Made by a program: the position numbers and the translations under genes | Assembly (NCBI GenBank): GCA_043799405.1 | Contig: JAZDNT010000004.1 | Coordinates: forward strand, 70,206-114,637 | Length of the DNA: 44,432 nucleotides | Source: Candidatus Kerfeldbacteria bacterium | GTDB taxonomy: Bacteria; Patescibacteriota; Patescibacteriia; SBBC01 | Reading direction: 5' to 3' | Notes under the pieces: model-generated | The model's input: the letters and a program-made list of their open reading frames with translations, nothing else | Told to the model about the DNA's origin: nothing | The model's database searches: none | Shown here: positions 1 to 44,432 of the stretch, piece after piece | Layout of the letters: every line of letters begins with the position of its first letter | Numbering within the stretch: position 1 is the stretch's first letter

Positions 1-2
1 CC

Positions 3-278
3 TGATGTGGTCTTCTTCTGCGCGTCGATCGTCTGTTCGATGATCTGGACGTGGCCCCAGTAGAGCCATTTCCCGTCGATGTTGTGCACAAGGAACACGC
101 GGGTCGGCGCGGGGTGATAGATCCGCATGTCCGGTTTGTCGTAAAATTCAAAAACTCTTCCCTTGAAATCTTCCGCATGAAAGGGTTTCTTCAGATGTTT
201 CTCTAGCTCAAGCTCCACAGGAAAACCCTGTGCAGTCGTTATCTGGAGCGTATCGTTGAATTCTATGAAACTACCCAT
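3..278 (-). CDS. Hypothetical protein, 3'-truncated by the window edge (MGSFIEFNDTLQITTAQGFP...NIDGKWLYWG...)
   Basis: Manual translation from ATG at 278 is open to the window start with natural composition; absent from the ORF track because its stop is outside the window. Confidence 0.7.
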   Translation of the reverse strand, partial: MGSFIEFNDTLQITTAQGFPVELELEKHLKKPFHAEDFKGRVFEFYDKPDMRIYHPAPTRVFLVHNIDGKWLYWGHVQIIEQTIDAQKKTTS

Positions 279-294
279 ATTGAAACGTATTCCC

Positions 295-322
295 TACAGC
301 GCGGGCTTAAGCCCGCGCTGTA
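295..322. terminator. Perfect 28-bp palindrome immediately after the tyrS stop; possible terminator or processing hairpin
   Basis: TACAGCGCGGGCTTAAGCCCGCGCTGTA equals its own reverse complement; no U-tract in the tyrS direction. Confidence 0.5.
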
Positions 323-1567
323 TCATTCTTTCTTATTCAATCGCATGATTTCTACAACGATTTTCCTCTTCCCCACAACCAGTTGTGTATTGTGAGGAAG
401 GTCACCCGCGGATTGCTTCCAGTTCTTCTCCGCTCGCCCATTAATCGTCACCGCACCTTGCTCAAATAATCGACAGGCTTCAGATTTTGATTGTGCAACT
501 CTTGTGACAACAAGAACCTCATGTAAGTATAATTTGTTATTTCCCTCAAAATTCTTGTTTTTACTATCGAGATAAAAACGTCTGAGGTCAGAGCTAACGC
601 CTGTTTTAGAGATTTGTTTGTTCCATGCATTTAAGGAAAGCTTCGCTTCTTTGGCACCATGGTACATCCCCACGATGGTCCCGGCGAGCCTCAGCTTCGC
701 GTCCCGAGCTGCTCTGTCAGTAATAGATTCCGCTGGTAGTTCAGCGACCGGAATGTCTGTTGCTAGCTCATAGTAATCCCGAAGTGCCGTGTCGGGCAGC
801 GACATGATCTTCCCGAACATCTCAAACGGTTCTTCCTCGATCGCGATAAAGTTATTGAGCGATTTGCCCATCTTCTGGCCATCCGTGCCCATAAGGTACT
901 TCGCGAGCACGACATCCTGCGGCGGCACGCCGTGCGCCTTCATGAACTCACGTCCGGTCAAAAGGTTGAACTTTTGGTCGAGGCCGCCGATCTCGACATC
1001 GGGCTTTACGACGATCGAATCGTACGCCTGCAGTATCGGGTAGAACAGCTCGTGGAACGCAAGCGGCTGGCCATTCTTTACGCGCTGCCTGAACGTCTCG
1101 TGCGACAGGAGCCACCCGACGGAAAGCTTTGATGCCTCACGGACGAGTGCATCGAGTTTGAAATCCTTATACCATTCCATCTGGTAACGCACCTCAAGAA
1201 GTTTTTTGTCTTTCCTTAAAATCTTGAGTGCTTGCTGCTCGTAGGTCCTGTAGTTCTGCCTGATCTGGGTAGTGGTAAGCGGCGGCCGCGTCTCGTTCTT
1301 TCCGGAAGGATCGCCGATGCTCGCGGTAAAATCACCAACGATCAGAACGACGGTGTGGCCGAGGTCCTGGAACCGGCGGAGGATGCGCAACACGACCGCG
1401 TGTCCGAGGTGGAGCTGCGCGCCGGTCGGGTCAATACCAAGCTTAACCCGCAATCGGTCTCCCTGGTCGAGCCTGCGCTGAAGACGCTCACGGTCGATTA
1501 CCTCAGCAATGCCGCGTCTTAGCAGAAGATCTGTTTCAGGCATTTGTGCTTTATTAGTTCTGCCCAT
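323..1567 (-). CDS. tyrS: Tyrosine--tRNA ligase
   Basis: GIDPTGAQLHLGH (HIGH), GGLDQKFN, KMGKS (KMSKS-like) and C-terminal S4-like domain. Start at 1567 or 1543; an extended -10 at 1581-1589 favours these over 1645. Confidence 0.97.
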   Translation of the reverse strand: MGRTNKAQMPETDLLLRRGIAEVIDRERLQRRLDQGDRLRVKLGIDPTGAQLHLGHAVVLRILRRFQDLGHTVVLIVGDFTASIGDPSGKNETRPPLTTTQIRQNYRTYEQQALKILRKDKKLLEVRYQMEWYKDFKLDALVREASKLSVGWLLSHETFRQRVKNGQPLAFHELFYPILQAYDSIVVKPDVEIGGLDQKFNLLTGREFMKAHGVPPQDVVLAKYLMGTDGQKMGKSLNNFIAIEEEPFEMFGKIMSLPDTALRDYYELATDIPVAELPAESITDRAARDAKLRLAGTIVGMYHGAKEAKLSLNAWNKQISKTGVSSDLRRFYLDSKNKNFEGNNKLYLHEVLVVTRVAQSKSEACRLFEQGAVTINGRAEKNWKQSAGDLPHNTQLVVGKRKIVVEIMRLNKKE

Positions 1568-1575
1568 AGAAAACA

Positions 1576-1604
1576 TTGAAAGTATAGCATGTTTTTGGTA
1601 TACT
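1576..1604 (+). promoter_or_regulatory. sigma70-type promoter towards PBP1A, overlapping a divergent extended -10 for tyrS
   Basis: TTGAAA(1576-81)-17 nt-TATACT(1599-1604) with TG extension on +; TGC-TATACT on - at 1589-1581. Confidence 0.65.
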
Positions 1605-1757
1605 CGGGTGGTTATGGTACGGTTGATTGAAACTGAGTGCCTCAATCGAGGACGCTGCGTTGTATATACTGTGCGTTCGATCCACGGATCGAACGAGGTT
1701 TTGTTTTTTTACTGTAACTGCTCGCGACAATACTAGTAATGGGCACGTTTTCGCGAT

Positions 1758-4706
1758 ATGCCAATTCCTCATTTACGGCCGACCGAACACAACCCGCCAG
1801 CGAATCAATACCAGCGCTCGTGGCGGGACCTGCAACAGCGGTCACCCGCCGCGCTGACAGGATTACTACGTTTTTTGTCTACAATCATTGGCGCGGCGTT
1901 TCGTCCTGTGAAAAAGCTATTTAAGAAACCTCGAAAAAAGAGAGGGTTCGTCCGGTTTTGGCTTCCGCTCGTGGGTATTGTTCTGCTGTTGTTCGTTTTT
2001 TCAATTTTCGTTGTCTTCGCCTGGTTTTCAAGAGACCTGCCAGACCCGGACAAGATCTCTGATCGGACCGTCGCCCAATCAACGAGAATTTACGCACGCG
2101 ACGGCAAAACCCTCCTCTATGAAATCCACGGGGATCAGCGGCGCACCGTTGTTAGACTTGAAGACATAAGCCCAGACGTTGTAAATGCGACTATCGCCAT
2201 CGAAGACAAGGACTTCTACAAACACGGCGGCATTTCGATCGTAGGCATCATTCGCGCCATCTGGCGAGACGTGACGACCGGATCGACGCAGGGCGGCTCA
2301 ACGATTACCCAGCAATTCGTCAAGAATGCCATACTCACCAGCGAAAAGAAGATCACGCGAAAGATCAAGGAGTGGGTGCTTGCATATCAAATTGAAAGGC
2401 GTTTCACGAAACAACAAATTCTGAAGCTCTACTTCAATGAAATTCCGTACGGCTCGAACGCGTACGGCGCTGAGGCGGCGTCTGAAACATACTTCGGCAA
2501 GCCGGCAAAAAACGTGAGCCTTGCCGAGGCAGCGATCCTCGCTGCGCTGCCGCAGGCTCCTTCGTTCTACTCCCCCTACGGCAACAATGCCGATCGTTTG
2601 CTCAGCAGGGCGCACTACATCCTCGACATCATGGTAAAACAGGGGTACATAACGCAAGATCAGGCGGACACGGCAAAAAAAGAAGAGGTTCTGAAAAACG
2701 TCAAACCAAAGCGTGAAACGATCATCGCCCCTCACTTCGTTTTCTACGTACGCGACCTCTTGGCAGAAAAGTACGGGGAACGCGTCGTTGAGCAAGGCGG
2801 CTTGCGCGTGGTAACGACGCTCGATATCGACAAACAGCTTGCTGCGGAGGGCGCGATCGCTGCCCAGGCAGAAACCAATCAGAAAAAGTATAAGGCATCC
2901 AACACCTCGCTTGTTTCAATCGATCCGAAGACGGGCCAGGTGCTCGCAATGGTCGGATCGAAAGATTACTTCGATGCCTCGATCGATGGCAACGTAAACG
3001 TCGCTCTTTCTCTACAGCAACCGGGCTCTTCTATAAAACCGATCGTGTACGCGACTGCGTTCAGCCGGGGGTTTACGCCGGAAACGATACTCTTCGATCT
3101 TTCGACGCACTTCAAAATGTCAGGGGCTCCCGATTACGTTCCGCACAACTACGACGGAAAGGAGCGCGGACCGCTTCCGATGCGTAAAACGCTTGCTGGG
3201 TCGCTCAATATTCCTGCCGTGAAAACACTTTTCCTTGCTGGCATTGACCGCGTCATCGATCAAGCACAAAAGATGGGGTACACGACGTGGGAAGACCGTT
3301 CTCGGCTCGGCCTTTCTCTCGTGCTTGGGGGTGCCGAAGTTAAGCTCATCGAGCATACCGCAGCGTTCGGTTCGCTTGCTGCCGATGGCGACCTTCATAC
3401 TACAGCGCCGATCATGAAGGTTGAGGACAAGAACGGAAAACTTCTAGAAGAGTACAAGGATTCGAGCACGAACGTGCTCGATAAGAACGTTGCGCGTACT
3501 GTTTCAGACGTCCTGAGCGACAATAAAGCGCGCAGCTTCATCTTCGGAGAGCGCAACTGGTTAACGCTTCCTGATAGGCCTGTTGCGGCAAAGACGGGCA
3601 CAACTCAGGAATTCCGCGATGCATGGACTGTCGGGTATACGTCGGCGACCGGAAAAGGGCCTGCGATCGTCACCGGCGTCTGGGTCGGCAATAACGACAA
3701 TTCGCCCATGAGGTCCGGGGCGGACGGCTCGGTCGTGGCCGCACCGATCTGGAACAGTTACATGCGAAAGGCAATGGCTAATACCAAAGCGGAATCTTTT
3801 AAAAAGCCCGTTCCGTCGAAAACGACGAAGCCGATACTGCAGGGGAGGCTTGAGGGAGAGGCGCCGATCAAGGTTGACGCGATCACTGGTAAGGAAATTC
3901 CTGCCTCCTGTCTTGATAAGTGGCCGCAGGGATTCATCGTCGAAAAGTCCGTCAAGGCCGTTCATACTATCCTCTACTACATTGACCCGAATGACCCAGC
4001 CGGCCCGCCACCCCCCGATCCAACAAAAAACCCGCAGTTCTCCTCGTGGGATGCCCCGATCCAGCGGTGGGCTAAGAAAAACGGGTATGTAGAGAGCCGC
4101 CCCCCAGTGGAGTCGTGCTCTTTGCGCACCGAGGCTCCGTCAGTGCTCATTGTTGCTCCCGTCCAAAATGCGACCATCCGCGATACGAGCGTTAGCGTGA
4201 GCGTTACTACCCCGAGCCCGAAACCGATTATTGAGATTGCCTACTACCTTGATGGCGTCGCCCTTGCCCAACCGTCTGCCGCGGCAACAACGGCAACCGT
4301 GAATCTCGAGAGTGTGCCCAACGGCTACCACACCATTCGCGTCGTTGTTAAAGACGACGTTGGAAACACCGGGGAAGCGAGTGTCAGTATTAACATCTTA
4401 CGCGACCTTTCGGCTTCGAGTATATACTTCTTATCGCCCCCGTACAACGCTTCGTTTCCGGCTGGCTCCCAGATCGACCTTCGAGCGTTCGTATTCGACC
4501 CTTCTGGAATTGCGAGCTCTTCTTTTCAGGTAACCGCCCCCGATGGTTCTACGAGTACTATCGAGGCGGCCGTTGGTGGCGACTCGATTGCCTCTGCGAC
4601 GTGGCAGTCTCTATCGCTTCAGGGATCATGTCGCGCTGTATTTAAAGCGGTTACAGTAAGCAGTAAAACTCTTCAAACAGACGCCCTGTTGTTCACTCTT
4701 CTCTAG
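1758..4706 (+). CDS. Class A penicillin-binding protein (PBP1A family) with C-terminal Ig-like extension
   Basis: TM anchor; GT51 motifs EDKDFYKH, GGSTITQQ, RKIKE; transpeptidase SxxK (SSIK), SLN, KTGT. Confidence 0.95.
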   Translation: MPIPHLRPTEHNPPANQYQRSWRDLQQRSPAALTGLLRFLSTIIGAAFRPVKKLFKKPRKKRGFVRFWLPLVGIVLLLFVFSIFVVFAWFSRDLPDPDKISDRTVAQSTRIYARDGKTLLYEIHGDQRRTVVRLEDISPDVVNATIAIEDKDFYKHGGISIVGIIRAIWRDVTTGSTQGGSTITQQFVKNAILTSEKKITRKIKEWVLAYQIERRFTKQQILKLYFNEIPYGSNAYGAEAASETYFGKPAKNVSLAEAAILAALPQAPSFYSPYGNNADRLLSRAHYILDIMVKQGYITQDQADTAKKEEVLKNVKPKRETIIAPHFVFYVRDLLAEKYGERVVEQGGLRVVTTLDIDKQLAAEGAIAAQAETNQKKYKASNTSLVSIDPKTGQVLAMVGSKDYFDASIDGNVNVALSLQQPGSSIKPIVYATAFSRGFTPETILFDLSTHFKMSGAPDYVPHNYDGKERGPLPMRKTLAGSLNIPAVKTLFLAGIDRVIDQAQKMGYTTWEDRSRLGLSLVLGGAEVKLIEHTAAFGSLAADGDLHTTAPIMKVEDKNGKLLEEYKDSSTNVLDKNVARTVSDVLSDNKARSFIFGERNWLTLPDRPVAAKTGTTQEFRDAWTVGYTSATGKGPAIVTGVWVGNNDNSPMRSGADGSVVAAPIWNSYMRKAMANTKAESFKKPVPSKTTKPILQGRLEGEAPIKVDAITGKEIPASCLDKWPQGFIVEKSVKAVHTILYYIDPNDPAGPPPPDPTKNPQFSSWDAPIQRWAKKNGYVESRPPVESCSLRTEAPSVLIVAPVQNATIRDTSVSVSVTTPSPKPIIEIAYYLDGVALAQPSAAATTATVNLESVPNGYHTIRVVVKDDVGNTGEASVSINILRDLSASSIYFLSPPYNASFPAGSQIDLRAFVFDPSGIASSSFQVTAPDGSTSTIEAAVGGDSIASATWQSLSLQGSCRAVFKAVTVSSKTLQTDALLFTLL

Positions 4707-5001
4707 CGCCCCGAATTTGTACGCGGTCAAAGCGAAGGCGAGGAAATTGCTCTCGGAGGCCCTGCAGTAATATGGCTTCGTTTTGACGGAGCGCCGCGCT
4801 TGCCGACGAAGACCGACTCTCGCACACCAGCGTTCCCTTTGTGTAAGCCGTTGCTCGCAGGTAACGCTCGACGCTCTCTTTGAAGAGTAGTTTGATTTTT
4901 TCGTTTGCGGCTTGGAGTACGCGAGCCGCGAGAATCTCTGTCCCCACGCCCGTCCTTTCCGCGGCTCCTTCGAGCAGGGGCCCTATGTGCGTCGCTGGCA
5001 T
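4693..5001 (-). CDS. DUF721/DciA-like protein (putative replicative helicase operator)
   Basis: 102 aa starting 2 nt after the dnaN stop; GTLV...SASAAL...E..LL..L pattern typical of DUF721. Confidence 0.65.
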   Translation of the reverse strand: MPATHIGPLLEGAAERTGVGTEILAARVLQAANEKIKLLFKESVERYLRATAYTKGTLVCESRSSSASAALRQNEAILLQGLREQFPRLRFDRVQIRGAREE

Positions 5002-5003
5002 TG

Positions 5004-6107
5004 TTACTGCCGAATAGGCATGATCAGATACAGATAGTCGACCTCTTTACCGAGGGGCTTCAGAATTCCTGGGCTCGCGCTGTCAGAAACGCCAAGCGAG
5101 ACCGTTTCGGCGCCGCTCATTGCGGCAAGGCCATCAAGCAGGTACCGGTAGTTAAAGACGATGCTCGCTGCGTCTCCGTGTATCTTCGCTGGAACGCTAC
5201 CCTGATGCTCGCCAAGCTCTGCGTTTGCTGCAGACACGGTCACCGCCTTCCTATCAGGATCAAGAGTAATGGAAATGTCGTTTATGCCGGTACGGACGAA
5301 TAGGCTCGCTGTTTTTACGACCTTAATAAAAGAGTCGGTTGCTATGTGGGCGTCTGTTCTTGTCGTCTTCGGTATTATTTGACCATAATCGGGGTACTTT
5401 CCCTCGACCAGCCGCGTCGTTAACTCAGCGCTTCCCGAGACGAAGAGGGCTTGCGTATCGCCGATAAATGCCTCGACCTCGCCTTCTGTGGGAAGGGTTC
5501 TTGCAAGCTCGAATAGCGCCCTCGTTGGAATAATCGTTACGAGCTCTGCGGGCCTGCCTTCGATGGAAAGGTGTCTTTCTGCAAGCCTATAGCTATCGGT
5601 TGCCGCAAGCGTCATTGTGTTCCCTGTTACCGACACGAATGTACCGCTAATTTCCGGTCTCGTTGCGTCCTGCGCTGCGGCGAAAAGAACCTGCTCAAGC
5701 CCTGCTCGTAAGTTTGTTGCCGATATTTTTACGCCTTTTTCTCTCGGTACTGTGGGGATGATCGGAAAATCGTCTGCGGACATGCCGCGAATCGTTGTTT
5801 TTGACGTCTCTCCCACAACCCGAAGCTGCGCACCGTCGGTTTCAAGCTCAATGCGGTCGTTTTCTAAAAGGCCGACAAACTCGGCGAGAAGGCGCGCATT
5901 AACCGTAATTGCGCCGTCCTCGGAAATTTTTCCGCGCACGCGCGTGACGACCCCAACCTCAAGATTGGTCGCGCAAAGGGACAGCGCCCCATTCTCGGTT
6001 TTCAGAAGGACGTTTCCTAAAATTGGGAGCGTAAGATTTTTGCTCGCAATACGACTTACAAGGGAGAGTCCCGCGAGGAGGTTTTCTTTTGTACAAGATA
6101 CTTTCAT
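5004..6107 (-). CDS. dnaN: DNA polymerase III beta sliding clamp
   Basis: 367 aa; ATNLE, ATDSYRLA, EGKYPDY, FNYRYLLD, YLIMP motifs; follows dnaA. Confidence 0.98.
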   Translation of the reverse strand: MKVSCTKENLLAGLSLVSRIASKNLTLPILGNVLLKTENGALSLCATNLEVGVVTRVRGKISEDGAITVNARLLAEFVGLLENDRIELETDGAQLRVVGETSKTTIRGMSADDFPIIPTVPREKGVKISATNLRAGLEQVLFAAAQDATRPEISGTFVSVTGNTMTLAATDSYRLAERHLSIEGRPAELVTIIPTRALFELARTLPTEGEVEAFIGDTQALFVSGSAELTTRLVEGKYPDYGQIIPKTTRTDAHIATDSFIKVVKTASLFVRTGINDISITLDPDRKAVTVSAANAELGEHQGSVPAKIHGDAASIVFNYRYLLDGLAAMSGAETVSLGVSDSASPGILKPLGKEVDYLYLIMPIRQ

Positions 6108-6372
6108 ATATTCAACCGATAATAGTAATAAGCGTTGTGGGAATGTGGAGAAAGGGGCGAGCGAGGCGAGGCGGCGCCGATTTTGCTTGGGTTAGGGGCG
6201 CGTCGTTTGATAAAGGGCGCGTGCATAGGGTGTGGGGCGGGCAGTGGGGAAGCAAGGGATAAATATTTTTTATGTTGCGAGGGCTGGGGAAGAAGGCGCC
6301 GGGTCCCCACACAAGCCTGAGTCGCAAGCAACAGCTTTCCAACAGAAACGGGCGCGCTTTCCCACAGATAGT
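6108..6372. other. Putative oriC (dnaA-dnaN intergenic unwinding region)
   Basis: Tandem DnaA-box variants at 6136-6152, GCGT spacer and TAA-TAG-TAA-TAA trios at 6120-6131; further degenerate boxes near 6336-6367. Confidence 0.75.
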
Positions 6373-7740
6373 TTACACGTTGTAAAGACGTTGGCGGATG
6401 AGGTTGACGTCCTGGCGAACCCGCTCGTCGTTTTCAAGGACCCTGCTGATCTTTAGGACCGCATGCATGGCTGTTGTGTGGTCGCGCCCGCCAAGCTCTT
6501 GGCCGATGTTCGGGAAAGAGCACTTAAGTTCTTCTCGCATAAGGAACATCGCGATCTGTCGAGGAAAAACAAGGCCCTTTTTACGACTGTCTCCAACAAT
6601 ATCGTCCAGCGATAGGTCGTAGAACGATGAAACGGTATTGAGAATGATTTTTGGGGTGAGGCCGCCGCGCGGAGACCGCGAGGCAACTGACGCAAGCAGG
6701 GCTTTTGTGCTATCGAGCGTTGGCGCGGAATTATTGAGCTGATGGTACGCAATAATTCGGTTGAGGGCACCCTCGAGCTCGCGGACATTGGACTGAATGG
6801 TTGTTGCAAGAAAACGCAAGATGTCGTCCGAAAGCGAATAGGATTTTTCCTTACACTTCGATTCAAGAATCGCAATCCTTGTTTCAAGGTCTGGGCTTCC
6901 AATGTCAGCAATCATGCCCCACTCGAACCGAGAGGTGATCCTCGCCTCAAGCGACGGGATTGACTTCGGCGGCCTGTCGGACGTAACAACAATCTGTCGG
7001 TTCGTTTGATGCAGGGCGTTAAACGTATGGAAAAATTCTTCCTGGGTTCCCTCCTTGCCGGCAAGGAACTGGACGTCGTCGATAAGAAGAACGTCGACGT
7101 TTCGGTACTTGTTCTTGAACGACTCGGCCTGCCCGCGCGAAACTGCGTGTATGTAATCGTTGGTGAAGCGCTCGCAACTAACATAGAGCACGGTTTTGTC
7201 AGGGTAGAGTCTGAGCGTCTCATGGCCGATAGCCTGCATCAGGTGGGTTTTCCCAAGCCCTGCGCCGCCGTAGACAAACAGCGGGTTATACGTGGTTCCG
7301 GGTTTTTCGCACACTGCGAGCGCGGCCGCATGGGCGAGCGCGTTGCCCTTACCAACGACGAAATTGCTAAAGAGGTAGCGGGGGTTGAGGTTGAAGTCTT
7401 CGATTTTTGATCCGTTGCCGTTGGTAGCGGGTTTAGGGGCGGGGTGGACGAGCGTCGCGGTGGTTACCGAAGCCGCCTCACGTCTATGCGAAGCAGAGGC
7501 AACTTCGTAGGTAACTGCGAATGGTTTTTTTCCAACAACGTTCTCAACCGCCCTGATGATAAAGTCATGATATTTGTTTTGGAGCCAGCTTTGAGTAAAG
7601 GCGTTAGGTACGCCGACAACGGCCTGGTTGTCTTGTAACGATAAGACGAACGTATTTTTAAACCACGTCGTAAAATTAGCCTTACTGATGAGAAGCTCAA
7701 GCTCGCCGAGAACCGCTTGCCAGACTTGTTCGTTTGTCAT
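6373..7740 (-). CDS. dnaA: Chromosomal replication initiator DnaA
   Basis: NPLFVYGGAGLGKTHL Walker A, LLIDDVQF Walker B, NVRELEGAL, GGRDHTT domain IV signature. Confidence 0.99.
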   Translation of the reverse strand: MTNEQVWQAVLGELELLISKANFTTWFKNTFVLSLQDNQAVVGVPNAFTQSWLQNKYHDFIIRAVENVVGKKPFAVTYEVASASHRREAASVTTATLVHPAPKPATNGNGSKIEDFNLNPRYLFSNFVVGKGNALAHAAALAVCEKPGTTYNPLFVYGGAGLGKTHLMQAIGHETLRLYPDKTVLYVSCERFTNDYIHAVSRGQAESFKNKYRNVDVLLIDDVQFLAGKEGTQEEFFHTFNALHQTNRQIVVTSDRPPKSIPSLEARITSRFEWGMIADIGSPDLETRIAILESKCKEKSYSLSDDILRFLATTIQSNVRELEGALNRIIAYHQLNNSAPTLDSTKALLASVASRSPRGGLTPKIILNTVSSFYDLSLDDIVGDSRKKGLVFPRQIAMFLMREELKCSFPNIGQELGGRDHTTAMHAVLKISRVLENDERVRQDVNLIRQRLYNV

Positions 7741-7769
7741 GGAGACCGGTAACTTATTGTTACTGCGGA

Positions 7770-7848
7770 ACTATAGCATGAACGTAAGCTTATAAAAATG
7801 AGAAAAATGCGCGACCATGTGGAGAATATGTTGAAGATATGTGGAAAC
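7770..7848. promoter_or_regulatory. dnaA extended -10 promoter and three phased DnaA-box-like 9-mers
   Basis: TGC-TATAGT on - (7778-7770); TGTGGAGAA 7818, TGTTGAAGA 7829, TGTGGAAAC 7840. Confidence 0.6.
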
Positions 7849-7872
7849 AATACAAATGGAATTTTTATTACA

Positions 7873-7902
7873 TTGACGAAGAACGAAAAAGGCTGATATA
7901 CT
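7873..7902 (+). promoter_or_regulatory. rpmH operon promoter
   Basis: TTGACG-18 nt-TATACT with TG extension, 12 nt upstream of the rpmH ATG. Confidence 0.65.
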
Positions 7903-7914
7903 TCGGCAACCACT

Positions 7915-8064
7915 ATGCCAAAGCGCACCTACCAACCAAAGAAACGCAGACGCGCAGCCGTTCATGGATTCTTACGTCGCATGCGAACGCCTGGTGGTAG
8001 GGCGGTTATTGGTCGACGGAGACAGAAGGGAAGGAAACGGTTAACGCCGCAATCGGGGCGGTAA
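7915..8064 (+). CDS. rpmH: 50S ribosomal protein L34 (49 aa, below the ORF-track cutoff)
   Basis: Manual translation [44 protein letters not shown]; canonical position. Confidence 0.97.
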
Positions 8065-8072
8065 CAATAAGA

Positions 8073-8423
8073 ATGCTCGCAAGAGAGAATCGTCTGCGAA
8101 GTTCCCGCGATTTCCGCCGCGCATACGAGAACGGCAGGGCCTATAGTACAGCACTGCTTACTGTGCGCACGCTGAAGCGCGGCGACCGCGGACCGACAAG
8201 GGTAGGCATTGTCGTGAGCACGAAACTCTCAAAAAAATCGGTCGAGAGGAACGCGGTCCGTCGGCGGCTGAGAGAGGCGCTACATCGCACGAATATTGTG
8301 GCCCTCCGTGGCATGGACATCGTCGTAACCGCGCGCCCGGCAGCACGGAGCGCAGCGTATAAATCGCTTGTCGACGAATGTAACAGCTACGTTAGTCGGA
8401 TCGCAAAAACTACGCATAGGTGA
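8073..8423 (+). CDS. rnpA: Ribonuclease P protein component
   Basis: RL...DF..., RVGIVVS.K..KKSVERNAVRRRLRE (RNR motif), DIVV; synteny. Confidence 0.95.
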   Translation: MLARENRLRSSRDFRRAYENGRAYSTALLTVRTLKRGDRGPTRVGIVVSTKLSKKSVERNAVRRRLREALHRTNIVALRGMDIVVTARPAARSAAYKSLVDECNSYVSRIAKTTHR

Positions 8424-8668
8424 TCATGAAGATACTTTCATTATTGGCCGTCTCGATCATACGCCTCTACCAGCGGACGCTGTCTCCTGACCACGGGTGG
8501 TTTCGCTCGAACCACCCACTCGGCTTTTGTCGCTATCACCCCTCGTGTTCCGAGTTTGCGGTTCGTACAATAAAAAAACACGGAATTTTCGTTGGAACGC
8601 TCTTCGTCATGCGCCGAATTATTAAATGTAATCCTTGGTCGAGGGGCGGACTCGATCCAGTACAGTAG
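8420..8668 (+). CDS. yidD: Membrane protein insertion efficiency factor YidD
   Basis: YQRTLSP, CRYHPSCSEFA, RIIKCNPWSRGGLDPV; start GTG 8420 or ATG 8426. Confidence 0.93.
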   Translation: MIMKILSLLAVSIIRLYQRTLSPDHGWFRSNHPLGFCRYHPSCSEFAVRTIKKHGIFVGTLFVMRRIIKCNPWSRGGLDPVQ

Positions 8669-8673
8669 GCCCT

Positions 8674-9453
8674 ATGTCTGCATTTTTCAATGAGGTGTTC
8701 TATCGACCGATATTCAATGCATTGATCGCATTGTATCACTACCTCCCTGTACACGACATCGGACTCGCGATTATTGCTGTAACTATCGCAACCCTCGTAG
8801 TGCTCTTTTGGCCCTCGTTGGTACAGATAAAGTCGTCACAGGCGCTCCAAGAGCTTCAGCCAAAACTCAAAGCGCTTCAGGTAAAGTACAAGGACGATCG
8901 ACAAGAGCTTGCAAAGCAGACCATGCTGCTCTACAAAGAGCACAAGTTCAATCCCCTGTCGTCCTGCCTCCCTCTCCTCATCCAGCTCCCGTTCTTTTTT
9001 GCTCTCTACCGCGTATTTATTTCGGGTTTAAGCGTTGATCCGACGACCCATATCCTTGATCCTAAACAGCTCCCTAACCTCTACGGCCACTTAAGGGACA
9101 TATACGCCACAGCAGCGCTTTCGCCGATATCATTTGGTTTTATTAACCTCACGGCGAAGCACAATATCATCCTCGCCCTCATCGTAGGCGCAACCCAGTA
9201 CTTCCTCACAAAGCTATTAGCACCAAAGAAGAGCGCCCCCAACGTACCGGGCGCAAAAGACGAACGAACGACGTCGTCGATTTTACAGCAGATGAACTAC
9301 TTCACGCCGATAAGCTTCGCAGTGATCTCATATATCCTCCCGGCCGGGCTCTCGCTCTACTACATAACCTGGAACATATTCCAGATACTCCAACGACAGT
9401 GGGTTGCGAGGAAGCACACTTCGTCTATAAAGGAGAGTCAAAGCATTCAATGA
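8674..9453 (+). CDS. yidC: Membrane protein insertase YidC/Oxa1, short form without a periplasmic domain
   Basis: LQPKLKALQ.KYK, NPLSSCLPLLIQLPFF..LY, PAGLSLYY; ATG 8674 follows the yidD stop. Confidence 0.93.
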   Translation: MSAFFNEVFYRPIFNALIALYHYLPVHDIGLAIIAVTIATLVVLFWPSLVQIKSSQALQELQPKLKALQVKYKDDRQELAKQTMLLYKEHKFNPLSSCLPLLIQLPFFFALYRVFISGLSVDPTTHILDPKQLPNLYGHLRDIYATAALSPISFGFINLTAKHNIILALIVGATQYFLTKLLAPKKSAPNVPGAKDERTTSSILQQMNYFTPISFAVISYILPAGLSLYYITWNIFQILQRQWVARKHTSSIKESQSIQ

Positions 9454-9749
9454 TTCCTCTTAAAGAACTACGGCACGCCCCGGTTGAAACGAAAAACGGG
9501 CTTCGCCTCGGAAGGCTTGTCGATGTCGAGATTGATGAAGAGTCACATACTGTAATGACATACATCGTCCAGGCAGGGAGACTGACGCGGCCGCTTGTAC
9601 AAAAACAGCTGCGAATCGACCGTCGTCAGGTACTATCAGTTTCGCGGGAAAGGATCATTGTTGACGACGCGGCTCAAACGGAAACCGAACGGATCCGTCT
9701 CGGGCTTTCTAAAAACGCAGCGGCCACCGTCTCCGCACAGCCCTGTTAG
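9450..9749 (+). CDS. PRC-barrel domain protein
   Basis: V.T.NG..LG.LVDVEID pattern; ATGA overlap with the yidC stop. Confidence 0.75.
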   Translation: MIPLKELRHAPVETKNGLRLGRLVDVEIDEESHTVMTYIVQAGRLTRPLVQKQLRIDRRQVLSVSRERIIVDDAAQTETERIRLGLSKNAAATVSAQPC

Positions 9750-10200
9750 GCGCACTTCGTATCTTTAGAGTTCTTGTTCGTACCCCAGTTACCGCGAAAG
9801 AAACGGTCGTTCGGCGCGAACGCGGAACACGCCTGAGAAGCGCAGCGATCCTATCAGCCCACTCAATCAGAACAACGGAACTTTTTTCGTTCAGTAGCTC
9901 AGACAAAAAGCCCGCGTCGTTCTTTGATGGTCGTCTAAGGCGGTAGCAGTCTACGTGATAGAGCGTCTTTTTCGAAGAAACGAAGTGGCGCGACGCAAGG
10001 ACGAACGTGGGGCTTAAGACTCGGCCGCGAACGCCGAAAGCCCGAGCAAATGCCCTTGCAAATACAGTTTTGCCAGACCCAAGCCCCCCGATTAGCTCAA
10101 TAATGCTGCCGTTTTTTGAGGATCTACCAAGGCTCGCCGCGTACCTAGAGGTTTCTGCGACAGAACGAGAATCGATAGTAGTCGTAGTTATTCGGGACAT
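9709..10200 (-). CDS. tsaE: tRNA threonylcarbamoyladenosine biosynthesis ATPase TsaE
   Basis: GGLGSGKT, SPTF, HVDCYRL, LIEWAD; TGC-TACAAT 9 nt before ATG 10200. Confidence 0.93.
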   Translation of the reverse strand: MSRITTTTIDSRSVAETSRYAASLGRSSKNGSIIELIGGLGSGKTVFARAFARAFGVRGRVLSPTFVLASRHFVSSKKTLYHVDCYRLRRPSKNDAGFLSELLNEKSSVVLIEWADRIAALLRRVPRSRRTTVSFAVTGVRTRTLKIRSAPNRAVRRRWPLRF

Positions 10201-10331
10201 CGCTTCTGTATTGTAGCAAGCCCGAATCGACGAAATCCAGTCTGCCCGCACTACCTCCTTGACAGGCTTGTGGTGCCGAGATATGATAGTTTCTTATTTT
10301 AAGAATGTATGTATAGGAGGGGAATGTCCGT

Positions 10332-11465
10332 ATGGAGCTATCGCCCCTCCAGCAAGCCGTTGAGCTCGCGAGCCGGAGCAAGAACGTTTTAATCTGCTTA
10401 CCGGTTAACCCGACATCCGATGCGATCGCCGGAGGTCTCGGGCTGTTCTTGTCATTCGAAAAATTGCAAAAGCGCGCACGGATCGTTTGCAGCAAATTTG
10501 AGCTCCCTTTAGGCCACGGATTTTTACCGAAGAGTAACGCGATCGAAAAAGAACTATCAAATATCAGGCAGTTCGTCATCGGCGTAGATACGTCGCGGAC
10601 GTCTATTGAGGACCTAAGCTACGCGATCGAAGGAAAGAAGCTCAATATCTACCTAACGCCGAAGGACGGTTTTTTTGAGGCGCGCGACGTGACCACGAGC
10701 GCGGGAGACTACGCATACGATCTGATCGTCGTGCTCGACGCGACAGACCTTGATTCGCTCGGTGACCTTGCAACGCGAAACGCGGAATTTTTTTATAAAA
10801 CGCCAGTTCTCAACATTGATCATCGCGCGAGCAATACACACTTCGGATCGGTGAACCTCGTCGACCTGCCCGCAACCTCGACCTCAGAGATAATCTTTGA
10901 GCTCGTAAAGGCGCTCGGATTCAACGTTCTCGATGAGCAGGTTGCGACAACGCTTCTCACGGGCATCATTTCGAAAACAAAGAGCTTTCAGACGCCAACA
11001 GTAACGCCACGCTCGCTCGCAATAGCAAGCCACCTCATTGCATCCGGCGCCCGCCGCGAAGAGATTATCGATAATCTGTATCAGTCAAAGCCGATCTCTA
11101 CGTTGAAACTGTGGGGCCGAGCCCTAGCTCGTGTCCAGCAAAAACACGATGGCAGGATGATTTACACGCTCCTGAGCGAGCAGGACTTTGAAAAGTCCGC
11201 TGCGACCGAAGACGACCTTCCGCGCGTGATCGACGAGCTCATTGTAAACGTGCCGACAGCGGAGATAATCGCGATCCTCTGCCTCAGGACCGGCAAGAAC
11301 GTAACGGCCCTCGTCAGCACCACAAGACCGTACGATCTGAAAAAGGCCTTTCCAGAAGGAAAGATCATGGGTAGTGCAAGCCTCATCTTGTTTAACACCC
11401 CGTTCCCCGACCTTACGAGCGCTGAAAACGACATAGTAAGCCGCGCCGGACGACTGCTTGAATAG
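10332..11465 (+). CDS. DHH-family phosphoesterase-like protein with degenerate motifs
   Basis: NPTSDAI, LIVVLD, NIDHR, STSEII, LLTGIISKT align with the DHH/NrnA layout. Confidence 0.8.
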   Translation: MELSPLQQAVELASRSKNVLICLPVNPTSDAIAGGLGLFLSFEKLQKRARIVCSKFELPLGHGFLPKSNAIEKELSNIRQFVIGVDTSRTSIEDLSYAIEGKKLNIYLTPKDGFFEARDVTTSAGDYAYDLIVVLDATDLDSLGDLATRNAEFFYKTPVLNIDHRASNTHFGSVNLVDLPATSTSEIIFELVKALGFNVLDEQVATTLLTGIISKTKSFQTPTVTPRSLAIASHLIASGARREEIIDNLYQSKPISTLKLWGRALARVQQKHDGRMIYTLLSEQDFEKSAATEDDLPRVIDELIVNVPTAEIIAILCLRTGKNVTALVSTTRPYDLKKAFPEGKIMGSASLILFNTPFPDLTSAENDIVSRAGRLLE

Positions 11466-11532
11466 CCTACAGTACCGAAGAGCGGCGCTCCCTTTAGTTT
11501 CAGGGGAGTTCTTGGTATACTTCAATCCGACT

Positions 11533-13218
11533 ATGGACGATACCGCAAAAAACCTCCACATCGCGACAGAGGAAACGGAAGAGAAGTTCCGCGAAAAAAT
11601 GGAGGAGATTAGGCTCAAAGAAAGAGAGCACCTCACTCAGGAAAAGGCGACGAGAATGGGGCTTGGGTACATAGGCCTCACCGGTTTTCCTATTGGCCCA
11701 GAGACCCTGTCTCTTATACCAGAAGAGATCTCTTCGAAACTGCAGGTAGTTTGTTTCTTGCACAGCGGCCACGAAATACGCGTAGCTGCCGTAGATCCGA
11801 ATAAACCGGGCGTGCGAGAGCTTGCTGACGAAATGGCCGCGGAACACAATGCCAATGTCGCGCTGTACGTCATCTCTGAGCACAGCTACCAGTCCGCATT
11901 TAAGCTCTATGCGAGGATCCCAAAGTTCAAGCGCATCGTCGGCGGCATCGAGATACGCCAGGAAGACGTCGCGAAGTACCGGGCACAACTCAAGGACTTC
12001 CGCGAGCTTGAACAGAATATCAGAAAAGTATCGTTGACAGAGGTGTTTACGCTGATTCTTGCAGGCGCGATCGAGGCGCGCTCATCCGATATCCACATCG
12101 AGGCGGAGGAACAGGACGTGAAAGTGCGCTACCGCATCGACGGCGTGTTGCAGACGGTCGCGTCGTTACCAAAGGACGCCTGGCCCCGGATCATCAACCG
12201 CATCAAACTCGTTGCGGGCTTAAAGATCAACATTGATCGGGTGCCTCAGGACGGCCGCATCACGCTCATCCTCGAGCACGAACATATCGATGTTCGCGTA
12301 TCGACGCTGCCGACCTCGTACGGCGAAAGCGTCGTCATGCGCTTGCTTATGGGATCGAGCGCGGCGATCACCTTCGAACAGCTCGGTCTCCGGGGCAGGG
12401 CCTTTAAGCTGCTCGCGGAAAACATCCGTCGGCCCAACGGCATGATCCTGACCTCCGGTCCGACCGGATCAGGAAAGACGACGACGCTGTACTCGATCAT
12501 CATGAAGCTGAACAAGCCCGATATAAAAATAATCACCCTTGAGGACCCGGTCGAATACAGCTTACCGGGAATAAATCAGAGCCAGGTCGACTGGTCGAAG
12601 AACTACACGTTCGCAAAAGGGCTCCGGTCGATGCTCCGCCAGGACCCGGACATAGTCATGGTCGGCGAAATCCGCGACCTCGAAACAGCCGAGACGTCGA
12701 TACAGGCGGCACTCACCGGACACCTCGTGCTATCGACGCTCCATACCAATGATGCGATTGGCGTCATTCCCCGGCTCCTCTCGATGGGGACAAAACCATA
12801 TCTCTTAGCACCAGCGCTTAATCTCATGATGGGACAGCGACTCGTTAGGAAGATCTGTGCTGAATGCATCACTGATGATTCGCTTAACAGCGAAACACTC
12901 GAGCACGTTAAAAAGACGTTATCCGAGATCCCGAAGAACAGCAGCGAGCAACTCGACCCGTCGAAACCATTCACGTTTAAAAAGGGCAATGGGTGCGAAG
13001 CGTGCAAGAACGTCGGGTTTAAGGGACGCGTCGGTATATTCGAAGTACTCACCATGTCGGGCCTGATAGAAAAACTTATCCTTACCGGCTCAGCCGCAGA
13101 AGTTGACTTACAGGCGCTCGCAAAAGAGCAGGGCATGCTCACCATGGCGCAGGACGGACTTCTGAAGGCGCTTGATGGTATTACGACGGCCGACGAGGTG
13201 TTCTCGGTCGCGGAGTAG
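11533..13218 (+). CDS. Type IV pilus assembly ATPase, PilB/GspE family
   Basis: SDIHIE, PQDGRI, GPTGSGKT, EDPVE, LRQDPD..MVGEIRD, GHLVLSTLH, CxxC...CxxC. Confidence 0.93.
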   Translation: MDDTAKNLHIATEETEEKFREKMEEIRLKEREHLTQEKATRMGLGYIGLTGFPIGPETLSLIPEEISSKLQVVCFLHSGHEIRVAAVDPNKPGVRELADEMAAEHNANVALYVISEHSYQSAFKLYARIPKFKRIVGGIEIRQEDVAKYRAQLKDFRELEQNIRKVSLTEVFTLILAGAIEARSSDIHIEAEEQDVKVRYRIDGVLQTVASLPKDAWPRIINRIKLVAGLKINIDRVPQDGRITLILEHEHIDVRVSTLPTSYGESVVMRLLMGSSAAITFEQLGLRGRAFKLLAENIRRPNGMILTSGPTGSGKTTTLYSIIMKLNKPDIKIITLEDPVEYSLPGINQSQVDWSKNYTFAKGLRSMLRQDPDIVMVGEIRDLETAETSIQAALTGHLVLSTLHTNDAIGVIPRLLSMGTKPYLLAPALNLMMGQRLVRKICAECITDDSLNSETLEHVKKTLSEIPKNSSEQLDPSKPFTFKKGNGCEACKNVGFKGRVGIFEVLTMSGLIEKLILTGSAAEVDLQALAKEQGMLTMAQDGLLKALDGITTADEVFSVAE

Positions 13219-13221
13219 TCA

Positions 13222-13301
13222 ACCACCCCTCCGCTCCGCGGTATCCCCTCCTCAATTGAGGAGGGGAAATGTTCCGAGCACAGCGAGGAACATGGGGTGG
13301 T
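13222..13301. repeat. REP/MITE-like multi-hairpin element
   Basis: Outer ACCACCCC/GGGGTGGT encloses CCGC/GCGG, a perfect 24-bp palindrome (13244-13267) and ATGTTCC/GGAACAT; single copy in the window. Confidence 0.55.
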
Positions 13302-13328
13302 AGGGGGATTGTTGAGGAAAATGGGGAA

Positions 13329-13354
13329 TGGTATAATCCCCCCAGAGGGGATTA
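13329..13354 (+). promoter_or_regulatory. Extended -10 with overlapping CsoR-type C/G-tract operator
   Basis: TGG-TATAAT (13329-13337) overlapped by the inverted repeat TAATCCCC-CCAGA-GGGGATTA. Confidence 0.55.
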
Positions 13355-13432
13355 GCGCTGTCCGCAGCTGGCTCCCCAATCCCCCTCCCCGTGCCTTGAG
13401 GAAAAGCTCGATCATTAACGAATCTCCCCCCT

Positions 13433-13687
13433 ATGGATAACAGAAAGGGCATAGACCACAGGCTTGCCATCATCGAGGGTCACCTTCGGGCGGTCCGGCA
13501 GATGCTAACCGACGGAAAACCGGGCATCGACGTCATAAGACAGTCGCGCGCAGTTCAGAGCGCGCTCAGGAAGTTCGACGCCGCTGTGCTCGAACAGTAC
13601 CTCAACACCGCCGTTGCGCAGGATGTTGCGCAGGGGAAGATGGGGAAGGCCGTGAAGGAGCTCTCCGAGCTGTTCGGGTTGATTTAA
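13433..13687 (+). CDS. CsoR/RcnR-family transcriptional regulator
   Basis: RLAIIEGHLRAVRQM...DVIRQSRAVQSAL...LEQYL matches the family pattern. Confidence 0.85.
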   Translation: MDNRKGIDHRLAIIEGHLRAVRQMLTDGKPGIDVIRQSRAVQSALRKFDAAVLEQYLNTAVAQDVAQGKMGKAVKELSELFGLI

Positions 13688-14274
13688 GTTGTCTGCGGGA
13701 TTCGCTTGCGGCGCACGAGGAGAAGGAGGACGAAGGCGCCGTTCGTGATGACGAGCGACGCAGGATACAGCCACGCGGCAGGAGAATATGATTGCAGAGC
13801 AAAAAACGCGATACCGCTTGCTGAGGTACCGAACGCGAACGGCGCGAGATGTTCTTCGTGTGGCCGTACGAATCCTTTGTGGTATGTCGGCAAGAACCCG
13901 AGGGCGTCCCCGAGCGTCACCAGGATTGCCGCAGTGATGGGCGCGTGAGTAATGCGCCATAGAACGATAGCAAGCAAGGCGAGTCCGAGCGACGTCCAAT
14001 CGAACGAGGAAAAACGGCGGTCGCCACGCGTGATCGCGAGAAAGAAAATAATAAGACATCCTAAAGCGGACACGCCGGTTTCCCATGATCCCGTTCCCGC
14101 TCCCGAGCTGACCATAGCAAAGAACGCGATGCCGCTCAGCAGCGCCCACACGAACCACGAGAACGCGTGCGGCCTCGTGCGACCGGAAACGACGCTCGTC
14201 ACGTACGGAAAATAGCTGACGATGATCAGAAGCGCCGCAAGCGCACCAAGGATCGTTTTTATCTCGAGCGACAT
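13684..14274 (-). CDS. Multi-pass membrane protein, possibly PQ-loop/SemiSWEET-like internal duplication
   Basis: About 7 hydrophobic segments; repeated PY...RP..FSW and PTY....RP..E...F halves. Confidence 0.7.
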   Translation of the reverse strand: MSLEIKTILGALAALLIIVSYFPYVTSVVSGRTRPHAFSWFVWALLSGIAFFAMVSSGAGTGSWETGVSALGCLIIFFLAITRGDRRFSSFDWTSLGLALLAIVLWRITHAPITAAILVTLGDALGFLPTYHKGFVRPHEEHLAPFAFGTSASGIAFFALQSYSPAAWLYPASLVITNGAFVLLLLVRRKRIPQTT

Positions 14275-14277
14275 GTC

Positions 14278-16800
14278 CTAGAGCTCGGCGAGCCGTTCCT
14301 CTGCCAGCACAAGGTCGGTCTTTGCCTGTGAACGGATCAGTTCCGGGGCTTTGCTGTTTTGAGAAAGTGTTTTCTTCGTCGCAATATACTGTTCGAGCTG
14401 TTTTCGTTCGCGCTGGCGCCAGACGTTAAAAGTTTGCGCGATCTCTGCCGGGACCGTAAGCGCAGTAGTTGCCATACGAAGAGGCTCGCCCTGAACTGCT
14501 CCGAAAGAAACACCCGTGAGCCTTGTGACTAGCTCACTATTTTTTACGATGCCGGTGACAGTAAACGGTTTATTGCTGTTCCCATGCAGCTTCATATTAC
14601 GCAGGCCAACGATGAGCTGCTGGAATTTTTTGAAATCTTTAACCGAAGCCCTATCACTTGATTTCGCCTTTTTTACCTTTGGCCACGGTTCGATCATGAG
14701 CAGTTTCTTCTCTCCCGCAGCAGACCAGAGCGTCTCTGTGATGAACGGCGCGAACGGATGGAGTAGGATAAGGAACCGCCGAAGTACAGAGCGTAAGAGC
14801 ACGGTGTTCTTCTCGACCTTGTGGATCTCAACGTACCAGTCTGCGAAGTCCTTCCAGAGGAACTGCTGGAGCGCCTCGATAGCGAGCGAGAACTGACAGT
14901 GCTCGAGATGATTAGAAACAACAGAGGCGACGTCGTTAAGCTTTGCCGTAATCCAACGGTCGGCGAGGGTACTACCCCCCCTCGGCTTCGCCGTGTTCCC
15001 TCCTATCGTAGGAGGGGAACTCTGGGAAAGAACGTAGCGGCCGACGTTCCAGAGCTTGTTGCAGAAGTTACGCGCTCCAGCGATTTTTGCTTCGGACATC
15101 CTGAAATCAAGGCCGGGCGTCGTACCGACGATGACCGAGATCCGCAGGGCGTCAGTGCCGTACTTCTCCATCATCGGGATAGGGTCTATGCCCGTTCCCT
15201 TCGATTTCGACATCTTCTTACCGCGCTCATCGAGAATGAGGCCGTGGAGGTACGCGGTCTTAAACGGAACTTCGCCGGTGAAGTAGAGCGAGAACATCAT
15301 CATGCGGGCGACCCAGAAGAACAGGATGTCCCACGCGGTACCGAGCACCGCGGTCGGATGGAAACGCGTAAGGTCGCGCGTCTTTTTTGGCCAGCCGAGC
15401 GTGGAAAAGGTCCAGAGTCCTGATGAGAACCAGGTGTCGAGCGTATCATCGTCCTGCCGATACGCGTTGTCGCCGCACTTTGTACACCTCGTTTTAGGCT
15501 CTTTTATCGAAGCGACCGGCTCGCTGCAGGCAATACAGTACCAGATCGGTATCCGGTGGCCCCACCAGAGCTGGCGCGATATGTTCCAATCTCGGATGTC
15601 GGCAAGCCATCGCACGAGCACCTTCGTGAACCGCTCCGGCACAACGACGGTCTTACGGCTGCGCAGTGCAGCGAGCGCCTTTTTTGCCAACGGTTTCGTT
15701 TTAACGAACCACTGTCTCGAAATGAGCGGTTCGATCACGGTGTTGGAGCGCGAGCAGTATGCAACGCTGTGCGATATGCTTTCCTCTTTTTCAATGAGAC
15801 CTTGTTCCCTAAGGAGCTGCACAACGAGTCCGCGCGTCTCGAGAACATCTAGTCCCTGAAAGTCTCTCCCCGCAGCTGCGGTCATTTTTCCGAACGTGTC
15901 GACGACCGAAATCCGTTCCAGTGAATGCCGGACGCCGATCTCGAAATCAGCAGCGTCGTGCGCCGGAGTTACCTTAACCACGCCAGTACCGAACGACGCG
16001 TCAACAGAAGCATCGGCGATAATCGGAACGACACGGTTTGTTATCGGGAGCTTAACGCGTTTACCGACGAGTTCTGTATACCGGCCATCCTTCGGGTTGA
16101 CCGCGACAGCAGAATCGCCGAGCATTGTTTCGGGTCGGGTTGTCGCGACCGTAATGAACCCTTCTTGCTCAAGGATAGGATAACGAATGTACCACAGCAT
16201 CCCGGTTTCCTCGCGGTAGTCGACTTCAAGATCGGAAATGCTCGTTTGGTCCTGTACGCACCAGTGGATCACCCGCTCGCCCCGATACACAAGGTCGTCG
16301 CGATACAGCTTCAGGAACGCGGATTGCACAGCTTCCGAGAGCGATGGGCCCATGGTGAAGTGTTCACGGCTCCAGTCGCACGAAGCGCCCATGCGCTTGA
16401 TCTGTTCGACAATGCGCGAGCCGTAACGTTTCTTCCAGGCCCACACGTGTTTAAGGAACTGTTTCCGGCCGATCTCGTGCCGGCTGATCCCATTTTCGCG
16501 TAACGCTCGTTCGACGAGGATCTGAGTTGCGATGCCGGCATGGTCGGTTCCGGGGAGCCAGAGCGCGGCAAAACCGGACATCCTCTTCCAGCGAGTGAGA
16601 ATATCCTGCGTTGTAAGGTAGAGCGTATGCCCGAGGTGCAGCTCGCCGGTCACGTTCGCCGGCGGCATGGCGATCGAGTACGGTTTCCGTTTTTTTGCGT
16701 TCGGAAGCTTGTCAGGATCGAAATACCCTGACGCAAGCCAGCGCTTGTATGTCGGCACTTCCACAGCCTTGGGATCGTACGTTTTTGAGAGCGTTTTCAT
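14278..16800 (-). CDS. valS: Valine--tRNA ligase
   Basis: PPANVTGELHLGH, GTDHAGIATQ, DWNISRQLWWGHRIP, DTWFSS, KMSKSKG. Confidence 0.98.
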   Translation of the reverse strand: MKTLSKTYDPKAVEVPTYKRWLASGYFDPDKLPNAKKRKPYSIAMPPANVTGELHLGHTLYLTTQDILTRWKRMSGFAALWLPGTDHAGIATQILVERALRENGISRHEIGRKQFLKHVWAWKKRYGSRIVEQIKRMGASCDWSREHFTMGPSLSEAVQSAFLKLYRDDLVYRGERVIHWCVQDQTSISDLEVDYREETGMLWYIRYPILEQEGFITVATTRPETMLGDSAVAVNPKDGRYTELVGKRVKLPITNRVVPIIADASVDASFGTGVVKVTPAHDAADFEIGVRHSLERISVVDTFGKMTAAAGRDFQGLDVLETRGLVVQLLREQGLIEKEESISHSVAYCSRSNTVIEPLISRQWFVKTKPLAKKALAALRSRKTVVVPERFTKVLVRWLADIRDWNISRQLWWGHRIPIWYCIACSEPVASIKEPKTRCTKCGDNAYRQDDDTLDTWFSSGLWTFSTLGWPKKTRDLTRFHPTAVLGTAWDILFFWVARMMMFSLYFTGEVPFKTAYLHGLILDERGKKMSKSKGTGIDPIPMMEKYGTDALRISVIVGTTPGLDFRMSEAKIAGARNFCNKLWNVGRYVLSQSSPPTIGGNTAKPRGGSTLADRWITAKLNDVASVVSNHLEHCQFSLAIEALQQFLWKDFADWYVEIHKVEKNTVLLRSVLRRFLILLHPFAPFITETLWSAAGEKKLLMIEPWPKVKKAKSSDRASVKDFKKFQQLIVGLRNMKLHGNSNKPFTVTGIVKNSELVTRLTGVSFGAVQGEPLRMATTALTVPAEIAQTFNVWRQRERKQLEQYIATKKTLSQNSKAPELIRSQAKTDLVLAEERLAEL

Positions 16801-16809
16801 AGGGAATAG

Positions 16810-17007
16810 AGGATCACTGATCGTTCAGGATCCTTCGACGCGGCGCATAGCGCCGTGCTCAGGATGGTACCACCTGTATTTCCAGCTCCAGTTTGTACTT
16901 CGTAAAACTGGGGCTGGACGCTCGTTGATTGTTTGGAGCTCTACGTCCTAGAGGGATTTCTGCCCCGCGCTATCCCGGTGACATGAATCCGGGGTCGTTG
17001 CGCGTCT
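16810..17007 (-). ncRNA. T-box riboswitch (Val, GUC specifier; ultrashort Stem I)
   Basis: Stem I with GA motif and GUC-A in the terminal loop (16982-16979), Stem II with AGAA/GUA S-turn, Stem III (16882-16917), antiterminator CAGG-UGGUACC-AUCCU...AGGAU-CCUG. Confidence 0.88.
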
Positions 17008-17013
17008 ATGGTG

Positions 17014-17042
17014 AGAATATTCTCCAATAGTTGAAAAGTCAA
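17014..17042 (-). promoter_or_regulatory. Promoter of the T-box/valS transcript
   Basis: TTGACT-17 nt-TATTCT; predicted start about 17007, at the base of Stem I. Confidence 0.8.
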
Positions 17043-17174
17043 GAATAATTGACAAACACGCACGTTTATGCGAATCTACGCTGTCTGACATCGTGTACGA
17101 GCACGAAACCGTGATGGCTGCCATAGCGACAGCTGCCGGGAATAGGCCGACCGTGTCAGGCGGAGGATCGTTCG

Positions 17175-18257
17175 ATGAAATCTCGCGTGTTGATTCTCCC
17201 GATTCCGTTACGTCTCACGGCTGCCGATCTTGAGCGCTACCGGAATGTGGCGACGATCCTGGCAACCGAGGGGACGGTGCACGTCACAGTTTCGATCATG
17301 CAGAACGCGGCGAGTGAAGTGATCGATGGGGTCCTGAAGGTGCTGCGCGATTCATACGGCGTCACGGCGAGGAATGTGCCAGAGTACATGACGACGAATG
17401 AGGCCGCTGGGGTCGCGAACGTCACGCTCGTGTGTGAGGCGGTCGACTATTCGAGGTTCCTCGACATCGATCCGGTGATTCACTTCACTGGATTTCCCGG
17501 GCACGCTCACGATCGTAACGGTGCAAAGGAGTCCCCACGGCTGCTAGAGATGATGGAGCGCGGGCCGTTTACGGCGATCTATACCGTCCCTGACGACGGG
17601 AATGTGCGCTGCAATCCGGCTGGCTATTGGACAGTCGCTATCGCTGGTCAGCTCAGCGCGTCCAGTTCTTGCGGCTACGGCCTGGGCGTCGTGCGCCTGG
17701 AACTGCCGTTCAAGCGGGGCCAGAGCAGCGCGCGAATTCACGTCCGGATCGTGCCGAAGCCCGAAGCGGTGGTTCTGCCATCAGCATCCCGCTTGAATCT
17801 ACCGGACTGCCCAAAGTGCGGTCCTGGATACAGGATGACCTGGACTCAAACGTTGGAGGGCAGCCACTGGAAGTGTCCGAACTGCTGTCACACGCTTAAG
17901 CCGAATGGATCAGCATCGACGTCCGAAGCGCCCGTGAGAGAGAACCTCTCACCCGCAGGCGTGCGACTCACGCTGATGGACCCCTCAGTTCCTACCAAGA
18001 TTGCGGACAAGGATGAAGTCGAGCTTCTTCTGGCAAAAGTCGCAGCGGGGCTGGAGGTTGAGGCGGTCTTCAGTGCTCCAATGCAAGTGGTCGACGAGGT
18101 ATGCGGTTCCCATAGCCGCACCTTGGCCGAAGGTTACATCAGGGAATGGCTGGAGGAACGCGGCGCGAAGAACGCCATCGTCAATGTCCAGTGCACCCAA
18201 CGGCGCGGGGACAACACCTTCTACGTCGAGTTCCAGCGGCGGACCGAGGGAGCGTAA
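17175..18257 (+). CDS. Hypothetical protein with a central zinc ribbon
   Basis: 360 aa, GGAGG SD, CPKC...CPNC; N-terminal GHAHD/NPAG weakly recalls a metallophosphoesterase. Confidence 0.7.
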   Translation: MKSRVLILPIPLRLTAADLERYRNVATILATEGTVHVTVSIMQNAASEVIDGVLKVLRDSYGVTARNVPEYMTTNEAAGVANVTLVCEAVDYSRFLDIDPVIHFTGFPGHAHDRNGAKESPRLLEMMERGPFTAIYTVPDDGNVRCNPAGYWTVAIAGQLSASSSCGYGLGVVRLELPFKRGQSSARIHVRIVPKPEAVVLPSASRLNLPDCPKCGPGYRMTWTQTLEGSHWKCPNCCHTLKPNGSASTSEAPVRENLSPAGVRLTLMDPSVPTKIADKDEVELLLAKVAAGLEVEAVFSAPMQVVDEVCGSHSRTLAEGYIREWLEERGAKNAIVNVQCTQRRGDNTFYVEFQRRTEGA

Positions 18258-18259
18258 AG

Positions 18260-18661
18260 ATGTCGCTCGTCGACTTCTACCTCAAGAAGCTCGCGACCGT
18301 CGCGCTACAACCCGTGGGCATGACGTGGGCAGAGCTGCTGGGTCTATTGCGGGGAATTCAGGAGGATGGCCACCGCGTCGTCGAGTTCACGTTCGAGCGT
18401 CCTGAGGAGGCATGTTTCACTTCCCAGGCCGAGCTCGAGCAATCGATCCTGATGGCGCTTCGACAGATCGAGACAGCGTCATGGTTCCAGATTGATGCTA
18501 TAAGTCAAAGCACCGATTCGCGCGTCGTTCGGTTCCGTGCGCAATTCGGCCGTGGCGAACCGCTCGGGCCGTATGACAAGGTACGCTGTAGGTGCGGTCG
18601 GCTGAATGACCGGTCCAACACCTACTGCATCAGATGCGGACTCGGGCTTATACGGTGGTAG
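18260..18661 (+). CDS. Hypothetical protein with a C-terminal zinc ribbon
   Basis: ATG 2 nt after the upstream stop, SD-like GAGGGAG, CRC...CIRC. Confidence 0.7.
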   Translation: MSLVDFYLKKLATVALQPVGMTWAELLGLLRGIQEDGHRVVEFTFERPEEACFTSQAELEQSILMALRQIETASWFQIDAISQSTDSRVVRFRAQFGRGEPLGPYDKVRCRCGRLNDRSNTYCIRCGLGLIRW

Positions 18662-18682
18662 TTCGTGTGAGATATATCTTTG

Positions 18683-18722
18683 CGGCCGCTCTTATCCTGT
18701 GAGGTAGGGGCGGCCGGTTTCA
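18683..18722 (+). terminator. Intrinsic terminator-like hairpin of the zinc-ribbon operon
   Basis: About 14-bp stem (CGGCCGCUCUUAUC/GGUAGGGGCGGCCG) whose G-U pairs work on + only; short T-rich tail. Confidence 0.55.
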
Positions 18723-18723
18723 T

Positions 18724-19743
18724 TTATACGGAAAGTCCCGGCGCGATATCCGTCGTTTTCCAAGCGGACCGTTTTGACGTTCCGGGAAAATGCGCCGCAG
18801 CGAGCCCTATCATTCCCGCGTTATCCATACAGAGAGGAAGCGGCGGTTGATGGTACGTCGGATGCCAGGGAAGATGACGCGCTGCACGCGAGAGCCGCTG
18901 CCGCAGCTCTTTGTTCGCTGCAACGCCTCCGGCAAGAAGTATTTCCTTCGGCCGGTACTGACGTGCGGCGCGCATCGTTTTTTCAACAAGAACGTCGACG
19001 ATGGCTTTTTGTATGGAAGCACAAAGGTCAGCAACCTTTCGCCGTGATCGCAGAATTGTCCTGTCTTTTTCAACGAGGTAGCGGACCGACGTTTTCAATC
19101 CGGCAAAACTGAACTCGAGATTCTTTTCTGTGAGCATGGGATGCGGGAGGTCGTATGCGGATGGGTTACCCTGAGCCGCCATACGTTCGATCGCTGGTCC
19201 GCCTGGATACCCGAGCCTCAAAAGCTGCGCGGTCTTATCGAAGCACTCCCCTGCCGCGTCGTCCCGCGTACTGCCGAGTCGACGTAATGTCATGTTTCTA
19301 GAGATGAGGATGAGTTCGGTGTGTCCGCCTGAAACCACGAGCGAAAGCGCCGGAAGGATCGGTCGACGACCGTTCCAGTTAGCTGCAATGTGACCGTGGA
19401 TGTGATTGACCGGAATCAGCGGTTTCCCGAGCGCGTAACTCAATGCTTTTGCCGTTTCAACGCCTACTGCGAGCGCGGTATGAAGCCCGGGACCGGCAGT
19501 AACAGCGATCTCGGTCATATCTTTGAGCGTGCAGCGCGCCCGTCGTAGCGCTTGGGTTACCGAAGGAATGATCGGTCCGACGTGCTCGCGTGCCGCCACC
19601 TCCGGTACGACGCCCCCGGTTCTCGCATGGATCGCGATTTGCGAGGCGACGACGTTCGACGTGATCTGTGCGATGCCGTGGCGTTGCATGATGACGGCGG
19701 CGCTCGTTTCATCGCACGAGGTCTCGATGGCGAGGATGTTCAT
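18724..19743 (-). CDS. tsaD: tRNA N6-adenosine threonylcarbamoyltransferase TsaD
   Basis: IETSCDETS, HIHGH, VSGGHT, DDAAGECFDK, FSFAGLKT, GGVAAN, DNAGMI. Confidence 0.97.
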   Translation of the reverse strand: MNILAIETSCDETSAAVIMQRHGIAQITSNVVASQIAIHARTGGVVPEVAAREHVGPIIPSVTQALRRARCTLKDMTEIAVTAGPGLHTALAVGVETAKALSYALGKPLIPVNHIHGHIAANWNGRRPILPALSLVVSGGHTELILISRNMTLRRLGSTRDDAAGECFDKTAQLLRLGYPGGPAIERMAAQGNPSAYDLPHPMLTEKNLEFSFAGLKTSVRYLVEKDRTILRSRRKVADLCASIQKAIVDVLVEKTMRAARQYRPKEILLAGGVAANKELRQRLSRAARHLPWHPTYHQPPLPLCMDNAGMIGLAAAHFPGTSKRSAWKTTDIAPGLSV

Positions 19744-20264
19744 AGTAAGTGCAAGGCGTCGAGCGTACGGTAGGCGGTCTCACTATCCGAGAGGTTTGCT
19801 GAACGTATGTGCTGGCGGAATTTTGGCAGCGACATCAGAACCACCTCTGTCATTTCAGAACATTCATTTTGTGGTTCACGCACCCACACGGCATCAGTAA
19901 TGATGTAATGGTAGCGTATTTTTTTCGACCACGCATCGTCATTACTCTTCCCGATAAACCGGATTTTTCCCCGGTACCCGGTTTCTTCCAGAACTTCCCG
20001 CTGGATGGCGACGCGTGGCGACTCATTGGGCCCTACGCCACCCGCGGGGAGCTCGGTCAGGATACGACCAAGACCCGCGCGGAACTGACGGGCAAGGACG
20101 ACCTTACGGTCCCGCGTCAGTACCAGCGCACACACAAGAGTACCGATATCGTTGAGGTAGAAATCGCCCGTGTAACCGTTCGGCAAACGAAAGCGCATTT
20201 TCAGCATCGACCGGTATCGGTTCAGCCGGATCCGTTTTTCCGATAATTTTTGCCAGAGTTTCAT
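19740..20264 (-). CDS. NUDIX hydrolase (ADP-ribose pyrophosphatase-like)
   Basis: QFR...ELPAG and Nudix box G.....E.......REVLEETG; ATGA overlap with tsaD. Confidence 0.88.
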   Translation of the reverse strand: MKLWQKLSEKRIRLNRYRSMLKMRFRLPNGYTGDFYLNDIGTLVCALVLTRDRKVVLARQFRAGLGRILTELPAGGVGPNESPRVAIQREVLEETGYRGKIRFIGKSNDDAWSKKIRYHYIITDAVWVREPQNECSEMTEVVLMSLPKFRQHIRSANLSDSETAYRTLDALHLL

Positions 20265-20358
20265 TGCATACAGTATAGCAGAGAAAGCGTATGCCACTAG
20301 CGTTGCGCAGCGATCTTTTGTATACTACAGTGGAAACCGAACATTAGTAACAAAGCAT

Positions 20359-22320
20359 ATGAAAAAATCTCTCATTGCACTCGCGGTTTGCGGGGTGTTT
20401 GCCATTGCCGCGCCAGCACTCGCAGCTGACGGCACAATCAGCGGGACCGTAACGCATGCCTCCGACGGAACACCGATTAACGGGATTTCTGTGACAGCGA
20501 CGAACGTTGATACAGGAACTGTATCGGGTGGTTCGACTGACGTGAACGGCGCATACAGCTTTACAGCTGCTCCTGGAACCTACGACCTTACCCACTACAC
20601 CTACACGTCATCAGAAACAAATACGTACTTCATAAAGAAGGCAACAACCACCATAACAGTAGCGAGCGGCGAAACGAAATCGGGGCAGAATTTCTCCCTA
20701 ACGCGCCGCGGAAAGTTCATCGGTCACGTATATGCTTCTGATGGAGTCACGCCTATCTCTGGCGCAACCCTGACGATCAGCAATATCAGCGGTAACAGCT
20801 CTGGTTATGCGTACGCCTCGACGCCATCGACGGGGAGCTACACAGGAATTCCGGTCAACGGAGACAATACGCTCTCGGCGGTTGGGAGCTACACCTTTAT
20901 CGTAACAAAGTTAGGGTACTTTAGCGCATCAGTCACCGGTGTTATTCTAACAGGAGATGAAACGAGCGTAACGCAGGATATACGACTTACCCCGGCAAGC
21001 ATCGTTTCCGGTACGATTACTGATGCGAACGGCGCAGCGATTTCCGGAGCAACAGTAACCCTCTCTAAGAGCACGACAGGAACATCGTACTCTTCGGTCA
21101 GCAATGCTTCAGGCGCCTACGCCGTCTCGGTCTACGATACGTATCCCTTTAATGGCTCTGCGATCGCCGAATACCCGGTGACCGTGGTAAAGGCTGGGTA
21201 CGTTACAAAGACTGCGACCATTGCGGTTGTAACAGAGTCGTCAACGCTTTCCGGAAACAATTTTGCACTGGTAACCGCAGGAACGATGACTGGCACTGTT
21301 ACGAACAGTGCTGGCGGAGCGCTCTCCGGAGCAACGATAAGCGCGGACGATGGATTCGGGACTGTTACTACTGCTACCTCGGACGGGAGCGGCGCGTACT
21401 CGCTCACAAGCCTTAAGCCATCGACACGGTACATACTGACCGTGACGAAAACGTACTATGTCGGTCAAAAAGCATACGGAATTACAGTGACGGGCGGGGC
21501 AACAACCTCGGGACTGAATTTCGCCCTGCCCGACGCAAGAACCTTCAGCGGAGCGGTACTCGCAAAAGCCACGAACGCCCCGCTCGATGGCGCGGTCGTG
21601 TACCTCTACAAGAGGAATAAGGCCCGCACAGAGGTCTCGGACTTCTCCTTTACCATTAAGAGCGACGGCAGCTTCAATTTCCGGAGCGTTTCCCCAGGGA
21701 AGTACCGCGTGAAGGTCGTAAAGAGCGGGTACATCTCGATCGTGCTGGACTCTGTAAACCTCAGTTCATCCGTGAGTGGTACAATATACAAGATGGATCT
21801 CGCGAGTATCATTTCCGGCAGGATCACGACCGGCAAGAACGTCGGCGTGGCGAGCGCGGATATAGGCGTCTTTTCAGAGAAGAACGGAAGAGAGGTCGTG
21901 TACAGCACGACCACCTCGGACGAGAACGGATACTACTTTGTATCAGGGCTGAAGAAAGGGACGTACCGACTGAGGGTTATGGGCGCGGATTACGTAACGC
22001 AGGTCGTTAAGGTGACCGTAAAGACGGGCGTACAGGCAACAAAGAACATCAAGCTCGCTGTTGCCGGGTCGATATCCGGGTACATCACGGATAAGTCAAC
22101 CGGTCTTCCTATCGGCTCCGCTCTCGTAAGAGTCGTTGGTACGTCGATCGTCGTGTCATCCGATTCGAATGGGTTTTACGTACTCGACGGCATCGCCCCT
22201 GGACAGCGGAAGATCACTGTTGTAAACGCCTACTACGACCTGCCAGGACAAAAGACAGTGAAGGTTTCCGCGGGAAAGACGAAGACGGGCATCAGTTTCG
22301 CGCTCAACCAAAAGAAGTAG
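20359..22320 (+). CDS. Secreted protein with about 7 carboxypeptidase-regulatory-like (CnaB/prealbumin-type) repeats
   Basis: Signal peptide (ALA site); repeated ISG.VT....G.PI.GATV...SD.NG.Y....L.PG.Y units. Confidence 0.85.
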   Translation: MKKSLIALAVCGVFAIAAPALAADGTISGTVTHASDGTPINGISVTATNVDTGTVSGGSTDVNGAYSFTAAPGTYDLTHYTYTSSETNTYFIKKATTTITVASGETKSGQNFSLTRRGKFIGHVYASDGVTPISGATLTISNISGNSSGYAYASTPSTGSYTGIPVNGDNTLSAVGSYTFIVTKLGYFSASVTGVILTGDETSVTQDIRLTPASIVSGTITDANGAAISGATVTLSKSTTGTSYSSVSNASGAYAVSVYDTYPFNGSAIAEYPVTVVKAGYVTKTATIAVVTESSTLSGNNFALVTAGTMTGTVTNSAGGALSGATISADDGFGTVTTATSDGSGAYSLTSLKPSTRYILTVTKTYYVGQKAYGITVTGGATTSGLNFALPDARTFSGAVLAKATNAPLDGAVVYLYKRNKARTEVSDFSFTIKSDGSFNFRSVSPGKYRVKVVKSGYISIVLDSVNLSSSVSGTIYKMDLASIISGRITTGKNVGVASADIGVFSEKNGREVVYSTTTSDENGYYFVSGLKKGTYRLRVMGADYVTQVVKVTVKTGVQATKNIKLAVAGSISGYITDKSTGLPIGSALVRVVGTSIVVSSDSNGFYVLDGIAPGQRKITVVNAYYDLPGQKTVKVSAGKTKTGISFALNQKK

Positions 22321-22354
22321 CACGAAAGACCGTCGCGCAACGACAATAAAGAAA

Positions 22355-22385
22355 GAAAACGGCCGTTCTCACAACGGTCGTTTTC
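22355..22385. terminator. Bidirectional intrinsic terminator
   Basis: GAAAACGGCCGTT-CTCAC-AACGGTCGTTTTC between convergent genes. Confidence 0.75.
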
Positions 22386-22521
22386 ATGCCTTGTTTGGTC
22401 TGTCAAATTACGTAAACAAAGCCTCCGGTGTCTGCTTGAAGCGGAATAAATAGCATTCAAAAAATTCAACGCCCGGCAGGATGTTCGGTCCTTGCCGGGC
22501 GCGTGTAGCGACGAGCGAATT

Positions 22522-23898
22522 TCACTTCAGGATCGGAAGCCGTACCTCTGCGAGCGCACCTTTGCGATGGTGCGCATCGAGCGTGGTTCGAACCTCGACG
22601 GCGAGACGGAGCTTCTTGTAGGGAACCTGTACCCTCATTGCGATCCGGTGTTCCCACGACGCGGATCGCGCGATCGGCTGGTACGAGAGCCGGACAGACG
22701 ACGAGTCGCGTGACCACTCGATCCCGACATTCGCGAACCTGCTCATCCGTGTCTCGCGCGTGTGTCGTTCGGCAAGACGGAAGACGAGCGAAGCGGCGCG
22801 ATATCGGAACGAGCCGCGGACCTCGGCACCGAAGTATAGTGTGGCGCCTGTGGCACTGTTGTTGGTCGACCCGACGAGCGGACCGACAGCGACCTTGAGC
22901 GCCGAGTCGGCGTGCTGCCCCATGACGAGCCCCTCGAACTTGCTTCCATCGAGCGTCGCCCAGGGGAATACGATCACAGGACCTGAACCGAGCGTGAGCT
23001 CGGCGGCGCTTCCGGTTGCTGCGGGCATCTCCCCGAAAAAGAAGGAGACAGCGTCGCCTGCATGGGCGGGGTATGCAGGGATGAGCAGAAACAGACACAC
23101 GAGCGACAACGCGATGATGCGCAGCATGGCAGCCCTCCTTCGTGGTGAAGGCGACGCCCGGCTGCTCATTGTCGCGACCCGCGACATCGACACGCGTGCG
23201 TCGAGAAGCACGACGACGAATGCGATGGCCGTTACGATCGGCCACCACGTCACCGGGGCTTCTTCCGCGGCGTGATCGACGCGGTTCGTCGTGTGAGTTC
23301 CGTCACCGCCGTGAGGATTGTGTACGTGGACCACTTCCTGTTGCGTGGTTGGTGCGAACCGGTGCTGCAGTCCCTTCCCCAACAACATCGCGTAGATGAT
23401 GAGCACCGCGAGGAGTAGGTAGAGAAGGAAGCCGCCGGTACATCCCGCGAGGATGCCGGCACCGACGGACGCCACTCCCTCCGCCCACATCTGCAGCGGG
23501 TGATAGTGAAGCGTGAAGTCCGCCTTGTGACCAGTGCTGAAAACCGTCAGTTCGTCATCCCCGAGTCCGCTCTTGAAACTCAACCGGTAGAGCGCGTAGT
23601 CGTCGGGCGATACCCAGGGCTTAAGATTCCCCCGGGCATCATGCGTCCAGCGGTCGAGTGCTGCGATGTCGTTGACCCTGAACGCCGACCAGTGCCGTTC
23701 CTCGAGTTTCAACGCCACCCTATACGCGGAGTACAGCTCTTCCTTGTTCTGCGGATGCAGCTGTAGGAGGCGCCATTCGACGTACTGCGTCTCGACGAAA
23801 CCGACGATGAGACTCCTCGTGTTCGGGAAGATGAACGCCGATGCAACGGCACCAGCGATCCCGAATGCCAACCACAACTTCCTGTTCGTGCGTTTCAT
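22522..23898 (-). CDS. Hypothetical membrane protein read in frame into a secreted beta-rich protein (internal start 23127)
   Basis: GGAGGTGA SD before ATG 23898; AAGGAGGG SD before in-frame ATG 23127, followed by a signal peptide; no stop between them. Confidence 0.6.
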   Translation of the reverse strand: MKRTNRKLWLAFGIAGAVASAFIFPNTRSLIVGFVETQYVEWRLLQLHPQNKEELYSAYRVALKLEERHWSAFRVNDIAALDRWTHDARGNLKPWVSPDDYALYRLSFKSGLGDDELTVFSTGHKADFTLHYHPLQMWAEGVASVGAGILAGCTGGFLLYLLLAVLIIYAMLLGKGLQHRFAPTTQQEVVHVHNPHGGDGTHTTNRVDHAAEEAPVTWWPIVTAIAFVVVLLDARVSMSRVATMSSRASPSPRRRAAMLRIIALSLVCLFLLIPAYPAHAGDAVSFFFGEMPAATGSAAELTLGSGPVIVFPWATLDGSKFEGLVMGQHADSALKVAVGPLVGSTNNSATGATLYFGAEVRGSFRYRAASLVFRLAERHTRETRMSRFANVGIEWSRDSSSVRLSYQPIARSASWEHRIAMRVQVPYKKLRLAVEVRTTLDAHHRKGALAEVRLPILK

Positions 23899-24079
23899 CC
23901 GTATCACCTCCCTCCTGCACGGGATTGTGGACCGATGTTGAGGTCTTGAAGTGAAGCCGAGCGAAAAACCCGGCGTTGTCAATGCAGCGTTCCGTTACAG
24001 GAACGCTTGATGGTGGCACGAAAAGATGCAGTTGTCAATACATCAACATATCGCTACGAATACATGGCAAGTCGCGTGT

Positions 24080-24277
24080 TTATGTATTCGCAAACTCATG
24101 CACCATGCCACAGCTCGTACAGACGTATGATGTCGTGTTTTTCGACAGAAACTCGAGGTCGAGCACCGTGAACACCCGCTGATGCATTTTTGTCTTGACT
24201 GCTTTGAATCGGTCATTGCCGCAGAGAGTGCATTTGAGCTGGCGCTCTTTGATATAGACGTACTGTGGTTCAGGCAT
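24080..24277 (-). CDS. Small zinc-ribbon protein
   Basis: CTLC...CTSC, 65 aa. Confidence 0.75.
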   Translation of the reverse strand: MPEPQYVYIKERQLKCTLCGNDRFKAVKTKMHQRVFTVLDLEFLSKNTTSYVCTSCGMVHEFANT

Positions 24278-24315
24278 AGTGTTATGGCTGTTGTGATGAG
24301 TAGTTGCCTATCAGG

Positions 24316-24600
24316 TTAGAATATAAACCAATGGAACTCCGCGAGCGCGGCGCCTCCGAGAATGGCCACCATCGATACCGCATCGATCGTCTTTTTCAGG
24401 CGTGTATAATTTTTGATCGTTGCGTCGCTGGGAAAGACCGGCTTCCATCGCCACCAGGAAACCTGCCGCTTCGCGTATTCCGGATAGTGTTCAACCGCAT
24501 ACTGCCGCATGGCGCGCGAGACGAAGAACGACCATACCGAGAGCGCGAAACCGATACCCAGCACAGTGAATCCAATGGCATGACGGAGTTCGTTGCTCAT
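24316..24600 (-). CDS. Small 2-TM membrane protein
   Basis: Two hydrophobic helices; 4-nt overlap with the upstream gene. Confidence 0.6.
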   Translation of the reverse strand: MSNELRHAIGFTVLGIGFALSVWSFFVSRAMRQYAVEHYPEYAKRQVSWWRWKPVFPSDATIKNYTRLKKTIDAVSMVAILGGAALAEFHWFIF

Positions 24601-25016
24601 AGAGCATACGAGCGTTTAAGCCAGTGCATCAGTTCGGCATCGAGCTCCTGGGCAGTATGCACATCAAGAGAATGCATGTACCTATGCGCCGAGACCTTCG
24701 CGACCTGCGTAATGCGCCTGCTCTTCAACTGCACGCTCGCACCGACGTGGAACCTGAGTCCGTCCTTGAGCGCATAGACCGCCGCGAAATCGCGTCCTCG
24801 GTGCGACAGGTGGATGCAGCACGGAAGCGACACGACAGAGCAGGGGCCTATGCGTGTCCGGAAAAGACGCAGGAGCTTATTAAACAGCGGCTTTGCCACG
24901 TCTTGTTTGTTCTCGAAATGCTGGCGGAGCGGAAAAACCGTGCACGAATGCTGCTGGTTCTTCCGTACGAACGTACGATGACACTTTGGACACCTCCAGG
25001 CAGTAGTCATATACAT
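24597..25016 (-). CDS. DUF5655-like protein with an N-terminal CPKC..H.C zinc site
   Basis: WRCPKCHRTF...NQQHSC and C-terminal ELDAEL..WLK.SY pattern. Confidence 0.7.
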   Translation of the reverse strand: MYMTTAWRCPKCHRTFVRKNQQHSCTVFPLRQHFENKQDVAKPLFNKLLRLFRTRIGPCSVVSLPCCIHLSHRGRDFAAVYALKDGLRFHVGASVQLKSRRITQVAKVSAHRYMHSLDVHTAQELDAELMHWLKRSYAL

Positions 25017-25198
25017 TATGGATTATGTATGTTCGTATCGGGTCGCGGGTAGCGCCCGGATTTCCTAAGGTGTTCACGGAGGATCCACTCGATCTGGCCA
25101 TTGAGGCTTCGGAGGTCGTCCTTCGCCCAATGCTGCAGCGCCTCGAGGACCTTCTTGTCCATGCGCAACAGGAACGATTTGTAGCCGGTTCCTAGCAC
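25016..25198 (-). CDS. Arc-like ribbon-helix-helix protein
   Basis: KSFLLRMD...EAL..WA.DDLRSLNGQIEWILRE, the RHH type that commonly follows SPFH genes. Confidence 0.8.
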   Translation of the reverse strand: MLGTGYKSFLLRMDKKVLEALQHWAKDDLRSLNGQIEWILREHLRKSGRYPRPDTNIHNP

Positions 25199-25202
25199 GG
25201 AA

Positions 25203-26072
25203 TTACTGGTAGAGCGATCCGGTGTTCACGACCGGCTGCGCATCGCGGTCAGAGGTGAGAACGACGAGCAGGTTGCTGACCATGGCGGCCTTGCGTTCCT
25301 CGTCGAGCTTGACCTTGCCGCCCTGTTCGAGCTTGTCGAGCGCCATCTCGACCATACCGACCGCGCCTTCGACGATGCGCTGGCGGGCGGCGATGATCGC
25401 ATTCGCCTGCTGACGGCGGAGCATCGCGCTTGCGATCTCCGGCGCGTACGCGAGGTGCGACACGCGAGCTTCAATGACCTCGACGCCTGCCTTCGAGAGC
25501 CGTTCCTGTATCTCGCCTTTCAGCTTTTCCGCGACCTCGGCAGTGCTGCCGCGGAGCGAGAGGACGCCTTCCTGGTGCGCGTCGTAGGGGTACGAGGTCG
25601 CCATGTTCCGGAGCGCCGATTCGCTCTGCACACGGACGAAGTTCTCGTAGTCATCGACGTTAAAGAGTGCTTCCGCTGAATCGACGATTTTCCAGACGAC
25701 GACCGCCGCGATTTCTATCGGGTTGCCGTCGCGGTCGTTAACTTTAAGGTGCCCGCTCTCGAAGTTCCGAATACGGAGGCTGATGCGTCGTTTCATATAG
25801 AACGGGTTCATCCACCAGAATCCCTCTTCCTTCACAGAGCCAACGTACTCGCCGAAGAGCTGCGCAATCGCCGCCTGGTTCGGGTTGATAATGAGGAAAC
25901 CGGAGCACATGGCGAACGTGAGTACGCCCAGCAGGATGCTGACGGGCGCAAGCCACACGATATCCTGCGAAACCGCGACAAGCAGAAGCGCTCCCCAGAT
26001 GCACAAAAACATGAAGATAAGGCCGGCTGCGCCCCAACCGCGCACGGCTTTTGCCTGTTTTTCCTTGCTCAT
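25203..26072 (-). CDS. SPFH/Band 7 domain membrane protein
   Basis: Two N-terminal TMs, [49 protein letters not shown]; AGGAG before ATG 26072. Confidence 0.92.
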
Positions 26073-26137
26073 AGTATGTATCTCCTGCCTGCACCGTACC
26101 CGACTGCGCAAGGCGCAGGAGTGATGCGGTGTGGGTA

Positions 26138-26187
26138 ATTATCAATATGATATTATTATGATATATCTATCGTTCTTGCCCTGTCAA
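26138..26187 (-). promoter_or_regulatory. spfh-arc promoter with an overlapping repeated operator
   Basis: TTGACA (26187-82)-18 nt-TATCAT; repeated ATATCAT/TGATA units over the -10 and +1. Confidence 0.6.
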
Positions 26188-26196
26188 GTAGGTTAC

Positions 26197-26225
26197 AAAA
26201 CACCGCCCAATTAGGGCGGTGTTTT
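26197..26225. terminator. Intrinsic terminator
   Basis: AAAACACCGCCC-AATTA-GGGCGGTGTTTT. Confidence 0.8.
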
Positions 26226-26242
26226 TGGATGATTCGATTTCT

Positions 26243-26941
26243 CTACAGCGTCAATGTATCACCACTGATGTGTATGAGGGTTTTATCGTAGCTCGTATCC
26301 TCATCGAACCGATGTGTCGACGAAGAATACCTCCAGACCTTTAACGTAGCAGTATTGCCGGAGATCATGGTGACGAGACCGTACTCGTTCGTGTACAGTT
26401 TAAGGAATTTAACTAGGACCACGCCCTTGCTTTCTGTCGGCGCAACGGTCGGGCTGTTTACCACATCAGTTCTCTTGTACATGACTTCCCGGACGTGAGC
26501 GCTCGCGCCCGTCGCCTTCGTACCGAATGCAATATAGACCTTTTTTGTTTTCGGCTGGACGATCATGTCGACGTTGTAGCCCTTATAGTGGGCGCCGTAG
26601 AACGGGGCGAGTGAGCGCATGGAGCCGACGCCGGTACTGTAGTATTTAAGCTCGGACGGCGTGCGCGCATCCTTATTCATGAACAGGTACATCGAACCGA
26701 GGTTGGCGCCGAAGTTCACCTTCTTCGCCCATACCGCCCCGGTATACCCTGAGAATGGCCTTAACGTCACCTTTTTGCCGTTGATAGTCGCTTTATACGC
26801 CCCGTTGGTGAGGGAGATCGTCGTGATCGTCGGCTTTGCCGAAGCCGCCGAAGCGCTGTGCGGGAGCATTGAAACTCCCATGAACAAAATGATCGCTGAG
26901 GCAACGACCGGGAGGACAATTTTTTTCATATGCATGTTCAT
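26243..26941 (-). CDS. Secreted basic hypothetical protein
   Basis: Signal peptide MKKIVLPVVASAII...SASA; start at 26941, 26935 or 26929. Confidence 0.75.
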   Translation of the reverse strand: MNMHMKKIVLPVVASAIILFMGVSMLPHSASAASAKPTITTISLTNGAYKATINGKKVTLRPFSGYTGAVWAKKVNFGANLGSMYLFMNKDARTPSELKYYSTGVGSMRSLAPFYGAHYKGYNVDMIVQPKTKKVYIAFGTKATGASAHVREVMYKRTDVVNSPTVAPTESKGVVLVKFLKLYTNEYGLVTMISGNTATLKVWRYSSSTHRFDEDTSYDKTLIHISGDTLTL

Positions 26942-27285
26942 TAATGTTTCTTGTTCCAAGTGTAGACCGGGAACGATAAATCGGCAAATGCAAGGTAAAA
27001 CTGGTAGCCAACCCCGGTCTGGGAGATGGACTGTAGAGGTATTATAAGGCTTTCTTGAGCTATTTTCTATAGCTCGTTTTATGCCTCTCGGTCGGGGTTG
27101 TTTGGATGTTTTCAAAGGAGCAATTTGAGACACGCGTGTCGGTTGGTCTACTAAGTGAGAAATGTAAAAATACCCAGTATTTTCGGCACTATTGAGAGAT
27201 AGAACTTATCTGCATGATACATTATACTTGCATTTTCCTAGGGATTATGAAATAATGTCTTTATCATCACTAATACATCCCAAAA

Positions 27286-27489
27286 ATGGACGACTCAAAG
27301 ACACTTAAAGGAATAGAAAACAAGCTTTCCGCTCTCCTTGCCCTAACGGCATTCGCTGTCTCTGGCAAAGAAAAGGGGGTAAAGCTGGAAGTTCTTCTCA
27401 AGGAAGCGGGGCTGGAAGTTGCTGAAATAGCCAAGGTACTGGGAAAGAAAGAACAGGCAGTACGAAAGATGATAACGCGTTCAAAATAA
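27286..27489 (+). CDS. Small HTH protein 1
   Basis: LLKEAGLEVAEIAKVLGKKEQAVRKMI. Confidence 0.8.
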   Translation: MDDSKTLKGIENKLSALLALTAFAVSGKEKGVKLEVLLKEAGLEVAEIAKVLGKKEQAVRKMITRSK

Positions 27490-27490
27490 T

Positions 27491-27706
27491 ATGGACAATT
27501 CCCACACAAAAGAACTCAACGAGATAGCACAGCTACTGGCCATACTCGTAAAGCGAGGGACCTTGCAGTCCTCAGTCATTCAAGAAATGGGCAGCGTAGG
27601 TATGTCCCCTAAGCGAATTGCCGAACTCCTCGGAACAAGTCCGAATACGGTTAACGTCGCACTTCACCACGCACGGAAGGGTAAGAGAACGAAACATGAA
27701 AAATAA
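27491..27706 (+). CDS. Small HTH protein 2
   Basis: GMSPKRIAELLGTSPNTVNVAL; starts 1 nt after the previous stop. Confidence 0.82.
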   Translation: MDNSHTKELNEIAQLLAILVKRGTLQSSVIQEMGSVGMSPKRIAELLGTSPNTVNVALHHARKGKRTKHEK

Positions 27707-27899
27707 ACAGTTACCAAATCCATTAGACGCGAAGTTGCAGAGGGTTGCCGACCTTTTGGAACAGTTGATTGCGGTGGAGATGTACAGAGGAGGAGCAACG
27801 CAGTCAGATATTGCGGCGAGTTTAGATATGTCTGTCGGAAAGGTTAACAAGCTGGTAAAAGGAGTAAAAGCTCCCAAAGAAAACCATGGCAAAAACTAA
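27696..27899 (+). CDS. Small HTH protein 3
   Basis: GATQSDIAASLDMSVGKVNKLV; ATG 27696 overlaps the previous gene by 11 nt. Confidence 0.8.
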   Translation: MKNKQLPNPLDAKLQRVADLLEQLIAVEMYRGGATQSDIAASLDMSVGKVNKLVKGVKAPKENHGKN

Positions 27900-28092
27900 G
27901 AAGCGAGCAAGACTCACAACAGAGGAAAGACTTTACAAAGCGATGCAGGCTCTCTTTATTCTCCACGCAAGACAGCTGGACATGGGGAACAAAGAGATAC
28001 GTAAAATTCTTGGAGTTGACCAAGCAGAAGTTGATGTGGTGGCCAAGGTGGTAAATAAAGCTCTGAAGAAAGCCAAGAAGCAGAGGAAATAA
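27886..28092 (+). CDS. Small HTH protein 4
   Basis: MGNKEIRKILGVDQAEVDVV; 14-nt overlap with the previous gene. Confidence 0.75.
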   Translation: MAKTKKRARLTTEERLYKAMQALFILHARQLDMGNKEIRKILGVDQAEVDVVAKVVNKALKKAKKQRK

Positions 28093-28096
28093 TTAT

Positions 28097-28975
28097 ATGA
28101 ATATTGTAAGTGACACCAGTGCGAATGCTGATGAAAAGATTGAACGGGCAGCTCGGGTATTGCGAGCCTCTAAGCAGAACAAGGAGGTCTTTGTGGCAAT
28201 CTATAGGGGCAAGAAAGCATGGAAGACCGTCGAGGATATTCGCAGCGCTGTGAGCAATTTCAACACCAATACCTACAAAGCAGCAGCAAAGCTGCATTCA
28301 GAGGACATAGTGGAAAAGAAAGTCACAAAAGCCGTTATCTATTATGGGAAAAAGGATTTTTATATACACAACCGTCAACGCATTCTCAGTCTTTCTGCTA
28401 ACAGTACGCGATTGAAGGCGTACCCCACAAAAAGAAAGAATTCCGACCATACCTCGACCATCAAGAGCTACTCATTCAGAAGTAGACCACAGGCAGAGCT
28501 AGTAACCATTGACGACATTGATTCTTTCAGAGCTGTACGGAGCATTGCGTCGGCAGACGCCACTTCTTTGAAGAGCAAGCCTGAACGTAAGATTAACAGA
28601 GCCATCTGTGCCATTGCTAACCAAAGTGAAAAAAAAGACTGGGGCGGTGAGAGGAACGATATCTATTCGAACAACATCGTTTTCAAGGGAAAACGAAGGC
28701 CTTCTGCCTTTGCCCTGAAAGGCAAAGCAACAATAGGCACGCTCACTCCCAATAAAATGGGAAAGAAGGCTGATCAAGTACAAAGGTTATTTGAGGGCAC
28801 AGCCGAGATTCACTTTGTTGTGCACCACAGTGACATAGATGAGCGCGTCCTTGACCAGATGCAGGTACAGGCAATCGGAAAGTCTGTAGCCACAGGGAAG
28901 AAAATTTATTATTGTCCGATTGACGGCAAGGATCTTGCGAGACTACGTGCGGCTTACCCCACCGCTTTTTTCTAA
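28097..28975 (+). CDS. Putative nuclease: N-terminal winged-helix-like domain plus a restriction-endonuclease-like domain
   Basis: C-half DWGGERND...AFALKG...GK..DQVQRLF...YCPIDGKDL resembles a PD-(D/E)xK core (inference). Confidence 0.6.
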   Translation: MNIVSDTSANADEKIERAARVLRASKQNKEVFVAIYRGKKAWKTVEDIRSAVSNFNTNTYKAAAKLHSEDIVEKKVTKAVIYYGKKDFYIHNRQRILSLSANSTRLKAYPTKRKNSDHTSTIKSYSFRSRPQAELVTIDDIDSFRAVRSIASADATSLKSKPERKINRAICAIANQSEKKDWGGERNDIYSNNIVFKGKRRPSAFALKGKATIGTLTPNKMGKKADQVQRLFEGTAEIHFVVHHSDIDERVLDQMQVQAIGKSVATGKKIYYCPIDGKDLARLRAAYPTAFF

Positions 28976-29145
28976 TTTGAAATCCATAGTAGGGTATTTC
29001 CTGAAATCGAATAGTGGGCATTTATGCCCTTTTTGGGGTGTTATGAATTTTCTCAATATGCAAAAATTTCGGCTAAGTACCCGGGTTTTATCTTATAGTA
29101 AATTTTTCTGGCGGGCCCTCCCTGTCCCTCGATAAAAAATGTTGA

Positions 29146-29220
29146 TGGTAGCCTCAAGGGGAGTTGAACCCCTGTTCTCAGCTTGAAAAGCTGATGTCCT
29201 AACCGCTAGACGATGAGGCC
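29146..29220 (-). tRNA. tRNA-Glu(UUC), CCA encoded
   Basis: 75 nt; acceptor GGCCTCA/TGAGGCT, anticodon arm TCAGC-TT-TTC-AA-GCTGA, GGTTCAACTCC T-arm, ends ACCA. Confidence 0.96.
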
Positions 29221-29427
29221 ATGTTAGTATCGTACCACAACGCGCAGTCACTTCTACTGCGCAGCAGGATTGTAGCTTTTGCGCGCTTTAAATGCAACAG
29301 AAAGCCGGCATTTTATTGTTGTGTACAAGCTGTGTATAGTATTTGGATAATAACAAAAGCGCACTGTTAATGTTGTTTTTTATTCGGAACATCGGTATAC
29401 TGCGAAGTGTAAGAATTAATACAAGGT

Positions 29428-29949
29428 ATGGTCAAAAAAGAGAACGGTCAAAAAACGGAACAGGCTAAGCAGAAAGAAGGGCGGAGCGCCGAAGAATTTT
29501 TCAGCGCGGTTCTGACCGAGCGCGAAACGAAGACCGATCCGCCGGTTTCGACACAGCAGGAAGGCCCGCGGACCAACGAAAAGTGGCTCAATGAGAATTT
29601 TGAAGGGCAGCTCGCCGTTGACGTGTACCAGACCGACAACACCGTTGTCATCCAGTCGACGCTTGCAGGGGTAAAGGTGGAAGACATCGATATCACCGTC
29701 AACAACGACATGGTGACGATCCGGGGATTACGCCGCCACGAGCAGGATATCCCGGCGCAGAGCTACTTTTACCAGGAGTGCTACTGGGGCGGTTTTTCGA
29801 GGTCGATCATTCTCCCCTATGACGTTAAGGGTGAAAAAGTTTCCGCAACGCTCAAGAACGGGATTCTGACGGTCGTACTCCCGAAGGCCGACAAGCCACG
29901 ATCGAAGAACATCAAAGTTCGCGAGGAGTACGAAGAGGACGGATCGTAG
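29428..29949 (+). CDS. Hsp20/alpha-crystallin small heat-shock protein
   Basis: VDVYQT...LAGV..EDIDI...E.YWGGFSRSIILP...A.LKNGIL.V.LPK. Confidence 0.92.
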   Translation: MVKKENGQKTEQAKQKEGRSAEEFFSAVLTERETKTDPPVSTQQEGPRTNEKWLNENFEGQLAVDVYQTDNTVVIQSTLAGVKVEDIDITVNNDMVTIRGLRRHEQDIPAQSYFYQECYWGGFSRSIILPYDVKGEKVSATLKNGILTVVLPKADKPRSKNIKVREEYEEDGS

Positions 29950-29971
29950 TCCCGTTTGGAACAGTACAGGC

Positions 29972-31984
29972 ATGGTGAATCGAAAAGCCAGCAGCGACGC
30001 CCGGAGACGAGCCTCCCGAAGCGGGAGGGTCTTTTTTCTCGTTGCTGCGGGCGTCATCGCGCTGCTTGCGGCCGCTGACGCCGGCATACAGAAACTGTAC
30101 GCCGAAAAGGTGTTGCCGAGAGTTCGTGTCGGGGACATCGCAGTCAGCGGCATGAGGCCAACAGAAGCAGAAGCAGTGATCAATCGCGCGATCGATTCCG
30201 TCAAGAACGAAGGGCTCGTCATACGGTACAACGAGTCGACAATCCCGCTCGATTTTACCATAGCTGACTCAAGCGGCTTCGGCCTTCCTAAAGAACTGTT
30301 ACGGTACGACGCAGAAGCAACGCTTAAAGCTGTATTCGCGTACGGACACCACGATTCTTTTTTCCGTGATACATTCGATAGGCTGAGGATTCTCTTCGTC
30401 TCCGTCGTTATAACACCCTCGTACACTGCGGATGCTACCGGTACTGCTGACGCGATCACCGGCGCGCTTGCAAAGTACGAGCGTCCAGTCGTAGAACCGG
30501 GATATATATTGAAAGGAAGCACGATAACGGTAACGACCGGAGAATCCGGTAGCGTTTTTAATAGCGACGCGATCGCTAACGAGGTTGTTAAGAGAATTCA
30601 GCGATTGTCTCGAACAGAAATTTTCGTGAACCTTGAGCCAAAAGATCCTTCGGTGACCGATGAAGAAGCGCGAGGGCTCGTCAGCGCTGTTCAACGTCTC
30701 GTCGATCGGGGATCGATAGAGCTCCGTGCTGGCGAATTTAAGGGCTTACTAAAAGCATCGCAGTACGTCACGTGGCTAACGCCAGTTCGGCAGAGCAAAG
30801 GAGCCGTTTCTATTGATGCTTCCGGAAAGAAGGTTAGAGAGTACCTTGTCGGCCTCCTTCCGGAAATTAATGTACCGCCGAAAAATGCGCGGTTCCAGCT
30901 CGATAACGGTAGCATAAAAGAGCTTCAGTCAAGCAGCCCCGGAACAGAACTTGACGTCGATGTAGCAGTATCAGCTGTTTCGAAAGCGATCATCGACGGT
31001 AAAAGTTCAGTATCGCTCGCCATGAAGACCGTCTCGCCGCAAGCTACCGCCGGCAGCATCGTAAATCTCGGCATTGTTGAGAAGGTCGCGACCGGAACGA
31101 CGAATTTCGCCGGAAGCCCGACGAACAGGAGGTACAATATCAAGGTCGGATCCGATCTTCTCAACGGTCTTCTCATTAAACCCGGCGAGGAGTTTTCCCT
31201 GATCACGGCGGTCGGTCCCGTAGACGCGACGAACGGGTACCGTCAGGAGCTCGTGATAAAGGGGGATCGCACCATTCCGGAATTCGGCGGCGGCCTCTGC
31301 CAGATCGGTACGACGTTCTTCCGTCTCGTCTTGAACGCCGGACTCCCGGTGCTTGAACGCCAAAACCACTCGTACCGCGTTCGCTACTACGAGCCTCCGG
31401 TCGGAATGGACGCGACGATTTATGAGCCGAAACCAGATCTTCGATTTAAGAACGACTACACCGGCTACCTCCTTGTCCAGACGCACGTCGATGGAGATAA
31501 CCTGACGTTCGAGTTCTGGGGCAAGAAGGATGGCCGGACCGTAACGACGACGCCGCCGCGCGTGTACAACGTCGTTCCGGCACCGCCGCAGCTTACCATA
31601 GAAACAACGGATATTCCTCCGAAAACAACGAAGTGCATTGAAAAGGCGCACGTCGGTTCTGATGCGGTGTTCACCTATACTGTGACGCACGCTGACGGAA
31701 CGAAGAAGAGCCAGGAGTTTAAGAGTCACTACAAACCGTGGCGAGCCGTATGTTACCTCGGGGTGAAGTCGCTCTCGCCGTCGGGTGGCTCTGGTACCAC
31801 GAACACCAACTCAAACACGAATTCAAATGCAAATACGAACACGACGGCTAATACGAACGCGGGCGCGAACACTAACGCTTCTCAAAATAGTAACGCGAAC
31901 ATAAACGCTCCGGCGAATACGAACACGGAACCGTTGGTCAATACGAATACCGCGGCTGATACCAATATAAACGCAGTCCCATAA
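29972..31984 (+). CDS. VanW-family surface protein with putative peptidoglycan-binding repeats and an Asn/Thr-rich tail
   Basis: TM anchor; NRRYNI, PGEEFS, GGGLCQIGTT, ERQNHS, G.DATI, DLRFKN; low-complexity C-terminus. Confidence 0.88.
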   Translation: MVNRKASSDARRRASRSGRVFFLVAAGVIALLAAADAGIQKLYAEKVLPRVRVGDIAVSGMRPTEAEAVINRAIDSVKNEGLVIRYNESTIPLDFTIADSSGFGLPKELLRYDAEATLKAVFAYGHHDSFFRDTFDRLRILFVSVVITPSYTADATGTADAITGALAKYERPVVEPGYILKGSTITVTTGESGSVFNSDAIANEVVKRIQRLSRTEIFVNLEPKDPSVTDEEARGLVSAVQRLVDRGSIELRAGEFKGLLKASQYVTWLTPVRQSKGAVSIDASGKKVREYLVGLLPEINVPPKNARFQLDNGSIKELQSSSPGTELDVDVAVSAVSKAIIDGKSSVSLAMKTVSPQATAGSIVNLGIVEKVATGTTNFAGSPTNRRYNIKVGSDLLNGLLIKPGEEFSLITAVGPVDATNGYRQELVIKGDRTIPEFGGGLCQIGTTFFRLVLNAGLPVLERQNHSYRVRYYEPPVGMDATIYEPKPDLRFKNDYTGYLLVQTHVDGDNLTFEFWGKKDGRTVTTTPPRVYNVVPAPPQLTIETTDIPPKTTKCIEKAHVGSDAVFTYTVTHADGTKKSQEFKSHYKPWRAVCYLGVKSLSPSGGSGTTNTNSNTNSNANTNTTANTNAGANTNASQNSNANINAPANTNTEPLVNTNTAADTNINAVP

Positions 31985-32144
31985 CAGAACACCGCCCGGT
32001 AAGAGCGGCGTACTGTAAGTCGCGACGTAACTCAGGGGCAAGAAGATTATTCATTGGATGAGCCGAGGTTGCCCCAGGCCAACCAGTGTATAGTCCCCAT
32101 GCTTGTCGTGCCCCCGAGATACCTCGCGGCTTTTTAAGCGAACT
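31983..32144 (-). ncRNA. Unassigned structured small RNA (about 160 nt)
   Basis: Promoter TTGACA-17-TGC-TACTAT (32177-32149), long irregular hairpin, terminal 9-bp hairpin; no credible ORF. Confidence 0.6.
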
Positions 32145-32240
32145 GGACATAGTAGCACGACCGATAAAGCCTGTCAAGACCTGGCACAAAATCACTTTTG
32201 TTACATGGGTAGGCACGTGGTATGCTGAAATAGAGCTTTT

Positions 32241-33263
32241 ATGGCGACAGAACGAATCGTATCCGAGGAGCTGAAAACAGAGGATCAGACGATCGACCTC
32301 ACTTTGCGTCCGAGGACGCTTGCTGAATACGTCGGGCAGGACGTCATAAAAGCGAACCTAAAGATCGCTCTCACCGCCGCGAAGAAGCGAAAAGAGGCGC
32401 TTGAGCACGTATTGCTTCACGGGAACCCAGGACTCGGAAAGACAACGCTCGCCTACGTTATTGCGCATGAGCTGGGCGTCGGCGTTCGTATAACGAGCGG
32501 TCCAGCAATTGAACGCGCTGGCGATCTTGCCGCGATCCTTACAGGCTTAAGCGACGGCGACATCCTTTTTATTGATGAGATGCACCGATTGAACCGAACG
32601 ATCGAAGAGGTGCTCTATCCAGCAATGGAAGACTACAAGCTCGACATCGTCGTCGGTAAAGGCCCAGGCGCCCGGACGATCCGGCTCGACCTTCCACGGT
32701 TCACGTTGATCGGTGCAACGACACGGATGAGCGTCATTTCCGGACCGCTCCGTGACCGCTTCGGCCTGACCTTCCGGCTCGACTACTACCGCCCAGAAGA
32801 CATCGAGAAGATCGTGAAGCGTTCAGCGTTGATCCTTAGCGTTACGCTTGCTCCTGATGCTGCGCTCGAGATCGCGAAGCGCGCACGCCGTACGCCCCGC
32901 GTCGCGAACAGGCTTCTGAAGCGCGTGCGTGACTACGCCGCAGTAAAGGGAGACGGGAATGTCAGTAAGGCGCTCGCAATCGAAGCGCTTCGCTCTCTCT
33001 CGATCGATGAGCTCGGTCTCGATGAGATCGACCGCCGGATCCTCGAGACGATCATTGATAAGTTCCATGGCGGACCGGTCGGATTAGGAACGGTCGCAGC
33101 GGCAGTGTCCGAAGAAACGGAAACGATCGAAGAGGTATACGAGCCGTTCCTTCTGCAGCTGGGATTTCTTCAGAGGACCCCGCGCGGACGAACCGCGACG
33201 GCGGAGGCGTATCGGCACCTCGGACGCCGCCCTCCTCCAGAGAGCCAACATTTAAAGGTCTAG
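32241..33263 (+). CDS. ruvB: Holliday junction branch migration helicase RuvB
   Basis: [68 protein letters not shown]. Confidence 0.98.
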
Positions 33264-33264
33264 T

Positions 33265-33519
33265 ATGCAGGTACCTCTTGCACTATTTCTCTACGTATAC
33301 CTCGGTATCGTCTTTGGCATCGTCGTTTTCAGTATTATCAGCGTAACCCAGGCGCTGCGATTTGGCCTTCGGTCGTTTGCGGCGACCCTGATGAGCATCA
33401 CCTACCTCGTTGTCATCGTTGTCCTGCTTATCGTTACGTGGTCTGCCGTGAGGGGCGTTGATTGGTCGTCGTCGTTCTCGATCGATCTACCCGGTATCGC
33501 GATGAGCACATCTGTATGA
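33265..33519 (+). CDS. Small 2-TM membrane protein
   Basis: Starts 1 nt after the ruvB stop; ATGA overlap with the next gene. Confidence 0.7.
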   Translation: MQVPLALFLYVYLGIVFGIVVFSIISVTQALRFGLRSFAATLMSITYLVVIVVLLIVTWSAVRGVDWSSSFSIDLPGIAMSTSV

Positions 33520-34142
33520 AACCTGAGCAACTGCATTTTCCCGGAAAGCACCCTGACGAAGTCGTTATCTTCATTCAACGCCGGCACTGGTCGATGCTCT
33601 TCGGAAAAATGGCGCGGTGGGTTATCCTCATGGCGTTGCCGATCGTTGTAGTGCTGCTCCTCAACGCAACGAGCGGAATGTTCTCTATCAGCGAAGATTC
33701 GGTCGGAGGAATACTCATGGTACTCGGCGGCTCGCTCTACCTCCTTATCGTTTGGATACTGCTCTTCCAGGACTGGATCGATTACTACCTGGACGCGATC
33801 ATTCTTACGAACGGGCGCATTGTACATATTGAAATGAGGGGCGTGTTCAGTCGTGAGGTATCACAGCTCGCTCTTGACCGCATCCAGGACGTTACCATCG
33901 AAACGAAGGGCATGATGTCGACGCTTTTCGGGTACGGAACCATAACCATTGAGAGCGCCGGCGAACAGGTGAACTTCATTATCAAAAATGTTCCAGAGAT
34001 AGAAAAGATCCAGTCGACCATTCTTATGTACGCGAAACAGGCGCCGCGCATGGGCGTCGACCGTCAGCAACCGTCGGACCCCGCTCCTTCAACCCAACAA
34101 GCAGCACCCCAGAAACCCCCGTTTATTAAAGGTAAGCCTTGA
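33516..34142 (+). CDS. Membrane protein with a bacterial PH-like domain
   Basis: Two TMs then IILTNGRIV...GVFSR....L..IQDVT.....GYGTITIESAG. Confidence 0.8.
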   Translation: MKPEQLHFPGKHPDEVVIFIQRRHWSMLFGKMARWVILMALPIVVVLLLNATSGMFSISEDSVGGILMVLGGSLYLLIVWILLFQDWIDYYLDAIILTNGRIVHIEMRGVFSREVSQLALDRIQDVTIETKGMMSTLFGYGTITIESAGEQVNFIIKNVPEIEKIQSTILMYAKQAPRMGVDRQQPSDPAPSTQQAAPQKPPFIKGKP

Positions 34143-35991
34143 TCAGAGAAACGCCCGTGTAGTAGTACTTCAGTATTGCGTCGTACGTGAGGCCTTGTTG
34201 TACGATGGTATTCAGTGCGCCAACCGCGGACATGCCGACCATGTGGTTCCCTCCTTCGCCTGCGAGCCATACCGGATTGGTGCAGATGCCGTTCGGGTCA
34301 GGTACGGACAACAGGTAGGGGTACTTATCCGGCGGCCCGCCCCACCGTTCCTCGTAGCTTCTTGTCCTTCCATCGGTACATGACGAGTACGCCGCGACAA
34401 TGACACCGGTGATGTTCTTTTCGTCGATCATCGACGGGTGCGTAATGACGATGCCGCGCGTCTCGTTGGCCGCCTGCGTGATGTTCGGCGTTTGTATCTC
34501 GTAGTTGTAGCCGCGGTAGATTTGGTCGGTCGAACTGTTGATGTAGTAGTTCTCCGCGCGGTGCTTTGCCTGATAGAACGTATGGAAGAGGGCGTACGTG
34601 CGCGCCGAGGTGATGAGCGCCTTCGCGAACTCGATCGGGGATTTGCTACCGGTCTCCCCGAGCCCTTTGATATACTGCTCAACAGGCAGCTCGTTAATGA
34701 CCCAGAGCTTTGAGGTAGCTGACGCATAGTTCACCTCGATGACGCCGCGGAACTTATTGTCGTTGACTGTCGTTGCGATGCCGTCGATGGTTGTGTTCCT
34801 CTTGTTGTTGTAGCTCCTCACCTCCATGATGGTGTCAGCAGAGAGCGGTATGAACCGGACGGGTGCAGCCACGGTTTTTGATTCTGGTTGGAGCGCGACA
34901 GTGTAGAGCCCTGTGGTCGCGCTGTAGGTCGTGGTCGATTCGGTGGCAGCCGCCTGCGACACGATAAGTTCGTTCGTTGCCGCGTTTCGAATTTCATGCG
35001 GACCGTTCGCAGTAACGACGACAGGCCTTACTGGCGCATAGATACCAACGCGGACAATAGGTTCTGCATCGAGGGGCGGCTTCGGTTCATTGCTTACCGT
35101 GACCATAACGTTGACAGTGCTTCCTGCGATAGTGCCGTAGGGACCGTTCAGCGCGAACGTTTCGAGGTACGTACCAGGGATAGCCGCTGCGATAAAGTCA
35201 AGAATCGCCGTTGCCTTCTCATTCCGCATAGTCGGTTTTTCGATCGCACCCGGGACGAGCGATGTTTCTGTCTCAACGCTTGTAGCCGAGAGTATGGTCT
35301 CCGAAGTAACATGGGTGATCGTGGTCACGCCCCATCCTTCGTTTCTCCACGATGCACGTCCGTCATTCTTGTAGTAAACCGGTTGATAGATTCGTTCTCC
35401 CGGCCTTACCCAGTATGAGAGCGTCGGATTCATAGGTTTTGCGTGGTAGATGACATCAAGGTCTGGTTTTACGCCGACGACGACGATGAACTCGACCTTG
35501 CCACCGGGGATCCTCGTATCTTTATCGCGGACGAGCGCAAAGCTCTCCCGCCAGATTCCCGGATTTTTCTTCGGCGCCTTGAGAACGAATTTGAAGCGTC
35601 CGATCTCGCCTGGCTTCACCTTTTTTTGCTGCAGTCGTGCCGGCCGCCACGACGCTCGCCACTGCGGCACCTCGAACTTGCTCTTCCGTTTATTAAATGG
35701 ATTATCAGTGTTGAGCGAAACGGGATGCGGATCCTGGTTCGTCCATGTCGATGTCCCTGTGTTCTTGAAGTCGAACCATACTGTCACCGCCTTATTTGGG
35801 GGCAGCACGATGTAGCGCGCTGTCTGGTTCATAAGCAGGGCCTTATCGTCGAAGGTCGGCTTCTTTACTGCCTTCTGTGTTGCGGCAAGCGCATATCCCG
35901 AATTGACCGTAAACAGAAAGCAACCCAGCGCGCATAAGAGAACGAAGCGCGTCGCAGCGTTATATCGTGTAGGGTAACCGTTTGAATTCAT
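34126..35991 (-). CDS. SpoIID/LytB-domain protein with two N-terminal NBR1-like Ig modules
   Basis: Signal peptide; two V.F.N.G...W modules; INELPVEQYIKGLGE, ARTYA, DQIYRG, HMVGMS..GA, IL.YYY.G. Confidence 0.85.
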   Translation of the reverse strand: MNSNGYPTRYNAATRFVLLCALGCFLFTVNSGYALAATQKAVKKPTFDDKALLMNQTARYIVLPPNKAVTVWFDFKNTGTSTWTNQDPHPVSLNTDNPFNKRKSKFEVPQWRASWRPARLQQKKVKPGEIGRFKFVLKAPKKNPGIWRESFALVRDKDTRIPGGKVEFIVVVGVKPDLDVIYHAKPMNPTLSYWVRPGERIYQPVYYKNDGRASWRNEGWGVTTITHVTSETILSATSVETETSLVPGAIEKPTMRNEKATAILDFIAAAIPGTYLETFALNGPYGTIAGSTVNVMVTVSNEPKPPLDAEPIVRVGIYAPVRPVVVTANGPHEIRNAATNELIVSQAAATESTTTYSATTGLYTVALQPESKTVAAPVRFIPLSADTIMEVRSYNNKRNTTIDGIATTVNDNKFRGVIEVNYASATSKLWVINELPVEQYIKGLGETGSKSPIEFAKALITSARTYALFHTFYQAKHRAENYYINSSTDQIYRGYNYEIQTPNITQAANETRGIVITHPSMIDEKNITGVIVAAYSSCTDGRTRSYEERWGGPPDKYPYLLSVPDPNGICTNPVWLAGEGGNHMVGMSAVGALNTIVQQGLTYDAILKYYYTGVSLIKAYL

Positions 35992-36344
35992 GGGTAGGGT
36001 TATCTAAGGATGCTGGTGAATATAAAAAATTACCCGTGAACTACCGAACGCTATTCAAAACAAACATACCCACGAGTCTGAAGAATTGACGTACGAATTC
36101 CAAAAAATAATTTTGGTATTGTTTTATTCAAGCGCTGTACAGTATATCATAATTTTTCATGATCGTCAACGCTCGAATTGACCGGTTGTGCGTAATCATG
36201 TTACGCTCCGTGAGATCGCACTGATCACTTTTTGTGTTCGCCCCGAACCATTGCCAGCGATTCTTTGATGATAGGAGTGGGCGGATGGCGCACACAGTAA
36301 CGAGGAATTTTTCCATCCTCAGATAGGGATGGCACGGGGTTCGC

Positions 36345-37763
36345 ATGTCGCTCACACGCTCAGTCGCGCACAACATGTTCTATCAGATCATAGGAAGGGT
36401 CGTAAGCGCCCTGCTTACGCTTGTGATATTCGTGATGGTCGCGCGGTACCTCGGCGTCGAAGGGTACGGGTTCTACACGACGGCAACGGCCTTCCTTCAA
36501 TTTTTTGGCATCGTCGTCGATCTCGGACTGTACATCTACCTCGCAAAAGCACTGGGCGAACCAGGAACGGATGAAGCATCAATCGTCGGCAACGTGTTTA
36601 CGCTTCGCCTCGTGAGCGCTGTGATCATTCTCGGGTTCGCGCCGCTTGTGGTCCTCGCATTCCCCTACCCGGCTACGGTAAAGACCGCTGTCGCGGTCAT
36701 GAGCCTCTTCTCGCTCTTCGTCACGCTTTCGCAGGTCCTCACCGGCGTCTTTCAGAAAACGCTCCATACCGGAAAATTTATCATTGCGGAGGTCATCGGC
36801 CGCGTCGTTCAATTGATCGGTACTGTTATCGCAATTCGGCTCGGCGTCGGCCTCATCGGCATCATCTGGGTGATCGTGCTCTCTTCGGCCGTTTCGTTCA
36901 TCGCGACGTTCGTATGGGCGCGCGGCTACATACGGTTCCGTCTGCGCTTCGATCTAGCGCTCTGGAAACGCATACTCTCGGCAACGTGGCCCATCGCGCT
37001 CTCGATCATGTTCAACGTCGTGTACTTCAAGGTTGACACCATCATCCTTTCCCTCTACTATCCGGCGCGGGACGTCGGCATTTACGGTGCCCCCTATAAG
37101 ATATTCGAGGCGTTCATAAGCATTCCGGCCATTTTTGCCGGTTTGCTCACACCGATCCTCACAACGGCATACCTTACCGACAGAGCTCGGTTTGCTCGGA
37201 TTATGCAACGCGGGTTCGAAGTACTGCTGCTCATGGCGCTTCCTCTCGTCGTTGGAACGCAATTCGTTGCGCGGGACGTCTTGGGCCTTATTGCTCCTGG
37301 GTTCGTAGAGTCTGGTGCGGTATTTCGCGTGCTGGTGTTCGGAACGGCAGCGATATTCATTGGGTATCTCTTTACCAACGCAGTAGTCGTTGTTAACCGT
37401 CAGCGTACGATGGTCTGGGCGTATGCATCGGTTGCCGTGTCGTCTGTCATTCTCTATTTGTTAACGATCCCTCGATTTTCATACTTTGGTGCGGCGACCG
37501 TCACGGTCATTGTTGAGACCGCGATCGCAGCGATCGCTGCGTGGGTCGTTCTGTGGACGAGCAGCGTTCGGTTGAGCCTCGGGCCATCGGTCCGTATCGT
37601 GGTTGCCGCGATCGGAATGGCGTTGGTTATGACGGTTGCTCGTAACCTTCCGTGGTACGTCAACGGGACGATCGGCGTGTTTGTGTATGCAGCAATCGTT
37701 CTTGCGATGAACGTCATTGATCGGTCGATGATAAAGGAAATTGTAAGCAGGACGGAAGCATGA
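36345..37763 (+). CDS. Wzx-like oligosaccharide flippase
   Basis: About 14 TMs; ARYLG...YG, KVDTIILS....DVGIYG. Confidence 0.88.
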   Translation: MSLTRSVAHNMFYQIIGRVVSALLTLVIFVMVARYLGVEGYGFYTTATAFLQFFGIVVDLGLYIYLAKALGEPGTDEASIVGNVFTLRLVSAVIILGFAPLVVLAFPYPATVKTAVAVMSLFSLFVTLSQVLTGVFQKTLHTGKFIIAEVIGRVVQLIGTVIAIRLGVGLIGIIWVIVLSSAVSFIATFVWARGYIRFRLRFDLALWKRILSATWPIALSIMFNVVYFKVDTIILSLYYPARDVGIYGAPYKIFEAFISIPAIFAGLLTPILTTAYLTDRARFARIMQRGFEVLLLMALPLVVGTQFVARDVLGLIAPGFVESGAVFRVLVFGTAAIFIGYLFTNAVVVVNRQRTMVWAYASVAVSSVILYLLTIPRFSYFGAATVTVIVETAIAAIAAWVVLWTSSVRLSLGPSVRIVVAAIGMALVMTVARNLPWYVNGTIGVFVYAAIVLAMNVIDRSMIKEIVSRTEA

Positions 37764-38836
37764 TCCGTATCGGAGTTGATTCACAGATCGCGGAGGTTTC
37801 CCGGGCTGGCAGCGGGCAGTTCACCGCAAGGATTTTTGAGGAATTAATTCGTACCGATCGCGCCGCAACGTACATCCCGCTTAAGCCGAAAAATCGTACA
37901 CGCGATTTCAGTATGCCTGAGCGGCTGTGGTGGGATCAGGTGGCGCTCCCTCGTCTTGCGAAGCGCGAGAAGCTGAACGTTCTGTTCAAGCCGGCGTTTT
38001 CGTGTCCGGTCCGATCGAAAATCCCGACCGTTGTCGTGCTGCATGACCTTGTCGCGCGGCTTTTCCCGCGACAGCTCCATAAACCCTCGGCATGGTTCTA
38101 TGGGCGCTTCGCACCGTGGACGCTCCGGTTCGCTGCGCGCGTAATTGCCGCGTCCGAGCAAACAGCTAACGATGCGCGTACCCTGATCGGAATTCCACGC
38201 GACCATATTCATGTCGTCGTACAAGGCGTTGATGCCGAAGCCATACGTACAGCATCAGACCTCGATAAACGAGTTGTAGTAAAATTTCATCTTACAGATA
38301 AGTTCATACTTCACGTCGGAACGATCGAGCCGAGAAAAAACCTCGCGTTTCTTATACGTGTTTTTTCTAGATTCCATTCGATGTACCCTGATTACTCGCT
38401 CGTGCTTGCTGGTAGCGAAGGATGGCTGTCGGACGATGTTCACAGGGCAGCCGAGAAAAGCAATGCCACTCAGAGCATTCGTTTCTTGGGGAGCGTAACG
38501 AATGATGAGCTGTTCGCACTCTTCCGGCTTGCTCGCGTGCTGGCATTCCCAACTCTGTACGAAGGGTTCGGCAGGCCTCCGCTGGAGGCGATGGCAGCGG
38601 GAACGCCTGTTGTTGCAGCGCGCACAAGTTCCATACCAGAGGTGGTCGGTGATGCGGGTATCCTGATTTCGGGGTACGATGAGGAAGAGTGGGCGAACGC
38701 GCTCATTCGCGCAGCAGAGGATACGAGCGAACGCGAGTGCCTCCGGAACGCGGGTATAGAGCGAAGCAGTACGTTTACGTGGAGCCGCGCTGCGCGGGAG
38801 ATCTCCGAAATACTCCATGAGGTAGCACATGGATAA
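37760..38836 (+). CDS. Glycosyltransferase family 4
   Basis: HDL, VGTIEPRKN, EGFGRPPLEAMAAG (EX7E). Confidence 0.93.
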   Translation: MIRIGVDSQIAEVSRAGSGQFTARIFEELIRTDRAATYIPLKPKNRTRDFSMPERLWWDQVALPRLAKREKLNVLFKPAFSCPVRSKIPTVVVLHDLVARLFPRQLHKPSAWFYGRFAPWTLRFAARVIAASEQTANDARTLIGIPRDHIHVVVQGVDAEAIRTASDLDKRVVVKFHLTDKFILHVGTIEPRKNLAFLIRVFSRFHSMYPDYSLVLAGSEGWLSDDVHRAAEKSNATQSIRFLGSVTNDELFALFRLARVLAFPTLYEGFGRPPLEAMAAGTPVVAARTSSIPEVVGDAGILISGYDEEEWANALIRAAEDTSERECLRNAGIERSSTFTWSRAAREISEILHEVAHG

Positions 38837-40217
38837 CCAGGGAACCAAGGCCAAGAGGCGAACAGCATTACTTTCAACAACCGCACTATTAGCTGCAGTT
38901 GCTGCTGGTTTTGTCATCGGCGTAAACCCCCTGCTTGGGAGCATAATGCTGTGCGCCGTGGTCATTGGCATAGCCGTATTCACCCGTCCAGCAGTTGGCA
39001 TCGCACTCTGTATCCTCTCTCTTATCCTCGGTCAGCTCGTACGGATACCAGCGTTCGGCACGGAAGGCGCGATCCTTCCGAATGACATCATCCTTCCCGG
39101 ACTGTTCGCAGGGTGGCTGCTGAAAGGGCTGCTCGAACGAAGGGTTGGCTTCCCTTCGTCTCCGCTGTCATGGCCGATAGGAACGATGCTCGGTGTGTTC
39201 GTACTGACCTTCATAGCGGGTATTGCGCAGCTGCCGTTCGTGACGACCCACGAGCAGTTCGTCGCGGCGCTCTACATCATCCGATGGCTTGAGTATGCGC
39301 TGCTATTTTTTGTAGTGGCTGACACGGTCCGTACACAGAAAATTGGCGCACGGTTGCTCTGGACGCTTTTCGTTTCCGCGGTCGCTCTCGCAGTACTCGG
39401 CTTCGTACAGTTAAAGTTATTCCCAGACTTCGGCTTCATGGTACCGAAGGGGTGGGACCCGCACATCGGCAGGTTGCTCTCGACGTGGTTCGATCCGAAT
39501 TTCTTGGGCGGATTCTTTTCGTTCATAGCGGTTACCTCCGCCGGTATCGCGTTTTTTGTTGCAGGGCGCCAGCGAACCGCACTCTGGACAGTCGCAGCGC
39601 TCATGTTTATAGGATTAGTGCTTACATTCTCGAGGAGCGGGTACGCCGCGTTCATTGTCGGCGTCACGGTTCTGACGTTCATCAAGTCCCGTCGCTTCTT
39701 TCTTCTTCTCGTTGTCGTCGCGGCGCTGGTCGTCATGGGCGTTCCGCGGGTACAGGAACGGGTGCTCGGCGCCTTCCGGATCGACGAGACCGCGAAGACG
39801 CGGATCGTATCGTGGCAGAATGCGCTCAGTGTCGTGCGCGACTTTCCGGTAACGGGCATTGGATACAATACGTACCGGTACGTACAGGTCGACTACGGTT
39901 TTCAGAAGAACGCCTCTGAACACTCAGCCGGCGGATCGGATTCGAGCCTCCTCACCATTCTGGTGACGACGGGTCCCGCAGGCCTTGCCGTATACCTCTG
40001 GCTTCTGTGGGCGTACGTTTCAATCGCGTGGCAATCATACCATAAAGGTACAACCCCACTCATTCGGGGTCTCGGACTTGGCGCGCTATCTGCGATCGCG
40101 AGCGTTACTGCGCACAGCCTTTTCATTAATAGCCTGTTGTTCCCGCACATGATGGAGACGATCGCCGTTGTGTTCGGAGTGCTCGTGGGGTTACGCTACG
40201 TAGAGAGCGTTCCATGA
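38829..40217 (+). CDS. O-antigen ligase/Wzy-like membrane protein 1
   Basis: Multi-TM; R..STWFDPN, TFSRSG, R...W..A......P.TGIG. Confidence 0.82.
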   Translation: MDNQGTKAKRRTALLSTTALLAAVAAGFVIGVNPLLGSIMLCAVVIGIAVFTRPAVGIALCILSLILGQLVRIPAFGTEGAILPNDIILPGLFAGWLLKGLLERRVGFPSSPLSWPIGTMLGVFVLTFIAGIAQLPFVTTHEQFVAALYIIRWLEYALLFFVVADTVRTQKIGARLLWTLFVSAVALAVLGFVQLKLFPDFGFMVPKGWDPHIGRLLSTWFDPNFLGGFFSFIAVTSAGIAFFVAGRQRTALWTVAALMFIGLVLTFSRSGYAAFIVGVTVLTFIKSRRFFLLLVVVAALVVMGVPRVQERVLGAFRIDETAKTRIVSWQNALSVVRDFPVTGIGYNTYRYVQVDYGFQKNASEHSAGGSDSSLLTILVTTGPAGLAVYLWLLWAYVSIAWQSYHKGTTPLIRGLGLGALSAIASVTAHSLFINSLLFPHMMETIAVVFGVLVGLRYVESVP

Positions 40218-41497
40218 CAGTACAACTGGTCATTACCGTCGCCGCAGTATTCACTGCGCTATTGGCGTTCTGGCGGCCGCGACTTGCGCTTGCAGCGGTC
40301 ATCCTTGCGTTGCCGGCGTACCTAATAAAAACCTCAGTTGCAGGAATTCCAGTGACTGTACTTGAAGGCATGCTTATTGGAGCATGTATCGGTTGGTTCG
40401 TTCAGCGTTTGATTGCATACGGTTGTCATCAGCAGTCGTTCAAAGAAGATGTCGGCTGGGTGCGCTCGGCTCTTCCGCGGAACGTGTTGATGGCCGTCGC
40501 CGTCGGGATCGCAGGGTGGCTCATTGCAACGACTGTATCTATCGATATCAGGGCAAGTCTTGGCGCCCTAAAGGCATGGCTCATTGAACCGATGTTGTTC
40601 GGGCTCATGGTACTGATCGAGTCGCGCGACGATAAGACCGTGAATGTCGTACTGCGTTCGCTGATGGCGCTCATGTTCTGGGTTTCGCTCGCCGGGCTTA
40701 TTCAGGAAGCTTGGTTTCGCGGAACAATGCAGGATGCTCGGTTGAGCTCGGTATTTGCCCCGGTCGCGAACTACTATGCGATGCTCGCGGCGCCGCTGTT
40801 CGTTCTGGCGCTTGGATTGATCATTGCGAACCGAGAGCGTACAGTCGCAATCGTGAGCTCGGTCGTTTCGGCGGCAGCGCTTCTGCTGTCTTTCTCGTAC
40901 GGCGGTTTCTTTGCGGTTTGCGCTGGTGGCATCGTCTTGATCTGGACGCAATTATCACAGACCATCCGCCGCCGCGCTTTCTTTATCCTTGGTGGTATGG
41001 TTGTGGTCACGTTCATTGCGCTGTTGCCGTCGCGTCATTTTCAGGAGAAACTGAACTTTACAACGCGTTCATCGAGCCTTGTGCGAACGGAGATATGGCG
41101 GACCGCTGTCGAGATCGGCATCAAACACCCGATTGTTGGCATTGGTCCGAATACGTTCGAAAAGGAATATCGGATCGTTGCACCGACGCTCTACCATCCG
41201 CCGCTGGAATGGCTCGTCGCGAAACCGCATAACCTCTACCTGAACGCGTGGATCGAGACCGGAGCTTTAGGGCTTATTGGTCTCTTATGGGTTTCTGTTG
41301 CTGTGTTCGTGCGGCTGTTCCGCTCCCGCGGTACGCGATCGGCAATCTCGCCAGTCGTCGGCGCTTCATGCGTCGCCATCCTCGTGCACGGCTTTGTCGA
41401 TACGACTCTTTTCAAGAACGATCTTACTGTCCTCGCTGTGGTGCTTGTTGTGATAGGATTGGCGATGAGCTTTCGGGACGTAAAAAGTAACGCATAA
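40214..41497 (+). CDS. O-antigen ligase/Wzy-like membrane protein 2
   Basis: Multi-TM; SFSYGG, R..IW..A....HPIVGIG, PHNLYL....ETG. Confidence 0.85.
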   Translation: MTVQLVITVAAVFTALLAFWRPRLALAAVILALPAYLIKTSVAGIPVTVLEGMLIGACIGWFVQRLIAYGCHQQSFKEDVGWVRSALPRNVLMAVAVGIAGWLIATTVSIDIRASLGALKAWLIEPMLFGLMVLIESRDDKTVNVVLRSLMALMFWVSLAGLIQEAWFRGTMQDARLSSVFAPVANYYAMLAAPLFVLALGLIIANRERTVAIVSSVVSAAALLLSFSYGGFFAVCAGGIVLIWTQLSQTIRRRAFFILGGMVVVTFIALLPSRHFQEKLNFTTRSSSLVRTEIWRTAVEIGIKHPIVGIGPNTFEKEYRIVAPTLYHPPLEWLVAKPHNLYLNAWIETGALGLIGLLWVSVAVFVRLFRSRGTRSAISPVVGASCVAILVHGFVDTTLFKNDLTVLAVVLVVIGLAMSFRDVKSNA

Positions 41498-41502
41498 AAA
41501 CT

Positions 41503-41537
41503 AACCCCACGACATGCCGTAAGGGCTAGTTCTTTTT
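41503..41537. terminator. Terminator-like hairpin between convergent genes
   Basis: AACTAACCC...GGGCTAGTT followed by CTTTTTG. Confidence 0.45.
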
Positions 41538-41553
41538 GTCTTGCTCGCGAGCC

Positions 41554-41637
41554 CTACTTGCGTCGCTTCGCGTGCTTTTTTGACTTCTTTACTTTCTTTG
41601 TTTTCTTGACCTTCTTCACCTTTCTCTTCTTTGCCAT
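41554..41637 (-). CDS. 27-aa Lys-rich peptide MAKKRKVKKVKKTKKVKKSKKHAKRRK
   Basis: Strong SD GGAAGGAGGTGA 6 nt before ATG; clean TAG; below the ORF-track cutoff. Confidence 0.8.
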   Translation of the reverse strand: MAKKRKVKKVKKTKKVKKSKKHAKRRK

Positions 41638-41701
41638 GTACCCTCACCTCCTTCCGGAGCCGGTGCGCTGACGCGCCACCGAGAGTGAAAAAAATTCTAC
41701 G

Positions 41702-41769
41702 TTATCCACAGTTACTAGTTCATCAATAATTGTAACACCATATGTATATAAATTATACGGTGTGGATAA
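41702..41769. promoter_or_regulatory. Two perfect, inverted DnaA boxes flanking an extended -10
   Basis: TTATCCACA 41702-10 and TGTGGATAA 41761-69; TGT-TACAAT on - at 41737-41729. Confidence 0.65.
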
Positions 41770-41829
41770 CAAAAAGAGAAATATTTTTTTGTGGAGGATG
41801 TTTGAAAAAATTCGAACCGATTTTGCGTA

Positions 41830-41851
41830 CGGCTAGCCCGGATCGTTATCT
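41830..41851 (-). mobile_element. Truncated attC-like half site
   Basis: On -: AGATAAC-gatc-CGGGCTAGCCG, the same 11-mer arm as the attC at 44042-44381; no partner arm found. Confidence 0.55.
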
Positions 41852-41874
41852 GGGCACTGTCCGAGAAATATTTC

Positions 41875-41931
41875 GACTAACGTTCACGAGTATACGATCG
41901 TGCGGAGCATATCGTATACTCGTTGTTAGCT
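41875..41931 (-). mobile_element. attC-like recombination site
   Basis: On -: AGCTAAC-a-ACGAGTATACGAT-(12 nt)-ATCGTATACTCGT-gaac-GTTAGTC. Confidence 0.8.
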
Positions 41932-42001
41932 GATGTGTTCCTTTTCTTTTGTCCCGCCAAGGCGGGACGCGGGTAAAAATCTTTCAAATTTCTTTTAGCC
42001 T

Positions 42002-43285
42002 TTATTTCAGTAAATCATCAAGCTCACAAGAGAGTAATGCCGACTTGTTGAGGACTATTTGCTCTTTTGGATTTAATTTATCTGCCGTCATGCGAATGAG
42101 TTTAGTTGTAATCGTATCACCCAGCATGACCCGGCTGGTTTTTTTAAAATATCTTTCTGTTTTCTGATAAAAAAGTGTGGCATACCGTCTCAACTTATCT
42201 TCTGAAGGTGGATGACTTGTCGCCCCATTGCTAGTAAATTCGATCATATCTTTTATTTTCTCACTTTCCTTGATTGGTATATTACCTTCGTTAAAATCAA
42301 TCCAGTAATCGCTCATCGAATACATTACACGGACCAATCCGCCATCTTCAGTTTTAAATGTATAAAGGAAAAAGAAATTATCGGGCATTAAATCGTGATG
42401 CACTCTGACGTGCGCTAATTCCGTCACGGTGCGGATTTTATAATCATCAAGCAATCGTAGATAGCTTTCCCGCCAGTTTCGAAGCCAGTTCTCGACGTAC
42501 GTGCGGTTCGTAAAAAGCGGCATAAGGTCCTGCTTGAGATTTTCGTCGCTTACTTTATTCATCTGCAACGTGAGCTTGTCAAAAATCGCACGCGGATTGT
42601 TGGTATCAATACCCTTGGCAATAAGATAATCGATATCAGGAACCACTTTTTTATTCATGTACCAAAGAAGGTCGTAGATATCGCGTCCTTTTTCCTCGTA
42701 CACCGCTTCGCCCACACCGCGGGTGCCACGCAAAAAGATGGCAGCTATCTTGCTTGCCATCAAAGCAGACATGTTGTAGGTCAAAATAACGAAAGAAAGC
42801 TGATCGCGGTTCATCGGCCGACGCTCAGTAACCGTTTTTGGAGCGACGAAATGATTAAGATCTATTTTTACATGGACCTGATTGGACGCGTGACCAAAGC
42901 CTAATGCTTCGCCAACAAGGAACTTTAAAAGGAGCCCTCTGCCGGTCGTTATTTTGATTGTCAGGAAATTAGGATCAGTGCCATACGTATCTTTAAAGTG
43001 ATCCTCTAGCTCTTTTTTCAGATCTGCTAAAAACGTTCCTGTTACAGCATGTGATACCTCAAAATCTAAATCCACTGACATGCGGTCAAGTCCGTGAATG
43101 ATCCGAAGCGCCGAACCGCCATACATCACCCATTTGCTGTATTCCGGATGATGATAAGTGAAGTTGAGAATGTAATACTGCAAAGCCTCTTTCAGCTTGT
43201 TTCTACGAGTTTCGGCATCAAGATCGCCATAAGCTGAGAGTTCATCAAGCTCTCTTTTAAGTATTGTTAGAATTTGTTCACTCAT
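42002..43285 (-). CDS. AbiEii-family nucleotidyltransferase toxin (type IV TA) with C-terminal extension
   Basis: YGGSALR, RMSVDLDF, SKI, RDIYDL; 8-nt overlap with the upstream antitoxin. Confidence 0.88.
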   Translation of the reverse strand: MSEQILTILKRELDELSAYGDLDAETRRNKLKEALQYYILNFTYHHPEYSKWVMYGGSALRIIHGLDRMSVDLDFEVSHAVTGTFLADLKKELEDHFKDTYGTDPNFLTIKITTGRGLLLKFLVGEALGFGHASNQVHVKIDLNHFVAPKTVTERRPMNRDQLSFVILTYNMSALMASKIAAIFLRGTRGVGEAVYEEKGRDIYDLLWYMNKKVVPDIDYLIAKGIDTNNPRAIFDKLTLQMNKVSDENLKQDLMPLFTNRTYVENWLRNWRESYLRLLDDYKIRTVTELAHVRVHHDLMPDNFFFLYTFKTEDGGLVRVMYSMSDYWIDFNEGNIPIKESEKIKDMIEFTSNGATSHPPSEDKLRRYATLFYQKTERYFKKTSRVMLGDTITTKLIRMTADKLNPKEQIVLNKSALLSCELDDLLK

Positions 43286-43895
43286 GAACGTGTTTTTTAA
43301 TCATGGTATTAAATTTTTCTCGCTCCTGGGTTTCCATTTCATCAATATCTATTCTTAGTTCCTTGACCAGTATATTAATGTTTTCCTGGTTCATGCCACG
43401 AAGCTGCCGAGTCTTGAAATATAGCAGATCATACAGTGCCTTTGAGGGTGAGGCGATAAAAAAGTCAAATCGACCTTTAACCAATGAGAAGCCTGAAAAT
43501 AAATCTTTCTTGATTGACTGATAGGCAAAATTTCCAGCCTTTGTCTGATACTCTCTTGTAACTTTCAACGTTACCGAGGTTACAGAATGGATAGCTTCCG
43601 TTGTGAGATTATAATACTGAAGCGCTGCCCATGAACTGACATATGACGGAGTTCGAATAACGTTGGCGAGATAAAACGAATAGGAAGCTTCACCCTTATT
43701 TTCATTGTAGAAATCTGAGGTTATATATAGCGCCCTCTTTAGCTGGAGAATTTCCTTGGATTTCAAGTAGCGGCTAATGTAGGTATCAACCGTAGTGCGC
43801 ATAAGCCCTAACTGCATTCCAAGCTGGTATACTGTGCTTTTACTGAAATGGGGCAAGCTTTTTAGCTGTTCTAAGAGATTTTTTCGGCTTTTCAT
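43278..43895 (-). CDS. AbiEi-family antitoxin/transcriptional regulator
   Basis: N-terminal wHTH (LKRALY), SYVSSWAALQYYNL, IASPSKALYD. Confidence 0.85.
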   Translation of the reverse strand: MKSRKNLLEQLKSLPHFSKSTVYQLGMQLGLMRTTVDTYISRYLKSKEILQLKRALYITSDFYNENKGEASYSFYLANVIRTPSYVSSWAALQYYNLTTEAIHSVTSVTLKVTREYQTKAGNFAYQSIKKDLFSGFSLVKGRFDFFIASPSKALYDLLYFKTRQLRGMNQENINILVKELRIDIDEMETQEREKFNTMIKKHVHE

Positions 43896-43900
43896 AAATA

Positions 43901-43936
43901 TGACAATAGTGTATCAGATGTGAAATGTAATGTCAA
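43901..43936 (-). promoter_or_regulatory. abiE promoter with an imperfect inverted-repeat operator
   Basis: TTGACA-17-TGA-TACACT; TGACATTA...TATTGTCA brackets the promoter core. Confidence 0.7.
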
Positions 43937-44041
43937 TTTAATGAATATTGAAGTTTTCCCTACTTGAAGGATGTGGGGAAAGAAATTTGAAAGATTTTTA
44001 CCCGCCCCGGGCGATAGCCCGGAAAATAAAAGGGGAATTTC

Positions 44042-44381
44042 AGCTAACGTTTCGGGCTAGCCGAAGTTTGGTCGGGTTACAATTTGCGCGGAGCGCCAAC
44101 CCGACCAAATTTGGGTGAGCGAGCTAATAATCCTATTTTATTCCTCGTAGTTTTTTGATCGTCCATTCAGTATGCCCCCAAAAATATTTCATGGAACCCA
44201 ATAGTGTAATAACGACAAATACTGTTCGCCATGTGTTTGATTCAAAAATAGAAAACCACAACTTCCATAAACCATAGGTGATTAAAATACCCACGAGATA
44301 AAACACTAACGACAGAATGACGATTTTTACTTTCATATATAGTAGATTATTAGCTCGCTCACCGGCTAGCCCGTGTTAGGT
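44042..44381 (-). mobile_element. Giant attC-like site containing a gene in its loop
   Basis: On -: ACCTAAC-a-CGGGCTAGCCG...CGGCTAGCCCG-aaac-GTTAGCT with an inner perfect 19-bp inverted repeat. Confidence 0.75.
44133..44336 (-). CDS. Small 2-TM membrane protein (67 aa)
   Basis: Two hydrophobic helices; fits exactly between the inverted repeats. Confidence 0.7.
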   Translation of the reverse strand: MKVKIVILSLVFYLVGILITYGLWKLWFSIFESNTWRTVFVVITLLGSMKYFWGHTEWTIKKLRGIK

Positions 44382-44393
44382 GATGTCGGCTGG

Positions 44394-44432
44394 CTATTTA
44401 TCAATCCATTTATATTTAAAAATACTCTTCCA
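44394..44432 (-). CDS. 3' end of an upstream cassette gene (...WKSIFKYKWIDK*), 5'-truncated by the window
   Basis: 13 open codons ending TAG 12 nt before the attC inverse core, the spacing expected for a cassette gene. Confidence 0.4.
   Translation of the reverse strand, partial: WKSIFKYKWIDK

Follow-up and report, generated by a model that had tools for sequence, protein, structure and literature searches.

The leader of the valine--tRNA ligase gene valS in an ultra-small, CPR-like bacterium is, judged by its sequence and by that of its relatives, a genuine valine-specific T-box riboswitch controlling valS. We see an even chance that its read-out, in response to tRNA-Val, works mainly by occlusion of SD-independent translation initiation. 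The anatomy of the leader, its conservation and covariation, its match to the host's tRNA-Val and the mutual exclusion of two alternative folds were computed here. T-boxes are usually seen as Gram-positive elements that have either a long Stem I and a terminator or, in Actinobacteria, a short Stem I and a Shine-Dalgarno (SD) sequestrator on ileS. The element described below stands in an SD-poor genome with neither a terminator tail nor an SD, and it belongs to a short-Stem-I sensor that is widespread in ultra-small CPR-like bacteria and reads valine, not isoleucine.

Locus and host genome

The window (the whole stretch of 44,432 nucleotides that was analysed) carries on its minus strand, at 16801-17042, a promoter-like site and a complete T-box leader that ends at the valS start codon. 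The features of the locus are, from 5' to 3':

17014-17042, minus strand: promoter-like site, TTGACT (-35), 17-nt spacer, TATTCT (-10)
16967-17003, minus strand: Stem I, ultrashort, 37 nt, outer helix GCGC/GCGC and inner helix CCCGG/CCGGG
within 16967-17003, minus strand: internal loop of Stem I, K-turn-like, AACGAC opposite AUA
16980-16982, minus strand: specifier GUC (Val), 3' end of the Stem I loop, next base the purine A
16935-16966, minus strand: Stem II with S-turn, 5' strand AGAA(A) opposite 3' strand (C)GUAGA
16919-16934, minus strand: A-rich linker AAACAAUCAACGAGCG, 16 nt, between Stem II and Stem III
16881-16918, minus strand: Stem III, UCCAGC...GCUGGA, with a long distal extension
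16826-16876, minus strand: antiterminator or antisequestrator, A1 CAGG/CCUG, 7-nt bulge, A2 AUCC/GGAU
16866-16872, minus strand: T-box bulge UGGUACC, in which UGGU complements tRNA ACCA
16838-16856, minus strand: GC-rich hairpin CGGCGC-UAU-GCGCCG, 19 nt, inserted in the loop of helix A2
16810-16834, minus strand: off-state hairpin AGGAUCCUGA-ACGA-UCAG(U)GAUCCU, -11.6 kcal/mol
16801-16809, minus strand: pyrimidine-rich tail CUAUUCCCU, 9 nt, between the off-hairpin and the AUG (16800-16798)
14278-16800, minus strand: valS, valine--tRNA ligase, 840 aa

The valS product scores 1001 bits against NF004349 and 935 bits against TIGR00422, both above the family cut-offs. In most relatives TTGAC is kept at the position matching the -35 element (alignment A5), and transcription is predicted to start about 7 nt 3' of the -10 element, directly before Stem I. 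From the promoter-like site to the ATG at 16800 the leader is about 205 nt long. A small terminator-like hairpin lies just upstream of the valS promoter (17072-17059, minus strand), and a 360-aa open reading frame at 17175-18257 on the plus strand, which runs divergently from the valS leader, matches no NCBIfam or Pfam family. The sole Rfam match of the window at gathering score is a tRNA-Glu(UUC) gene (29149-29220, minus strand).

The host assembly comprises 1.03 Mb at 88% completeness and 54% GC, and its relatives, which number in the hundreds, have genomes of 0.7-1.6 Mb. The host's 16S gene is 2310 nt long against a model of 1533 positions, equivalent to about 780 nt of insertion (C2:456488-458797, L001). 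A small genome and a 16S insertion are hallmarks of the CPR/Patescibacteria, and the host is CPR-like, as a preliminary description of this DNA had supposed. A regular-expression scan and our covariance model R1 both find a single T-box in the genome, the one before valS.

Anatomy of the leader and match to tRNA-Val

Stem I closes in a 10-nt terminal loop, AUUCAUGUCA, in which the GUC specifier reads at 16982-16980. The distal elbow-binding platform (double T-loop) is absent from Stem I, which ends in the specifier loop. The 3' side of its K-turn-like internal loop is NGA in most relatives, and the GA reads UA in this leader. Stem II has a base helix, GGG/CUC, that can be extended to five pairs here. 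Its S-turn, a motif described in a review of T-boxes (PMC7583486), was assessed by sequence alone, as AGAA opposite GUAGA; all seven sequences of the core alignment have GUAGA and AGA.

Neither a Stem IIA/B hairpin nor an F-box is detectable in the leader, where the 16-nt linker leaves no room for a hairpin, and a conserved GAG(U/C)G adjoining Stem III is all that remains of the Stem IIA/B region. A non-hairpin tertiary contact may stand in its place. Low-GC members of the class have CCGGG-NNAG-CCCGUNA at the linker position, a motif that is absent from the host's order. Immediately 5' of the antiterminator, CAGG-UGGUACC-AUCC, the leader reads AAUA. The GC-rich hairpin in the A2 loop is present in this leader and in one congener (G002) and absent in another (G001), a distribution that marks it as a recent small insertion inside a functional RNA. 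The leader as a whole folds 4.5 sd better than shuffled sequence. Its minimum-energy fold also pairs CAUAG at the 5' end with CUAUG at the start codon; we rejected this pairing, which G002 does not share and which presupposes a transcript start that is uncertain.

The genome encodes tRNA-Val genes with the anticodons GAC, UAC and CAC, all three with discriminator A and an encoded CCA. The GAC anticodon is complementary to the GUC specifier, a valine codon that matches the regulated gene, and the tRNA end ACCA is complementary to UGGU, the last base of which, in a 7-nt bulge of the UGGN type, fits the discriminator A of tRNA-Val. The T-box elements that the preliminary description had listed, including a valine specifier in the 10-nt loop of an ultrashort Stem I and a UGGU bulge matching an ACCA tRNA end, are therefore all in place on the minus strand.

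Conservation and covariation

When the leader was compared by BLAST with the relatives, counterparts before valS came up in the genus, in the family and in a second family, and the leader is 81% identical to the non-coding leader of a congener (E 1.7e-47). Plain MAFFT alignment of full leaders misplaced the variable inserts, so model R1 was built from seven hand-trimmed core sequences, and its seed is thus an edited one. In the order, R1 matches leaders upstream of valS in 16 of 21 genomes, and in a sample of 401 genomes of the class it matches 83. The preliminary description had taken the element for a specificity-switched version of the actinobacterial ileS T-box; with this distribution it is instead a member of a class that is common in its lineage. 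R1 does match the ileS leader of Herbidospora, weakly, at 21.6 bits, the two having in common AGUAGAaCC, an A-rich linker, GAGUG, Stem III and GGUGGUACC.

Alignment A6, which holds 27 homologous leaders, is model-based and was fitted to the model's structure, so that pair counts lean toward that structure, but the margin is large: standard pairs fill 95% of cells, but only 31-54% once the 3' partners are offset by 1-3 columns; in 25 of 26 pairs both sides vary in a compensatory manner; and none of 500 shuffles reaches the observed values. Both Stem I helices covary in the 27 leaders, as do the Stem II base helix (helix 3) and six of six base pairs of Stem III (helix 4). In helices A1 and A2 (helices 5 and 6) pairing reaches 98-99%, again with compensatory changes, A2 appearing in relatives as ACCC/GGGU, GCCC/GGGU, UCCCGG/CCGGGA and ACCG/CGG. 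Among the 27 valS or HD-valS leaders, the specifier GUC is kept in 25 of the 25 with an aligned Stem I, usually followed by a purine, and the UGGUACC bulge is kept in all 27.

Two relatives, G328 (L045) and G385 (L056), have the GUC T-box before an HD-domain-like gene that is followed by valS, a gene order by which the leader would control a two-gene operon. Other T-boxes also occur among the relatives. Thr-type leaders with UGGA bulges stand before thrS, with ACC specifier loops in four of them; a UGGU leader with a long Stem I precedes a 438-aa class IIb synthetase (Asp/Asn/Lys type) in one relative; and four leaders at other loci exceed the Rfam threshold. The relatives with further T-boxes are G009 (L147), G012 (L149), G007 (L148), G125, G170, G205, G403, G109, G298, G340 and G261.

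The expression platform

The strand GGAUCCUG, which supplies the 3' strand of A2 and A1, is also the 5' arm of the off-hairpin, so that antiterminator and off-hairpin exclude each other. Computed energies are -29.9 kcal/mol for the off fold and -23.5 kcal/mol for the forced on fold, a modelled gap that tRNA binding could bridge. With its bulge, the hairpin GGGUCCUGA-N4-5-UCAG(U/C)GAYCC is kept in nine leaders of two families, and its third pair changes between A-U, G-U and G-C in step with helix A2. It spans -10 to -34 relative to the start codon, within the 30S footprint, and ends 9 nt before the AUG.

No intrinsic-terminator U-tract follows the off-hairpin. Only 3 of the first 8 nt of its tail, CUAUUCCC, are U, and at 1.17 its U-tract score is the lowest among 21 platforms, compared with 4.0-5.2 in low-GC relatives and with 1.36 in the clearly SD-sequestering leader of G010; these scores follow a published weighting scheme and serve for relative ranking only. 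An SD core is likewise missing from the hairpin's 3' arm, UCAGUGAUCCU, and from the tail.

The corresponding platforms of relatives place this arrangement in context. In the low-GC relatives G113, G050, G024, G186 and G046, clean terminators with U6-7 occupy the same position, and the AUG often follows only 3-8 nt after the U-run. In G010 and G008, of a sister family, and in G163, the 3' arm contains AAGGAG, GGGGGGU or GAGGA, 7-9 nt before the AUG, and by sequence these hairpins are SD sequestrators of the classical type. In the window's family and in most of family f2, the hairpin is followed by a U/C-rich tail of 5-20 nt and then the AUG, with no SD and with scores of 1.2-2.2; across the order, the hairpin lies 5-20 nt from the AUG in 12 of 14 leaders, and the tails are about 50% U, compared with about 23% U upstream of ordinary genes. 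The thrS T-boxes of the same order keep UUCUUUNU tails (score about 3.2), so high GC alone does not explain the loss of the U-tract. In G005 and G006, of the same family as the host, the off-hairpin lies 70-90 nt upstream of the AUG and is followed by CUUUGNAUU; at that distance it cannot occlude the start. The valS leaders of these two genomes (L005, L006) have a different off-hairpin and a C/A-rich, G-poor spacer of 70-90 nt, for example CCAACCCUCCAAACCGCUAAACCUCUAAACCACCAAGCCUCUAAGCCUCCAAC, and G006 has a large hairpin inserted in Stem I.

Together these sequences indicate that a platform without terminator or SD is a derived state and not a separate design. The preliminary description had called the leader apparently neither terminator- nor SD-based, with an alternative hairpin that lacks both poly-U and SD. 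That holds for this leader, but the platform derives from terminators, and in the sister family the corresponding hairpin sequesters an SD.

Two other readings of the 3' region were rejected. The sequence GUGAUCC complements GGAUCAC at the 16S 3' end and could be taken for an extended SD, but it stands 10 nt from the AUG, with the virtual GGAGG about 16 nt away, and it is replaced by GCGACC or GUGACC in G004, G018 and G009, following A2. The off-hairpin is also not a start-codon hairpin of the mobile-element type, since its arms are the T-box strands themselves and it is conserved across two families.

Translation starts and termination in the host

We surveyed 440 ATG starts with a nearby upstream in-frame stop. 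In this set, where starts were inferred mechanically, an SD core (GGAG, GAGG or AGGA at -18 to -4) precedes 89 of 440 starts (20%), against 51 of 440 (12%) in a control window further upstream, and there is no G enrichment at -7 to -12. Position -1 is U in 47% and G in 7%, C is the commonest base at -2, and the leaders are A-rich; the valS context, CCCU-AUG, matches the genome's commonest bases at -1 (U) and -2 (C). The 16S 3' end is still GGAUCACCUCCUUUCU, with the anti-SD CCUCC retained. The genome is thus SD-poor overall, and a start without an SD is not special to valS. A protein of 436 aa with four S1 domains is encoded.

Canonical hairpin-plus-U terminators follow 2.6% of genes, and the few clear ones have U5-6. 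No Rho scores above the family cut-off in the 88%-complete assembly (best match 54.5 bits versus 509), and on this ground Rho-dependent termination at the valS leader was rejected.

Proposed mechanism and alternatives

From these features we infer that tRNA binds and at which step expression is regulated. On the established T-box model, uncharged tRNA-Val(GAC) would pair its anticodon with GUC in the terminal loop of Stem I, and the Stem II S-turn is expected to buttress the codon-anticodon duplex. The free ACCA end would then pair with UGGU and stabilise the antiterminator (A1 CAGG/CCUG and A2 AUCC/GGAU), which charged tRNA could not do. Without this stabilisation GGAUCCUG would instead form the hairpin AGGAUCCUGA/UCAG(U)GAUCCU. 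This off-hairpin would mainly block the loading of the 30S subunit, probably S1-assisted, onto the start region, and the tRNA-locked antiterminator would free about 25 nt of single strand (ACGAUCAGUGAUCCUCUAUUCCCU-AUG) as a landing site. The decayed terminator may also still end some transcripts, and a mixed effect is quite possible.

We propose that the hairpin blocks 30S loading because its U-tract has been lost, because it lies inside the 30S footprint and because the organism initiates mostly without an SD. Control at the level of translation exists in the lineage, since the corresponding 3' arm contains an SD in the sister family (G008, G010) and in G163. A translational read-out is further favoured by the most decayed U-tract of the 21, the encoded S1 protein, the lack of a Rho and the SD-poor genome, and by the conserved destabilising bulge and the inserted segments of A2 and Stem III. 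According to the review (PMC7583486), a short Stem I and inserts in these two elements are typical of T-boxes that act on translation, whose two folds have to be kept in balance so that the switch stays reversible. Several observations speak against occlusion: the valS tail is A-poor, whereas typical leaders of the genome are A-rich; a hairpin that ends at -10 leaves the start codon itself free; the corresponding hairpins of low-GC relatives are bona fide terminators; and the hairpin of G005 and G006 is too far from the AUG. The SD-independent gating suggested in the preliminary description thus becomes our preferred interpretation, with two amendments: weak termination is a less likely alternative, and the missing SD is genome-wide, not specific to this gene.

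The main rival is that the same T-box acts purely by transcription attenuation, the hairpin and its U/C-rich tail forming a weak intrinsic terminator, possibly with help from NusA/NusG or with a polymerase that tolerates poor U-tracts, and tRNA-Val causing read-through. Common descent favours this reading, as the matching hairpins of low-GC class members carry U6-7 and score 4.0-5.2, and the roughly twofold U enrichment of the order's tails over ordinary leaders would fit a weak U-tract that is still selected. Imperfect U tails also occur in other T-boxes of the order, and in G005 and G006, with the hairpin and CUUUGNAUU 70-90 nt from the AUG, only termination or decay could act. Yet the valS tail has 3 U in 8 and the lowest score of the 21 platforms, the stem contains a conserved bulge, and the few clear terminators of this genome have runs of U5-6. 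No bacterial RNA polymerase examined to date, that of mycobacteria included, is known to do without a U-tract, which also counts against attenuation, and on balance we regard attenuation alone as rather unlikely. Still less probable, in our view, is that the off-hairpin or the freed single strand serves as an RNase target that sets the half-life of valS mRNA. Such RNA decay or processing would account for a bulged U/C that is conserved in nine leaders with no obvious thermodynamic need, and for the far-upstream hairpins of G005 and G006, which need a mechanism other than occlusion of the start; the bulge, however, has another explanation, as a vestige of the 7-nt T-box bulge in a strand imitating the 5' strand of the antiterminator.

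The lost U-tract, the UA in place of GA on the 3' side of the K-turn-like loop and the insertion in helix A2 could also be signs of a decaying relic, in which the sensing domain persists through descent while the platform has ceased to regulate and valS is expressed constitutively. We consider this very improbable. GUC, the S-turn and UGGUACC are all intact, and the leader is 81% identical between species of the genus. Moreover, A2 has gone from ACCC/GGGU to AUCC/GGAU without loss of pairing by GAUCC in the hairpin's 3' arm, where A-U replaces G-U, and this match between the A2 change and the 3' arm implies that both alternative folds are maintained.

Returning to occlusion of SD-independent initiation, we know of no previous demonstration that a T-box blocks ribosome access with neither an SD nor a terminator. 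The leader may represent a third kind of T-box platform, in which a terminator-derived hairpin without a U-tract gates SD-independent, S1-type initiation by hiding or exposing a landing zone, in a sensor that has neither elbow platform nor Stem IIA/B; we hold this broader proposal tentatively, at slightly less than an even chance. If true, the relatives document, within one CPR class, a path from terminator to SD-less occluder to SD sequestrator. The valS leader is also a concrete system in which to study how riboswitches act on translation where the SD is not used.

Relation to known T-box classes

Standard annotation with Rfam RF00230 misses the valS leader. RF00230, which has a gathering threshold of 93 bits, gave no match in the window at gathering score, and a search of the 701-nt region at E<=10 was equally empty; nor did the model match anywhere in the 1.03-Mb assembly or, at E<=1, in other genomes of the host's family. 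This is a limit of the model and not evidence of absence. The T-box database TBDB applied its class II model to Actinobacteria and to class I matches whose Stem I is truncated, and to nothing else (PMC7778990). Full-text searches, from which subscription journals are largely absent, returned no paper on T-boxes in the Candidate Phyla Radiation, Patescibacteria or Parcubacteria and nothing relevant on T-boxes in metagenomes or on valS, in agreement with the preliminary description, which knew of no T-boxes in this lineage.

We file the leader as a variant of its own within the T-box kind because it departs from class I in its platform, U-tract and Rfam score and from class II in two respects, the SD sequestrator and Stem IIA/B. 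Its short-Stem-I sensor, which in close relatives is combined with true terminators, conflicts with the view that transcriptional T-boxes need an elbow-binding platform, and a sensor with neither that platform nor a Stem IIA/B hairpin is a useful test object for tRNA recognition. In the ileS T-box of M. tuberculosis, the Stem IIA/B hairpin is important for binding the tRNA (PMC11297988); as none is detectable here, tRNA affinity may differ from that of the model systems.

The actinobacterial class II ileS T-boxes (M. smegmatis and M. tuberculosis, PDB 6UFG; N. farcinica, PDB 6UFM) resemble the valS leader in placing the specifier apically, in the loop of a very short Stem I, a class II feature (PMC7583486), and in having no elbow platform. 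They also share with it the Stem II S-turn, Stem III, the UGGN bulge and insertions in A2 and Stem III, and in both cases the genome has a single T-box, on an aminoacyl-tRNA synthetase gene. Unlike them, the present element reads Val (GUC) before valS and not Ile (AUC) before ileS, resides in a CPR-like host, sequesters a strand without an SD and has no detectable Stem IIA/B hairpin or F-box.

With the aminoacyl-tRNA synthetase leaders of Firmicutes that RF00230 describes, the valS leader shares the specifier, the T-box bulge and the mutually exclusive logic of antiterminator and hairpin, and its off-hairpin descends from an element that is a U-tract terminator in low-GC relatives. Unlike these canonical transcriptional T-boxes, it is missing the distal half of Stem I and the U-tract, and its AUG follows 9 nt after the hairpin. 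The leader also resembles the other valS T-boxes of the same class, which agree with it in the Stem I loop with GUC, the S-turn, the UGGU bulge and the position of the off-hairpin. Within this class, the low-GC members keep Stem IIA/B and a U6-7 terminator and G008, G010 and G163 sequester an SD, whereas the window's family does neither.

Follow-up and report, generated by a model that had tools for sequence, protein, structure and literature searches.

A candidate new RNA family with an invariant one-sided bulge in ABY1 Patescibacteria

Comparison of related genomes indicates, almost beyond doubt, that the minus strand of the window analysed here (the whole stretch of 44,432 nt from a Candidatus Kerfeldbacteria contig) carries a real RNA gene with a core at positions 32018-32133, and that this gene belongs to a new family. 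The interval 31980-32177 is predicted to form a gene of its own, encoding a stable non-coding RNA of about 160 nt, since it combines a near-consensus extended -10 promoter with a terminator and since the same type of promoter was present in relatives. The predicted fold of this RNA is one nearly continuous rod with a one-sided 10-nt bulge, CGACAAGCAU, facing a single U. A protein-binding role is tentatively favoured below.

Transcription unit and predicted fold

A preliminary description of this DNA had proposed a TTGACA-17-TGC-TACTAT promoter on the minus strand, and this promoter was indeed recovered at 32177-32149 (Table 1). Its TGnTAnnnT motif was aligned across relatives. At 53 of 96 homologous loci, a TTGACA-type -35 box, a spacer of 16-18 nt and TAnnnT were found at most 70 nt upstream, versus 0.85 loci expected from shuffles and 0 observed on the reverse strand. 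This recurrence at homologous loci pointed to a signal beyond chance, and the outer helix of the RNA was also found to covary across about 100 genomes. Between the promoter and the core, the leader was variable in length, 9 to 41 nt separating the end of the -10 box from the core among relatives. Downstream, the 9-bp hairpin that had been suggested as the last element of the transcript was confirmed at 32011-31989 and was followed by a U-rich tail. A U-run was located straight after the rod in 44 of 97 relatives, while a separate hairpin and U-run were found in others. The homologues of the outgroup also possessed TTGACA-17-TAnnnT promoters and terminators.

Table 1. Position of the RNA gene, its predicted elements and its neighbours in the window.
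Feature	Position	Strand	Remark
vanW-like gene (PG_binding_4 and VanW domains, 670 aa)	29972..31984	+	convergent neighbour
Terminator hairpin (31989-32011, 9 bp) and U-rich tail	31980..32011	-	tail abuts the vanW stop codon
Conserved RNA core, 116 nt	32018..32133	-	match of covariance model R1, 109 bits (G000:C1:102223-102338)
P1 3' strand UGCCCCUGAGUUACGUCGCG	32021..32040	-	partner of 32109..32128
P2 3' strand UCUUC (32042-32046) and lone U facing the bulge (32041)	32041..32046	-	UCUUG invariant
Apical domain	32047..32093	-	P2a (weak in this copy), P3, P4, P5 and tetraloop
P3 GG/CC	32083-32084 with 32056-32057	-	covaries
P4 GGCC/GGCU	32077-32080 with 32061-32064	-	covaries
P5 GGG/CCU	32073-32075 with 32066-32068	-	covaries
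Tetraloop GCAA	32069-32072	-	caps P5; loop sequence variable in the family
P2 5' strand GGGGA	32094..32098	-	pairs with UCUUC
One-sided 10-nt bulge CGACAAGCAU	32099..32108	-	between invariant C-G/A-U pairs and G.U-rich P2
P1 5' strand CGCGAGGUAUCUCGGGGGCA	32109..32128	-	ends in invariant C-A
Short 5' leader	from predicted start to 32134	-	between start and core
Predicted transcription start A32144 or G32143	32141..32144	-	inferred from spacing to -10
Extended -10 TGcTACTAT (TG 32157-32156, TACTAT 32154-32149)	32149..32157	-	consensus matches 10/12, TG present
-35 hexamer TTGACA	32172..32177	-	17-nt spacer to -10
ruvB	32241..33263	+	divergent neighbour

The minimum free energy of the fold was -77.4 kcal/mol (z = -5.7 versus shuffles). 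The long outer pairing that had been noticed in the single sequence corresponds to P1, where 18 of 20 positions, one of them a G.U, are paired between the 20-nt arms CGCGAGGUAUCUCGGGGGCA (32128-32109) and UGCCCCUGAGUUACGUCGCG (32040-32021). Compensatory changes were detected in 18 of the 20 pairs of this helix, and the remaining two, which close the bulge, were invariant; elsewhere the sequence of P1 (about 20 bp) is free to vary across the family. In an 18-sequence alignment of BLAST matches, nine of the ten bulge bases, the C-A before them and the G-G after them did not change, and the tenth base was replaced, U to C, in two sequences. On the apical side of the bulge lies P2, a G.U-rich helix of 5 bp that is itself invariant; one of its G.U pairs was kept in 97 of 97 sequences and another in 85 of 97. 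For the strands of P2a, the median duplex energy was -4.1 kcal/mol versus -0.9 kcal/mol when partners were swapped between sequences.

For the fold as a whole, covariation was strong, with compensatory changes at 27 of 33 pairs (25 of 33 in the MAFFT alignment). Across 97 distinct sequences, 89.8% of the cells at paired positions could pair, versus 63% after shuffling and 42-56% in slid controls, and the covariation score was 0.69 versus 0.20. G.U or U.G combinations occupied 444 cells versus 84 for A.C or C.A, an excess which identifies the minus strand as that of the RNA, in agreement with the strand first assigned from a G-U pair valid only on that strand. The inner part of the structure had to be redrawn: the pairings AUGGG/CUCAU and apical GGUUG/CAACC were not kept in relatives, and P2, P2a, P3, P4 and P5 covary instead. 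Similarly, the feature described as an asymmetric bubble is asymmetric, but it is really a one-sided bulge.

Distribution, identity and genomic neighbourhood

The covariance model matched 182 of 201 ABY1 genomes, nearly always in single copy, as in the source genome, where one copy was found. The RNA was present in 167 of the 180 high-quality genomes of the class and in all 25 ABY1 genomes of a phylum-wide sample, the hosts being Kerfeld-, Falkow-, Uhr-, Komeili- and Magasanikbacteria and their relatives. Because it is near-universal in ABY1 and almost always single-copy, the RNA looks like a housekeeping molecule in its distribution. Diverged relatives were found in a few other Patescibacteria and on phage-like contigs. 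Relatives outside ABY1 kept the rod, P2 and the promoter, and their bulge was replaced or shrunk to about 3 nt; the bulge would therefore be dispensable in the wider family. Two tandem rods behind one promoter occurred in some lineages. The RNA-bearing phage-like contigs had no protein in common with each other or with the flanks of the host loci. On one of them (L196), the rod was located in the leader of an operon composed of a small ORF, groES and groEL, with no terminator in between. The presence of the RNA on phage-like contigs was taken as a point in favour of protein binding.

No Rfam 15 family matched at the gathering threshold or at a permissive one (E <= 10 over 31850-32300), and searches of both kinds with 18 diverse members of the family also gave no match; the Rfam search of the spacer that had been recommended thus yielded neither 6S RNA nor any other family. 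Nothing relevant on the motif or on CPR non-coding RNAs came up in full-text searches of the literature. The initial suggestion of a new CPR sRNA class has held up, the unit running from its own promoter to its own terminator, being non-coding and absent from Rfam, and being found, with covarying helices, in about 90% of ABY1 genomes.

Several other identities were considered and rejected. A small protein gene does not fit frames of 3-59 codons from the conserved AUG with random phase (36/31/29), and this AUG is ACG in two relatives. A dispersed repeat of the REP or MITE type would not be expected at one copy here and one in nearly every genome. RNase P RNA, with its conserved regions CR-I and CR-V, and tmRNA, with its tRNA-like domain and tag reading frame, were eliminated by the lack of an Rfam match and by ARAGORN, which detected no tmRNA here; the genome has a canonical RNase P RNA candidate at another site, near C3:75170. 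Together with the lack of the helix-8 motif, these results agree with the earlier remark that signatures of SRP RNA, tmRNA and RNase P RNA are missing. An rRNA mimic or rRNA-complementary guide was discarded because duplex energies were at background and no 10-11-mers were shared with the assembled parts of the rRNA. A CsrA homologue is present, but a CsrA sponge was rejected as GGA is not conserved in the family and occurs once in this core. Finally, a heat-shock link, which the neighbouring hsp20 and clpP genes and the groESL genes next to a phage copy had brought to mind, was set aside as unsupported; the groES gene of the host has an ordinary CIRCE operator without complementarity to the RNA, and CIRCE was absent from the RNA promoter.

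The gene had been presented as divergent from ruvB, which is true in this window. Nevertheless, ruvB was a neighbour at only 16 of 97 loci, and the conserved neighbour is the vanW-like gene, which adjoined the RNA at 73 of 97 loci (convergent at 60 of those), mostly across gaps of less than 100 nt. When only the loci with enough flank were counted, the vanW-like gene was adjacent at 66 of 84 (79%), and it also adjoined diverged RNAs outside ABY1. A DAGK-like gene took the place of vanW as convergent neighbour in one sub-clade (at least 10 genomes); another 10 genomes had the RNA in the same orientation as vanW, and none of the phage-like copies checked lay near a vanW gene. Based on the neighbour swaps, the co-oriented loci and the lack of conserved complementarity of the bulge to neighbour starts or rRNA, the RNA is predicted to act in trans and not in cis. 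That the RNA adjoins the 3' end of vanW so often may arise from an unrecognised function.

Possible roles of the RNA

The bulge and its flanks remained invariant while the neighbouring helices were completely turned over, as would fit a recognition site. The reading that we favour, with some reserve, is a stable RNA acting in trans through a protein partner, for which the bulge and the G.U helix would be the putative binding site. According to such a scheme, the RNA would bind a protein, being a component of a ribonucleoprotein or else titrating a conserved protein. The recognition platform would consist of bulge CGACAAGCAU with the G.U helix and the two pairs that close the bulge, while the variable rod would supply only a rigid scaffold and, in many genomes, the terminator of the RNA itself. 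Tandem rods would provide several binding sites per transcript and were taken as support. On the other hand, such invariance is equally typical of ligand pockets and base-pairing seeds, no protein was common to the phage contigs that bear the RNA, and the bulge is not kept outside ABY1. More speculatively, the RNA could be a subunit of an undescribed housekeeping ribonucleoprotein in SRP-less Patescibacteria (ABY1 and some neighbouring lineages), where the bulge together with the G.U helix would represent a novel motif for protein recognition. Phages of these bacteria would then bring along a copy of the RNA because the particle matters so much; this extension is possible, if doubtful.

A base-pairing sRNA was also considered, in which the invariant bulge would be the seed for targets containing AUGCUUGUCG or part of it, for instance across a start codon, the rod serving to protect and present this seed. 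The bulge is single-stranded, its complement contains AUG, and a gene with its own promoter and terminator has the typical architecture of sRNAs. However, class-wide invariance requires an equally invariant target, and no exact 10-nt complement was found at a credible gene start in the genome, in which the few 10-11-mer matches were scattered. Duplexes with rRNA were background only, the value of -14.2 kcal/mol falling between the 0.1 and 1 percentiles (-15.6 and -12.7) of about 2,000 windows. The start regions of vanW, hsp20, clpP, ruvB and rnj performed no better with the seed than with shuffled seeds, and regulation of the neighbour genes through pairing at their starts was rejected on the same result. 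Furthermore, a seed leaves the invariant opposite strand UCUUG and the G.U pairs unexplained, and a tblastn search of this genome with E. coli Hfq gave no match. Such a role is considered unlikely.

The preliminary description had proposed, as an alternative to a new CPR sRNA class, a short 6S-like promoter mimic. In a miniature 6S-like RNA, the rod would imitate an open promoter and bind the sigma-70 holoenzyme, and the bulge would be the template of the product RNA. The rod shape, the strong constitutive-type promoter, the single copy and the near-universal presence in the class are in line with this proposal; in addition, no canonical 6S RNA was detectable in 41 relatives, where the role may be unfilled, and phage carriage would suit a tool for transcription takeover. 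The likeness was nevertheless not sustained. No 6S model matched positions 31850-32300 of the window (E <= 10), 18 diverse loci (E <= 0.5), 41 whole genomes (E <= 0.1) or the source genome. The loop is one-sided, with 10 nt versus 1 nt, its 3' side being the single U. Above P2, the two strands co-evolve as a helix, so that no two-sided bubble of the open-promoter kind is formed and no strand is left for a non-template -10 region. 6S RNAs are 150-200 nt long, whereas the core described here comprises 116 nt; its apical arm, counted with P2a, has about 20 bp and is shorter than the upstream stem of known 6S RNAs. A would-be template of invariant sequence is also unlike 6S RNA, and the bulge of about 3 nt in the outgroup does not favour it either. 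On balance, a 6S-like function appears rather improbable.

Aptamer cores typically show a strictly invariant internal loop surrounded by helices that covary. The bulge and the G.U helix might form a metabolite or metal pocket, or an active site, in a ligand-sensing or catalytic RNA operating as a stand-alone sensor or, in leaders, as a cis element. The tandem rods of some lineages and the rod in the groES-groEL leader of the phage-like contig are consistent with such a function, but in the hosts a co-oriented downstream gene is almost never present, the next gene being convergent at 60 of 97 loci. Moreover, the rod is often its own terminator and no competing alternative fold was evident, and no Rfam riboswitch or ribozyme matched. 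We regard this explanation as improbable.

The rod could instead be mainly a cis element of the vanW locus. It would then terminate transcription from both sides, control the 3' end of the hsp20-vanW mRNA as a cis-antisense RNA, or do both. The frequent adjacency across short gaps, the same layout in non-ABY1 homologues, the plus-strand copy of the rod followed by TTTTT in this window and the A-run before and U-run after the rod at 24 of 97 loci are all compatible with it. Yet a terminator has no need of an invariant 10-nt bulge or of invariant G.U pairs, the G.U bias implies selection on the strand opposite vanW, and the RNA has its own conserved promoter. The DAGK-like, co-oriented and phage-like loci also depart from this layout. 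A cis element is considered very improbable.

A divergent SRP (4.5S) RNA could be envisaged for a near-universal hairpin RNA of about 115 nt with one copy per genome, all the more as neither 41 relatives nor 251 genomes of the phylum yielded a canonical SRP RNA. This identity is refuted as far as sequence analysis reaches and retains a negligible probability. SRP54-type GTPases (PF00448; Ffh, FtsY) were missing from every ABY1 genome searched (0 of 41) and present in all controls (14 of 14). In the source genome, neither Ffh nor FtsY was recovered by tblastn or by motif scans, although SecY, SmpB and rnpA were found. No RF00169 match was obtained, and the helix-8 motif, a GNAR tetraloop and a symmetric loop with AGCA, was absent. 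The two SRP subunits are reported to be missing from many CPR bacteria (PMC8080830).

Significance and comparison with known RNAs

Stable RNAs that are near-universal and single-copy are few (rRNA, tRNA, RNase P RNA, tmRNA, SRP RNA and 6S RNA), and each belongs to a core machine. A major uncultivated lineage devoid of SRP would carry an additional RNA of near-universal grade, the bulge of which is invariant across class-level divergence. Once found, the partner of this RNA would probably reveal core CPR biology, whether in transcription, RNA turnover, proteostasis or envelope biogenesis. The family is also a prospective marker RNA for the annotation of these genomes.

With 6S RNA (SsrS; RF00013, RF01685), the new RNA shares a stand-alone rod of the abundant type, a strong housekeeping promoter, an occurrence as one copy or two rods, a lineage-wide distribution and presumed protein binding. 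It differs in that 6S RNA contains a two-sided central bubble, is 150-200 nt long and is conserved mainly in shape, whereas the loop described here is conserved in sequence. Bacterial SRP RNA (RF00169) likewise consists of one hairpin of about 115 nt, has a housekeeping distribution and contains an asymmetric conserved internal loop, which would be the protein platform in the new RNA. In contrast to SRP RNA, the new RNA has no GNAR-capped helix 8, its conserved loop is far from the apex and its lineage is without Ffh and FtsY.

The titrating sRNAs of the CsrB/RsmZ type and the Y RNAs resemble the new RNA as trans-acting RNAs in which a conserved unpaired motif is displayed on helices for a protein (presumed here), with tandem units in some lineages. 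However, the new RNA carries one motif per rod without the conserved GGA repeats of the CsrB/RsmZ type, and bacterial Y RNAs include a tRNA-like domain which it does not have. Orphan classes of structured RNA, such as raiA, OLE and ROOL, have also emerged from comparative genomics. Like these, the present family is defined solely by its covariation, its conserved loops and its distribution; in contrast to them, it is much smaller, forms a single rod and is restricted to Patescibacteria, mainly ABY1.

The rod RNA gene, its promoter and its predicted ends

The rod RNA, a minus-strand non-coding RNA of ~160 nt, is an independent gene; its features are collected in the table, and its start and end points are predicted. 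The promoter and the final 9-bp hairpin, both anticipated in the preliminary description, were found in place, the hairpin with a U-rich tail.

Features of the rod RNA locus (window coordinates) and elements of its consensus fold
Feature	Position	Strand	Remarks
vanW-like gene	29972-31984	+	670 aa, PG_binding_4 and VanW domains; convergent with rod RNA
Spacer between two plus-strand genes	31985-32240		holds the minus-strand rod RNA gene
ruvB	32241-33263	+	other flank of the spacer
-35 TTGACA	32177-32172	-	followed by a 17-nt spacer
Extended -10 TGcTACTAT	32157-32149	-	promoter matches 10/12 consensus positions, TG present
20-nt arms	32128-32109 and 32040-32021	-	18/20 positions pair
GC-rich 9-bp hairpin	32011-31989	-	U-rich tail ends at the vanW stop codon
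P1			base helix of the rod, ~20 bp
Bulge CGACAAGCAU			10 nt, one-sided; opposite a single U, between P1 and P2
P2			GGGGA/UCUUC; one G.U in 97/97 sequences, a second in 85/97
P2a, P3 (GG/CC), P4, P5			above P2, in that order
Tetraloop at the tip			variable: GCAA, GAAA, UUCG or UUUU

A TTGACA-type -35 element, a 16-18 nt spacer and TAnnnT were present at most 70 nt upstream of the rod in 53 of 96 loci, versus 0.85 in shuffles and 0 on the reverse complement. At the other end, 44 of 97 loci had a U-run directly after the rod; the others had a hairpin of its own with a U-run there.

In some lineages, two rods stand in tandem behind one promoter. This arrangement was observed in four loci from lineages of ABY1, a class of Patescibacteria: L213, L214 and L215 (~100-510 in each) and L212 (~120-430). 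The first three share a conserved linker, TTTGTCACCTTCCAT...TTTGAGAAA, between the rods, and in the first rod of L213 and L215 AUAGGA replaces AUGGGA; both copies in L212 are nearly identical.

Consensus fold and strand

The 171-nt stretch folded on the minus strand with -77.4 kcal/mol (z = -5.7 versus dinucleotide shuffles). As the opposite strand folded almost equally well (z = -5.5), fold energy cannot decide the strand. When a 206-nt unit was compared by BLAST with 60 relatives, matches came from 18 genomes, all within the same family, order and class (one additional weak match was judged spurious), the highest identity being found in the core, at query positions 68-145. In alignments of these homologues, the core carries an invariant CACGACAAGCA(U/C)GG on its 5' side and an invariant UCUUG on its 3' side, and the outer arms of the rod vary freely in sequence with complementarity kept.

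RNAalifold, run on a plain MAFFT alignment of the 18 sequences, gave 33 pairs, 25 of them with compensatory double changes. A covariance model (R1) was built from this alignment and used to gather 99 additional matches. Across 97 distinct sequences, 89.8% of the cells were paired, versus 63.1% in column shuffles and 42-56% in controls whose partners were shifted by 1-3 columns; covariation scored 0.69 versus 0.20, and double changes were found in 27 of the 33 pairs. Furthermore, G.U/U.G cells exceeded A.C/C.A cells (444 versus 84, or 192 versus 84 without the invariant P2 helix), and the selected strand is therefore the minus strand of the window.

The P2-P3 stretch is unpaired in the model, yet co-evolves: its median duplex energy was -4.1 kcal/mol with the true partner and -0.9 with partners swapped between sequences. 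Together with the covarying helices, this makes the consensus a nearly continuous rod. The pairing arms of the preliminary description were retained, and the loop above them proved to be the one-sided bulge rather than an asymmetric bubble topped by the helices AUGGG/CUCAU and GGUUG/CAACC, which are not conserved in relatives. Invariance of the bulge is claimed from the BLAST-derived alignment and the model-based genome searches; the 80 loci from a pattern scan contain the motif by construction.

Distribution and gene context

R1 detected the rod RNA in 182 of 201 genomes across ABY1 (167 of 180 high-quality ones), almost always as one copy per genome, as in G000, the assembly holding the window; this ruled out a repeat element. 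Record titles in the pattern scan of GTDB species genomes were Kerfeldbacteria (the family of the window's own genome), Falkow-, Uhr-, Komeili- and Magasanikbacteria, which we take to be the GTDB class ABY1. On a phylum-wide sample, a second model, R2, detected it in 25 of 25 ABY1 genomes and in at least 9 of 376 other Patescibacteria, a lower bound since stricter filters were applied and only part of the first-look candidates was scored. The rod with the GGCA...UGCC closure and the G.U-rich P2 is kept in the outgroup RNAs, as are a terminator and a perfect TTGACA-17-TAnnnT promoter, and five keep the convergent vanW neighbour; the bulge of the outgroup RNAs is replaced or shrunk, with CCG only in one family.

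Four IMG/VR viral contigs matched the model at E < 1e-6. On L196 (37.9 kb; 2290-4640), the rod lies behind its own promoter, TTGATT...TGCTATTAT, in the leader of an operon: ~170 nt with no assigned fold and the rod are followed by a 59-aa ORF, groES and groEL, with no terminator between; a ParB-methyltransferase gene and the small terminase subunit are neighbours. L195 and L197 carry YqaJ, ParB-like and PAPS-reductase/DUF3440 genes. L193 (84 kb) has a full-length member at 2456-2575 in a 68% G+C context, unusual for CPR, which hints that the family or its phages may reach beyond ABY1. In the host, groES-groEL (G000:C2:330666-330780) is preceded by a consensus promoter and then a perfect CIRCE operator (TTAGCACTC-N9-GAGTGCTAA), from which ABY1 appears to use HrcA-type heat-shock control.

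A vanW-like gene adjoins the rod RNA in 73 of 97 loci (66 of the 84 whose downstream flank reaches 1.2 kb or more) and is convergent in 60, with gaps mostly below 100 nt. In the same 97 loci, hsp20 precedes vanW in 38, clpP lies no more than 3 kb away in 26 (18 upstream on the same strand), ruvB is a neighbour in 16 and RNase J in 10. One sub-clade has, in this order, RNase J, the rod RNA and a convergent DAGK-like gene, and in another the rod RNA is co-oriented and downstream of vanW; because of these exceptions, it is probably not bound in cis to vanW. Convergent genes with a common terminator are hard to separate in compact genomes, and this may explain much of the linkage; a vanW-related role has a small probability.

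On the plus strand, window 32105-32145 reads as the reverse complement of the rod followed by TTTTT (GCGGCTTTTTAAG), so that the rod may double as terminator of the convergent vanW transcript. An A-run precedes the rod and a U-run follows it in 24 of 97 loci. In the vanW-like protein, ~150 residues after the VanW domain (31500-31984, plus strand) are encoded by degenerate AACACGAAC-like repeats, so that its C-terminal part looks like a low-complexity tail; opposite these repeats, the other strand has long ORFs that are spurious, such as 31007-31729.

Proposed function and comparison with known RNAs

A search of the locus against Rfam 15 gave no family, whether with gathering scores or with the threshold relaxed to E <= 10. 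The preliminary description saw neither tmRNA nor SRP signatures, and the dedicated searches agreed. The sole ARAGORN prediction in the window was a tRNA-Glu away from the locus, where no tmRNA was found; on G000 it gave 48 tRNAs and no tmRNA, SmpB being encoded at C2:185132-185563. As the assembly is 88% complete, the tmRNA gene may just lie in the part that it lacks. SRP RNA was rejected: RF00169 gave no match in G000, in 41 relatives or in 251 genomes across the phylum, G000 was negative when scanned for the helix-8 motif, neither Ffh nor FtsY turned up in its 1.03-Mb assembly by tblastn or motif scanning, and the SRP54-type GTPase domain (PF00448) occurred in 0 of 41 ABY1 genomes and in 14 of 14 controls. 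The two SRP subunits were already reported absent from many CPR bacteria (PMC8080830). The approach used for Ffh and FtsY did detect SecY, SmpB, RnpA and CsrA in G000, and a regular expression a canonical RNase P RNA candidate. The CsrA homologue (C2:101054-101236) shares 54% identity with its E. coli counterpart; we saw no CsrB-type RNA with multiple GGA motifs in G000. The rod RNA is not coding, since frames from the conserved AUG span 3-59 codons, the phase between AUG and UCUUG is random (36/31/29) and AUG is replaced by ACG in two relatives.

The gene, fold, strand, distribution and context are shown by the sequence analysis, whereas every function given here is inferred: the RNA would offer a single, constant surface to some conserved macromolecule. 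This best fits an invariant bulge, closing pairs and G.U pairs in helices otherwise fully turned over; the housekeeping-type distribution, constitutive-type promoter, tandem duplication and carriage on phage-like contigs point to the same reading. We tentatively favour a trans-acting protein-binding RNA, which might be a ribonucleoprotein subunit or a titrator.

The invariant bulge could instead be the seed of a base-pairing sRNA, which ranks next and is rather unlikely: nothing pointed to pairing with neighbouring genes at their start regions, or to a role as rRNA mimic or rRNA guide. A one-sided miniature 6S analogue, with the bulge as would-be template, is more doubtful; a ligand-binding or catalytic RNA is improbable, and a vanW cis element, suggested by adjacency and disfavoured by the exceptional sub-clades, is the least probable of these.

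The 6S-like promoter mimic of the preliminary description was not supported. 6S RNA itself is not credible, given the lack of a model match, the one-sided loop and the helical adjacent segment. Compared with 6S RNA, the rod core is only ~116 nt and, unlike in 6S, the sequence of the would-be template does not vary.

Follow-up and report, generated by a model that had tools for sequence, protein, structure and literature searches.

Organization of the array

The window, i.e. the whole analysed stretch of 44,432 nucleotides from a Candidatus Kerfeldbacteria bacterium, terminates at the end of its contig (C1), and its terminal 98 nt are an exact overlap with the end of a second contig (C2). The last part of the window, 41830-44432, contains the distal half of a gene cassette array, the remainder of which is located on C2. 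The following features were identified in the distal half:

41830-41881, minus strand: distal array end, a short module without an ORF (GTTAGTCGAAAT...CCCAGATAAC) and then a truncated half-site, GATCC-GGGCTAGCCG (repeats I2 and D16)
41869-41932, minus strand: simple attC-like site, AAC-A-ACGAGTATACGAT-ATGCTCCGCACG-ATCGTATACTCGT-GAAC-GTTAGTC-GAAAT (repeat I9)
41881-44047, minus strand: AbiE cassette of 2167 bp, beginning at the TT of GTTAGCT and extending to the G of the following GTT, as read from the sequence
41925-41995, minus strand: 3' arm of the AbiE cassette, an inverted repeat that ends in R'' TCAGCTAAC and has a side hairpin, GTCCCGCC-TTGG-GGCGGGAC
42002-43285, minus strand: AbiEii, nucleotidyltransferase toxin, 427 aa (Pfam PF08843, 2.5e-21; PADLOC, 7.7e-29)
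43278-43895, minus strand: AbiEi, antitoxin and regulator, 205 aa (PADLOC AbiEi, 1.8e-38)
43896-43945, minus strand: AbiE promoter/operator, TTGACA, 17 nt, TACACT, with a TGACA...TGTCA repeat, downstream of the 5' arm
43979-44048, minus strand: 5' arm of the terminal inverted repeat of the AbiE cassette, including a side hairpin, CCGGGCTATCGCCCGG (repeats I1 and I3)
44040-44382, minus strand: composite attC-like site of the AbiU2 cassette, with R'' CACCTAAC (plus-strand positions 44375-82) and the R' GTT (plus-strand positions 44046-48; repeats I4, I5 and I17)
44133-44336, minus strand: ORF67 of the ORF list, a small predicted two-helix membrane protein, inside the composite site
44394-44432, minus strand: 3' end of a HEPN/AbiU2-like gene (216 aa), the cassette of which begins on C2 (ORF L001:9291-9941; Pfam HEPN_AbiU2, 7e-07)

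A preliminary description of this DNA had named attC-like hairpins, an AbiE operon and their common orientation on the minus strand, and all of these were found in place, the AbiE genes with Pfam as well as PADLOC. C2 carries a membrane-protein cassette, a split ORF (85/75 aa), NUDIX and HEPN/AbiU2 cassettes, an attI-like site and a divergent tyrosine recombinase gene. The split ORF is unrelated to the AbiU2-like protein. The total platform comprises ~5.1 kb and is chromosomal, in a Patescibacteria genome of 1.03 Mb. All cassettes have the same orientation, without any trace of inversion, and the cargo is mostly anti-phage genes.

The joining of C1 and C2 relies on the assembly overlap, through which the window coordinates of the AbiU2-like gene were mapped. 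The GC skew continues unchanged over the join, the G+C content is low at both joined contig ends, and the inverted repeat that surrounds ORF67 pairs across the join. The G+C content of the array region is 39-42%, compared with 53-56% for the genome, in agreement with the AT-richness noted before, and it is back at the genome level just past the distal array end. Both dnaA (C1:77112-77594) and the minimum of the cumulative GC skew are ~35-40 kb away from the array, and a dif site at the terminus was rejected on these grounds.

The motif AACGTT[AG]NN[CT]GAAAT occurs five times in the 1.03-Mb genome when both strands are counted, compared with ~0.12 copies expected from base odds. Four of the five copies are on a single strand of the 5-kb array. 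The fifth (C4:47983) has no hairpin and lies in DNA of normal G+C content, and it is therefore attributed to chance. A generic genome scan for AAC-hairpin-GTT gave 51 matches, mainly ordinary hairpins, and was unspecific unless the flanks were included.

The AbiE cassette

The AbiE genes are adjacent and overlap by 8 nt. The previously given cassette length was reproduced on the minus strand, from the TT at 44047 to the G of the next GTT at 41881. The first 9 nt of the cassette complement its last 9, as had been claimed: GTTAGCTGA (plus-strand positions 41925-41933) and TCAGCTAAC (44040-44048) are exact reverse complements. The complementarity exceeds these 9 nt, and the two ends form an imperfect inverted repeat of ~70 nt (41925-41995 / 43979-44048). 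A modelled circular junction is predicted to fold into a hairpin of ~100 bp with two side hairpins (-73 kcal/mol). When the arms in the window were compared with those in run X1 and in L007, changes in one arm were mirrored in the other.

The 5' arm is located upstream of the AbiE promoter, and the mRNA of the operon therefore does not contain that arm, which rules out an RNA-level role for the long inverted repeat. The promoter/operator is the sole upstream stretch that is conserved over 49 AbiE loci. The operon has the typical two genes and the autoregulation-type promoter repeat of AbiE type IV toxin-antitoxin (abortive infection) systems, and its proteins show nothing unusual; its peculiarity is that it is packaged in a cassette bounded by 70-nt terminal inverted repeats. 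Its probable roles are defence against phage as well as stabilisation of the array.

Homologues of AbiEii with 72-91% identity occur across Patescibacteria. The same AbiE cassette was found in at least four further arrays, among different neighbours (L007, L011, L173, L175 and X1). AbiE homologues at 70-80% identity sit in unrelated contexts and are not packaged as cassettes (80 metagenomic AbiE loci); L092 and L172 were rejected as arrays. The runs X1-X4 contain relatives of the AbiE cassette only, and the core of the window is present in no run.

Folded sites after the cassettes

Each cassette starts with GTT-NNNN-G and ends with C-NNNN-AAC, the NNNN at the end being complementary to that at the start, and every cassette is followed by a hairpin site of the form AAC-A-stem-loop-stem-RAAC-GTT. 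The general form including the flanks is YTAAC-A-[stem-loop]-RAAC-GTTRNNY-GAAAT. Neither AAC nor GTT varies among the sites, and the length of the simple sites is 57 nt, while the RYYY/RRRY parts match the attC consensus only partly. The simple site after AbiE has perfect 13-bp stems (41886-98 / 41911-23) and is nearly identical to the site of the NUDIX cassette on C2. The mini-loop that had been described for both sites was recovered, as ATGCTCCGCACG in the simple site and as GCGCTCCGCGC in the inner hairpin of the composite site. No extrahelical bases were found in the perfect 13-bp stems; in their place, the sites have spacers of 1 nt versus 4 nt and, at a distance of 10-11 nt from GTT, a 2-nt mismatch that is conserved. 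No Rfam family matches the sites.

A covariance model (R1) was built on six sites, among which 5 of the 13 stem pairs show compensatory change. The simple site after AbiE scores 85.9 bits with this model (E = 2.4e-20). About 50 further sites were found at E < 1e-3, in ~29 of the ~45 loci with sequence upstream of an orthologous recombinase gene, and all but one of them are located upstream of that gene on the opposite strand. Over the R1 matches, 12 of 13 pairs covary, and 94% are paired, a proportion that drops to 26-40% if the pairing is shifted. The matches are also clustered on one strand in whole genomes of relatives, 18 of which contain matches; in four of them (G011, G013, G015 and G016), the cluster adjoins the single-copy recombinase ortholog, which is divergently oriented. 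For eight cassettes from two genomes, start and end of the same cassette agree at 14.9 of 23 positions, compared with 7.5 of 23 when the start is paired with the ends of other cassettes.

That the hairpins are intergenic and that AbiE has a promoter of its own would also be compatible with mere terminators or regulatory structures in an ordinary accessory island of immobile cassettes. We regard this as highly improbable, as the stems are not followed by a T-run, AAC/GTT and GAAAT show conservation among phylum-level relatives, a given cassette occurs beside different neighbours from array to array, cassette starts are complementary to their own ends, and the arrays are hypervariable. For a MITE or another transposon with terminal inverted repeats, the inverted repeat is present, but no consistent direct repeat was found at the flanks, and the flanks of the NUDIX cassette are AAC and AGC.

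The recombinase and the attI-like site

The preliminary description had noted that no integrase is present. This is correct within the window; a tyrosine recombinase gene is located ~2.6 kb past its end on C2, at the head of the array, and is transcribed away from it. The architecture of the protein is intact (Phage_integrase and SAM_4). The best NCBIfam match is TIGR02249 (integron integrase) with 234 bits, below the cut-off of 265; the values for XerA_Arch and PRK15417 are 212 bits (cut-off 220) and 163 bits (cut-off 435), respectively. The best PDB match is VchIntIA (2a3v), and XerA (4a8e) reaches 151 bits. The alignment to 2a3v splits in two, with query residues 176-191 opposite residues 177-229 of the chain, i.e. 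~37 aa are missing. Judged from its sequence, the array recombinase is devoid of the additional domain specific to IntI (I2), and the length is ~270-280 aa throughout its family. The recombinase is intermediate between IntI and XerA. Of the additional attC sites and the IntI with I2 that were to be looked for beyond 44432, attC-like sites and a tyrosine recombinase were found, the latter without I2. The genome encodes five tyrosine recombinases, of which only the array-linked one scores best as IntI, and none of the five is a full IntI with the extra domain.

The attI-like site, TTCGCATAATAACGA|GTT, adjoins the recombinase gene. A footprint, TTCG(C/T)ATAATAAC(G/T)A-GTT, which is defined by comparison only, is common to the source genome and two further loci (G000, L012 and L007); they diverge immediately past GTT, and G004 differs. 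In the same three, the sequence past the attI GTT matches the end of that same first cassette. Many contigs end just upstream of the recombinase gene.

The array extends onto C2 to the attI-like site and the divergent recombinase gene, and it therefore represents a complete platform and not a CALIN, as it had initially been classified. The AAC...GTT geometry, the 57-nt simple site, the complementarity of cassette start and end, and the richness in defence and toxin-antitoxin genes would fit a remnant of a canonical integron, the true attC sites of which would be the substrates of a classical IntI that is encoded elsewhere in the genome or has been lost. However, the recombinase and the attI-like site at the head of the array, the lack of a full IntI among the five recombinases, the absence of extrahelical bases, the conserved loop and the lack of an Rfam match make such a remnant very unlikely. 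The broader claim of an integron-like array holds with regard to the co-oriented cassettes, the attC-like hairpins and cassette ends that could rebuild a site in a circle, all of which also occur in related genomes. The array is not a canonical integron, because I2 is lacking, the stems are perfect, the loop is conserved, the end complementarity comprises 16-70 nt, and two sites contain an ORF.

A Xer-type double-strand recombination was also considered, i.e. a XerA-like enzyme that swaps modules flanked by inverted sites as duplex DNA, similar to the pdif modules of Acinetobacter or to IMEX stacked at dif. The missing IntI domain and the XerA_Arch score close to its cut-off speak for it, as do the inverted repeats that flank every module (GTT...AAC or AAC...GTT), as in pdif modules, and the placement of candidate-phyla recombinases in the Xer-related "Cand" subgroup (Smyshlyaev et al. 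2021, PMC8138268). However, no 11-6-11 dif-like core or 28-bp site was recognised by eye in attI or in the sites. Between the conserved AAC and GTT lie covarying stems, the length of which varies (38-146 nt), as would suit a folded site. In addition, the array is near dnaA and the GC-skew minimum and away from the terminus, a separate XerC/D-like gene is present in the source genome and in relatives, and all cassettes are co-oriented, without signs of inversion. On balance, we consider Xer-type exchange improbable.

Composite sites with nested ORFs

Two sites in the array are composite and contain an ORF that is flanked by a perfect inverted repeat within the hairpin. Such sites comprise 340-600 nt. 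In the site of the AbiU2 cassette, the outer stem is formed by 44363-73 / 44053-63, and a perfect 19-nt inverted repeat (44345-63 / 44114-32) surrounds ORF67, which has no match in Pfam, NCBIfam or PADLOC. The inner hairpin (~44064-44113) is followed by GAAAC-GTTAGCT. The whole site is predicted to fold into a three-way junction (-64.5 kcal/mol). The X1 contig joins 44071 to 44357 and thus has the simple version without the 285-nt insert, and L007 has the same outer shell enclosing a different ORF, DUF4160. Nested modules are exemplified by ORF67 and the 85/75-aa ORF in the source genome, and by DUF4160 and HicAB in L007.

The composite sites might record a second insertion route, by which panhandle modules (ORFs enclosed by perfect inverted repeats, in some cases with an additional hairpin of their own) would enter the loop of a folded site and generate cassettes within cassettes; we regard this as speculative and give it a low probability. 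If it were true, Patescibacteria would have a general single-stranded-hairpin mechanism for the insertion of genes into structured DNA, and the enzyme would be the IntI/Xer-like array recombinase, which lacks the insert, or a HUH enzyme.

The nested modules with their perfect inverted repeats, together with three Y1_Tnp genes in the genome, could alternatively indicate that another enzyme, e.g. a HUH Y1 transposase, or a foldback or replication process, moves the hairpin-flanked modules, which would merely accumulate beside the recombinase gene. This is quite unlikely, as position and strand of the sites are fixed relative to the recombinase ortholog in ~29 loci and several whole genomes, the attI footprint ends at GTT, and the Y1 genes are not near the array.

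A proposed model for the movement of cassettes

Taken together, we estimate a probability of about 70% that the region 41830-44432 constitutes the distal half of a gene-cassette platform on the chromosome, that platforms of this type are common in Patescibacteria, and that recombination at folded sites is integron-like. By analogy with integrons, the recombinase would cut and rejoin at or beside the conserved G|TT of two folded sites. A cassette would leave as a circle, in which its own two ends would pair and complete a site, and the circle would go back in at attI. For the AbiE circle of 2167 bp, the predicted junction is GAAC-G|TTAGCTGAAAT, and the predicted chromosomal junction after deletion of AbiE is CCCGAAAC-G|TTAGTCGAAAT. 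Excision, circles and the choice of the strand are modelled on the integron precedent, and we infer from the sequences that the cassettes are mobile. Genomes of the same genus or family lack all of the queried proximal cassettes (attI to AbiU2, on C2).

The hairpin after AbiE in the window differs from those in X1 and L173, and the half-site before AbiE is common to the window and L007. Both are not predicted by the strict rule that an attC travels with its upstream ORF. According to an alternative rule, which was considered for this reason, the hairpin travels with the downstream ORF. This would account for the shared half-site and for the differing hairpins downstream of AbiE. However, no hairpin precedes the first cassette in three genomes, where it begins directly at the attI GTT, and X1, L173 and L011 have related L'' arms after AbiE.

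Comparison with known systems

No paper on this cassette system was found in the literature. The platform shares with sedentary chromosomal integrons, e.g. the superintegron of Vibrio cholerae, the divergent tyrosine recombinase with an adjoining attI, co-oriented and mostly single-gene cassettes, AAC...GTT hairpin sites that are near-identical within an array, the G|TT footprint, the complementarity of start and end, and a content rich in toxin-antitoxin and defence genes, including toxin-antitoxin cassettes with their own promoter. The differences are the lack of the extra domain, perfect stems without extrahelical bases, an asymmetric spacer (1 nt / 4 nt), the conserved loop motif GCTCCGC, end complementarity over 16-70 nt with a conserved 2-nt mismatch, and ORFs nested in some sites. 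In addition, the strand complementary to the coding strand would be the lagging-strand template here, while the reverse is true for most sedentary integrons (PMC5371416). Classical attC sites, R''(RYYYAAC)...R'(GTTRRRY), have 57-141 nt, whereas the ORF-containing composite sites are 340-600 nt long.

Archaeal integrons (Ghaly et al. 2022, Sci Adv, PMC9668308) are likewise an integron architecture outside the classical hosts, in uncultured metagenomic lineages, and their attCs are detected by the standard attC model. However, the archaeal IntIs retain the additional domain that the recombinase described here does not have (PMC9668308). According to Messier & Roy 2001, as cited in PMC9668308, this domain, of which ~37 aa are lacking here, is necessary for IntI activity. 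With archaeal XerA/dif and the "Cand" subgroup (PMC8138268), the recombinase shares the short length of ~270-280 aa, the lack of an insertion and a score near XerA. In contrast, its score as IntI is slightly higher, it occurs as a second recombinase in addition to the XerC/D-like one, and it is linked to a variable cassette array close to the origin instead of a dif site at the terminus. The pdif modules of Acinetobacter plasmids are also discrete, often contain toxin-antitoxin or resistance genes, have inverted sites on each side and occur in many contexts. In contrast to the 28-bp duplex XerC/XerD sites of alternating orientation in pdif modules, the sites described here are covarying hairpins of variable length and fixed orientation with a dedicated adjacent recombinase.

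Implications for Patescibacteria

The results point to a short recombinase, between Xer and IntI in type, that operates a cassette platform with folded AAC...GTT sites throughout Patescibacteria. The IntI-specific domain is generally regarded as a requirement for integron recombination, and to our knowledge there are no reports of integrons in the candidate phyla radiation. The locus is a concrete candidate for an intermediate, or for a parallel invention, between Xer/dif recombination and integrons, and it bears on the origins of integrons and on gene trade among minimal bacteria. With standard tools, many "integron-type" recombinases without attC are found in metagenomes, a gap that was noted in PMC13323075 and for which the platform would account. 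The arrays break assemblies at attI, and therefore the accessory genes of the candidate phyla radiation are likely to be under-counted. The platform would also account for the exchange of defence and toxin-antitoxin genes among bacteria with genomes of 1 Mb.

A cassette array at the end of the window

On the minus strand, the final 2.6 kb of the window form a segment of an array: a gene end, a site, an operon, a second site, and a remnant.

44432-44394, minus strand: 3′ end of a gene
44382-44040, minus strand: large structured (composite) site with a 67-codon ORF (ORF67) inside
43895-42002, minus strand: AbiEi/AbiEii operon; AbiEii matches Pfam PF08843, and both proteins match PADLOC AbiE models
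41933-41875, minus strand: simple hairpin site, 57 nt
41881-41830, minus strand: short remnant

These database matches bear out the AbiE operon proposed in a preliminary description, and all repeats and coordinates named there are present in the window. The DNA had also been called AT-rich, and indeed the G+C content of the array region is 39-42%, compared with 53-56% for the genome.

The window stops where its contig (C1) stops. Over exactly 98 nt, this end coincides with the reverse-complemented end of a second contig of the same genome (C2), the sole such overlap between contig ends in the genome. The join is further supported by the low G+C content at both contig ends, by the cumulative GC skew, which keeps the same slope from C1 into C2, and by a perfect 19-nt inverted repeat around ORF67, of which one arm lies within the overlap and the other in C1 only. 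On C2, the order starting from the join is as follows.

1st: HEPN/AbiU2-like gene
2nd: 57-nt hairpin site, near-identical to the site at 41875-41933
3rd: NUDIX gene
4th: second composite site, with a split 85/75-codon ORF inside
5th: 141-codon membrane-anchored ORF
6th: attI-like sequence GGTTCGCATAATAACGA|GTTGTCC
7th: tyrosine recombinase, 279 aa, divergently transcribed, starting ~2.6 kb past the window end
8th: tRNA-Ala(UGC) and a stand-alone 88-aa GIY-YIG gene directly behind the recombinase, L001:5998-6368 (C2:491474-491844)

The architecture demonstrated is that of a complete platform of ~5.1 kb. Because a recombinase and an attI-like site were found on the overlapping contig, the array is not a CALIN, as it had been labelled. 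The suggested search beyond 44432 yielded more sites and a tyrosine recombinase, but not an IntI with the extra domain; the earlier interpretation was largely right with respect to integron-like cassettes. The proximal segment, from attI to the AbiU2 cassette, is missing from same-genus and same-family genomes, apart from a 60-nt match adjoining the recombinase of one of them (G004).

The recombinase

The array recombinase contains the domains Phage_integrase and SAM_4. Among NCBIfam models, TIGR02249 (integron integrase) ranks first, with 234 bits at a cut-off of 265, followed by XerA_Arch (212 bits, cut-off 220), and the closest solved structure is VchIntIA (2a3v, 163 bits), followed by XerA (4a8e, 151 bits). 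The alignment with IntI splits in two, and 15 query residues stand opposite 52 residues of IntI, exactly at the IntI-specific domain. This domain is reported to be necessary for IntI activity, and archaeal IntIs retain it (PMC9668308).

The recombinase family is very large in Patescibacteria (55-80% identity, ~270-280 aa). Candidate-phyla recombinases have been treated as Xer substitutes by Smyshlyaev et al. (PMC8138268). The source genome (G000) also contains a separate XerC/D-like gene, and in eight relatives each genome was found to hold one XerC/D-like gene (~35% identity) and no more than one ortholog of the array recombinase. Elsewhere in the source genome (C4:114316-116674), three tandem tyrosine recombinase genes resemble a “recombinases in trio” element.

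Sequence, covariation, and distribution of the sites

At all array junctions of the source genome, the 3′ side reads (stem)-RAAC-GTT-RNNY-GAAAT and the 5′ side ACATC-NNNN-AAC-A-(stem). The 15-nt motif AACGTT[AG]NN[CT]GAAAT occurs five times in this genome versus ~0.12 times expected, and four of the five copies are on one array strand. The fifth copy was rejected as a chance match.

The same array design is present in a related MAG (L012), the recombinase of which is 72% identical. Its attI matches that of the source genome up to GTT, and a comparative footprint at attI-GTT is demonstrated. Each of its four cassettes starts with GTT plus a sequence x and terminates in the complement of x plus AAC; downstream of each come AAC-A, a 13-bp stem with the loop ATGCTCCGCACG between its two arms, and RAAC-GTT.

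In the six simple sites of both genomes, compensatory changes are found at 5 of the 13 stem pairs. A covariance model built from these six sites was used to search 1.08 Mb of loci and retrieved ~50 further sites (E < 1e-3), in ~29 of the ~45 loci with more than 1 kb upstream of a recombinase ortholog. All except one are upstream of the recombinase on the opposite strand, demonstrating a family-wide link between sites and recombinase. The alignment of the further sites also demonstrates stem covariation, at 12 of 13 pairs, with 94% of cells paired versus 26-40% when the partners are slid; AAC, GTT, and the G-AAAT-like tail are kept. A whole-genome search gave matches in 18 of 31 relatives, clustered on one strand. 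The cluster adjoins the recombinase in G011, G013, G015, and G016, and the recombinase is at a contig start in G007 and G014. G013 has extra clusters far from the recombinase (C2:323410-325512, 658981-659658, and 758686-760599), and G009 has sites (C2:149621-151169) in the absence of a recombinase ortholog. Within this system, such arrays are genuinely CALIN-like.

Cassettes as units

The AbiE cassette comprises 2167 bp, from TT at 44047 to G at 41881, and its start, GTTAGCTGA, is the exact complement of its end, TCAGCTAAC, in agreement with the preliminary description. The complementarity runs on imperfectly for ~70 nt, with a small hairpin within each arm, and the modelled circle junction is predicted to fold (-73 kcal/mol) into a hairpin of ~100 bp that bears two side hairpins. 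The AbiE promoter/operator, the sole upstream stretch conserved among 49 loci, lies downstream of the 5′ arm. That arm is therefore absent from mRNA made from the operon's promoter, which points to a DNA-level role of the inverted repeat. The source genome has at least 11 copies of a GC-clamped mini-hairpin (CCCGCC...GGCGGG), and one more is in the AbiE 3′ arm (41951-41968).

For eight cassettes of two genomes, the first 26 nt were compared with the reverse complement of the last 26 nt. The agreement was 14.9 of 23 positions within the same cassette, but 7.5 of 23 with other cassettes. A recurring two-base mismatch 10-11 nt from GTT was noticed (GAAAT at the start, GATGT as the reverse complement of the end, which itself reads ACATC), e.g. 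at 44036-44040 versus 41934-41938 and in cassettes of C2 and L012. On the complementary strand it is a T.G wobble plus a T.T mismatch, an asymmetry that may set the strand choice.

Reuse of cassettes across arrays is demonstrated by the AbiE cassette, which is found among different neighbours elsewhere with 87-92% identity: in the Kerfeldbacteria array L007 (HicAB, VanW, DUF4160, AbiE, and Fic), behind a recombinase; in L011 with NUDIX, AbiE, GrpB, and deaminase; in L173 and L175; and on a 13.6-kb contig of a groundwater sequencing run (X1). The arms of its inverted repeat exist in at least three versions, and both arms agree within each version; for instance, the 3′ arm of the window shows six differences from that of X1, and the 5′ arm carries their mirror images.

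The evidence on which hairpin goes with which ORF pulls both ways. On one side, the half-site preceding AbiE is common to the window and L007, and the hairpin that follows AbiE in the window is not the one found in X1/L173. On the other, X1, L173, and L011 have interrelated L'' arms following AbiE, and first cassettes directly adjoin attI-GTT. In L007, a mini-cassette of 32 nt without an ORF (GTTGTGCAAAATCGCTCCGCTCTTTGCACAAC) occurs twice together with a long site (2856-3020 and 3932-4085), and a second attI-like copy (ATAATAACTAGTTGTGC) lies deep in the array (11111-11125); a mini-cassette in L175 is related to that of L007.

Composite sites

Two of the four full sites in the array of the source genome are composite: an ORF (ORF67 or the 85/75-codon ORF), flanked by a perfect inverted repeat, separates the outer stem from an inner hairpin that carries the conserved loop. 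In L007, the same outer shell as in the window encloses DUF4160, and another composite site encloses HicAB. One X1 contig (85% likeness) shares the R'' and the outer stem of the window's site (CACCTAAC-AC-GGGCTAGCCG...CGGCTAGCCC-GAAAC-GTT), with a plain 11-nt loop. Compared with this contig, the composite site of the window looks like the plain site plus a 285-nt insert (44072-44356; ORF67 and hairpin), parts of which pair with the former loop to either side.

The ORF in the first composite site on C2 consists of 85 and 75 codons in different frames (L001:8056-8558, C2:493532-494034). Its split state reflects either a frameshifted pseudogene, a sequencing error, or a pair of small genes, and it has no family match. 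A relationship to the AbiU2-like protein was rejected, as the two were unrelated on comparison. The 1-Mb genome contains three HUH (Y1_Tnp/RAYT-like) transposase genes (C4:197004, C2:389443, and C2:181804).

Known systems and chromosomal context

Of the known systems, sedentary chromosomal integrons come closest, but the array is not one of them, since its recombinase lacks the extra domain of IntI and its sites lack extrahelical bases. The closest alternative, Xer/dif and pdif modules, does not match in site form or chromosomal position. The array is ~35-40 kb from dnaA and the GC-skew minimum, which argues against a dif locus. dnaA lies at ~6907-7389 of the window (C1:77112-77594), and the cumulative GC skew of the joined contigs reaches its minimum at C1 60-80 kb, which probably places the replication origin inside the window, ~35 kb from the array. 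Just outside the array are two of the genome's only 15 perfect DnaA boxes (41702-41710 and 41761-41769; TTATCCACA / TGTGGATAA), inverted and 59 nt apart. They lie upstream of an ORF of 48 codons (41501-41647, minus strand) that is highly basic and has a strong ribosome-binding site.

We regard the system as an integron-like platform outside the integron family as now defined, and we infer its mechanism by analogy with integrons. The recombinase would work on folded single strands, with strand exchange at or next to G|TT. Each cassette would be freed in circular form, with its own two ends making up a complete site, and the circle would be inserted at attI. A 2026 study (PMC13323075) reported that most contigs with “integron-type” recombinases lack a recognisable attC. 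In the literature that was searched, we found no account of cassette arrays in Patescibacteria or of an integron-type platform with an insert-less recombinase. Nested composite sites and co-varying 70-nt cassette ends are the additions made by this locus.

Many public MAG contigs start 100-300 nt upstream of the recombinase gene (L015-L017, L022, L034, L037, L038, L044, L047, L050, and others), which is the effect that strain-variable arrays have on assemblies. With such systematic breaks at array heads, the accessory gene content of the CPR is probably under-recovered.

Follow-up and report, generated by a model that had tools for sequence, protein, structure and literature searches.

The AbiE cassette and its inverted ends

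The window, i.e., the whole 44,432-nt stretch of DNA that was analysed, contains towards its right-hand end the genes abiEi and abiEii, which overlap by 8 nt and are enclosed by two inverted segments, here called arms, of about 71 nt each. Both partners of an AbiE toxin-antitoxin pair are present, abiEii being recognized through Pfam PF08843 as well as PADLOC, and abiEi through PADLOC, with no match for abiEi in Pfam. An Rfam search over 41400–44432 gave no family match at E ≤ 1. Left and right are used in the orientation of the array, and the features are as follows.

41830–41881, minus strand: distal array end, an ORF-less 37-nt unit with cores GTTAGTC / AGATAAC, then an orphan half-site
41875–41931, minus strand: attC-like site of the AbiE cassette itself, R''-A-L''-loop-L'-GAAC-R' (sequence)
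41925–41995, minus strand: right arm, the 3' end of the cassette (sequence, repeat search), with core 41925–41931, GATGT 41932–41936, pyrimidine tract 41937–41950, local hairpin 41951–41968 and 27-mer 41969–41995
42002–43285, minus strand: abiEii, 427-aa nucleotidyltransferase toxin (Pfam PF08843, 2.5e-21; PADLOC AbiEii, 7.7e-29)
43278–43895, minus strand: abiEi, 205-aa antitoxin/regulator (PADLOC AbiEi, 1.8e-38)
43908–43936, minus strand: cassette promoter, TTGACA-17-TACACT with TG ahead of the -10 hexamer (10/12 matches)
43979–44048, minus strand: left arm, the 5' end of the cassette (sequence, repeat search), with 27-mer 43979–44005, local hairpin 44007–44022, purine tract 44023–44035, AATTTC 44036–44041 and core AGCTAAC 44042–44048, which is GTTAGCT on the minus strand
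44042–44382, minus strand: upstream attC-like site, whose R' gives the G of G|TTAGCT (sequence, repeat search)
44335–44432, no strand assigned: 98 nt shared exactly with the end of contig C2 (contig-end comparison)

The segment 41969–41995 (GCGGGTAAAAATCTTTCAAATTTCTTT) is the exact reverse complement of 43979–44005 over all 27 nt. By simple arithmetic, a perfect 27-nt inverted repeat is expected by chance within 3 kb at about 1e-10, and the 27-mer occurs twice in the 1.03-Mb genome, both times in the arms. The inverted-repeat search extends the pairing to 56 nt at 75% (41940–41995 / 43979–44034), and returns a second inverted stretch with a 1-nt offset (41925–41950 / 44023–44048). Both arms begin at a recombination core (GTTAGCT / AGCTAAC) and follow the same order, with the core GTTAGCT, GA, two mismatches (GAAAT versus GATGT), a pyrimidine tract (CCTTTTCTTTT / CCTTTTATTTT), a GC hairpin, and the 27-mer. 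The hairpins occupy equivalent positions but differ in sequence, GTCCCGCC-AA-GGCGGGAC at 41951–41968, and CCGGGC-GATA-GCCCGG at 44007–44022. The first-pass annotation had described inverted cassette ends of about 70 bp with a perfect 27-bp repeat, different short hairpins, similar pyrimidine/purine tracts and a terminal core complement, and each of these elements is located in the sequence, the arms measuring 71 nt from the cores inward.

Read on the minus strand, the attC-like site of the AbiE cassette consists of R'' AGCTAAC, A, L'' ACGAGTATACGAT, loop ATGCTCCGCACG, L' ATCGTATACTCGT, GAAC, and R' GTTAGTC, and the inverted-repeat search identifies a 13-nt perfect stem within it. A layout R''-A-L''...L'-AAAC-R' recurs at C2:494683–494748, where L'' is also 13 nt. 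The upstream attC-like site is of the same type as that preceding the AbiE cassette in locus L056, and holds a 67-aa ORF (44133–44336) within one of its branches.

A cassette array with an adjoining recombinase

Because the contig ends overlap exactly over 98 nt, the window array and the recombinase gene at C2:491984–492823, about 2.6 kb from the end of C2, belong to one joined array. Assemblies break at these cassette ends. The window alone resembles a CALIN as described for IntegronFinder (PMC4889954), but since the adjoining contig carries the recombinase, a CALIN identity was rejected. In the joined array (C2 and the window contig), the cassettes lie on the same strand, divergent from the adjoining gene for a 279-aa tyrosine recombinase. 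Homologues of the recombinase, at 43–59% identity, are found divergently upstream of arrays in eight arm-bearing loci, so that this geometry holds in 8/8 of the other loci where a homologue is present.

From the IntI-specific (I2, or additional) domain, about 37 residues are missing in the recombinase, which is otherwise most similar to integron integrases, with 36% identity to IntI1 and VchIntIA (PDB code 2a3v) as the best PDB match. It scores 234 bits against TIGR02249 (cut-off 265) in two stretches that leave model positions 176–223 unmatched, and in the alignment to 2a3v only 14 of its residues stand opposite the 51 of IntI4 (residues 178–228). An IntI with the full IntI-specific domain, by which integrons sensu stricto are recognized, is therefore not what adjoins this array. 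In IntI, the additional domain reads extrahelical bases and fixes the choice of strand (PMC2727003). Archaeal IntIs are reported to have this domain (Ghaly et al. 2022, PMC9668308); the present array is like archaeal integrons in being a cassette array of an uncultured small-genome lineage found in metagenome-assembled genomes, but unlike them with respect to the recombinase.

The sites at 41875–41931 and C2:494683–494748 are imperfect palindromes with the attC elements R'' (RYYYAAC), L'', L', and R' (GTTRRRY), although some cores deviate from the strict R/Y pattern, e.g., GTTAGCT. Published attC sites are similar at the site boundaries and have lengths of 57–142 nt (PMC2727003). Related units become similar from (G)TTAGCT onward, the base ahead of TTAGCT being G or A according to the upstream context, which places the left cassette boundary, and presumably the crossover, at G|TT of R'; TTRRRY would then travel with the downstream cargo and pair with the R'' of that cargo. 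The array thus resembles classical integrons (class 1, and sedentary chromosomal integrons of the Vibrio VCR type) in the divergent tyrosine recombinase beside same-strand cassettes, the imperfect palindromic sites with RYYYAAC ... GTTRRRY cores, L stem and variable top, the boundary at G|TT, and the toxin-antitoxin cassettes with their own promoter. As for VCRs, one site family is common to many unrelated cargos. The overlapping abiEi and abiEii genes and the promoter, which is kept in the AbiE cassettes of other genomes, are as in AbiE type IV toxin-antitoxin and abortive-infection systems, but AbiE is here merely cargo of the arms.

Private end complementarity is seen in four of the five cassettes of this array that are bounded by R'/R'' cores. 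Cognate ends pair over 23–27 nt, and over 71 nt in all for AbiE, compared with 3–9 nt for non-cognate ends; every one of the four ORF-bearing cassettes has mutually complementary cores, which are not those of its neighbours. In a class 1 control comprising four cassettes the ends pair over 8–14 nt. The earlier statement that ordinary cassettes complement only over a core of about 7 bp is thus right about the pairing being short, but slightly too strict. Unlike in classical integrons, the conserved palindrome of the present system continues for about 64 nt past the R boxes on both sides, and therefore the cassette ends pair over 23–71 nt rather than the 8–14 nt of the class 1 control.

Arms around unrelated cargos

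Arms of the AbiE type are present on at least 120 metagenome contigs, with at least 77 right-arm and at least 73 left-arm metagenomic homologues among the matches listed. At least 35 complete arm pairs enclose cargos of 0.8–9.1 kb, and each cargo checked is unrelated to AbiE and to the others. The cargos are mostly defence genes, dozens of unrelated ones, up to 9 kb in size and on one chassis. The first-pass annotation had proposed a search for extended terminal inverted repeats in related arrays; they are present both here and there, and the reservation that they might be unique to this copy falls with the at least 120 contigs. Conversely, these arms are found in only 4 of 77 AbiE loci at 60–93% protein identity, namely the four that are at least 88% identical, and in the AbiE loci L078 and L080 both ends carry a palindrome other than this one. 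Since no AbiEii homologue occurs in the at least 120 arm-bearing metagenomic loci, among the matches listed, the arms are unrelated to AbiE, and an AbiE-specific element was discarded as an explanation. Apparently, the arms represent a widespread and undescribed cassette chassis of tiny-genome (CPR-like) bacteria; in a limited collection of full-text literature, no published account of CPR integron-like arrays or of a stem extension beyond the R boxes was found.

An end-complementarity scan, with anchored gapped scoring of inverted partners, placed a partner downstream in 79 and upstream in 4 of 551 GTTRNNN-GAMAT sites. The boundary pattern AACGTTRRRYGAAAT was weakly enriched over a reversed control in 401 genomes of the phylum, and led to few arrays. 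Of some 150 arms in the metagenome loci, about 40 could not be matched to a partner within the available locus sequence, and part of one arm is lost in L056 and L057. Some partnerless arms belong to cargos that are longer than the locus.

Long terminal inverted repeats, including a perfect 27-nt segment, in a unit present in several genomes could point to an IS-, MITE- or transposon-like element with AbiE as passenger. The flanks (AAAC|GTTAGCT...AGCTAAC|A, followed by a variable L'') are devoid of a target-site duplication, however, and a transposase is found in 0 of the 27 cargos read in detail. In addition, there are no dispersed copies in the genome beyond the two occurrences of the 27-mer, and every copy examined abuts attC-like sites with fixed polarity. 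An identity as IS or MITE was rejected on these grounds and must be considered extremely unlikely, which also removes the earlier proviso that the repeats might belong to a known IS/MITE with target duplications.

The arms are almost identical across many cassettes, and might then act as portable homology regions for RecA to swap or invert cargo, with their complementarity having no structural role. A cassette in L055 is chimeric, and in L206 all ORFs are on the opposite strand, a possible inverted cargo, as would suit such a role. Against this, cargo orientation is constant in the other 26 of the 27 units read in detail, and the short end extensions of the remaining cassettes in this array are private and therefore useless as shared homology. 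Moreover, neither the inversion of the arms relative to each other nor their start at the cores would be accounted for, and homology alone is a highly improbable explanation.

When both arms are joined through attC, the resulting 199-nt single strand has a predicted fold of -71.6 kcal/mol (z = -14.3 against 200 shuffles), compared with -16.4 kcal/mol for the AbiE attC by itself. The two strands are predicted to fold equally well (top, -70.5; bottom, -71.6 kcal/mol), and the spacer asymmetry, A after R'' versus AAAC before R', is conserved in the units examined. In an alignment of 16 units, 97.1% of the aligned cells are paired, against 43–60% in slid controls, and both sides have changed in 14 pairs, a count that 0 of 500 shuffles reached. 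Seven of these pairs belong to the inter-arm stem. The local hairpin of the right arm has compensatory changes in 7/7 pairs, and GGGC/GCCC in the left-arm hairpin is invariant in 16/16 aligned units. The compensatory changes stem from only about three lineages (the window, L054, and L055/L204), and could reflect gene conversion rather than selection.

This pairing bears on the proposal of a regulatory or insulating function for the arms, as terminators, operators or UP-like elements at both ends of self-expressed cassettes, with pairing playing no role and the inverse orientation arising as a by-product. In favour of it, a GC hairpin is present in each arm, a strong promoter lies downstream of the left arm, the right arm falls in the 3' UTR, unpaired arms occur, and the upstream inner motif is kept in L052 without a downstream partner. 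Nevertheless, the inter-arm stem has remained paired through changes on both sides, the arms start precisely at the recombination cores, and the same arms accompany cargos of unrelated function with and without their own promoter. As to terminators specifically, both hairpins lack a T tail whichever strand is read, and terminator prediction makes no call, for which reason they were dismissed. We regard a purely regulatory role as improbable.

Origin and possible movement of the arms

The AbiE unit is probably a gene cassette of an integron-like array in a CPR/Patescibacteria-like genome, with the tyrosine recombinase adjoining, and its arms are probably the outer halves of an oversized, conserved attC-type hairpin, split around the cargo by integration at G|TT. 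In the excised circle, the order would be right arm, attC, left arm, i.e., one continuous palindrome of about 200 nt in which the arms flank attC directly and extend its recombination hairpin approximately threefold. Recombination at G|TT within the stem would split the palindrome on integration, and the distal 3' part would therefore land at the other end of the cargo. Excision would be expected to leave an empty site reading ...CGGCTAGCCCGAAACG|TTAGTC... from the upstream attC. This circular-cassette logic explains the end complementarity more simply than a whole-cassette hairpin inside the array. As geometry, the earlier description of a stem plus payload is fair because the arms enclose at least 35 other, where checked unrelated, cargos, but a fold of the entire 2-kb cassette as one hairpin within the array does not share in this support, and the earlier ideas of gene capture in a single-stranded DNA hairpin and of a second mobility mode are conjectural.

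The long stem, with a four-way junction formed by the two local hairpins, may stabilise or drive folding or cruciform extrusion of the site, and could thereby serve a recombinase that is without the structure-reading I2 helix, and whose predicted role is that of a user of folded single-stranded sites. In single-stranded array DNA, arm pairing could also draw the two flanking sites into contact, allowing excision. The attP(+) forked hairpin of CTX-phi is a folded single-stranded site that is recombined by XerCD at dif. Similarly, the substrate of an Xer-like recombinase without the I2 helix would here be a long folded hairpin imitating a duplex site, with one strand exchanged. Unlike CTX-phi, a phage genome that integrates at dif, the present system is a multi-cassette array with integron-type cores, and no dif-like target was identified at the array. 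Counted against the split-hairpin explanation are that neither an excised circle nor an empty site nor a recombination product came to light (0 of 16 short contigs have the overlapping ends of a circle), the partnerless arms, and an attC centre that is not co-inherited with the AbiE cargo.

With respect to the last point, the AbiE cassettes of the window, L054, L055, and L057 are 82–88% identical at the nucleotide level from core to core, but their attC centres are short in the window and L055, and long and branched in L054 and L057. The attC centre is thus not inherited with the upstream cargo as in an integron, and together with cargo reaching 9 kb this sets the array apart from classical integrons; an attC centre that changes independently of the AbiE cargo is not expected under the plain classical cassette model. 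The pattern is compatible with the cargo unit and attC being separable modules. L180 and L181 also differ in their L boxes, but since the units are only 91% identical, this difference is not decisive for a recent swap.

The core-to-core unit (arm, cargo, arm) might therefore itself be a mobile module of stem plus payload, with arms pairing in single-stranded DNA and cuts at R' and R'', such that cargo units and attC centres reassort by a second mode of mobility that also provides a route to new cassettes. Beyond the AbiE homology, this would fit the chimeric second cassette of L055, in which the arms are the same and the cores (GTTATAT / AGCTAAC) do not complement each other, the genes within attC-like branches (HicAB and a DUF4160 gene in L056, in addition to the 67-aa ORF of the window), and a recombinase without the domain by which IntI recognizes extrahelical bases and selects the strand. 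On the other hand, homologous recombination in the conserved arms would yield the same reassortment and chimeric cores, and the conserved spacer asymmetry and GAAAT / GATGT mismatch argue for fixed polarity in the units examined. Pairing across 2–9 kb of single-stranded DNA is also kinetically unfavoured relative to local attC hairpins, and such an event left no observed product. We consider this form of mobility rather unlikely. Slightly less probable again is that there are two kinds of hairpin module, the cargo with its arms and the attC centre, which are exchanged independently of each other and cleaved by the recombinase at both R' and R''. Cleavage at R'' as well as R' is conceivable because the strand-selecting I2 domain is lacking, and the two cuts would meet through arm pairing in single-stranded DNA.

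Implications for integron-like systems

In integron biology, attC hairpins are short and bounded by the R boxes, and an extra domain of the integrase reads the fold. The arms and the array are a variant of integron-like systems for which no published description was found in the limited literature searched. A common system of uncultured tiny-genome bacteria here keeps the integron layout with three departures: the recombinase is without most of the IntI-specific domain, the palindrome is about three times longer, and integration, as proposed above, would split it around the cargo. An integron finder that makes the IntI-specific domain of the integrase a requirement would, on that basis, leave such integrons out of its complete class.

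The arms bear on how integron-like cassettes fold, move and are built. They raise the questions of whether a long stem can substitute for the I2 domain, whether cargo and attC centre move separately, and how one chassis comes to carry dozens of unrelated cargos. If the modules are indeed exchangeable, this would amount to a second mobility mode, in which a ready-made palindromic chassis that acquires genes would be a route of cassette creation, and arrays of this type might mark a stage between Xer/dif recombination and true integrons.

The AbiE cassette and its array

Over the last 2.9 kb of the window the G+C content falls from about 54% to about 40%. The following features are found there:

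43278–43895, minus strand: abiEi (PADLOC AbiEi)
42002–43285, minus strand: abiEii (Pfam PF08843 and PADLOC AbiEii)
44335–44432: exact 98-nt overlap of contig ends, in inverse orientation, with positions 495379–495476 of C2, the second contig of the same genome (G000)

The perfect 27-bp inverted repeat and the differing arm hairpins described in the first-pass annotation were confirmed exactly: 41969–41995 is the reverse complement of 43979–44005, and each arm carries a perfect GC hairpin whose sequence differs between the arms. In a repeat search the 27-nt repeat is extendable to 56 nt at 75%, and a second stretch, offset by 1 nt, reaches the cores GTTAGCT (41925–41931) and AGCTAAC (44042–44048). 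Both arms share one order of parts, in which the core is followed by GA, two mismatches and T (GAAAT vs GATGT), a pyrimidine tract, the GC hairpin and the 27-mer. There is no further copy of the 27-mer in the 1.03-Mb genome, and an origin from an IS or MITE, the alternative named in the annotation, was rejected given the presence of only these two copies and the absence of target duplication and transposase. No Rfam family matched the cassette region.

The window runs up to its contig's terminus, the last 98 nt being the exact reverse complement of the C2 end, and the assembly break falls inside the cassette array, possibly due to a polymorphic population at the junction. C2 encodes a 279-aa tyrosine recombinase about 2.6 kb from its end, on the opposite strand; the 3′ end of a tRNA gene adjoins the recombinase gene. 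The top family is the integron integrase TIGR02249 (234 bits vs a cut-off of 265), matched in two separate segments that leave out model positions 176–223, with archaeal XerA as runner-up. The closest solved structure is the Vibrio integron integrase 2a3v, relative to which the alignment leaves 14 residues in place of residues 178–228, and identity to IntI1 is 36%. Judged from its sequence, the recombinase is IntI-like and lacks most of the IntI-specific domain. Because the contig end overlaps recombinase-bearing C2, the window is the distal portion of an integron-like array, and a CALIN reading is ruled out.

Along the window's minus strand, which is the array orientation, the order is a 141-aa ORF, an attC-like site enclosing a frameshifted ORF, a NUDIX gene, a HEPN gene of AbiU2-like type, an attC-like site enclosing a 67-aa ORF, AbiE, an empty unit of 37 nt and an orphan half-site. 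The sites follow the pattern R''(RYYYAAC)-A-L''...L'-AAAC-R'(GTTRRRY). The 37-nt unit, between cores GTTAGTC and AGATAAC, has no ORF and is followed by an unpartnered L''-like half-site, CGGGCTAGCCG (both within 41830–41881); together they mark a decayed distal array end. The 67-aa ORF (44133–44336, minus strand; two predicted membrane helices) takes the place of the variable top's first branch in its site (44042–44382), and a perfect 19-nt inverted repeat (44114–44132/44345–44363) closes this branch. The rest of the site is intact, including its L stem (CGGGCTAGCCG/CGGCTAGCCCG) and the side hairpin that spans 44064–44113. Outside the window, C2:493505–494130 has a frameshifted ORF (about 166 aa) similarly nested in an attC-like site, with a perfect 18-nt inverted repeat (GCAGAGCTAGCGAGATGA) closing it, and a Kerfeldbacteria MAG locus (L056) has HicAB and a DUF4160 gene within attC-like stems.

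Pairing and covariation of the arms

Extended end complementarity is not unique to the AbiE copy: of the five cassettes in the array that have R'/R'' cores at their ends, four pair beyond the core. Cognate ends pair over 26 nt (ORF141), 27 nt (NUDIX), 23 nt (AbiU2-like) and 71 nt in all (AbiE), and the 37-nt empty unit has no complementarity beyond the core. The extension is private to each cassette, because mismatched left/right combinations pair over just 3–9 nt. As a control, four class 1 cassettes from an Aeromonas plasmid showed end pairing of 9 (qnrVC4), 14 (blaVEB-1), 12 (aadB) and 8 nt (dfrA14). Sequence similarity among attC sites, which are 57–142 nt long, is located at the site boundaries, the two 7-nt R boxes (PMC2727003). 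The search for extended terminal repeats in related arrays, suggested in the annotation, gave a downstream anchored inverted partner (about 21 nt or longer) for 79 of 551 GTTRNNN-GAMAT sites, drawn from all loci in the comparison, and an upstream one for only 4.

The consensus fold comprises 61 pairs across 16 representative units, and 97.1% of cells are paired. Two-sided changes affect fourteen pairs, of which seven belong to the inner stem between the arms and seven to the local hairpin of the right arm, where they comprise all pairs. None of 500 shuffles reached the observed values for pairing and two-sided change, and slid controls were just 43–60% paired. The most divergent allele is the window's own (GCGGGTAAAAATCTTTC), found in both arms. 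The two-sided changes trace to about three lineages, and gene conversion within the hairpin would yield an identical pattern, a process that also needs arm pairing.

Right arm, attC and left arm were folded as a 199-nt strand, the order in an excised cassette under circular-cassette logic. The predicted fold runs from the 27-bp stem through a four-way junction formed by two local hairpins to a 10-bp tract stem, and then through a 6×6 internal loop (the conserved GAAAT/GATGT mismatch), the R box and a bulge to a 13-bp L stem. Its energy is −71.6 kcal/mol (z = −14.3), vs −16.4 for attC alone. Between two units, L180 and L181, which are 91% identical and have identical arms, 4 of the 12 L'' positions differ, the L' side in L181 matching its own L''; on these sequences, the L box seems to evolve faster than its surroundings, via compensated changes.

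A chassis around unrelated cargos

AbiEii relatives are plentiful in CPR genomes. Among 77 AbiE loci from genome assemblies, these arms occur only where protein identity is at least 88% (L054, L055, L056 and L057); L056 lacks the outer right arm and L057 the inner left arm. Next to AbiE in L055, the same two arms bracket a trypsin-like protein and a 91-aa ORF (L055:4907–6316), and this cassette is a chimera, since its cores GTTATAT and AGCTAAC are not complementary.

A pattern scan for the right arm matched at least 120 metagenome contigs, which together carry at least 77 right and 73 left arms and at least 35 complete pairs with 0.8–9.1 kb of cargo. All 27 units read in detail lack an internal cassette boundary; ORF coverage is 73–99% (at least 84% in 22), and 26 have ORFs on the chassis strand. 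The remaining unit (L206, minus strand, 6065–7111) has all its small ORFs on the opposite strand, and its cargo may be inverted between the arms. The cargos are mutually unrelated, and include methyltransferases, Eco57I-like, type IIG and type I restriction-modification genes, helicase-nuclease proteins of 1100–1700 aa, Mrr, GIY-YIG, MFS and ABC transporters, and an SDR with a radical SAM enzyme. Given such cargos, inter-arm covariation and no T tails, a reading of the arms as terminators or operators was rejected.

AbiE is absent from all 120 arm-bearing metagenome loci listed. Equally short recombinase homologues (43–59% identity) lie divergently upstream of arrays in eight of these, and in three the gene is no more than about 120 nt away from the first arm. 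About 40 arms have no detectable partner within the available locus sequence, some of them with cargo that exceeds the locus length. Metagenome assemblies seem to break at AbiE cassette ends, as many contigs with close AbiEii homologues (including L049–L051, L059, L063 and L064) are only 2.0–2.5 kb, about the cassette length. Comparison of the ends of 16 short contigs revealed none that was circular.

Proposed role of the arms

We propose that each arm is one outer half of an oversized recombination hairpin, which integration at G|TT would split; in the excised circle, right arm, attC and left arm would be contiguous and form one structure. Similarity among related units begins at TTAGCT and the preceding base tracks the upstream context, so the left boundary is consistent with such a split. 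We infer that, for a recombinase lacking the I2 helix, the long stem would make the fold more stable or drive its extrusion as a cruciform, and that it might also bring flanking sites together where array DNA is single-stranded.

The annotation had instead read cassette and attC as structurally equivalent stem-plus-payload units, hinting at gene capture in a ssDNA hairpin or at a second mode of mobility. This reading is partly supported, its structural side gaining from the end complementarity of other cassettes and the recurrence of the arms around unrelated cargos. The idea of equivalent modules stays alive because three observations misfit the classical model: homology of the AbiE cassettes in the window, L054, L055 and L057 (82–88% nt) is limited to core-to-core while their attC centres are of different types, the cores of the second L055 cassette are not complementary, and genes occur inside attC-like hairpin branches (44133–44336 and L056). 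Homologous recombination in the conserved arms would also account for these misfits.

In full-text searches of a limited library we found neither integron-like arrays described for CPR bacteria nor stems reaching beyond the R boxes. The IntIs of archaeal integrons are reported to have the additional domain (PMC9668308).

Follow-up and report, generated by a model that had tools for sequence, protein, structure and literature searches.

The variable terminal structures of described attC sites measure 20–100 nt and are non-coding, and recombinases without the IntI domain are treated as non-integron (PMC4889954); in the statement for which that paper cites Messier and Roy (2001), the IntI insertion, of about 37 residues, is reported to be required for integron integrase activity. 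Where variable terminal structures are long, recombination in E. coli drops by as much as 4 logs under replicative conditions (PMC8946536); such structures are tolerated when the DNA arrives single-stranded and costly under replicative or extrusion conditions (PMC5371416; PMC8946536). Integron models and detection tools assume a short, non-coding attC and an integrase with the IntI domain. At the locus described here both assumptions fail and the cassette logic holds, and such arrays, with their second genes, are therefore invisible to standard annotation. The searchable literature yielded no description of integron-like arrays in CPR bacteria or of genes inside attC sites, and on integron or attC together with CPR or Patescibacteria it yielded only resistome surveys. 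How cassettes arise has yet to be explained, and a gene-bearing frame bears on how genes join recombination sites.

The locus lies near the end of the window (the whole stretch of 44 432 nt that was analysed), which belongs to the genome, of 1.03 Mb in four contigs, of an ultra-small (CPR-type) bacterium. Direct reading and a repeat search resolve a 340-nt structure there into a Y-shaped fold, made up of an outer stem, a side hairpin and a clamp enclosing an ORF (Table 1). The top strand of the site is the minus strand of the window, and we infer that the recombinogenic (bottom) strand is the plus strand. The outer stem consists of an R box of 5–7 bp, an asymmetric spacer of 1 and 4 nt and an L box of 11 bp. 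On the plus strand, AGCTAAC is followed by 4 nt and GTTAGGT is preceded by 1 nt, and the L boxes, there CGGGCTAGCCG on the left and CGGCTAGCCCG on the right, are complementary at 11 of 11 positions; read along the top strand, R''/R' (ACCTAAC ... GTTAGCT) and L''/L' (CGGGCTAGCCG/CGGCTAGCCCG) are nested inverted pairs that contain the AAC and GTT triplets. The 11-bp duplex has no extrahelical bases in its L box, nor do most of 47 related sites. The inner part spans 299 nt between the L boxes, the 67-codon gene included: the stop codon of the ORF is flush with the left arm of the clamp, a perfect 19-nt inverted repeat, and its ATG lies 8 nt from the right arm. The outer arms, the inverted repeat and the precise fit of the ORF to the loop are as the preliminary description had them; the side hairpin that it reported in one arm is also present, with a stem of 15 bp (44064–78/44098–112) and a loop of 19 nt instead of the bulged 12-bp stem given there. 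The folding of the bottom strand that it had suggested as a check gave a three-way junction, as did folding of the minus strand as DNA, with an energy of −64 kcal/mol against −37 ± 4 for dinucleotide shuffles (z about −6.4; none of 100 shuffles was as stable).

Table 1. Features of the gene-bearing site and of the cassette array around it (positions in the window; minus is the top strand)
Feature	Position	Strand	Basis
Gene-bearing attC-like site of cassette 3, complete	44042..44381	minus	Reading, repeat search, fold; strict-geometry detector, 0 mismatches
R'' box, top strand ACCTAAC	44375..44381	minus	Complements cassette 3's own start, GTTAGGT, in the adjoining contig; chain rule
L'' box, top strand CGGGCTAGCCG	44363..44373	minus	Repeat search, site detector
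Clamp arm near start codon, 19 nt, perfect	44345..44363		Repeat search
Payload gene, 67 aa	44133..44336	minus	ORF reading; four homologues, 33–56% identity
Clamp arm abutting stop codon, plus strand GGTGAGCGAGCTAATAATC	44114..44132		Repeat search
Branch 2, 15-bp hairpin, apex GCGGAGC on plus (bottom) strand	44064..44112		Repeat search, fold
L' box, top strand CGGCTAGCCCG	44053..44063	minus	Repeat search
R' box, top strand GTTAGCT, holds G|TT crossover	44042..44048	minus	Direct reading, chain rule
Cassette 1: 141-aa secreted-looking protein and 636-nt gene-bearing site			
Cassette 2: Nudix gene and simple site, 49 nt between AAC and GTT triplets			
Cassette 3: HEPN/AbiU2-like gene and the gene-bearing site 44042–44381, 332 nt between triplets			
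Cassette 3 body, last 51 nt; HEPN/AbiU2-like gene runs on into contig C2	44382..44432	minus	
Cassette 4: AbiEi/AbiEii and simple sister site, 49 nt between triplets			
Cassette 4 body: AbiEi 43278–43895, AbiEii 42002–43285	41932..44041	minus	ORFs, family searches
Sister site of AbiE cassette, simple attC-like: 13-bp L stem, 12-nt loop, apex GCGGAGC on plus	41875..41931	minus	
Truncated R''/L''-like remnant, top strand gataac-gatc-CGGGCTAGCCG, without L' partner	41830..41852	minus	

We consider that the 340-nt structure is probably the recombination site, equivalent to attC, of one cassette in an integron-like array, its branch 1 carrying a whole gene; this reading draws on the sequence and its predicted fold. 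A mere 51 nt separate the site from the contig end, and the last 98 nt of the window overlap, as reverse complement, the end of a second contig, C2, which begins inside the payload start codon. In the joined contigs, a join to the recombinase that rests on this 98-nt overlap, the array reads along the minus strand of the window as a divergent recombinase gene, an attI-like junction, four cassettes and a truncated remnant, with the recombinase on the plus strand and every cassette gene on the minus strand. The exactness of the overlap (44335–44432), with C2 starting in the payload start codon, implies that the assembly graph has a third branch there, which may reflect a payload variant in the population. 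Between recombinase and cassette 1 the junction reads ...AACGA|GTTGTCC. Each cassette begins with a GTTnnnn that is the reverse complement of its own end, nnnnAAC, in all three cases between sites here and in the attI-proximal one as well, and the sequence from TTAGCT of the R' box onwards is the first sequence of the AbiE cassette. To judge from its pattern, this complementarity is the trace left by excision and insertion at G|TT.

When both strands of the 1.03-Mb genome were scanned under strict geometry, zero-mismatch sites turned up nowhere but at the four sites of this array. One of the others follows the same plan as the site under study: that of cassette 1 (locus L001, 17491–18126; C2 493490–494125), in which a perfect 19-nt clamp surrounds 498 nt of coding sequence beside a side hairpin of the same kind. 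Its loop contains two ORFs, of 85 and 75 aa, in different frames; they may be two small genes or a single gene with a frameshift. The sister site has the AAC-1 nt-L''...L'-4 nt-GTT geometry of the gene-bearing site, which bears out the common frame and 12-nt loop reported for it earlier; its L-box sequence differs, however. The remnant beyond it, at which the array ends distally, has the look of a terminal site that has decayed. Cassette 4 has a promoter-like site of its own (43936 to 43908). The ends of the AbiE cassette (41925–41995 and 43979–44048) are inverted repeats of 56 nt with 75% identity, including a perfect 27-mer; they prolong the R-box pairing outwards, and other cassette bodies do likewise over 18–25 nt. 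The G+C content of the cassettes is 39–42%, against 54% for the genome.

The array recombinase is a 279-aa Xer/IntI-like tyrosine recombinase whose best match in the PDB is VchIntIA (2a3v, E 8e-47), with which its N-terminal SAM-like and catalytic domains align, including the RHR/Y-containing blocks. The alignment jumps between query residues 176–191 and chain residues 177–229, leaving 15 residues where VchIntIA (320 aa) has 52, and therefore the IntI-specific additional domain (the I2 helix region) is absent. Profile scores fall below the cutoff for both TIGR02249 (234 bits, cutoff 265) and archaeal XerA (212, cutoff 220). Of 81 related genomes, 34 encode homologues of about 275–290 aa with 43–80% identity, many of them close to contig ends, and the sequence upstream of these homologues was examined in 18 relatives. 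About 47 sites were found there, all of one fixed geometry, AAC-1 nt-L''(11)...L'(11)-4 nt-GTT, with 37 distinct L boxes. They fall into two size classes, 46–164 nt and 329–973 nt, with none between, and about a quarter are gene-bearing. Many of the short sites are three-way junctions with the junction motif of the site under study (GG-TTCG ... CTCACCC-AWATTT), in which branch 1 is a plain hairpin. The cassette-boundary rule fits 21 of 34 adjacent pairs in these arrays, where 2.6 were expected and 1000 shuffles gave at most 9; for pairs with a gene-bearing site the figure is 9 of 14. The best-supported reading of these sequences is that the platform is Xer-type, integron-like and without the IntI domain, and that the structure would be a bona fide cassette recombination site, recombined by the I2-less enzyme.

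The preliminary description had asked whether different ORFs occupy the loop between the same arms, and they do. Searches with AACACGGGCTAGCCGG in one genome per prokaryotic species and with CGGCTAGCCCGRAACGTT in metagenome contigs located the arms ACGGGCTAGCCGG/CGGCTAGCCCG in 51 further distinct public sites: 23 in species-representative genomes with both arms in register (326–768 nt) and 28 more in metagenomes (332–1080 nt), where four further gene-bearing sites have a near-identical L''. All 51 (326–1080 nt) hold an ORF of 60–310 aa, co-oriented with the array in 49. With the site under study included, 51 distinct payload proteins form 44 sequence clusters; more than half of the 51 have a hydrophobic segment, and one is a clear P-loop kinase (AAA_33). 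Just one distinct empty version, cctaacACGGGCTAGCCGGCTAGCCCGaaacgtt, was found (L170, L206 and L207), and because the 51 complete sites are gene-bearing, carrying a gene is the normal state of this arm family. In the empty version L'' abuts L' directly (ACGGGCTAGCCGGCTAGCCCG), giving a 7-bp hairpin with a 4-nt loop at the cassette end. Four short hybrid sites at metagenome loci (L148, L149, L177 and L184) combine foreign R''/L'' halves with CGGCTAGCCCG-AAAC-GTT, so that their L boxes cannot pair; from their sequences they look as if adjacent sites had fused at the conserved junction motif. The records of the hosts carry the labels Peregrinibacteria, Gracilibacteria, Buchananbacteria, Magasanikbacteria, Parcubacteria, Saccharibacteria, Peribacteria and 'Patescibacteria group'. 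Some MAG records titled 'uncultured Gammaproteobacteria' (L068, L078, L083, L098, L115 and L129) carry CPR-type arrays, and these labels are evidently wrong; L078 shares its 624-nt site with a contig of a roughly 1-Mb genome from the order to which the genome of the window belongs. An arm family that is nearly always gene-bearing across many CPR lineages is therefore a stable, recurrent design and not a one-off insertion or, as had been suggested, an intermediate of cassette genesis. With at least 44 unrelated genes at the same internal position of one frame, it amounts to a natural experiment on gene–site linkage.

The frame and its contents behave as modules. The site under study and those of L128 and L129 have an identical frame for 23–25 nt rightwards from AAC and for 74–79 nt leftwards from GTT, around unrelated payloads of 67, 160 and 141 aa, and identity among the three genomes breaks off within the clamp, at mirror positions. 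Conservation across the family extends over the outer part of the clamp (TTCG/TGAG-CGAGC ... GCTCGCTCA), the nine outer bases of the start-proximal arm (TGAGCGAGC, top strand) among it, and the inner part is A/T-rich and payload-specific. In most cases the inner inverted repeat extends as far as both the start and the stop codon. For two homologous payloads, which end in GAG TAA and GAA TAA, the 5' clamp arms are TTACTC and TTATTC; the arms match the GAG/GAA difference, and the repeat has therefore been kept complementary across a synonymous change. Branch 2 is of at least four types, freely combined with the same arms. A second recombination core (AAC/GTT) at the clamp base was considered and rejected, the TGAG variants having no GTT and the 3' side no AAC.

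The payload protein of 67 aa has two hydrophobic segments and the motif KYFWGHTEWTIKK. A word-based homologue search gave no match; an exhaustive search of 1.8 billion representative proteins returned four homologues (33–56% identity) with the conserved motif KYFW-HTEWT. The three that could be placed on contigs lie in ordinary operons, among unrelated neighbours and with no flanking hairpins, and the 67-aa gene is therefore a real and conserved small membrane-protein gene that also exists outside cassettes. The protein, which the preliminary description thought might be a defence or exclusion factor, has no match in PADLOC, PHROG, Pfam or NCBIfam. A functional pairing of payload and cassette-body gene was rejected, given that the payload homologues adjoin unrelated genes. 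Neither a promoter scan nor reading of the sequence revealed a promoter-like site or Shine–Dalgarno sequence for the 67-aa gene, which would presumably be expressed by read-through.

The sites are asymmetric between strands. Of 95 distinct sites, 45 have the apex motif GCGNAGC on the bottom strand and a single one has it on the top strand. The oligonucleotide d(GCGNAGC) forms an exceptionally stable DNA mini-hairpin. At the clamp base, a conserved TC/CT mismatch on the sense strand is a tandem G.A pair on the bottom strand. Whole-site folds are more stable for the bottom strand in 15 of 24 sites as DNA and in 20 of 24 as RNA, figures confounded by coding composition. The dnaA and dnaN genes lie at 5.0–7.7 kb and cumulative GC skew rises from there; the plus, or bottom, strand is therefore the lagging-strand template, on which DNA is available in single-stranded form. 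This position matters because long terminal structures are tolerated with single-stranded DNA. The cassette genes (41800–47000, joined) are all head-on to replication, and most core genes from the origin (about 6–8 kb) to the array are co-directional with it.

We envisage that the plus strand, when single-stranded in the cell, would fold into the Y, that the recombinase would bind the outer stem through its R and L boxes and that, as in an integron, strand exchange would take place at G|TT. Neither of the inner branches would have a part in the chemistry. Branch 1 would be a permissive position, which in this arm family is regularly filled by a whole gene, and the perfect clamp would zip the 212-nt loop shut so that L'' and L', 299 nt apart, could still meet; the gene, the second of two in its cassette, would then travel together with the site. 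How long a loop can be tolerated in a folded recombination site, and whether a clamp can rescue it, is the practical question that this raises. The earlier proposal of an attC-type recombination site with its own cargo gene is thus supported by anatomy, fold, the boundary rule and the occurrence of the same arms elsewhere, recombination itself being the predicted part.

The clamp and its ORF might instead be an independent mobile element, similar to a MITE or TIR element or a nested cassette, whose insertion into resident attC sites is secondary and specific to branch 1. Unrelated payloads in the same frame, each with its own inner inverted repeat, the symmetrical break of identity within the clamp, and the short gene-less branch 1 hairpins that other arm families show at this position would all suit such an element. 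Secondary insertion predicts, however, that empty sites should be common, and one distinct empty site stands against 51 complete and four near-identical gene-bearing ones. There is also no transposase in the array, no target-site duplication (the clamp, GG...CCC, is flanked by no direct repeat) and no AAC/GTT core at the clamp base. The clamp, moreover, reaches as far as the stop codon and into it, and changes along with a synonymous codon difference, which suits a repeat maintained in place better than the end of a transposon. We regard an independent element as unlikely, and the 'payload-in-hairpin mobile unit' of the preliminary description gives way to a gene that would move within a two-gene cassette bounded by G|TT crossovers.

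A different explanation is that the inverted repeats around genes act as RNA, either as long-range stems processed by RNase III or by stabilizing or insulating cistrons, and are not needed for DNA recombination. Each gene in these arrays, body gene and payload alike, stands tightly between the arms of an inverted repeat, which take up most of both untranslated regions, and the cassette genes have no Shine–Dalgarno sequences, both of which this explanation would accommodate. Against it, the apex motif is biased 45:1 towards the antisense (bottom) strand, the clamp base has its mismatch on the sense strand and its tandem G.A on the bottom strand, and sense-strand folds are no more stable than those of the bottom strand, with coding composition again confounding the comparison; scoring of clamp mismatches without gaps, for selection on RNA as against DNA, was noisy owing to bulges. 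The RNA explanation would in any case leave the outer stem free to serve in recombination. We judge it very unlikely that the repeats act at the RNA level in place of recombination, and a purely RNA-level role is disfavoured; an additional RNA role alongside recombination would be compatible with what was found. That a chimeric or collapsed contig end has placed an unrelated ORF between repeat halves is scarcely credible, the closeness of the site to a contig end and the start of C2 in the payload start codon notwithstanding, since one contig contains the entire site, the second independently confirms R'', L'', the clamp arm and the 5' leader, and the recurrence of the architecture inside more than 50 independent contigs from other assemblies excludes misassembly, which the preliminary description had allowed for, as a general explanation.

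Returning to the site as a cassette recombination site, we offer the tentative suggestion, doubtful as it is, that branch 1 of the conserved frame could be a gene-loading position at which new genes become cassette-borne. To judge by the homologues of the 67-aa gene, the genes would come from ordinary operons and enter a resident frame at the apex of its hairpin; intramolecular template switching there would then lengthen the inverted repeat and make it perfect as far as the start and stop codons, which would account for both the flush fit and the codon-matched arm; and the conserved handles of 25 and 79 nt would allow payloads to be swapped between genomes. Were this so, it would provide a concrete route to the unsolved origin of integron cassettes and would show integron-type capture working without an IntI domain.

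Among known systems, the closest are integron attC sites with large branched variable terminal structures, such as the Vibrio cholerae repeats, in sedentary chromosomal integrons. The likenesses comprise the imperfect palindrome R''-L''...L'-R' with AAC and GTT, an unpaired spacer between R and L, the G|TT crossover with a cassette start that complements its own end, an array divergent from a tyrosine recombinase, structure kept where sequence varies, and an inner part that may branch. The differences lie in an inner part that here measures 299 nt, and up to about 1 kb elsewhere in the arm family, and holds a complete gene; in an L box that is perfectly paired, with no extrahelical bases, and a spacer fixed at 1/4 nt; and in the conserved three-way junction motif (GG-TTCG/TGAG ... 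CTCACCC-AWATTT). The bottom strands here lie on the lagging-strand template, unlike those of 25 of 30 chromosomal integrons (PMC5371416). As to the recombinase, IntI as represented by VchIntIA is its best structural-database match, aligned over both domains, whereas the IntI-specific domain is missing, the TIGR02249 score is below cutoff and that for XerA is nearly as high. The attP of CTX-type phages, folded single-stranded, is a forked hairpin recombined by XerCD, which is Xer-type and has no IntI insertion. It differs in being a phage integration site at dif, with no cassette array and no gene in the hairpin. Synthetic attC sites in coding sequences (Nivina et al., 2020; PMC7439510) resemble the present site in that structure takes precedence over sequence and coding and site functions share the same DNA; there, however, the site was written into a gene, whereas here a natural gene lies in the loop of the site.
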